Made by a program: the position numbers and the translations under genes | The notes under the pieces: generated by a model | Seen by the model: only the letters and a program-made list of their open reading frames with translations | Database searches by the model: none | Told to the model about the DNA's origin: nothing | In this document: piece by piece, positions 1 to 32,000 of the stretch | Numbering within the stretch: position 1 is the stretch's first letter | Layout: each line of letters opens with the position of its first letter | Assembly (NCBI GenBank): GCA_965227835.1 | Contig: OZ245768.1 | Coordinates: forward strand, 210,001-242,000 | Source of the DNA: Candidatus Saccharimonadota bacterium | GTDB lineage: Bacteria > Patescibacteriota > Gracilibacteria > BD1-5 > UBA6164 | Reading direction: 5' to 3' | Length of the DNA: 32,000 bases

Positions 1-8595: not shown

Positions 8596-9618
8596 ATGAG
8601 CAAGAATATACTATACAAAATTGATTTAAAATCAATCGTTTCTATAGGGCTAGATGTAAGTAAAAATAAAATAGATATTTGCTTACATAGCAATGAAAAA
8701 AATTTCTTCTTACAAATTAAAAATAATGAAACATGAATTTCTAATCTCATTAGTTGATTAAAAAATAATAATTTTAATCAAAATATACCTCTAGTTATAG
8801 AGTCAACTTGAGATTATAGTACTTTGGCTTGCATGTTACTTTCTAAAGCAAATTTCAATGTAAAAGAAATTAATCCCATTATTACTAAAAATTACACTAA
8901 ATCCACTATTAGATGAATAAAAACAGATAAAATAGATGCTAATATCCTAGCTAATATTTGAGCTTTAAATAAAAATGAATTGTTTTCTTATAATAAAACT
9001 AAAGCTTTTATTGCTATTAGTAAAAAAATATCATTGGTAGCAAATCTTGAAAAACAAATTCAATCATTAAAAATGACTATAAAAAGCTTTTATGAAATAA
9101 ACCAAAAAATTCATTTAGATATTTCTTCGAATGTAAAAAATATAAATATATCTATTTCTAAACTTGAGGATAATATTAAAAATCTTCAGAAAGAAATTCA
9201 GGAGGAGTCTATTTGAAAAGTAGAAGATAAAAAAATAGAGTTAATATGTTCTATAACAGGTTTTTCTAAATATATTGCTACTGTATCTTATGTCTCTTTT
9301 GCTCATAAAGATTTTGTTTCTAAAGAGTCTATGTATGCTTTTGTATGATATGATCCTAAATTGAAAGAAAGTGGAACTTTTAATTGAAAAGCCAGAATTA
9401 CAAAAAGGTGAAATCCTTATGTAAGAAAAAAATTGTTTCAGGCTGCTTTTTGTGCTACTAGGCATTCTAAATTGTTTAAGGGTATTTATGATAGGGCTAG
9501 AGAAAAATGAAAGCATCATTTTGTTTGTGTTATTAATGTTGTGAAGAAGATGATTCATATTTTATTTGCTTTGCTTAAAAATAACTCTGTTTTTAATCCT
9601 AATTTTGCCAAAATTTAG
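8596..9618 (+). CDS. IS110-family transposase/recombinase (DEDD type), 340 aa
   Basis: Motifs are IGLDVSKNKIDIC, VIESTGDYS, EINP, IKTDKIDANILA, YDPKLKESGTFNGKARITKRGNPYVRKKLFQAAF, and GKHHFVCVINVVKKMIHILFALLK. About 10 in-frame TGA are read as Gly. Track ORF 8980-9216 is an internal fragment. Confidence 0.9.
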
Positions 9619-9659
9619 TACTTTCTTTTCTTTTTCTTTTGACTTTCCTCATAATAGGA

Positions 9660-9700
9660 CTCTCCTTAGAGGAGATGGGAGTAAAACAGAAGGAATAGAA
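9660..9700 (+). repeat. 3' half of the family-1 GC-rich repeat split by the IS110 element
   Basis: ctctccttagaggagatgggagtaaaacagaaggaatagaa matches the 3' half of the copies at 2366-2425 and 12520-12610. Confidence 0.6.
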
Positions 9701-9770
9701 TATAAATTACTATTACAGAGTAGAGAATAATAAAATAAATTTTACTCTATAAATTATTTTTAAATCTATT

Positions 9771-9970
9771 GTGTCCCTTCAACAGAGGGCTTTAGTCCTT
9801 TGCCCATTAACAATATTTGCATTCAGCCTTTTGCATAGTAAGATTTTTGCAAATATAAATCTTAATTGCAAATTATCCTAAATTTAGTATATTCCTTTAG
9901 GCAGTGAGCTTTAGCCCTTTGTCCCATATTACATTATATCCTTTCAACAGAAAGCTTCATCCTTTTGCCT
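9771..9970 (+). repeat. Cluster of three family-2 hairpins plus copy B of the 80-nt unit
   Basis: The hairpins are cagagggctttagtcctttg (9783-9802), cagtgagctttagccctttg (9902-9921) and cagaaagcttcatccttttg (9948-9967). The 80-nt unit spans 9843-9925. Confidence 0.7.
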
Positions 9971-10034
9971 AGTAGAAATTTTGACAAAAAACTATGATAA
10001 ACTTTTAACTTTTAACTCTTAACTCCCCCCTCAA

Positions 10035-11456
10035 ATGAAAAACAAACTAACCCTCCAACCAAAAAAAGCCTTCACCCTAGTAGAACTAATAGTAGTAGTA
10101 ACAATACTAGCAATAATCTGAACAATATGATTTGTAAGCTATACAGACTATCTATCTTGAGTAAGAGATACAAATAGAACAGTACAACTAGAAAGTATAT
10201 GAGATTGATTAAAACTATCACTAACAAGATGAAGACTTCCAATACCCGATGACTATATAGAAGTTAAAACTAATTGAAATACTATAGCATATCAAGGATA
10301 TGCATGAGAAGAAGTACTAAAAAAAATTAAATATGACAAAGAAGGTAAAGACCCACTAGATAATACATATTTTTCATACTATGCTACAGACAATAGAAAG
10401 AACTTTCAATTAATGGCATTACTAGAAGAAACAAATGAAACTGTAAGTTTATTTAAGGGAGAAGTATTATCTAATGATATAGATTATGCAGATAGACAAG
10501 TTAAGGTAAGTTGAAAGAAGCTATGAATATTAACTGGGGGTTGAGATAATTTAAATGTACCAGTACAAGAGATATGAGAGATAAAAGATAATTGAGAATT
10601 AGATATAGCTACTACAGGAGAAGAATATATATCCCATATAGATGATATTGATAAGATTAGTTGAAGTTGAAGTGAATTAATAAAATCAATATATAATTCT
10701 AGTTGTAAGAGGATACTAGAATCTAGCTTAGATAATTGAGATTGAATTTATAAGATAAATCCTGCTGGAACAGAAGAATTTGAAGTTTATTGTGATATGA
10801 GTACTGATGGAGGTGGTTGGACTTTTTTATGGAAAAACTATGGAGGACCAGGAGCTACTGGAATTTCAAATGAAAATCTTTTAGTTTCAAATCAAAATGA
10901 TTTAGTAATTCCACAAAAAAATGGAGGAGAATTTAATTCAGAAATAAATACAAATGCTTGGAATTATTTTAAAGAATTAGAAAATGTAGAATTAATAAAG
11001 TTAGCAAGTTATAAAAATCGTCCAAGTGAATTTACACTTGCTTTTGGAAGTGGAACAGGTGTTTGGAACAAAATACATTTAGATTTGGGAGAAAGTGTTA
11101 CTTTCTCTGATTTATTTGATTTAACAAATCCTAATATTTTTACAAATTCTTATGGAGATGACTGTCTGAAACTTGATAATCAGGTTGAAATGTTTATAGA
11201 TGATTCCTCTTATGGAAAATCTGATTATATTTTCTTCAGAAATAATGAATCCTTTGGATTTGCTAATAGTCATCAAGATAGAGATTTTTGTGGAGAAACA
11301 AACCAAGATAATTTAATGAATGGCTGGGGAGCAAGACATGTAATTTCCTATGTTCATAATCAAAATGAACAAAATGCAGTTAGATGTCAATTTCAATGCT
11401 GGAATGGGACTGAAAATTATTGGATTGAAACTGCTTGGGGAATTAGAGAAAGATAA
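10035..11456 (+). CDS. Type IV pilin-like protein with a C-terminal fibrinogen-related-domain-like module, 473 aa
   Basis: The prepilin-type N-terminus is MKNKLTLQPKKAFTLVELIVVVTILAII. SCKRILESSLDNGDGIYKINPAGTEEFEVYCDMSTDGGGWTF matches the hallmark FReD start. Track ORF 10797-11456 is the C-terminal part of this frame. Confidence 0.85.
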
Positions 11457-11636
11457 AATAACAAGTTTTTTCTTAAAAATATTTATTTTTTAGACCCCTA
11501 AAGTATTTTTTGCAAACCAGTAAAAATTTTATAAAATAAGCTTTTGTTTTAATTATTCATTTTTAGATTTTAAAAATCTTTAAAGTTTGTAAATCAATAA
11601 TTAGAAAGCTTTATTTTTTTACTACTTAAAAACTCT

Positions 11637-12374
11637 ATGGCAATTAGCAAAAAAGCTGTAAACGATCCAGTAAATATAGAAAAAGTATCTAAACTACTCC
11701 AAAAACTTGATATAAAATACAAGGAAACATCTCACTATATATTATCATTCATCCACAGATCAATAGTAAATGAGAGACCAGATTTTACTCCAGAACACAA
11801 TGAAAGATTAGAATTTTTATGAGATGCGGTTTTAGAATTAGTAATCACAGATAAACTATTTAAAGACTTTCCTAAAAAACCAGAATGAGAATTGACAGAC
11901 ATTAGAAGTGCTCTTGTTAGATGAAAAAACCTTGCTGTAATTACTAGAGAACTAGGATTTTCAGATTATTTGTTTATGTGAAATTGAGAAGAAAAAATGT
12001 GATGAAGAAGCAATGATTATATATTAGCAAATACACTTGAAGCATTTATAGGAGCTATGTATGTAGACCTTTGAATAGAAAAAACAAGAGATTTTATAAT
12101 AAAACATATATATAAAACACTTGACTCTATATTGGAAAATAACCTTACAAAAGATTATAAAACACTCTATCAGGAATACAGCCAATCAAAATATGATATT
12201 ACACCAAACTATAAATTAATATCTGATTCTTGACCAGATCACGATAAACATTTTGAAGTTGGTGTATTTTTAGAAGAAAAAATGTCTTGAACATGACAAT
12301 GAACAAGTAAGAAAAAAGCCCAAGAACAAGCAGCAAAAAATGCTTATATGAATATAAGTTGAGATATGATTTAG
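11637..12374 (+). CDS. rnc: Ribonuclease III
   Basis: It has the signature HNERLEFLGDAVLELVI with the Gly encoded by TGA at 11820-11822. It also has EAFIGAMYVDLG and the dsRBD motif GPDHDKHFEVGV...KKKAQEQAAKNA. Confidence 0.95.
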
Positions 12375-12387
12375 GTTGAAGATTTAT

Positions 12388-12636
12388 AAAGACAAGGGGT
12401 CTTGACCCCTTGCATGATATTATCTTACCTTCATCCGAAAGCCCCTATCCTTTGGAGTACAGGAAATAGAGCAAACTAAACCTAACTTGAGCAAAACCTC
12501 ACCCTAATCCAAGCAAACCTCACCCGAGAGCCCCTCTCCTTAGAGTAGAGGAAGGTAGAACAGATTTCACCCTAACCCTTTCCTTTTGGAAGGAGAGGGG
12601 AGTAGAACAAGAGGGATATAGTACAGTGAATATAGG
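12388..12636 (+). repeat. Composite 3' repeat module: 23-nt hairpin plus about five family-1 GC-rich units
   Basis: It begins with agacaaggggtcttgaccccttg at 12390-12412. Units such as cctcacccgagagcccctctccttagagtagaggaaggtagaacag and caccctaaccctttccttttggaaggagaggggagtagaacaag follow. It starts 16 nt after the rnc stop. An inverted counterpart lies at 26641-26810. Confidence 0.8.
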
Positions 12637-12720
12637 TATTTTATGAAACAAGCAGAGATATTGGGATAGAAGAAACAGTATTCTTAAAATATATAATTTT
12701 TAAAATTTAAAAACTAAAAT

Positions 12721-13017
12721 ATGGTACAAATAGGACTTATATTTATGATTTTTACAGATATAATACTATATTTGATAATATTTGATGTCATACTATCATG
12801 GCTATTTTTATTTTGAGTTAGATGGAGACCACAATTTTTAAGATCAATAATTGACCCTATATACAACATAATATGAAAATATATCCCTTCAAAATTTTGA
12901 ATGTTTAGATTTGAAGCACTTATAGCTATATTTTCTATATACTTTATACAATGACTACTAATATATGCTATCCCTCAACTTAGAGAAGAGATTTTAAAGC
13001 TAACCTCATATATATAA
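12721..13017 (+). CDS. yggT: YggT-family membrane protein, 98 aa
   Basis: It has two hydrophobic helices. ILSWLFLFGVRWRPQFLRSIIDPIYNIIGKYIPSKFGMFRFEALIAI fits the YGGT repeat pattern. Its stop is 1 nt before the ftsW/rodA start. Confidence 0.7.
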
Positions 13018-13018
13018 A

Positions 13019-14236
13019 ATGGACAAGAGATCTATAGACTATAATTTACTATTTTCAGTCTTGGCACTGATAGTATTTGGTATGGTTATGATATCTTCCG
13101 TTTCTGTATACTCATCTTTCAAACTTACATCTTCCTATGTTTCTAGATGATTAATAGAAGATACCTACAACTATTTCTATGTAATTAGAAATATAACCCA
13201 TGTAGTCATATCTGTTTTTATACTAGGAATAGTAACAAAACTAAACTATAAATTCTTTGAAAAATACATAAAAATAATAGTATGAATAATACTTTTTATG
13301 CTTCTTTTTGTTCTTTTCAAATGAATGACTATAAAATGAGCCACAGGTTGGATAAATATAAGCTGACTACCTTTTACCATACAACCAACAGAGTTTTTAA
13401 AATTTATACTAATAATATTTTTAGCATACTTTTTCAAAAAAAATAAAAATCATCTTTCAAGTTTCAAAAAATGATTTATGCCTTTTTTATGAATAATTTG
13501 AGTGGTTGTTTTTTTAGTCTGACTACAACCAGATTTTTGAACACTTATGGTTGTCTTACCCGTATCTTTTATAATGTATTATATAACTTGATCCAAACTA
13601 AAAAATCTACTGGTTTTTTTATCTTTACTTGTAGTTTTAACTATATGAGTATATTCTTATGGTCAGTATGACAAAGAAACATGAAAAAATTTAAATAAAC
13701 TTGGCTATGTTACTAAAAGAATAGATAACTTTTTAGCCAGTAACCAAAAAGCCATTAGCAACAAAACTATAAATTATCAAACCAAACAATGACTTATAGC
13801 CATTTGAAGTGGTTGATTTGCCTGACTATGATTTTCAAACTCCATACAAAAATTCTGATACCTACCCGAAGTCCAGTGAGATTTTATATTTTCAGTTATA
13901 GTTGAAGAACTCTGATTTATTGGAGCTTTTGTACTTCTCAATTTTTATCTTTATATAGCTTGGAGATGATTCTATATAGCCAACAATGTTGATGACCTTT
14001 TTGCAAAATACTCTGCAGTTTGAATAAGCTCCCTTATAGTTATTCAAGCTTTTATAAATATATGAGTAAATCTAAATATAGTCCCTCTCACGGGTATAAC
14101 CCTACCTTTTATATCCTATTGATGATCTAGTCTATTATCTCTTTGTATAGCAATATGATTCTTACTCAATATATCAAGATATTCTAAAGAAAAACCAAAA
14201 TATTTCAGAAAAAACAAAGCTATTTTATGATTTTAA
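13019..14236 (+). CDS. ftsW: SEDS-family peptidoglycan polymerase (FtsW/RodA), 405 aa
   Basis: Motifs are [49 protein letters not shown], and NLNIVPLTGITLPFISYGGSS. Many TGA are read as Gly. Track ORFs 13246-13437 (-) and 13471-13671 (+) are out-of-frame shadows. Confidence 0.9.
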
Positions 14237-14242
14237 ATAATT

Positions 14243-15445
14243 ATGAAAAATACAATAACACCAGCTTTAGAGCAATTTTATGAATTAAAAAAACAAAACA
14301 AAGACTGCATTTTATGGTTTAGAATGTGAGATTTTTATGAAATGTTTGACGAAGATGCCCATATTGCTCACAAAGTACTTTGAATAAATATTACCTCTAG
14401 GAATAAAAATGCATCTGAACCACAGCCTCTAGCTTGAATACCATATCATGCAAAAGATAAATATTTACCCCAATTAGTAAATGCTTGATACAAAGTTGCT
14501 ATAGCTGAACAAGTGAGTGATCCCAAAGCAAAATGAATAGTAAAAAGAGAAATAGTTAGAGTTGTTAGCCCTGCTACTATAGCTTTGGAGTGAGAAACTT
14601 ATAGTCTAAATTCAAATGTATCAAATTATATAATATCTATAACACAAGAAAAAAACATTTACTGAATAAGCATAATTGAACCAAATACCTGACAATGGAG
14701 AGTTTGAGAGATTGATGAATTTCAAAAATTACTTGATGAGATTTACAAGATATCCCCTCAAGAAATAGTTCTAGAAAAGAAATTATTTGATAATCAAGAA
14801 CTAAGAAAAGGATTAGAAAAAAGACATACTACTAATATATATTTTCTAGATAATACTTCTGATCCAAAAGAAGAGCTGAAAACACATTTTGGTATAAAAG
14901 ACCTATATGCCTTTAATTTAGAGGATAATAAACTAGCTTGCAAAGCTGGAGCTTTAGTTTTGGAATATTTGAAATCTTCTCAAAAATCTGATTTAAAATA
15001 TCTAAATTCTATAAAGTATGAAACTTTTTCTGATTATATGAATTTAGATGAACAAACTATAAAAAGTCTTGATCTTCTTTACAATATTTCTACTAAATCA
15101 CAAAAAATATGAACACTTTTTTGAATAATGGATAAAACTAAAACCCCTATGTGAAGAAGATTTTTAAGAGAAGCTATAGTTAAACCACTCCAAGATATAG
15201 AAAAAATAGAAAAAAGACAAGATATAATAGAAGAGTTTTTAAAAGATTATGTAGTTTTAGATAAGGTAACAAAGAATCTTTCAAAAATATCTGACCTAGA
15301 TAATATATTATCTAGACTTTCTCTTGGTAGAGCTAATCCAAGAGATTTAATTGCTTTGAAAAATAGTTTAAAAACAATTTTAGAAGTATATGAGATAATA
15401 AAAGATTCTGGAAATGCTAGACTTATAGAGTTACTTGAAATATAG
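14243..15445 (+). CDS. mutS: MutS N-terminal half only (mismatch-binding, connector and core domains), 400 aa, with no ATPase domain
   Basis: Motifs are [49 protein letters not shown], and TPMGRRFLREAIVKPL. The frame ends at TAG 15443-15445 after LGRANPRDLIALKNSL. The next gene (holA) starts 44 nt later. Confidence 0.8.
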
Positions 15446-15489
15446 TTTTGAAGTGTTTTGTTATTTTTAAATTTATTCAACTATAAACC

Positions 15490-16446
15490 ATGATATACTT
15501 TTTTACATGAGATAATAGTTATTTGGTAAAAGAGAAAACTTTAGAATGGAAAAATATTTATATAAAAAAATATTGAGATTTTAGTTTGACTCACTTTAAG
15601 GATTTAAAAAATATTTGAGATGAGCTTTTGATTCAAGAAATATTGTCTCTTGGTTTTATGAATGAAAAAAAACTGATTATTATAGATGATTTTCCCTTGA
15701 AAGCTGGTGAAAAAGATCAAGCTTTAATCCAAAAACAAGATTTACTTCAAGGTATCATTACAGATATTCCAGAAAACAATATAGTTCTTTTTTCCAGTTC
15801 ATCCCCTGATAAAAGATCCAAATTTTATAAAGCTATTATAAAAAATGTAAACAAAGTAGAAGAATTTAATAGTAAAGGGGATTCATACATATATCCCGTT
15901 ATAAAATCAAAATTTGATGGTTTAATAGATATAGATGCTTTGAATTTACTTATAAAATATAAAGGAGGACATATAGAAAAGATAATATCTGAAATAGAAA
16001 AACTACTTATAACAAATGATAGAATAAATAAAAAACTTGTAGAAGATAATATTTTTCCAGAATTAGAAGAGTCTATTTTTCAATTTATAGATGATATAAT
16101 GAATTTAAATATATATCCTGCCTTAGAAAAACTGGATATAATTTTATCACAAGTTTCAGTTTATTCTTTTTATAACAATCTAATTTCAAATTTGAGAAAT
16201 CTTGTTTTTATATCAAACTTAAAATTAGATGAAAGAGTTCCTAGTAGAGATATATCAGAAATACTTGATTTAGGTAATAGGTCTTTTTTAGTAAATAAAA
16301 GATATAAAATTAGTTTAGAAACTTTAAATAGTCTATATATAGGATTAATAGATTTAGATAAAAAAATGAAGTCAGGTAAAATGATAGGTAGTGAAGATAA
16401 AGTTTTAAAATATGAAATAGAGAAAGAACTTTTAAAGGTTTTGTAG
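15490..16446 (+). CDS. holA: DNA polymerase III delta subunit (probable), 318 aa
   Basis: MIYFFTGDNSYLVKEKTLEWK...LGFMNEKKLIIIDDFP resembles the HolA N-terminal pattern. Track ORF 15628-16446 extends 46 codons upstream through 3 TGA to the ATG at 15490. Confidence 0.65.
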
Positions 16447-16560
16447 TTTTAATATTTGTGTATTTACAAAAATTATACTTCATTTTTTTTGACAAAACTA
16501 AATAAATTATTATAAGTATACTATATATTTAATATAAATTTATTTAATAACATTAAAACT

Positions 16561-17643
16561 ATGTTTGAAGATGTAATTAGGCAAGAAAACTTATCTTCTA
16601 CACCTTGAAGAATGGACTTTTCTTCTTTGTTTCCTGCTATCATAAAATTGCAGGTAGATAAAGCTTTGGATAGATATTATGAAAAACGATTTCATTTTGG
16701 ATCAACAGAATTAAAAATAGTAATTGATGAACTTAATCCATCTATACAAAATATTTCTTATAATAATTGAGAAAAAGAAATTACTGAGAATATTTCCTTA
16801 GATGAAAATAGAAATCCTATCTTTTTTCATTTATGATCAAAAAATTTTCTAGCATTATCAACTAGAGTATGAAATGATTTTAAGTTTATGGATTTAGTTG
16901 ATGTTTGATTTAATAGATTTAGATGTATTTTAAACGAAGATTGAAGCTTAAAAATAGCTAAACTTTGATCAGAATGTTTTATGATTGAAGATATCTATGA
17001 AGCCCAATATCCAGGTTTGGGTAATATATATGTTTCTTATATTTCAGATATCAAATGAAATAAACACAGAGGTGTATTTTTAGATGAAAAAGGTAACATA
17101 TTAAACTCTAATATATGATGAAAAAAACTATTTTATACGAGAGCTTGAATCATAAATTCTGATAATTGAGATAATTTGTGAGAAGGTTTTTTTGAAAACG
17201 ATAGAAGTTTAAAAATAATTAAGTTTGGAGAAACAGACTTTTTCACTAATCAAATTAATAAAGACCTAAAAATAGCTATAATAACAAATACAGACTGAGT
17301 TAGATTATGATGAGAAATTTGAGAAACTGCACTAGTTTTAAATGATGAATGTAAAGAAGTAAAGTCTGTAGAATTCAATTGATTATTTTTTGCTCTTGAA
17401 ACTGATATAAATAATAAAAATCAACCAAATCTTGTTTGTTTTGACTCATCATTTGAAAGGATTACTAATTTGAAAATAAAACAAATTCCTACAGATAAAA
17501 TAGAAAGTATTGAAAGACAATTACTTGGACTTGAAGTTCCAAACAAAGAAACGATTGAAGCTTTGAATGAAGATACAAGTGTAAATAGAGTTTATGGTTC
17601 TGTAAATGATCTTATGACAGACTTAAACTCTGATAAAAATTAA
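16561..17643 (+). CDS. Hypothetical protein, 360 aa, with a RelB/DinJ-like C-terminal tail
   Basis: The 361-codon frame is continuous, with about 25 TGA read as Gly and no TAA/TAG. The C-terminus is VPNKETIEALNEDTSVNRVYGSVNDLMTDLNSDKN. Confidence 0.75.
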
Positions 17644-17735
17644 TTGAACAAAATTTAGGATTTTTTACTAAAATTAATTATACTTTTTGAAAATTATTCT
17701 TCTAATAAGAAAAATTCCAAACTTTCAAATTTATC

Positions 17736-18431
17736 CTACTTATACTCTTCAAAATAAACACTTTCTTTTCAACTATCCTCTAGTATCTCTTTTGAAGATT
17801 TAATAACTCAAGGAGCTCAACATATATAAAATTCTTCAAAAATATCTAAATTTGTTTTGTTTAAAAAACTTGTTACATATCAAAAATTATATTCTTTTGT
17901 TTCTTCTCTGCTTATATATATTTCAAAAACAAAATTCTTGTTTACTTCTTTTATTTTTTCTATTTCTTTTAAATAAAACAGATCTTTAACTGTCCTAACT
18001 CAAAAAACTAAACCAAGTTTTACTCAGCTTTTATTCATATCTGTTTCGGCTAATATTTGATTATATAGAGGTACTATTCAAGTACCAGTTGCGATAAAAA
18101 GTTTATTTTTATCGTTTTTTTGAAGTAGAAAGCTACCAGAAGCTCATACTCATTTCAATGTATCTCAAACTTCTAAATCACAAATATATCTGCTTCAACC
18201 TCTACCTCAATCTTCCTCTTCCCGTTTTTTAATTATTAAAACTATATTTGAAGTGTCTTTTTCGTTTGGATAACTTTTTAATATAGAGTAAGCTCTTCAT
18301 CAAATCTTATCTATTAAAAAAGTTACAAATTGACCAGGTAAAACATCAATTTTATCACTTGCTTCAAAAGTCATCTCGTATACATCGGGAGTTAGCTTTT
18401 CTTTTTTTATAAGTTTAAAATTTTTTATCAT
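17736..18431 (-). CDS. FNR-family FAD/NAD(P)-binding oxidoreductase, 231 aa
   Basis: It shows RAYSI (FAD RxYS motif), GGRGGSRYI, IATGTGIVP (NAD(P) motif) and YICGAPGV near the C-terminus. Confidence 0.8.
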
Positions 18432-18498
18432 AATTTTTGCTTGTTTTTAAAAATAAAATATAGTATTATAAATATAAAATACAAATCTAAATAAAAAA

Positions 18499-19431
18499 AT
18501 GAATAAAATAGTAGTTTCATGATCTAGTGCATATGATAATATAATGCACACAGATACAAATCTAAAAGAACATTTAGCAAAAAAAGAAATGTGAAAAATA
18601 AGTATTTCTTATTTATCTTCAAGTCTAAAAAAAGAAGTATGAGGTACATGATTAAATATTGCATATAATATAGCTCTCTTGTGAGCAGAACCAATTTTGT
18701 TTACATCTGTTTGAACTGATTTTTCTTTTTCTGATTTCGTAAAAAACAATATAAACCTAGATTATGTTTATTTTTCAAAAGATAAACTTAGTTCTAGGAG
18801 TTATATAACTACTGACAATTATAAAAACCAAATAACATCTTTTTATCCATGATCTATGGAAGATATTTATCCTTTTGATTTAGATAAAAATGAAAATGTA
18901 TTATATGGGATTGTTTCTGCAAACAATATTTCATGTATGAAAGACCATTTAAAAAAACTTCATGAAAGGGGAGTGAAAACTTTTTTTGATCCAGGGCAAC
19001 AGATAACACAAATGAACAAAGAAGATTTAGATTATTGTATAAAATACTCAGATTTTATAATTTTAAGTGAATATGAATATGAAGTTTTGAAATCTATAGC
19101 TGAAAAAACAGATTGAGATATGATAGATACTTTTGATCATATGATTTTGACCTATTGACTTGAATGATCCAAAATTTTTGACAAAAATTATAATATAATA
19201 GAGATACATTGAGTTGAAAATCCCAATTTCAAAGACCCAACAGGGGCATGAGATGCTTATAGAGCTGGTCTTATAAAATGATTAAATGATTGATATAGCT
19301 GGGAAACTTCTGCTAGAATAGGAGCTGTGTTATCATCACTTTGTACATGAAAGTTTTGAGCACAAAATCATTTTATAGACTGGAATAAATTTAGTAGTCT
19401 ATATGAGCAGACTTTTTGAGAAAGTTTGTAG
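18499..19431 (+). CDS. PfkB-family carbohydrate/nucleoside kinase, 310 aa
   Basis: Motifs are GGTGLNIAYNIALLG and DPTGAGDAYRAGLIKG. Track ORF 18856-19116 is an internal fragment in the same frame. Confidence 0.85.
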
Positions 19432-19446
19432 TTTTTTTACAAAAAA

Positions 19447-19488
19447 GAAAAATCCCCTTTTAAGAATAACTTAAAAGGGGATTTTTTT
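19447..19488. terminator. Bidirectional intrinsic terminator
   Basis: aaaaatCCCCTTTTAagaataacTTAAAAGGGGattttttt lies between the convergent kinase and membrane-protein genes. Confidence 0.7.
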
Positions 19489-19993
19489 AGGCTCCTTTTC
19501 TTTTCAGGAGGAAAAATAATGGATCAAAAATTATGAATATGAAAGGAAACTCTCTCAGGAAGTTTTTCATAAATTCATAATTTAAAATCGAATTTTTTAT
19601 ATCTCTGAGTTCAAAGTTAAAAACTAACTCATATCCCTGTAAATTTGTTCTTATATAAGCTAATATATATACATTTACTAATAGAAAAAATGAAAAAATA
19701 GTTATGTACATACCGCTATGATCAATATTTTCCCATATAAGTGTAGCAACAACAGCGAAAAGAATATATGAAAAATATTGACAAAAAGGCAAACTTGATA
19801 CAAACATAAATTCTTCACTATTAGTAAATAGAGCAATAACAATGATCAATACAGCTATAACCAGTGGTATGGTAAATCCAGCTAAAGGATAAAGGTATTT
19901 GTATTCAGAGGATATATTTTGCTTACCTATCCAAAATATGAATAATACTGTAAACAAAAGTATATATTTGAAGTTAATGCAAAAATATTTCAT
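19487..19993 (-). CDS. Hypothetical integral membrane protein, 168 aa
   Basis: It is an intact standard-code ORF with 4-5 hydrophobic segments. A strong SD lies upstream (aaaaaggagtattattATG). No TGA codon is used. Confidence 0.7.
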   Translation of the reverse strand: MKYFCINFKYILLFTVLFIFWIGKQNISSEYKYLYPLAGFTIPLVIAVLIIVIALFTNSEEFMFVSSLPFCQYFSYILFAVVATLIWENIDHSGMYITIFSFFLLVNVYILAYIRTNLQGYELVFNFELRDIKNSILNYEFMKNFLREFPFIFIIFDPLFFLLKRKGA

Positions 19994-20092
19994 AATAATA
20001 CTCCTTTTTAATTTAGATTTGAAAATATTTTCATTTCTTAATATATTTTTTAATTTAAATTTGTCAAAAGATTATATTATGTTAAAAAATAT

Positions 20093-21265
20093 CTGTACCA
20101 GTAGATAGGTACCACTATTTATTGATATGGAATTGTGTAAAAAAGAGGATGGGGATATAATAGATTTTGTAAAAAATTTTATTTTATAATCCCAAACCTC
20201 TTATGAAATGATTATATGAAAAAATGTGTACTAAGCAAGGAGTAGAATCAGCAAGAATCCTCGCGAGGTCGATACTTGAAGAAAACAAAGGAAACGTAAG
20301 TAAAACAGCTTATATATTATGATGTTCTCGTAAAACAGTAAGAAGAAGTAGAGATGGTCCTATAGAAAATATATCAAGAGCTCCTAAGACTCCTCATAAT
20401 AAAAAAACATCTTCTGATTTAGAATGACTTGTATTACAAGAACGAAATAAAACAAAATATTGAAGAGTACGTCTAGCAAAGTATTTATTCCTCAGATATG
20501 GAATAACATTCTCTTCCTCTACTATATGAAATATACTAAAAAGAAACAAAGTAAAAAAGCATCATTATTCTCGTAGAAAATGAGATAGTAAACCTCTATA
20601 CGATTATCAAAATATTCTTCCCTTTGAGTATGGTCAAGTAGATACAAAGCATATAGAAGATTTTGAAGCTTTATGAGAACTTTGTTTTATACTAAGAAAA
20701 TATAATCTTCCTTTATATCAATGGACATATATATGTGCTAAAACAAAATATAAATTTATAGCTTATTCTCATAGTCTTTCTTCTGAATTTGGTCTTATGT
20801 TTATACTTACTATAGCTACATATCTTAGGAGTATGTGAATATATTATCATATGGAATTTCAATGAGATAATGGCCCTGCTGATTTTTGTGGATGAAGTAA
20901 GAGAAAGGAAAATCAGTGGAATGCTATATTAAATAATATAAATTGCTGTTTTAAGAGTATTCCTGCTTGAAAAAAATATCTTCAATGAATTGTAGAGAGA
21001 TCTCATAGAACTGATGATGAAGAATTATATAGACCTTATCTTGATCGCATGAAATCTCTTCCTAATTTTTTAAACCATAGTAGTAAATATATTTATACTT
21101 ATAATAATTATAGACCTTCTTTTTGAATAGGTATGAACGGTTTAAGTCCTATTGAAAAACTTAGAAGTTGTAATATAATTCTTCCTACAAAATTTAATAA
21201 TTTCCCTGTCCTTATCCTAGATAATCTTGCTAAAATTGGTGGTACCTATCTAAAGGACCATTACC
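20093..21265 (+). mobile_element. IS481-family insertion sequence (boundaries inferred)
   Basis: A 14-bp perfect inverted repeat tagataggtaccac lies at 20102-20115 and 21239-21252. The element is bracketed by a 21-bp perfect direct repeat ttatattatgttaaaaaatat. The left copy is at 20072-20092. The right copy is at 21266-21282 plus 22574-22577, split by the IS4-like insertion. Confidence 0.5.
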
Positions 21266-21279
21266 TTATATTATGTTAA
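20203..21279 (+). CDS. IS481-family DDE (rve/integrase-core) transposase, 358 aa
   Basis: The HTH region is NVSKTAYILGCSRKTVRR. The catalytic residues are in GQVDTKH, FQGDNGPADF and VERSHRTDDEE. About 13 in-frame TGA are read as Gly. The start could alternatively be the ATG at 20224. Confidence 0.9.
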
Positions 21280-21282
21280 AAA

Positions 21283-22567
21283 CTCAAAACTACCCACTTT
21301 TTATAAAATCGACATATGAGAATAAGGATAACTGAGGGAAATGTAGGTTGTTTTTATTATTTAAATTTTTAATATGTTTTTTAGGAGGTTTATACAACTT
21401 TGTTAAACAATAAGATATAAATTTAACAATAGAATTAGAATTCATAGTTATTCATCGAGATTTTGTATAATCTCTAAATCTAGATTTAAATCTAGAAGAA
21501 AGTATAAACCTCTGATTCTCACAAAAAGAATTATTCTTTTTATATATAGTCCTAGTCAAAGCCATAGCCAACTGTATAGTAGAAACAAAATTTTTAAATA
21601 CTATTAAACTCTTAGCTTGAAGTTTCTCAAGCTGAAACTCCTGCTTCATAGTTTTAAATATTGTCTCTATTTCCCGTCTTTGTTTATATTCTTCTATATC
21701 TGTTTTTCTTGAATTTGATAATATCCTCATTGGTTCAGGAAATTTAGGATTTGATTTAATATGAAGATATATTGATTCATTAACTGAATTAATTCTTACC
21801 TTATGAACTCAATCTTTAAATTCCTTTAATTTCAAATATTTATTGGTTTTTAAATCAAAATATATCCTATTCTTTTTAGCTCTTATTATCCATCTATTTA
21901 CACTATTATTTAAAAACTCTATATATGATGCTATATCATATCAAGCATCATATACATATATTCACTTTCATTTAGTATAATCTTCTACTTTTTTAATTAA
22001 TTTTCAAAAATATTCAGATTTAAATTTATTAGTTAAATCTTCATACTCAAGTATTACAGGAATTCAATTTATACTTACTCAATGATACATATATCAAGAA
22101 ACTATATTTCAAGTACTTCAATCTCTTACTTTAGATAAATTTTCTAGCTTCTTTGAGTATTGTTTTGCTATATCAACTTCATCAAAAACTATATAATCAT
22201 TTTTATTTATTTTTCATAACATAGAAAAACATCTTTTTTCTACTTTTAGGTTAAAATTTTTAAAACTATCTTTTTCAAAGAAATGTTTTATTTTTTCACT
22301 CATTTTGTTAGGATTTTTATATTTTCAAAATCATAATTTGTTCATTATTGTTGTTCTTAGCTTTATTATATCTCAAAAAAACTCTTTAATAAATCTTTTA
22401 TCATTTTTGCATTCATATTTCATTAAATATCATAGTTCTTTGTTTATTATTTTTTGTATTTCTTGCATAAAAAAAAGTAATAATAATATATTACTTCAAT
22501 TATTAGATTATCCCCTCTGTCAAGCTTTTTTTAGACTTTTTTATTAAAAAAACTGGGGAGTTTTGAG
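21283..22567 (-). mobile_element. IS4-like insertion sequence, copy 1 (1285 bp)
   Basis: The terminal inverted repeats are ctcaaaactacccac and, as reverse complement, ctcaaaactccccag. A 6-bp target duplication TAAAAA lies at 21277-21282 and 22568-22573. By eye it is identical base for base to 30195-31479. Confidence 0.9.
21452..22468 (-). CDS. IS4-family DDE transposase, 338 aa
   Basis: I translated every codon by hand: MQEIQKIINKELGYLMKYE...VFDEVD...YVYDAGYD...YKQRREIETIFKTMK. The last motif has the Y-2-R-3-E-6-K signature spacing. About 16 in-frame TGA are read as Gly. Track ORF 21452-21730 is only the C-terminal 92 aa. Confidence 0.9.
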
Positions 22568-23103
22568 TAAAAAATATTGACATAATATTTATAATAAATA
22601 TATTGTTAATGACATAATATAATTTAATTTTATAATACGATAATATGGGTAAACCTGAATTAAACCCCGAAGTGCAATTTTTTAAATGAACTTAAAGAAG
22701 AAAATATAGCATTAAGAAATTTTTTATTTTTGAGATTATAAAAAATTTTGTTATAATTCCAAATACAACATTAAGATTGTGAAAAGTGTGCTTGATTAGG
22801 GGAAATAAATCAAAGTATTTCTCTAGGAGTATTTGCTAATATATCGCAAATACTTTTTATTTTTTCATCACTTACATAATCAAATATAGTTCATTTAGGA
22901 AAAAATCTCCTGATAATCCTATTTAAATTCTCAACACTTCACTTCTGCCAAGAAGAATAAGGTTCACAAAAGTAAGTATCTATTCATATATCATTTAATA
23001 AATAATGCTTAGCAAATTCCATTCAATTATCAAAAGTAACAGATTTAATTCATATATCATCTTTAACTCAAGGGACCTCTGCAATATTGTTGAAAAGAAC
23101 AAG

Positions 23104-23137
23104 AAAAAAGTGATTTTGAATAAAAATCACTTTTTTT
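23104..23137. terminator. Hairpin terminator inside the IS5 element, downstream of its transposase gene
   Basis: aaaaaAGTGATTTTgaatAAAATCACTttttttt is flanked by A and T runs. Confidence 0.5.
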
Positions 23138-23222
23138 GAAGAATATATAAGATAATTTCTATGAATTATGCCTTTTTTTAGGTATAATTTCCAAATTTAG
23201 GCACAATTCACCTATTAGAAAG

Positions 23223-24188
23223 CTATATATACCTCCTTGCCAATAGTTCAAAATTATAAATAGCACAAGATAAAAACCAGTGCATAGCATTCTTAACTAA
23301 TCATCTATATCTTGTTTTATAATTTCAATATTTAGCCTTTAAAATAGAAAAAGGATGTTCTACTCTTGCCCTAATAGTAGATTTAATTCTATTTTGTTCT
23401 TTTTGATAAGAAGTCAACGGATTATTTCTAGATCATCTTTCATTGAACTCTCACTTAATTCATAACTCATCTAAAAATTTTATTTTATCTTTACTTATAT
23501 AGGCACTATCTCAATATGCCTCTTCACTCTCATCTCAAGTCATTAAAGTATCAGATAACTGTGAATCATGTATCTTAGCTGTCGTATATGTTGTATTCAT
23601 TACAAAGTCTCCTCTCTTTGTTGTTTCAATATGAGCTTTATATCAATGATAACTTCTTCAATTCTTCTTTGTAAAACTAGCTTCCTTATCTCTTGTATTT
23701 TCTCATTTATTATTCTTTCTTCATTTTGGTGATTCTATTATAGTACCATCTTGAATAAATCACTTTTCTACTGTAAATCACATTTCAGCTAAAATAAATT
23801 GAGTCATTGTAAATATAGTTTCCTGACTTCAGTTTTCTGATAATTCATTTCTAAATCTACATATTGTTGTTTCATCTGGTATATCTTTAGATTCAGATAT
23901 TCATAGAAACTTTTGAAAGCTATTTCTGTCTCTTATTTGATCTTCTATTTCCGGATCTGATAATCCATATAGTCATTGAAGAAATAGTATTTTTAACATT
24001 TTTTGTATTTCCATTCTTGGTCTTCAAACTCATCAATCTGATATTTCTCTAGATAAATTAATTTTATTTGATATTGATTCCCATGGGACTACTTTATCTA
24101 ATTTTGTTAGAAACTTTTCTGTTCTTGTAATTCATAACTCATTTTGGAAATAATTCAAAAATGTTTGTTGTTCTTTAAATGGTGACAT
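23223..24188 (-). CDS. IS5-family DDE transposase, 321 aa
   Basis: Motifs are GRPRMEIQKMLKILFLQGLYGLSDPEIEDQIRDRNSFQKFLG, PDETTICRFRNEL, IQDGTIIESP, HGYKAHI, TTAKIHDSQ, AYGDSAYIS, and RARVEHPFSILKAKYGNYKTRYRGLVKN. More than 20 in-frame TGA are read as Gly. Confidence 0.9.
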
Positions 24189-25133
24189 AATCATTAAAAA
24201 AAAATTAAAATATTTATCATATTTTAATCTTTTTATTATATTTTTGTAATTTAAATCTATCTTTTTGCAGAGGTCCCTCAAGCTATTAGATTAATTATAT
24301 TTTCACTTGATTTATCTTTTATTTTAAAAATTTTAGGTAACCTAGTCTTTCTATCAACCAATGTAAGTATAGCTCATTTAAATCATTTTTTAGAAACAAT
24401 TAAATCAGCTTCAATATGTCATTTTTCTTCTCTGTTATTTATTGTTTCAGGTCTATTTTTAATACTAACTCTATTTTTAATTTTCACTCTTTCTGTTTGT
24501 TGTTTTTTCTTTCTATAACCTTTATGTTTATATAATAATAGTTCTTTATATTTATTTCACATACCAGTTTCTAGCCAAGAATATATACTTGTATGGGAGA
24601 TATGTTTCTTTTTATCTGTTTGAGTATTATTCCGTTTCTTAGCAATTGTTTTTGGGGACATTTGTATTTCTGTTATTGATAGTTGTTCTATTATGAAATT
24701 TTTCATATTAGTATTCATATTTATCTTCATTGATTGAGTTTTTGTTAGCCATCGTCTTTGATATGATTTGATTTCTGCTTCTAGTGCTAAATATACTTTT
24801 TTATTGTTTCATCGTTTTTTTACTGAATTTCTGTATATCTCTCTGCTTATTGTTGATTCTGATCTTTTTAGTATTGATGCTATATCTTTTTTCTTTAATC
24901 ATTTATTTAAATGAAATTCAATACTTTCTCTCTCTTGGAATATTAATTGTCAGTACATATCTTATTATATTAGAAAATAATGTTATTACCCTACGGGGAA
25001 TACTATATTTTCTTCTCTTTTAATTGCACTTCATTTCTTACTTTGGGAGAAAGACTGTCTTTCTGTTAATTTTAACTTAGATGGCAGAACTTACTATTTT
25101 ATAGTTTTGCTAATACACTTTTGGAGGTGTAAA

Positions 25134-25397
25134 ATGAAACAAGAATATAAACTAAGTAATGGTGGGTCTAATCGAATTCCAAAAAATGCAAAGATATTAG
25201 GAATAAGAATGGACAAATTAGGTATTCACATTTCTGCAGAAGTTGATCCAAGTAACGAAATAGAAACAAGGTATTTTTTTGTTATCATTGGGGATTCTGT
25301 AAAAATGAAAAGTAATCTAAAATACATACTTACACAAGATTTACTAGTTCATGATGGTGTAACAATACTTACTGGAGAACTCTTTGAGTTAAAGTAA
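25134..25397 (+). CDS. Small hypothetical protein, 87 aa (MKQEYKLSNGGSNRIPKNAKILGIRMDKLGIHISAEVDP...)
   Basis: The SD is ggaggtgtaaaATG. The frame is intact with no TGA, and an intrinsic terminator follows 20 nt downstream. The track ORF starts earlier, at an alternative TTG at 25107. Confidence 0.65.
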   Translation: MKQEYKLSNGGSNRIPKNAKILGIRMDKLGIHISAEVDPSNEIETRYFFVIIGDSVKMKSNLKYILTQDLLVHDGVTILTGELFELK

Positions 25398-25416
25398 AAG
25401 CAGTACCTTCAAAATC

Positions 25417-25447
25417 CGTTGGTTTAAAAACCAACGGCTCTTTTTAT
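25417..25447 (+). terminator. Intrinsic terminator
   Basis: The sequence is CCGTTGGTttaaaaACCAACGGctcttttta. Confidence 0.7.
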
Positions 25448-25465
25448 AAAAACTAATATAATTCC

Positions 25466-26545
25466 CTAAACACTTATAAAAGGAGCAAAAACAAACCTAG
25501 AGCTAGATTTTTTGGTAAAACTATCATCCAAGAAATCTAAATTTATCTCACTTCTATATCAGGCATTACCCCTTTGAACCATCTTATATCACACAGTTTT
25601 TACCTTGTAAAAAACATCATACCTATTACAAGTCCTTGGACAAATATCATCTATAGCATACATTCCCCTACTCTCGTTTTCTATAGCAGAAGTATCACAA
25701 AGCCTTCAAGTAAAAATTAAAGCCCAAGGATAATACAAATCTATTCAAATATCATCTGAAGGATGACTTGATATATTTTTGAATAAATCACCTCTATTTT
25801 GCATATAATCTACACAAACTCTTGATATATTAAACCTATGCAAAAATGATCTATACTCATCAAGTAAAACCTCACTACTATTATAAAATCTTATCTGCCA
25901 TTTTACTATATCTTTCCTCAAAGCTATTTTATCTTTTTCAGATTTATTTTTAATCAAATCTCAAGCAGGGTGAGCTTCATATCAAAATGTATCTATAAGA
26001 GGTGTTTTTAATTGTTTATGTATAACCCTACCAAAAGATATGGATAAATTTTTGTATTTTTTATTTAAGAGATCCAAAACTCAAAAATCATTTACAACAA
26101 TCTCTATTTTGTTTTTTATTTTCAAACTATTTAAAAATTCAAGTCCTTCTTCCAACCTATCAAGCATTTTCTCTCAAACATATGGAGTAACCAAAGTAAA
26201 AGTCCTTATTTTATGAGGTGGAAAATTTTTATTAAATATTTTAAATTTTTCTATAGCCTGTTCTATCTCTTTTTTTGTGGGAGCAAGGTATTCACAATTG
26301 TCGCTTCAATAATAAATTCAAGATATTTTATCAAAAATATTATTTCAAAACTTTTTCTTAATCTCTCTAATTGCCATAAAATTAACTTCATATTGAGGGG
26401 ATATAGTCTCTGCTAACTCTCATGGGAAGTTGGAAGTAAAAAAAGAGGCTATATCTCTATCCTTTTTTCATTTTGACAATAAGCTACCTTCATTTAATAA
26501 ATCAAAGTATTCTAAATTAGTTCAAATATGTATATAAAATTCCAT
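25466..26545 (-). CDS. Hypothetical protein, 359 aa, possibly a peptidase-U32-family-like fold
   Basis: The 360-codon frame is continuous with about 12 TGA read as Gly. GIYYGSDNCEYLAPTKKEIEQAIEKF and LIFTGRLCD weakly recall U32-family motifs, so the assignment is tentative. Track ORF 25745-25957 is an internal fragment. Confidence 0.6.
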
Positions 26546-26640
26546 AAAATTTTGTTTTTAAGATTAATATAAAAGAAACTTAATTCTATAAAATAACAAA
26601 TTGTTTAATATTTAATTTTCCCTTGTGAATATATTCTAAA

Positions 26641-26810
26641 CTATACTCTATTCACTCTTTTTCTATTTACTCTTTTTCTATCTCCTCTCCTCTAAGGAGA
26701 GGGCTAGGGTGAGGTATTATCCAGGTTAGGGTTAGATTTGAAGTTTGTCCAGAAATAGAAAAGTTATGCAAAGGGTCAAGAATTTACAAGGGGTCAAGAC
26801 CCCTTGTCTT
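26641..26810 (-). repeat. Composite 3' repeat module (inverted counterpart of 12388-12636), downstream of ftsK
   Basis: The reverse complement reads aagacaaggggtcttgaccccttg...acctcaccctagccctctccttagaggagaggagatagaaaaagag...gagtgaatagagtatag. Its first 23 nt are identical to 12390-12412. Confidence 0.8.
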
Positions 26811-26843
26811 GGTGAATTCTAGATAATATTTTAAATTAGAGAA

Positions 26844-29066
26844 TTAATCCAAATAAACTTCTCTAGGTTTACTACCATTTGCTGGTCCTACAACTCCTAA
26901 ATCTTCCAATATATCAAGAACTTTAGCAGCACGAGCATATCACAAACCTAGCTTTCTCTGTATAAGAGATGTAGATCATTTTTTTGATTCTCTAATTATT
27001 TCTATAGCTTTTTCTATCATCTCTGGATCTTCTTCTTGTTCTCCAGAATATCACTCCATTATACTTCAAGCATTTTTCGAAACTCATTCAACTATAGAAT
27101 TATCTTGCATATTTTTCAAAATATCTGGATCTATGGTTAGTTTTAATTTGTTAACCACAGATTCAATTTCATGAGTATCAATGAAAACTCATTGAACTCT
27201 GCTTTGTTCCATAGTACCAGTAGGATAATAAAGCATATCTCCACTACCAAGTAAATCTTCTGCTCATTTATTTCATAGAATAGTTTGAGAATCAATCTGA
27301 GAAGTAACAGTAAAGGCTATTCTAGATGGAATATTTGCTTTTATAAGCCCAGTAATAATATCAACAGAAGGTCTTTGGGTAGCAATTATTAAATGCATTC
27401 ATACAGCTCTGGCCATTTGAGCAATTCTAGATATAGAGCTTTCGACTTCTTTTTTATTTCAGCTCATCATAAGATCAGCAAGTTCATCTACAACTATAAT
27501 TATATATGGAAGTCTATCTTGTTTTTCAACTTTTGAGTTATATTCTTCAAAATTTTTGGCTTTTTTTTGTACTGCTAAATCATATCTCCTAAGCATCTCT
27601 GCTATACACCATTTCAAAGAATTCAAAGCTTTATCTGGATTTGTAATTACTGGGGTAAGCAGGTGAGGTATTCAATTGTACATAGATAACTCTACCCTCT
27701 TAGGATCAATCATTATAAATTTTAGTTTGCTTGGAGAAAATTTATAAAGAATAGATATCAAAAAAGCATTCATTCATACAGATTTACCAGAACCAGTTTG
27801 ACCAGCAATAAGTAAATGGGGCATCTTGGCTAAATCTCAAACTATTATTCATCAAGATACATCCTTTCAAACAGCCAAAGGTATTTCAAATTTCTTTGAT
27901 CTAAATTCTTTTGATTCTATTATTTCTTTTAATCAAACTGACTGTCTGTTATCATTTGGAACTTCTATTCAAACAACTCAAAGACCTGGGATAGGGGCTT
28001 GTATTCTTATATTTTTAGCATGAAGAGCAAGTGTTAAGTCTTTTTTGAGATTAGTTATTTTTCTAAGTGCTACTCATGCTTTTGGTTTCAGTCTATATTG
28101 TATTACGGTTGGTCATACCTGAAAACCTTGCATTATTACTTCTATTTTAAATTGCAATAATTTTTCTTGTATTTCTATTTCTTTTCTTCTAATTTCATTT
28201 TCATCAAATACTATATCTCCTCATCTATCTTCAAGTAAATCAGTTGAAGGTAGCTCCCAGTTTTTAAAGTCTTTGTCTGAATTTTTAAATCATATATCAC
28301 TTGGTTTCACAGAATTTGGTTTAGCCGAAAAAAGACTTTTAAATGATGATTTTTTTTCAACAGGTATCTTTCTAGTTTCGCTTGTATTTGTTTTTAAATG
28401 TTTTGCTTGTTTTGATTTTGCTAAACTTTCTTTTTCATTTTTCAAAGCTTCAAGCATTTTTTCATATTCTTCTTGTTTTTTTATAGCTTTGTTTAATTCT
28501 TTATTTTGTTTGGCAGAGTCTTTTATTTTTTTAAAATCAGATTTTATATTTTTACTATCATTATTTATATTTTGACCTATTTTTTTTGATACTTCAAATA
28601 GATTGATTAAAAATTTATATAAAGAGAATTTGAATAAAATAGTTAGAGAGAAAAGAAAAAGAATGACAAAAACTATAAATACTCAGAGTTTTCATAAGTA
28701 AATTTCTAAATGGGTTAGAAGATTGAAGACAGCTACATATTCTTGTTTCGTGAATATAAAATAAAAAATACCTACAATTGTTGTAGATGAGGATAAGTTG
28801 AATAATATTCAAAATACTCTGTAAAGATCAAAGTTTATACTTCTTTCTTTAAAAAGAAATATTGAAAATAAGATAAGCACAGGAGAAAATATATATTTGT
28901 AGTATTCTCCAAAAAGCTGGAATAAAAAATTTTGTAAATAAATTCAAAAAAGTCCTCAGGAGTTTTTATCTGCCAAAAAAGACATTATTCATAAGAAAAG
29001 TAATACTCAAGCAAATATGATGTTTTTTATTTCAGGTGGTAGTTTGTTTTTTTTATTTCTAAGCAC
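26844..29066 (-). CDS. ftsK: DNA translocase FtsK/SpoIIIE, 740 aa
   Basis: It has Walker A ([12 protein letters not shown]), [42 protein letters not shown], and a C-terminal gamma domain ending [15 protein letters not shown]. The N-terminus has TM segments. I verified the frame by hand for 27781-29066. The start is inferred as GTG at 29066. Confidence 0.9.
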
Positions 29067-29210
29067 AATACAAAGCTAAATTATAACAAAGGAATTATAT
29101 ATATTTTTTATAGTTTTCAAAAATGATTTGTTGGTAAAAATTTTGGATAGGAGATACTTGCAAATATAATAAGTAAAAATAATAGTTTAAAAAAACATTA
29201 ACTCTCAAAT

Positions 29211-30134
29211 ATGAACAATAGCCAATATTTATCACAATTTAAATGGAAATGATTAAGTTTTGATTATGGTTCAGATTATCATTTTGATTTAAAGAATTAT
29301 ACTCCCAAAAAAGTAAGTGAAATTATAAAAAAATACAAAAAAAATAATATATTAATTTTTACTGGGGATTTATATGACAATTTTAAAGGAAAAGATTTGA
29401 GCCAAGAAGTAGAAGAAGTATTAAATAGACTTGTTGGTTTAGGTTGATATGAATATGTATTATATACTCCAGGAAATCATGATATAAGATCTATAGAAAA
29501 ACCATTTTGTAGGAGTAAATTATTAAATGAGAGAGTAATAATTCCAGAAAATTATGTAAAAAAAATAACTTTATCTGGAGTAAATATACTTCTTTGAAAT
29601 GTTATGTATGAACCAATAATTCCTCCTGAAGAGATAGATATAAAAGCAGATGAATTAAATGATTTTTATAAGAAAATTTCCGATTGAAAATTTATAAAAG
29701 ATTTAAATCTTTGTGAATTTTCACAAATGGCAGAAATTGTTCGTAGTAACTTAAACAAAGATATAGATATAATTATAACTCATCCTCCAATTCATCCTTA
29801 TGCTTCAATTTTTATGTCTGAAGAAAAAACTCACAACACAGAAAGACTTATCAAAAAGTATGGTGTAAAATTTTTGTATGGAGAAGAAGCAAAAGAAAAA
29901 TGGGAGAAAACAATGAAAAAGTGGGGGCCAGAATATTATATGAGCTTCAAAGATTTTATAGATAAGTTTTGGAATCTAAAATCAATACTTATTGGTAGTA
30001 ATTTGCTAAATTGAGTTGATTTTCAAGATGGTTTACTTTCTATATTTGGACATATACATAGGTCTATGAATGATAGCTATATAGTTGATTGAAAAACTGT
30101 AAATTTTTTGTCTTTTCGAAGAGAAGAGGGTTAA
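29211..30134 (+). CDS. Calcineurin-like metallophosphoesterase, 307 aa
   Basis: It has LIFTGDLYDN, YTPGNHD, IIITHPPIHP and IFGHIHRS. Track ORF 29727-30014 is an internal fragment in the same frame. Confidence 0.8.
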
Positions 30135-30194
30135 CAAGGTTTTTAAAAAATATTTTTACTTGCATTAATGGGAAAAAAATGTATATATCTATAT

Positions 30195-31479
30195 CTCAAA
30201 ACTACCCACTTTTTATAAAATCGACATATGAGAATAAGGATAACTGAGGGAAATGTAGGTTGTTTTTATTATTTAAATTTTTAATATGTTTTTTAGGAGG
30301 TTTATACAACTTTGTTAAACAATAAGATATAAATTTAACAATAGAATTAGAATTCATAGTTATTCATCGAGATTTTGTATAATCTCTAAATCTAGATTTA
30401 AATCTAGAAGAAAGTATAAACCTCTGATTCTCACAAAAAGAATTATTCTTTTTATATATAGTCCTAGTCAAAGCCATAGCCAACTGTATAGTAGAAACAA
30501 AATTTTTAAATACTATTAAACTCTTAGCTTGAAGTTTCTCAAGCTGAAACTCCTGCTTCATAGTTTTAAATATTGTCTCTATTTCCCGTCTTTGTTTATA
30601 TTCTTCTATATCTGTTTTTCTTGAATTTGATAATATCCTCATTGGTTCAGGAAATTTAGGATTTGATTTAATATGAAGATATATTGATTCATTAACTGAA
30701 TTAATTCTTACCTTATGAACTCAATCTTTAAATTCCTTTAATTTCAAATATTTATTGGTTTTTAAATCAAAATATATCCTATTCTTTTTAGCTCTTATTA
30801 TCCATCTATTTACACTATTATTTAAAAACTCTATATATGATGCTATATCATATCAAGCATCATATACATATATTCACTTTCATTTAGTATAATCTTCTAC
30901 TTTTTTAATTAATTTTCAAAAATATTCAGATTTAAATTTATTAGTTAAATCTTCATACTCAAGTATTACAGGAATTCAATTTATACTTACTCAATGATAC
31001 ATATATCAAGAAACTATATTTCAAGTACTTCAATCTCTTACTTTAGATAAATTTTCTAGCTTCTTTGAGTATTGTTTTGCTATATCAACTTCATCAAAAA
31101 CTATATAATCATTTTTATTTATTTTTCATAACATAGAAAAACATCTTTTTTCTACTTTTAGGTTAAAATTTTTAAAACTATCTTTTTCAAAGAAATGTTT
31201 TATTTTTTCACTCATTTTGTTAGGATTTTTATATTTTCAAAATCATAATTTGTTCATTATTGTTGTTCTTAGCTTTATTATATCTCAAAAAAACTCTTTA
31301 ATAAATCTTTTATCATTTTTGCATTCATATTTCATTAAATATCATAGTTCTTTGTTTATTATTTTTTGTATTTCTTGCATAAAAAAAAGTAATAATAATA
31401 TATTACTTCAATTATTAGATTATCCCCTCTGTCAAGCTTTTTTTAGACTTTTTTATTAAAAAAACTGGGGAGTTTTGAG
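30195..31479 (-). mobile_element. IS4-like insertion sequence, copy 2 (1285 bp)
   Basis: It has the same sequence and orientation as 21283-22567, at an offset of 8912 bp. Its own 6-bp target duplication CTATAT lies at 30189-30194 and 31480-31485. Confidence 0.9.
30364..31380 (-). CDS. IS4-family DDE transposase, 338 aa (copy 2)
   Basis: It is identical to 21452-22468. The track ORFs 30364-30642 and 21452-21730 have identical peptides. Confidence 0.9.
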
Positions 31480-31605
31480 CTATATAGTTTATAAAAGTAA
31501 AAATATTTTTGTATATGAGTTTTGGATTATTATAATCTGTAAACAAAATTTAGTTTTTATAAACTATAGTACCCTCGTTCATTAAAACAAAAAGGAGTTT
31601 ATATT

Positions 31606-32000
31606 ATGACTTTATCACTAAATTTAGATCAAGAAGTCAAAAAGATGCAACTTAGATATAATATGTCTAAGATTTTTAGATATTTGCCTTTAGTTATAAT
31701 AGGATTAAGTGCTTTTTCTTTTCTATTAATGACTGTAAATATCTTCCTACTTTTTTTCTTCAACTACTCTTTGATAGGAGAGTATGTTATTTATTCTATA
31801 GAACCTCAAATAATTTTATGTATTTTGTCTACAATTATTATATATTATGGTTCTTATTGGGATAGAAAAACAATATTAATGGTAAATGCTTTATATCGAA
31901 GTTTCTTAGGACAGCTGGTATTTAAAAAAATCAAAGCTACAAGTAAGCAACTGGAAAATATAAGAAAAATAATAATTTGTAAACATCCATTTTTATTTGA
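31606..32000 (+). CDS. Hypothetical membrane protein (partial, runs off the window)
   Basis: The SD is aaaaaggagtttatattATG. The protein MTLSLNLDQEVKKMQLRYNMSKIFRYLPLVIIGLSAFSFLLMTVNIFLLFFF... has at least 3 hydrophobic segments. The frame stays open to the window end and uses no TGA. Confidence 0.6.
   Translation, partial: MTLSLNLDQEVKKMQLRYNMSKIFRYLPLVIIGLSAFSFLLMTVNIFLLFFFNYSLIGEYVIYSIEPQIILCILSTIIIYYGSYWDRKTILMVNALYRSFLGQLVFKKIKATSKQLENIRKIIICKHPFLF

What the first reader, a model, noticed from the sequence alone, without database searches (positions are those of the whole stretch)
10035..11456. Pilin-like N-terminus fused to a fibrinogen-related-domain-like module: a candidate glycan-binding pilus adhesin
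The N-terminus MKNKLTLQPKKAFTLVELIVVVTILAII is a prepilin cleavage/methylation signal, with Ala rather than the usual Gly before the Phe and Glu at +5. About 220 residues later, SCKRILESSLDNGDGIYKINPAGTEEFEVYCDMSTDGGGWTF reproduces the characteristic opening of fibrinogen C-terminal (FReD) lectin domains: C..I...G....G.Y.I.P......F.VYCDM.T.GGGWT. This opening is best known from ficolins, tachylectins and angiopoietins. The remaining ~200 aa, rich in Trp and Cys, are diverged, and I cannot see the canonical FReD C-terminal signature. No other pilus genes flank it. In an episymbiotic CPR lineage, a lectin displayed on a pilin scaffold would be a plausible host-attachment device. I do not recognise this architecture as a described one.
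Basis: partly seen in the sequence, partly recalled or inferred. Interest (0 to 1): 0.75.

Follow-up and report, generated by a model that had tools for sequence, protein, structure and literature searches.

The report
Pilin adhesin with an archaeal-derived tail
This gene encodes a pilus-subunit-like surface protein from a Gracilibacteria-type bacterium that reads TGA as glycine, and its C-terminal 215 residues were recently copied in frame from an archaeon, so putative adhesion modules are being exchanged between the two domains of life.

Summary
ORF 10035-11456 is open only if TGA is a sense codon. It starts with a prepilin signal and carries a fibrinogen-like C..YCDM..GGGWT opening at residues 223-264.

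The architecture is not new. NCBIfam already models this opening (NF040941), more than 400 homologues share the pilin head, and pilin plus fibrinogen-C is listed among published "modular pilins".

Only the roughly 45-residue opening is demonstrably fibrinogen-related. The remaining 210 residues fail sequence and profile tests. A structure search returns only fibrinogen-family hits, but with weak superposition.

The new result is that the gene is a mosaic. Codons 1-258 are native: 17 of 23 Gly codons are TGA, and the DNA is 95% identical to paralogues. Codons 259-473 contain no TGA, have archaeal codon usage, and are 88-90% identical in DNA to a gene on archaeal contigs. The join lies inside the GGGWT-coding motif.

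A paralogue in a related Gracilibacteria contig (L003) carries a different archaeal tail with a different breakpoint. Across the family, near-identical heads carry unrelated tails.

I read the protein as a pilus-displayed adhesin whose ligand-binding tail is exchangeable. The adhesin function is inferred, not shown.

The parts
10035..11456 (+). Complete ORF of 473 aa under code 25, with a TAA stop: a modular pilin-like protein
   Evidence: It is open only with TGA read as a sense codon (17 in-frame TGA, all in codons 29-237).
10035..10070 (+). Predicted prepilin leader, M1-A12 (MKNKLTLQPKKA). Cleavage is predicted before F13, and E17 is the +5 Glu.
   Evidence: The sequence itself, plus Pfam N_methyl and TIGR02532 above their cut-offs. 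Ala at -1 is the family norm. Cleavage itself is inferred.
10062..10127 (+). N-methylation motif and hydrophobic alpha-1N segment (residues 10-31)
   Evidence: PF07963 at 26.5 bits. The head-family profile aligns positions 4-63 with the alpha-1 helix of Geobacter pilin, PpdD, PilA, PilE and GspG.
10035..10808 (+). Native 'head', codons 1-258: pilin module plus the first part of the fibrinogen-like opening
   Evidence: Window 9791-10823 is 95.5% identical in DNA to paralogue L003 and 9796-10825 is 95.4% identical to L017; 9660-10839 is 90.5% identical to L018. Gly codons are 17 TGA and 6 GGN. Codon-usage log-likelihood is +0.66 bits per codon toward the window's own genes.
10701..10826 (+). Fibrinogen-like opening, 'GGGWT_bact' (residues 223-264: SCKRILESSLDNGDGIYKINPAGTEEFEVYCDMSTDGGGWTF)
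   Evidence: NF040941 at 59.7 bits, Pfam Fibrinogen_C over profile positions 14-50 only, and hhalign probability 98% over 48 columns against animal fibrinogen-related domains.
10803..10809 (+). Recombination breakpoint interval. The last Gracilibacteria-diagnostic bases are the AGT codon at 10800-10802. The first archaeal-diagnostic base is G10809 (GGA where the paralogues have TGA).
   Evidence: DNA alignments A3 and A6. The zone homologous to both parents is 10754-10823.
10809..11486 (+). Archaeal-derived 'tail': codons 259-473, the stop codon, and about 30 nt of 3' flank
   Evidence: Window 10754-11486 is 88.1% identical in DNA to archaeal contig L001 (89.8% over the tail alone), 10744-11489 is 84.5% identical to L016, and 10746-11464 is 82.1% identical to L002. 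None of 22 Gly codons is TGA (P = 8e-11). Codon-usage log-likelihood is -0.17 per codon, the same as archaeal genes. dN/dS against L001 is 0.35.
9659..10034 (+). Conserved 5' unit (presumed promoter and leader) shared by the dispersed paralogues. It holds GC-richer repeats of about 50 nt and, just before the ATG, TAACTT-type repeats and a C tract.
   Evidence: 90-92% identical to the upstream regions of L003, L017 and L018. Repeat number and C-tract length differ among paralogues. The promoter scan was not above shuffled background.
8316..9679 (+). IS110-family insertion sequence (transposase ORF 8596-9618) inserted into the conserved upstream unit
   Evidence: 99.7% identical to the copy at L003 5655-4291. 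The sequence on either side (8253-8323 and 9659-9834) is contiguous in L003 and L017. Pfam DEDD_Tnp_IS110 and Transposase_20 match the ORF.

Best explanation
**What it is**
- The gene encodes a modular type IV pilin-like protein of a Gracilibacteria-type organism that reads TGA as Gly.
- It is predicted to start with a 12-residue leader that a prepilin peptidase would remove. A pilin alpha-1 helix and a ~200-residue head follow. The last ~250 residues form a domain that opens with the fibrinogen-type C...YCDM..GGGWT motif.
- It belongs to a large Gracilibacteria multigene family, with several dispersed copies per genome. The family is built as a constant head (including about 0.4 kb of upstream DNA) joined to an exchangeable tail at the GGGWT-coding motif.

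**What happened in this copy**
- The tail, from codon 259 to about 30 nt past the stop, was acquired from a low-GC, standard-code archaeon. The join is a recombination event inside the motif.
- The motif is nearly identical at the DNA level in both organisms, because both are AT-rich and the amino acids are conserved.
- A paralogue in a related contig made the same kind of capture independently, with a different archaeal tail and a different breakpoint.

**Shown and inferred**
- Shown: the mosaic structure, its polarity, the position of the breakpoint, the head-tail modularity of the family, and purifying selection on the tail.
- Inferred: the protein is incorporated into a type IV pilus, probably as a minor or tip subunit because of its bulk.
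- Inferred: the tail is the ligand-binding (adhesin or lectin) part, and swapping tails changes binding specificity toward hosts or prey.
- Inferred: the DNA entered by natural transformation with one homologous anchor and an illegitimate 3' join.
For: **Code and native head**
- establish the code-25 reading and the native head.

**Mosaic**
- Codon usage switches sharply at codon ~259 (TGA/GGN 17/6 before, 0/22 after; Leu CTA 13 then 0; Trp 0 then 8).
- Codon log-likelihood is +0.66 per codon for the head and -0.17 for the tail. All 25 window genes score +0.14 to +0.95, and all 18 archaeal genes score -0.11 to -0.27.
- In blastn the head is 95% identical to Gracilibacteria loci L003 and L017, and the tail is 82-88% identical to L001, L002 and L016 (89.8% to L001 over the tail alone).

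**Archaeal identity of the donor contigs**
- L001 carries NAC (TIGR00264, above cut-off), aIF5A (TIGR00037, above cut-off) and RFC large subunit. L016 carries Trm5b. L019 carries archaeal-type AlaRS and SMC. L002 carries ribosomal protein S24e.
- These contigs have no in-frame TGA in the 18 genes checked, and one of those genes ends in TGA.

**Polarity**
- The window tail nests inside the archaeal clade: WIN-L001 89.8%, L001-L016 89.8%, and L002 about 82% to all three.
- The gene sits at syntenic loci in L001 and L002, each followed by TctA and SRP54.

**Second, independent event**
- The L003 tail has 0 TGA among 8 Gly codons and is 85.8% identical to the archaeal L019 gene. Its breakpoint lies after TGGACT.

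**Family modularity**
- 108 head-bearing proteins have tails that fall into 42 BLAST clusters. Many pairs have heads 90-97% identical and tails with no detectable similarity.
- Heads of the paralogues differ by dS of only 0.03-0.10.

**Pilin nature**
-.

**Adhesin context**
- The module occurs between LamG-like lectin domains in giant surface proteins.
- The published modular-pilin concept includes experimentally shown adhesins (PMC8179133).
- 15 large 'GspG' proteins and a PilD were reported in a closed Gracilibacteria genome (PMC6851277).
Against: - There is no read-level confirmation that the mosaic is contiguous.
- The nearest archaeal sequence is only 88-90% identical, so the true donor is unsampled. 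A third-party standard-code donor to both lineages cannot be excluded.
- No pilus assembly genes or prepilin peptidase are in the window.
- The pilin globular fold and the full-length protein were not modelled, because the structure tool rejected the code-25 translation.
- The tail shows no sequence or profile similarity to fibrinogen-related domains beyond GGGWT, and the structural match is weak (TM at most 0.43). Lectin activity therefore rests on analogy only.
- Nothing here shows that the gene is expressed.
Confidence: 0.75

Rival explanations
1. The mosaic is an assembly artefact. A metagenome assembler joined Gracilibacteria and archaeal sequence at the shared GGGWT-coding motif.
For: The junction lies in an 80-nt stretch that is 81-84% identical between the two organisms. 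That is the kind of repeat that can mislead an assembler. Both organisms occur in one sample, ERZ25074195.
Against: - The archaeal-like segment is only about 680 nt. It is flanked on both sides by TGA-rich Gracilibacteria DNA (head upstream; RNase III with 13 TGA downstream), so two precise switches would be needed.
- The reading frame is preserved.
- The tail differs by 10-18% from every archaeal contig found, so it is not simply a read from one of them.
- L003 shows an independent mosaic with another tail, another breakpoint, and 14% divergence from its archaeal counterpart in the same sample.
- dN/dS of 0.35 indicates a functioning coding sequence.
Confidence: 0.05
2. The tail did not come from the archaeon. 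Both the Gracilibacteria and the archaea obtained it from a third standard-code donor such as a virus or another bacterium, or the archaea obtained it from a TGA-free Gracilibacteria copy.
For: - The closest archaeal sequence is only 88-90% identical.
- The tail family also occurs in signal-peptide proteins of other organisms and in giant multidomain proteins.
- P0011 shows the same tail type in a TGA-recoded organism, with W (probably TGA) throughout.
Against: - The gene is resident at syntenic loci in two diverged archaeal strains.
- The window tail nests within the archaeal clade.
- Both captured tail types (P0002-like and P0035-like) sit on one and the same archaeal head family.
- Export from a TGA-recoded genome would normally carry in-frame TGA codons, which are lethal stops in an archaeon.
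Confidence: 0.12
3. The protein is a pseudopilin or cell-surface protein with a non-adhesive job, such as a secretion-system pseudopilus component, an enzyme, or a toxin delivered by the filament. On this view the variable tails are effector domains rather than binding domains.
For: - NCBI names some homologues 'type II secretion system protein'.
- There is a weak GspG match (TIGR01710, E 0.011).
- A constant head with hypervariable C-termini recalls polymorphic toxins.
- Raynaud et al. note peptidase modules on some modular pilins.
Against: - No catalytic or toxin family matches the tail in Pfam or NCBIfam.
- No immunity-like small ORF follows the gene; RNase III is next.
- All significant structural neighbours are fibrinogen-family members, chiefly lectins and other binding proteins.
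- The module co-occurs with LamG-like lectin domains.
Confidence: 0.1

Closest known systems
Modular type IV pilins (Raynaud et al. 2021, PNAS, PMC8179133): PilB (vWA module) and PilC (ConA-like lectin module) of Streptococcus sanguinis. Their Dataset S1 lists the architecture IPR012902-IPR002181.
   Same: An N-terminal prepilin signal and pilin module carry a grafted C-terminal binding-type module. The pilin plus fibrinogen-C combination is already catalogued, with 8 proteins.
   Different: - No member with a fibrinogen-type module has been studied experimentally.
- Here the grafted module is exchanged among paralogues at a fixed internal motif.
- In this copy the module comes from an archaeon.
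NCBIfam NF040941 'GGGWT_bact', fibrinogen-like YCDxxxxGGGW domain-containing protein
   Same: Residues 223-264 match at 59.7 bits against a cut-off of 30. NCBI applies this name to Gracilibacteria and Nanoarchaeia proteins.
   Different: The model describes only the 46-residue opening. It says nothing about the tails, their diversity or their exchange.
Animal fibrinogen-related lectin domains (ficolins, FIBCD1, tachylectin-5A, intelectins, angiopoietins; Pfam PF00147)
   Same: The opening (A-subdomain-like) motif, including the Cys...YCDM pair and GGGWT, is homologous: hhalign probability 98% and PDB sequence hits. All top Foldseek hits of the homologue model are fibrinogen-family structures.
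   Different: The ~210 residues after GGGWT have no sequence or profile similarity to the B and P subdomains. TM is only 0.27-0.43. The Ca2+ site and acetyl-binding pocket cannot be located.
Polymorphic C-terminal systems (CdiA-CT after the VENN motif, Rhs/YD toxins) and modular exchange in phage receptor-binding proteins
   Same: A conserved N-terminal carrier is joined at a short conserved motif to highly diverse C-terminal modules that move horizontally.
   Different: There is no toxin domain and no downstream immunity gene. The swapped part is the remainder of a binding-type domain, and the exchange crosses the bacteria-archaea boundary.
Pilin antigenic variation by gene conversion (Neisseria pilE/pilS); comparison from my own knowledge
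   Same: The C-terminal part of a pilin is replaced by recombination while the N-terminal part stays constant.
   Different: No silent cassettes lie nearby. The donors are complete genes at dispersed loci or in other organisms, and the tails are unrelated folds or families rather than variants.

Membership tests
Type IV pilin / class III (prepilin) signal peptide | A short basic leader ending in Gly or Ala at -1, Phe at +1, Glu at +5, and a hydrophobic stretch of about 20 residues | tested here: met
   MKNKLTLQPKKA|FTLVELIVVVTILAII. PF07963 scores 26.5 bits (cut-off 21.2) and TIGR02532 scores 23.4 bits (cut-off 16.3). Ala at -1 occurs in 85 of 120 family members.
Type IV pilin / class III (prepilin) signal peptide | An extended alpha-1 helix homologous to that of solved pilins | tested here: met
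   The head-family profile matches Geobacter pilin, PpdD, PilA, PilE and GspG over profile positions 4-63, with E values of 3e-8 to 1e-4.
Type IV pilin / class III (prepilin) signal peptide | A globular alpha-beta pilin domain packed on alpha-1C | not tested
Type IV pilin / class III (prepilin) signal peptide | A cognate prepilin peptidase and assembly machinery (PilB/C/M-O) in the genome | not testable with these tools
   None lie in the 32-kb window and the rest of the genome is not available. A closed Gracilibacteria genome is reported to encode PilD, PilB, PilC and PilT (PMC6851277).
Fibrinogen-related domain (Pfam PF00147 Fibrinogen_C) | The opening motif C...G.Y.I.P....F.VYCDM...GGGWT | tested here: met
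   PF00147 scores 28.4 bits (cut-off 22) over profile positions 14-50. hhalign probability is 98.2% over 48 columns. PDB sequence hits cover residues 222-270.
Fibrinogen-related domain (Pfam PF00147 Fibrinogen_C) | Sequence match across the B and P subdomains (profile positions about 50-221) | tested here: not met
   The Pfam match, the family-profile search of the PDB and hhalign all end at GGGWT plus a few residues.
Fibrinogen-related domain (Pfam PF00147 Fibrinogen_C) | The overall fibrinogen-type fold | tested here: inconclusive
   The model of the window tail itself was poor (pLDDT 57) and gave no Foldseek match at E <= 0.001. The model of the 77%-identical homologue P0002 was good (domain pLDDT above 90). 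Its top 50 Foldseek hits were all fibrinogen-family structures with probability 0.99-1.0, but TM was 0.27-0.43 and rmsd 9.5-21.5 A (about 10-12 A for most).
Fibrinogen-related domain (Pfam PF00147 Fibrinogen_C) | The Ca2+ site and ligand (acetyl-group) pocket in the P subdomain | not tested
   These residues cannot be aligned, and no ligand-site analysis was possible.
NCBIfam NF040941 GGGWT_bact | A score above the curated cut-off on the 46-position model | tested here: met
   59.7 bits against a cut-off of 30, residues 223-264, model positions 1-45 of 46.
Modular pilins (Raynaud et al. 2021) | The IPR012902 prepilin motif plus an extra C-terminal domain not specific to pilus biology | tested here: met
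   N_methyl and Fibrinogen_C/GGGWT_bact occur on one polypeptide. The architecture IPR012902-IPR002181 is listed in their Dataset S1.
Polymorphic toxin systems (CdiA-CT, Rhs) | A variable C-terminal toxin domain followed by a cognate immunity gene | tested here: not met
   No toxin family matches the tail. The next gene, 180 nt downstream, is RNase III.
Pilin antigenic variation with silent cassettes | Promoterless partial pilin copies near the expression locus | tested here: not met
   A code-25 tblastn of 108 heads and their tails against the window finds only the gene itself.

The most novel reading that the evidence does not exclude
Episymbiotic, TGA-recoded Gracilibacteria and co-resident low-GC (probably DPANN) archaea draw on a common pool of adhesin 'tails'. 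The tails are exchanged by recombination at the conserved YCDM..GGGWT-coding joint, which would then work as a natural cassette-exchange site inside a protein domain. Because the recipient reads TGA as Gly, the flow can only be productive from standard-code donors into the recoded genome. TGA-free tails would then be time-stamped records of cross-domain capture, and shared tails would imply shared binding targets or physical association between the bacterium and the archaeon.
Probability: 0.4. Interest if true: 0.8.

Novelty: new variant of a known kind. Interest (0 to 1): 0.62.

Why it matters
- How ultrasmall episymbionts (CPR bacteria and DPANN archaea) recognise and attach to partners is an open question. 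Pilus-borne adhesins are the leading candidates.
- This locus shows a concrete way in which such adhesins diversify: a constant pilin carrier with tails replaced wholesale at one motif.
- At least two tails were taken recently from archaea living in the same community.
- The change of genetic code gives the transfer a built-in polarity marker. That is rarely available for gene-fragment transfers.
- It also gives a simple screen for further events, namely TGA-free segments in recoded genomes.
- The captured tails are short, defined candidates for binding assays against co-occurring cells.

Tried and rejected
- **Structure of the window's own tail.** With 13 aligned sequences the model had pLDDT 57, and Foldseek returned no match at E <= 0.001 and only unrelated structures. 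I discarded it in favour of a 30-sequence model of the homologue P0002.
- **Extending fibrinogen homology beyond GGGWT.** An HMM search of the PDB with the tail-family profile and hhalign against 12 animal fibrinogen-related domains both stopped at GGGWT.
- **RNA and signals.** An Rfam scan of 8000-12000 gave only a sub-threshold Phe_leader hit (26.7 bits against 55). The promoter scan was at shuffled background. The terminator-like sites lay inside the ORF.
- **tRNAs.** A search for a suppressor or Gly-UCA tRNA found nothing in the window or in loci L001-L003 and L016-L018.
- **Gene context of P0015 and P0018.** The look-up of these two paralogues on a 1.49-Mb NCBI contig returned no record, and cluster look-ups gave no organism names.
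- **Independent occurrence of the junction.** An exact search for the 30-nt chimeric junction in JGI metagenomes found nothing.
- **Closer donor.** A tail-protein scan of the same collection found only a 44%-identical module in a 1924-aa surface protein.
- **Remnants of an earlier tail.** I looked for a former native tail or silent cassettes downstream and found none.
- **Literature.** Searches found no paper on tail swapping or cross-domain exchange of these modules.
Full report
**1. The observation**

The ORF at 10035-11456 (+) is real. Under the standard bacterial code it is broken by 17 TGA codons. With TGA read as Gly it gives a 473-aa protein. All other ORFs in the window also need TGA as a sense codon. 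Excluding this gene, 297 of 455 Gly codons (65%) are TGA. GC content is about 25%. This is a code-25 genome. The closest named homologues are from Candidatus Gracilibacteria.

The N-terminus matches the prepilin methylation motif above curated cut-offs: PF07963 at 26.5 bits (cut-off 21.2) and TIGR02532 at 23.4 bits (cut-off 16.3). A profile of the head family aligns with the alpha-1 helix of solved type IV pilins over about 60 positions, with E values down to 3e-8. Ala at -1 is the family norm: A 85, G 19, and W 15 (W probably stands for TGA) of 120 members.

The fibrinogen-type opening at residues 223-264 matches NCBIfam NF040941 'GGGWT_bact' at 59.7 bits (cut-off 30) and Pfam Fibrinogen_C over profile positions 14-50 only. 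The flanking genes are housekeeping genes and insertion sequences, not pilus genes.

**2. How much of it is a fibrinogen-related domain**

Only the opening is demonstrably fibrinogen-related. Four tests all stop a few residues after GGGWT:
- phmmer against the PDB;
- an HMM of the tail family against the PDB;
- the Pfam match;
- hhalign against 12 animal fibrinogen-related domains, which aligns 48 columns at 98% probability.

A model of the window's own tail was poor, with pLDDT 57 and no Foldseek match at E <= 0.001. A model of the 77%-identical homologue P0002, built from 30 sequences, was confident, with pLDDT above 90 across the domain. Its best 50 Foldseek hits in the PDB were all fibrinogen-family structures: fibrinogen beta chain, ficolins, FIBCD1, MFAP4, tachylectin-5A, intelectin-1, XEEL and angiopoietin-2. 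E values were 5e-6 to 1e-4, but TM was only 0.27-0.43 and rmsd 9.5-21.5 A, about 10-12 A for most hits.

The tail is therefore a conserved module of about 210 residues. An exhaustive search of 1.84 billion cluster representatives found 93 proteins at E <= 1e-10. Its relation to the B and P subdomains is at best remote.

In large surface proteins the opening plus tail forms one discrete ~250-aa unit set between LamG-like lectin domains (L020). That context fits a binding role.

**3. The architecture is already known**

More than 400 proteins share the whole head at E <= 1e-10, typically at 40-50% identity and 350-460 aa long. Several carry NCBI names such as 'fibrinogen-like YCDxxxxGGGW domain-containing protein [Candidatus Gracilibacteria]' or 'prepilin-type N-terminal cleavage/methylation domain-containing protein'.

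Raynaud et al. 2021 defined 'modular pilins' and list IPR012902-IPR002181 (pilin plus fibrinogen C) in their dataset (PMC8179133). Sieber et al. 2019 noted 15 large 'GspG' proteins and a PilD in a closed Gracilibacteria genome (PMC6851277).

One GTDB Gracilibacteria MAG carries at least five copies, two of them in tandem.

**4. The gene is a mosaic**

Codon usage changes abruptly at codon ~259:

| Feature | Before the switch | After the switch |
|---|---|---|
| Gly codons, TGA / GGN | 17 / 6 | 0 / 22 |
| Leu CTA | 13 | 0 |
| Ile ATA | 18 | 5 |
| Trp (TGG) | 0 | 8 |

The chance of no TGA among 22 Gly codons at the genomic rate is 8e-11. The codon log-likelihood ratio (window genes against archaeal genes) is +0.66 bits per codon for the head and -0.17 for the tail. 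All 25 window genes are positive and all 18 archaeal genes are negative.

At the DNA level, window 9791-10823 is 95.5% identical to the paralogous Gracilibacteria locus L003, and 9796-10825 is 95.4% identical to L017. Window 10754-11486 is 88.1% identical to L001, 10744-11489 is 84.5% identical to L016, and 10746-11464 is 82.1% identical to L002.

L001, L002, L016 and L019 are archaeal contigs:
- L001 carries NAC and aIF5A (both above NCBIfam cut-offs) and RFC large subunit.
- L016 carries Trm5b.
- L019 carries archaeal-type AlaRS and SMC.
- L002 carries ribosomal protein S24e.
- GC is 23-26%, and none of the 18 genes checked on L001 and L002 contains an in-frame TGA.

The alignment places the breakpoint between the AGT codon at 10800-10802, which is Gracilibacteria-type, and G10809, the first base of GGA where the paralogues have TGA. 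Archaeal homology ends about 30 nt after the TAA stop.

The tail is under purifying selection. dN/dS against L001 is 0.35, the same as between the two archaeal strains. The window tail nests within the archaeal sequences. The archaeal gene sits at syntenic loci in L001 and L002. I conclude that the transfer went from a standard-code archaeon, or a very close relative of these, into the recoded bacterium.

**5. It is not a one-off**

The paralogue on L003 (P0016) has the same head, 98.8% identical in amino acids. Its tail is different and TGA-free (0 of 8 Gly codons). That tail is 85.8% identical in DNA to the archaeal gene P0035 on L019. Here the breakpoint falls after TGGACT, that is after GGGWT rather than before GGGW.

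The tails on L017 and L018 are TGA-rich (19 of 21 and 17 of 22 Gly codons), so they are native.

The archaeal proteins P0002 and P0035 share their own head: a membrane anchor, then ...GWHIPEEILSGTF...SCKDIL...EFEVYCDMITDGGGWT. Their tails are unrelated to each other. The same head-tail modularity therefore exists in the archaeon.

Family-wide, 108 head-bearing proteins carry tails that fall into 42 BLAST clusters. Many pairs have heads 90-97% identical and tails with no detectable similarity. Heads of the dispersed paralogues, together with about 0.4 kb of upstream DNA, differ by dS of only 0.03-0.10. That points to recent tail replacement or to concerted evolution of the heads.

L003, L017, L018 and all four archaeal contigs come from one ENA sample, ERZ25074195.

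**6. Artefact check**

A misassembly would need two precise switches within 700 nt, both preserving the reading frame. It would also be expected to be near-identical to an archaeal contig from the same sample. Instead the tails differ by 10-18% from the archaeal contigs found here, and in the L003 case those contigs come from the same sample. A second locus shows an independent event. I could not examine reads. An exact search for the junction in JGI metagenomes found nothing.

**7. Mechanism**

- Shown: a constant pilin head, a conserved joint motif, exchangeable tails, and two captures of archaeal tails.
- Inferred from the modular-pilin precedent (PMC8179133) and from the protein's size: it is processed by a prepilin peptidase and displayed on a type IV pilus, probably as a minor or tip subunit, with the tail as the binding surface.
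- Inferred from my own knowledge of homology-facilitated illegitimate recombination in transformable bacteria: the motif, nearly identical at DNA level in two AT-rich genomes, serves as the single homologous anchor, and the 3' end joins illegitimately just past the stop codon.
- Because the host reads TGA as Gly, standard-code genes that end in TAA or TAG can be expressed after import. The reverse direction is blocked.

**8. Verdict**

Its interpretation is partly right: the pilin signal and the fibrinogen-like opening hold, the fibrinogen fold of the remainder is unproven, and the claim of novelty for the architecture is wrong. The added value is the demonstration of a bacterial-archaeal mosaic and of motif-centred tail exchange in this family. 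I found no description of this in the literature I searched.

Noticed in passing
window 8316-9679: An IS110-family element (transposase ORF 8596-9618) is inserted into the conserved upstream unit of the pilin gene. It is 99.7% identical to a copy that lies downstream of the paralogue in L003, in the opposite orientation, so the element is recently active.
   Followed up: partly
window 10000-10034; compare L003 ~2900-2947, L017 and L018 ~5950-6000: Immediately upstream of the ATG lie TAACTT-type short repeats and a C tract. Their numbers differ among paralogues (C6 here, C3-C5 elsewhere; L018 has many more repeat units). This could be phase-variable expression by strand slippage.
   Followed up: partly
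window 8194-8243, 9768-9817, 9933-9982 (also 8152-8230 / 9845-9923): GC-richer repeats of about 50-80 nt (…CAACAGAGGGCTTTAGTCCTTTGCCC…) lie in the conserved upstream unit and are shared with the paralogues. There was no Rfam match. Their function is unknown.
   Followed up: partly
window 21290-22468 and 30202-31380 (both -): Two ORFs encode identical 392-aa DDE (IS4-like, PF01609) transposases about 9 kb apart. An end of the same element occurs at the end of L003.
   Followed up: partly
window 22771-24958 (-): A probable IS30-like transposase gene appears to be split. An N-terminal HTH_38 fragment lies at 24257-24958 and a short C-terminal fragment at 22771-23022. An IS5-like DDE transposase (23223-24194) sits between them, so this looks like nested insertion sequences. 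The IS30 assignment is by eye.
   Followed up: partly
window 14243-15445 (+): The MutS ORF contains only domains I-III (400 aa) and stops before the ATPase domain. HolA follows 45 nt later. This may be a truncated or split mismatch-repair gene.
   Followed up: no
L001 6748-8711; L016 5940-6720: In the archaeal contigs the donor-type gene is itself unstable. In L001 an IS200/Y1 transposase separates the head (6748-7089) from the tail (8001-8711). In L016 the copy is frameshifted.
   Followed up: partly
P0291 (4035 aa), P0396 (697 aa), L020 1498-7269 (1924 aa): Giant surface proteins carry many GGGWT modules with different tail types in tandem (P0291 has 14 matched stretches; P0396 has three copies of the P0017-type tail) or interleaved with LamG-like domains. 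They could act as reservoirs of tail cassettes.
   Followed up: partly
P0020 (414 aa): This paralogue diverges right after YCDM (…EFEVYCDMENYWITDF…) and lacks GGGW altogether. That suggests a third breakpoint position within the same motif.
   Followed up: no
P0008 (409 aa): A homologue with the same tail type has an N-terminus resembling an archaeal class III (pilin/archaellin-like) signal (…KRGISPIIASILLIVFILV…). Archaea may also display this module on pilin-like carriers. This was judged by eye only.
   Followed up: no

Follow-up and report, generated by a model that had tools for sequence, protein, structure and literature searches.

How does a gene in a genome that reads TGA as glycine come to carry a long distal part without a single TGA? 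The question is raised by a pilin gene in the window, i.e., the whole 32,000-nucleotide stretch of Gracilibacteria DNA that was analyzed here. A preliminary description of this DNA proposed that the distal part of the gene was acquired recently from a donor with the standard genetic code, and it named selection against TGA and assembly chimerism as alternatives. Our analysis shows that the gene is a mosaic with two origins, and the distal head of the pilin was very probably replaced, recently and in frame, by an allele from a standard-code DPANN archaeon.

The genome represented by the window (25% GC) uses genetic code 25, the Gracilibacteria code, in which TGA encodes glycine. The total length of the open reading frames becomes nearly four times as large under code 4 or code 25, and in-frame TGA was found where RNase III (FLgDA), FtsW (SYggSS) and an OmpR-type regulator (RgEgY) have invariant glycines and also in the pilin (AIIgTIgF). 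Code 4, which reads TGA as tryptophan, was ruled out by TGA at conserved glycine positions. In the other genes of the window, TGA represents 64% of the glycine codons (307/480), and the background share of GGA is 12%. A tRNA scan of the 32-kb window found zero tRNA genes, and promoter and terminator scans of the window returned nothing informative. Prepilin peptidase or pilus assembly genes were not identified within the window; related Gracilibacteria have been reported to encode PilD, PilB, PilC and PilT (PMC6851277). An IS110-family insertion sequence is located about 0.4 kb upstream of the pilin gene and shares 99.7% identity with a copy in another Gracilibacteria locus, L002. With respect to the graft, this element is regarded here as context only.

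Within the pilin gene, the glycine codon counts of the preliminary description proved to be exact. Codons 1 to 254 (10035-10796) comprise 17 TGA, 7 GGN and 0 TGG, and codons 255 to 474 (10797-11456, stop included) comprise 0 TGA, 21 GGN (16 GGA, 3 GGT, 1 GGC and 1 GGG) and 8 TGG. The final TGA of the gene is at 10743, and from 10767 onward 22 consecutive glycine codons are GGN. The probability of finding 0 TGA among 21 glycine codons is 5e-10 under a simple binomial model and 1.5e-5 under a beta-binomial model fitted to the between-gene spread, and a Fisher test of the first against the last part of the gene gave 3e-7. When the TGA and GGN labels were shuffled, the longest GGN run had a mean of 5.8 and reached 22 in 0 of 20,000 shuffles. 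The switch in glycine codon choice is confirmed as real and non-random, and other codons shift with it: CTA drops from 13/25 leucine codons in the first part of the gene to 0/15 in the last part, ATA from 19/24 isoleucine codons to 4/11, and GTA from 13/16 valine codons to 3/9. This compositional and codon anomaly, of the kind expected from a recent transfer, is confined to the 3' segment. Elsewhere in the window, a holA-like gene (15490-16443) has a TGA-free stretch of 275 codons with just 11 glycine codons; a TGA-free run can occur there without detected archaeal similarity, an observation that counts against the transfer explanation.

The protein consists of a prepilin signal and pilin module, a linker and a globular head (Table 1). 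A class III signal peptide was recognized (MKNKLTLQPKKA/FTLVELIVVVTILAIIG, with the slash at the cleavage site): its charged leader is short, position -1 is a small residue, F and E occupy positions +1 and +5, and a hydrophobic helix follows the cleavage site. TIGR02532 matches this prepilin motif with 23.4 bits (cut-off 16.3), and both Pfam N_methyl and NCBIfam GGGWT_bact score above their cut-offs in the same protein. With a pilin motif at aa 10-31 and the GGGWT domain and head at aa 223-473, the protein has the architecture of a modular pilin. More than 470 homologues were found, mostly in Gracilibacteria. Conservation in this family covers the first ~260 residues, as far as YCDMxTDGGGW, and the head past this motif varies between copies; whole-protein homologues mostly stop aligning at 53-58% of the length, which corresponds to the YCDxxxxGGGW motif. 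From these alignments, the YCDxxxxGGGW domain appears to be a conserved joint where heads get exchanged. Proteins that have the head but lack a pilin module also occur, namely the archaeal P0008, which scores 47 bits against NF040941, and P0123-P0128.

Table 1. Positions of the pilin gene, its parts and neighboring features in the window.
Feature	Coordinates	Strand	Description
IS110-family insertion sequence	8316..9679	+	Upstream intergenic region; transposase 8596-9615; Pfam DEDD_Tnp_IS110 and Transposase_20
5' leader and promoter region	9791..10034	+	Conserved with the paralogous locus; within the 95.5% match to L002 2691-3736
Mosaic modular type IV pilin gene	10035..11456	+	473 codons and TAA stop, code 25; open reading frame only under code 4 or 25
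Native Gracilibacteria-type part	10035..10808	+	Pilin module, linker and first two thirds of the GGGWT domain; 17 TGA, 7 GGN
Prepilin N-terminal cleavage and methylation motif	10062..10127	+	aa 10-31, KKA/FTLVELIVVVTILAII; PF07963, 26.5 bits (cut-off 21.2)
Fibrinogen-like YCDxxxxGGGW domain	10701..10826	+	aa 223-264; NF040941 (GGGWT_bact), 59.7 bits (cut-off 30)
Crossover interval	10803..10809	+	AGT ACT GAT / GGA GGT GGT TGG; placed within 7 bases, inside CDMSTD/GGGW
Archaeal-type 3' segment	10809..11456	+	Distal 216 residues of the head and TAA stop; 0 TGA, 21 GGN
Hypervariable sub-region of the head	11221..11380	+	Most divergent stretch in every pairwise comparison

Standard-code gene callers cut this gene to its 3' part, either as a 236-codon stop-to-stop frame or as a shorter frame that starts from the ATG at 10797. 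The preliminary description had reported an intact standard-code reading frame, which does exist, and had given it as 10797-11456; its true extent is 10746-11453. The 3' part that results from such gene calling mimics a stand-alone protein.

The upstream part of the gene belongs to the Gracilibacteria. The region 9791-10823 of the window is 95.5% identical to L002, a locus that encodes the paralogous pilin P0001. In a four-way alignment (A1), the window agrees with L002 up to and including AGT ACT (ATA ACT or ATA ACC in the archaeal copies), and from GGA GGT GGT onward it agrees with the archaeal loci L001 and L003, where L002 reads TGA GGG GGG. The change of origin, previously placed just after CDMSTDGGGW, therefore sits inside this motif, between TD and GGGW, and the protein sequence that crosses it reads …EVYCDMSTDGGGWTFLWK…. 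The crossover is found within a patch of ~80 bases with ~83% identity that encodes the conserved motif, and the longest exact match across this junction, as read from alignment A1, is ~20 bases. At the 3' join, clear homology was not seen; weak similarity may continue past the TAA stop over ~30 AT-rich bases, to ~11486.

The distal part has its closest relatives on three contigs, L001, L003 and L004, which carry a gene with 82-89% DNA identity to positions 10744-11489; BLAST of the whole window against these contigs identified this as the sole archaeal-like stretch. Identity over the 3' segment is 89.3% to L003, 87.3% to L004 and 82.0% to L001, and it reaches 98% to L003 over positions 10809-11060. 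In the first 84 codons past the junction, 0 non-synonymous and 6 synonymous differences separate the window from L003, dS between the segment and L003 is 0.12-0.29, and 18 of the 21 glycine codons of the segment are identical in L003. The three contigs have a GC content of 24-27% and use the standard code, with no in-frame TGA and with TGA used as a stop, and GGA represents 62-72% of their glycine codons, as compared to 76% in the window segment. Markers found on these contigs include NAC (TIGR00264, 113 bits; cut-off 80), aIF5A (TIGR00037, 112 bits; cut-off 75) and S24e, as well as matches to the RFC large subunit and Trm5b/Taw2 below the curated cut-offs; moreover, every named relative of their SRP54 is from Nanoarchaeota or Woesearchaeota. 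The contigs are thus shown to be from standard-code archaea, and the donor is likely to have been a low-GC, standard-code DPANN archaeon of a Nanoarchaeota- or Woesearchaeota-like type. The order gene-TctA-SRP54 is found in both L001 and L003. An IS200/IS605 element splits the gene in L003, and IS copies adjoin full and partial copies of the gene in L004. The archaeal protein P0121 (L003) is a genuine stand-alone fragment of 236 residues.

The three archaeal contigs and the Gracilibacteria contig L002 are all from one ENA sample (ERZ25074195), as are all relatives of the head with more than 75% identity. A search of 5.8 billion proteins, a collection from which the window's own protein is absent, found 9 relatives of the head. 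Among the GTDB representatives no close copy was found, the lone head match being in a Chloroflexota genome (37% identity), and the JGI metagenomes likewise contained no close copy (best match 45%). The transfer event looks local.

Recent acquisition from a standard-code donor, as initially proposed, is supported by these archaeal contigs and by phylogeny. A small neighbour-joining tree places the segment inside the archaeal sequences; L003 and L004 are 90.7% identical to each other, against 89.3% for the window and L003, and L001 is just 82-83% identical to each of the other three. The segment thereby combines high identity to a distant genome with nesting in the donor clade, the latter in this small tree only. 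The direction was probably from the archaeon to the bacterium, and it is strongly supported because the segment nests in the archaeal set and most of its glycine codons match those of L003. Use of code 25 by the recipient provides independent evidence on the direction. In the same small tree, the clade of archaeal and window sequences is placed among the Gracilibacteria heads P0012 and P0062, and an older transfer in the opposite direction may therefore be part of the deeper history. In the mechanism that we propose, free DNA would have been taken up and recombined with anchoring on one side, with the 5' crossover in the conserved-motif patch and a 3' join without clear homology, such that the incoming allele replaced the distal 216 head codons and the stop in frame. 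The archaeal gene had no TGA as a sense codon, and the time since the transfer has been too short for GGA codons to change to TGA (by a rough estimate from the dS given above, fewer than about one such change would have occurred); the segment would therefore keep the glycine codons, the codon preferences and the TAA of its donor.

The best archaeal match to the segment is 89% identical overall and ~75% identical in the hypervariable sub-region, which could indicate either that the donor was a fourth strain or that the head diversified after the transfer. In this sub-region, the window shares 66-75% identity with the archaeal copies, which are 70-78% identical to one another, and dN/dS is 0.64, as compared to 0 to 0.11 upstream. 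Since this stretch is the most divergent in all pairs, it is a candidate for ligand-contacting loops. A diversity-generating retroelement that targets it was considered and rejected: no repeat of the head is found near the RVT_1 gene of L004 and the substitutions are not adenine-specific.

Instead of passing from an archaeon to the bacterium, the head could have been given to both the archaea and the Gracilibacterium by a third party, i.e., an unsampled standard-code organism or a mobile element (e.g., a virus, plasmid or IS-associated cassette). Such a source would fit with the overall identity of the sampled archaeal copies, which does not exceed 89%, with the ties of the copies in L003 and L004 to IS200/IS605, with the IS110 element upstream of the window gene and with the occurrence of the GGGWT motif on many viral contigs. 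However, a viral carrier of the head was sought among the IMG/VR contigs and rejected, as these match the GGGWT motif only and none of them the head past it. Taking into consideration that L001 and L003 hold the gene in the same chromosomal order and that the codon usage of the segment is that of the archaeal contigs, a third-party donor is improbable; if it were true, acquisition from a standard-code donor would stay intact. It is decidedly improbable that the head is native to the Gracilibacterium, free of TGA by chance, and reached the archaea from there. In favor of this, Gracilibacteria have a very large pilin-plus-GGGWT family, the neighbour-joining tree shows a Gracilibacteria head as the sister of the clade of archaeal and window sequences, and a standard-code recipient could have used only a TGA-free gene. 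Nevertheless, a native TGA-free stretch with 21 glycines has a probability of ~1e-5 to 5e-10, the GGA share of the segment departs from the window background and not from that of the archaeal contigs, the window branches inside the archaeal diversity with the syntenic L001 as outgroup, and a close copy was found in no other Gracilibacterium.

Assembly chimerism between Gracilibacteria and archaeal reads, raised in the preliminary description, would have been helped by the co-occurrence of a Gracilibacteria relative and three archaeal contigs in one sample and by the patch common to both sequence types at the 5' junction. It is very unlikely indeed, given that two junctions 680 bases apart would be needed, the first one in frame, that typical TGA-using Gracilibacteria genes lie on either side (including rnc at 11637 with 13 TGA), that exact matching at the 5' junction is short and homology at the 3' junction was not seen, and that the segment is at most 89% identical overall to any of the three archaeal contigs. 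The other initial alternative, a native segment in which TGA is selected against, e.g., to keep the translation of a folded head accurate or fast, has a probability close to negligible. TGA-poor genes that look native do occur in the window (3 TGA among 14 glycine codons in the holA-like gene; 6 among 20 in the gene at 29211-30131). By comparison, the homologous heads of the Gracilibacteria proteins P0012 (18 TGA and 3 GGN; 86% TGA) and P0062 (20 TGA and 5 GGN; 80% TGA) use mostly TGA, including at positions aligned with GGN codons of the window, and TGA is therefore not selected against in this head. Furthermore, selection on glycine codons would explain neither why the DNA is 98% identical to that of an archaeal gene nor why leucine, isoleucine and valine codons shift at the same time. 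A TGA-poor part past the motif was also considered as a trait of the family and rejected, since among ~80 members W (TGA read as tryptophan) is usually as rich after the motif as before it.

With regard to the replaced head itself, the fibrinogen-related (FReD) or lectin-like identity suggested earlier holds as a distant relationship and not as a full domain. The match to Pfam PF00147 (Fibrinogen_C) covers just 36 residues, with aa 234-269 aligned to profile positions 14-50 of 221, and its score of 28.4 bits comes from the motif alone. An AlphaFold2 model has a mean pLDDT of 80 and a pTM of 0.81, and the best 50 PDB fold matches are all fibrinogen-related or intelectin proteins, albeit weak ones (E-values of at least 3e-3; TM-scores of 0.24-0.40). 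The globular head is probably distantly fibrinogen- or intelectin-like and ligand-binding, which suggests a function as an adhesin.

A broader explanation, which we consider doubtful, is that adhesin heads represent an exchangeable resource common to episymbionts of both domains. The conserved stretch that encodes YCDMxTDGGGW would then be a common site of recombination for the pilins of Gracilibacteria, the surface proteins of DPANN archaea and perhaps also proteins of phages. Where CPR bacteria and DPANN archaea attach to the same host or ligand, heads would pass between them again and again; owing to code 25, this flow would run inward only, and later TGA gain would date each import. The paralogue P0001 has a second TGA-free head and P0007 is a TGA-bearing relative of that head, a hint at more than one import event, with P0007 possibly representing a later stage. 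If the two organisms do have a binding head in common, they may also bind a common target, for example a glycan on a host surface.

Replacement of the pilin head by an archaeal allele would represent a very recent inter-domain transfer of a partial gene, with a DPANN archaeon as donor and a CPR bacterium as recipient. The structure affected would be one on the cell surface that presumably functions in attachment and DNA uptake, in organisms not yet amenable to culture. Moreover, a reassigned stop codon serves as a built-in directional marker of gene transfer. TGA-free tracts flag imports because a standard-code gene is readable in a code-25 cell, whereas a TGA-rich code-25 gene is unreadable in the reverse case, and the gain of TGA should date such imports.

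Among known systems, modular pilins have been described in Streptococcus sanguinis, where PilB carries a vWA module and PilC a lectin module (Raynaud et al. 2021, PMC8179133), and more than 1,200 proteins of this kind, in 264 architectures and some of them from CPR bacteria, have been reported (PMC8179133). Like in PilB and PilC, an unrelated globular module is grafted onto an N-terminal prepilin and pilin module in the window, and the filament is presumed to display it for adhesion. Unlike in PilB and PilC, the graft is traceable as a recent event, with a breakpoint placed within 7 bases and a donor from another domain that uses another code, and the head is a GGGWT or distantly fibrinogen-like module whose role in adhesion is presumed. 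The YCDM-TDGGGW motif is common to this head, to the fibrinogen-related lectins (ficolins, tachylectin 5A, FGL1 and angiopoietins) and to the intelectins; as compared to the fibrinogen-related lectins, the window head aligns with 36 residues of Fibrinogen_C, and calcium- or ligand-site residues were not identified.

The case is a new instance of the already known gene exchange between CPR bacteria and DPANN archaea. Inter-domain transfer between these groups has been described for RuBisCO (Jaffe et al. 2019, PMC6389311) and, as cited in PMC12455944, for membrane-related proteins (Jaffe et al. 2016). Nine Patescibacteria-DPANN transfer events have been reported, for which Patescibacteria were predicted as the donors (PMC12455944); unlike in this prediction, the archaeon would be the donor in the window. 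As in the known transfers, the partners are ultrasmall, probably episymbiotic organisms that share a habitat, and the protein is surface-exposed. In contrast to the earlier cases, a partial gene was moved and fused in frame to a resident gene, in a recipient that uses code 25.

Homology-facilitated illegitimate recombination is said to produce transformation mosaics with one-sided homology, and transferred DNA reportedly undergoes compositional amelioration. Like such mosaics, the pilin gene has one end where the crossover falls in a conserved patch of short length and another where the join is homology-free, and like un-ameliorated transfers, the import keeps the codon usage of its donor. Unlike in those cases, the anchor comprises ~80 bases at ~83% identity and the unchanged marker is a reassigned stop codon and not GC content; here, the mechanism is inferred.

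Along the pilin gene at 10035-11456, the choice of glycine codons changes abruptly. The preliminary description had counted about 17 TGA among 24 glycine codons in the first 254 codons, and 21 GGN and no TGA in the last 220; a recount gave exactly these figures (17 TGA and 7 GGN, then 21 GGN, 16 of them GGA). TGA makes up 64% of glycine codons across the window's other genes, and for none among 21 a simple binomial model gives a probability of 5e-10, a beta-binomial with between-gene variation one of 1.5e-5. The 22 consecutive GGN codons were not attained in any of 20,000 label shuffles (mean longest run, 5.8). At the same position the use of CTA falls from 13/25 to 0/15, ATA from 19/24 to 4/11 and GTA from 13/16 to 3/9, and TGG (Trp) rises from 0 codons in the first part to 8 in the last.

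The window has a GC content of 25.4%, and its ORFs total 3,323 aa with code 11 versus 12,820 aa with either code 4 or code 25; long ORFs appear only if TGA is a sense codon. TGA occupies invariant glycines of RNase III (ERLEFLgDA), FtsW (SYggSS) and an OmpR-type regulator (RgEgY), as well as the glycines of the pilin AIIgTIgF, which shows the code of the window to be 25 (TGA read as glycine). Named homologues of the pilin gene are from Candidatus Gracilibacteria.

The predicted pilin carries a prepilin N-terminal methylation motif (aa 10-31; Pfam, NCBIfam) and, by profile search of the same databases, a "fibrinogen-like YCDxxxxGGGW" domain (aa 223-264), with the Pfam Fibrinogen_C match limited to aa 234-269. 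A whole-protein search of 5.8 billion proteins returned 478 matches, nearly all aligned only over the first 53-58% of the protein and stopping at CDMxTDGGGW. The seven closest (P0001-P0007) are 77-92% identical across the aligned N-terminal part and end in several unrelated C-terminal modules, one of which is common to P0001 and P0007 only; P0002 and P0005, on NCBI contigs of equal length (1,489,121 bp), are probably from a single genome. Because of these features, the gene is placed, on sequence grounds, in a multi-copy modular pilin family whose carrier is conserved and whose heads are interchangeable. Large GspG-like pseudopilins have been noted in one Gracilibacterium genome (PMC6851277). 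An AlphaFold2 model of the head (pLDDT 80, pTM 0.81) gave 50 best PDB matches that were all fibrinogen-related or intelectin folds, and these were weak (E 3e-3 or worse, TM-scores 0.24-0.40); any relationship of the modelled head to fibrinogen-related domains would be distant at best.

A query with the head only found nine proteins in total. Three close relatives (76-89% identical) are encoded on contigs L001, L003 and L004, all from ENA sample ERZ25074195, which is also the source of L002, the Gracilibacteria contig carrying the gene for the paralogue P0001. The three contigs have a GC content of 24-27% and no in-frame TGA, TGA is the stop codon in five of their genes, and GGA accounts for 62-72% of their glycine codons. 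Because they encode the archaeal markers S24e, NAC (TIGR00264) and aIF5A (TIGR00037), both TIGR models above cut-off, and the named relatives of the L003 SRP54 (49-56% identity) are all Nanoarchaeota, Nanoarchaeales or Woesearchaeota, the contigs are assigned to a DPANN archaeon. Two further proteins had RFC large subunit and Trm5b/Taw2 as best matches, under curated cut-offs. The L003 head copy is split by an IS200/IS605 element and the L004 copy is frameshifted.

Whole-window BLAST aligned 9791-10823 with L002 (95.5% identity) and 10744-11489 with L003 (89.3%), L004 (87.3%) and L001 (82.0%); the rest of the window had no further match to the archaeal loci. In a four-way alignment, the window equals L002 up to …GAT ATG AGT ACT, where the archaeal copies have ATA ACT or ATA ACC, and equals the archaeal copies from GGA GGT GGT TGG ACT TTT… on, where L002 has TGA GGG GGG TGG ACT AAA…. 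Since identity passes from one to the other there, the crossover is placed at 10803-10809. The switch had been put just after CDMSTDGGGW; the crossover lies inside this motif, between CDMSTD and GGGW. Over the surrounding patch of about 80 bases, identity between the Gracilibacteria-type and the archaeal-type sequence is about 83%, with longest exact runs of about 20 bases (alignment read by eye). At the 3' end the archaeal TAA stop is retained, a weak AT-rich similarity fades by about 11486, and the native rnc gene follows at 11637 with 13 TGA.

Over 10809-11060 the window and L003 are 98% identical (84 codons; six synonymous and no non-synonymous differences), and 18 of the 21 glycine codons are the same in both. 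Identity drops to 66-75% over 11221-11380, the most variable stretch among the archaeal copies too (dN/dS about 0.64, versus <=0.11 upstream); a diversity-generating retroelement was rejected as its source, since neither a template repeat nor adenine-specific variation is present. The window is 87-89% identical to L003 and L004, whereas L001 is 82.7% identical to either, despite the gene order gene-TctA-SRP54 common to L001 and L003; the window allele thus branches within an archaeal clade where the gene was already resident. A small neighbour-joining tree likewise places it inside the archaeal sequences. Protein, GTDB and JGI metagenome searches found no close head copy in other Gracilibacteria. 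It is textbook knowledge that donor codon usage persists in imported DNA. The nesting, the donor-like codons and the absence of such a copy together point to transfer from the archaeon to the Gracilibacterium. With dS to L003 at 0.12-0.29, GGA-to-TGA changes at the 16 GGA codons would number less than about one by our estimate, so that zero TGA is expected. The earlier proposal that the segment came recently from a standard-code donor and has not yet shifted towards TGA is supported. In the same tree the archaeal-plus-window clade adjoins P0012 and P0062, homologous heads from other Gracilibacteria, and an older exchange from Gracilibacteria to archaea is possible.

Selection against TGA in this segment, also raised earlier, is contradicted by the P0012 and P0062 heads, which come from other code-25 genomes and use 18 TGA/3 GGN and 20 TGA/5 GGN; in about 80 members of the family, TGA is normally as frequent beyond the motif as it is in the carrier. 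An assembly chimera of Gracilibacteria and archaeal DNA would require a pair of junctions separated by 680 bases, of which the first is in frame; exact identity does not exceed about 20 bases at one of them and is lacking at the other. It would also require a fourth, unassembled archaeal allele. A viral vector was rejected, as IMG/VR contigs had the motif only, without the head.

Those 38 viral contigs (L019-L056) encode YCDM…GGGW, matching head-query residues 1-38, followed by sequence that differs from contig to contig; the motif may be a joint in phage proteins too. The distant head relatives P0123-P0128 resemble secreted proteins from bacteria with the standard code, and a Chloroflexota contig (L008, PBMB01000022.1) holds a full-length relative (37% identity), the sole one among GTDB representative genomes. 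On L004, a second GGGWT-motif gene has a different head (…VYCDMITDGGGWTFFGVQANNP…), so variable heads are not confined to Gracilibacteria pilins. The IS200/IS605 elements tied to the archaeal head gene lie, on L003, about 50 bases upstream of the site equivalent to the window's crossover and, on L004, next to the frameshifted full copy and a 180-base partial copy. In the P0001 gene, whose N-terminal part is the same as that of the window gene, glycine codons number 17 TGA/8 GGN before GGW and 0 TGA/8 GGN after it, in a head with a collagen C-propeptide-like (COLFI) Pfam match. In the homologous head of P0007, W stands at about four of these glycine positions and indicates TGA; the P0001 head may thus have come from a standard-code donor in a second import, of which P0007 would represent a later stage.

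Features of the window and related contigs
Feature	Sequence	Position	Strand	Observation
holA-like gene (DNA polymerase III delta)	window	15490-16443	+	275-codon stretch without TGA
Small ORF	window	19490-19993	-	0/5 glycine codons TGA
Small ORF	window	25107-25394	+	0/7 glycine codons TGA
Small ORF	window	31606-31998	+	0/4 glycine codons TGA
Metallophosphoesterase gene	window	29211-30131	+	6/20 glycine codons TGA
IS copy	window	21283-22567		1,285 bases
IS copy	window	30195-31479		1,285 bases
IS110-family element	window	8316-9679		pilin-gene upstream leader region
IS110-family element	L002	4291-5655		downstream of paralogue
P0001 gene	L002	2948-4186
Head-gene locus with IS200/IS605 element	L003	9083-10004
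Head-gene locus with IS200/IS605 element	L004	4345-5329
Head-gene locus with IS200/IS605 element	L004	8601-9607
Second GGGWT-motif gene	L004	5475-6059
Head relative	L008	6001-6672

As a caveat, the holA-like gene holds a second abrupt TGA-free run: 3 TGA within its first 43 codons are followed by 11 GGN (7 of them GGT). The gene is not similar to the archaeal loci, and its other codons look native (ATA 26, ATT 11). The three small ORFs and the metallophosphoesterase gene are candidates for imported or non-coding sequence, individually too short to test. The two IS copies, mutually 100% identical, encode a 392-aa DDE_Tnp_1 transposase and, with the enclosed 7.6 kb or so (transposase fragments, FtsK and the TGA-poor metallophosphoesterase gene), could be a composite transposon. 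The two IS110-family elements are 99.7% identical.

The most economical route is likely one in which archaeal DNA would be taken up by a Gracilibacterium cell, undergo a single crossover within the conserved motif-coding patch and be joined illegitimately just beyond the stop codon. This route presumably resembles homology-facilitated illegitimate recombination. The product would be an intact 473-residue predicted pilin displaying an archaeal-type head, whereas only one of the three archaeal copies is undamaged. Natural competence, by way of pili and ComEC, is ascribed to CPR bacteria (PMC12455944). Gene exchange between CPR and DPANN is on record, membrane-related proteins included (PMC6389311; PMC12455944, the latter citing Jaffe et al. 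2016 for these proteins). The present case adds a very recent part-gene graft into a pilin from another domain of life, with a breakpoint resolved to within 7 bases and the recipient's altered genetic code as an independent indicator of direction and clock. Modular pilins were already known, and the carrier-plus-head family described here agrees with the "modular pilin" concept put forward by Raynaud et al. 2021 (PMC8179133).
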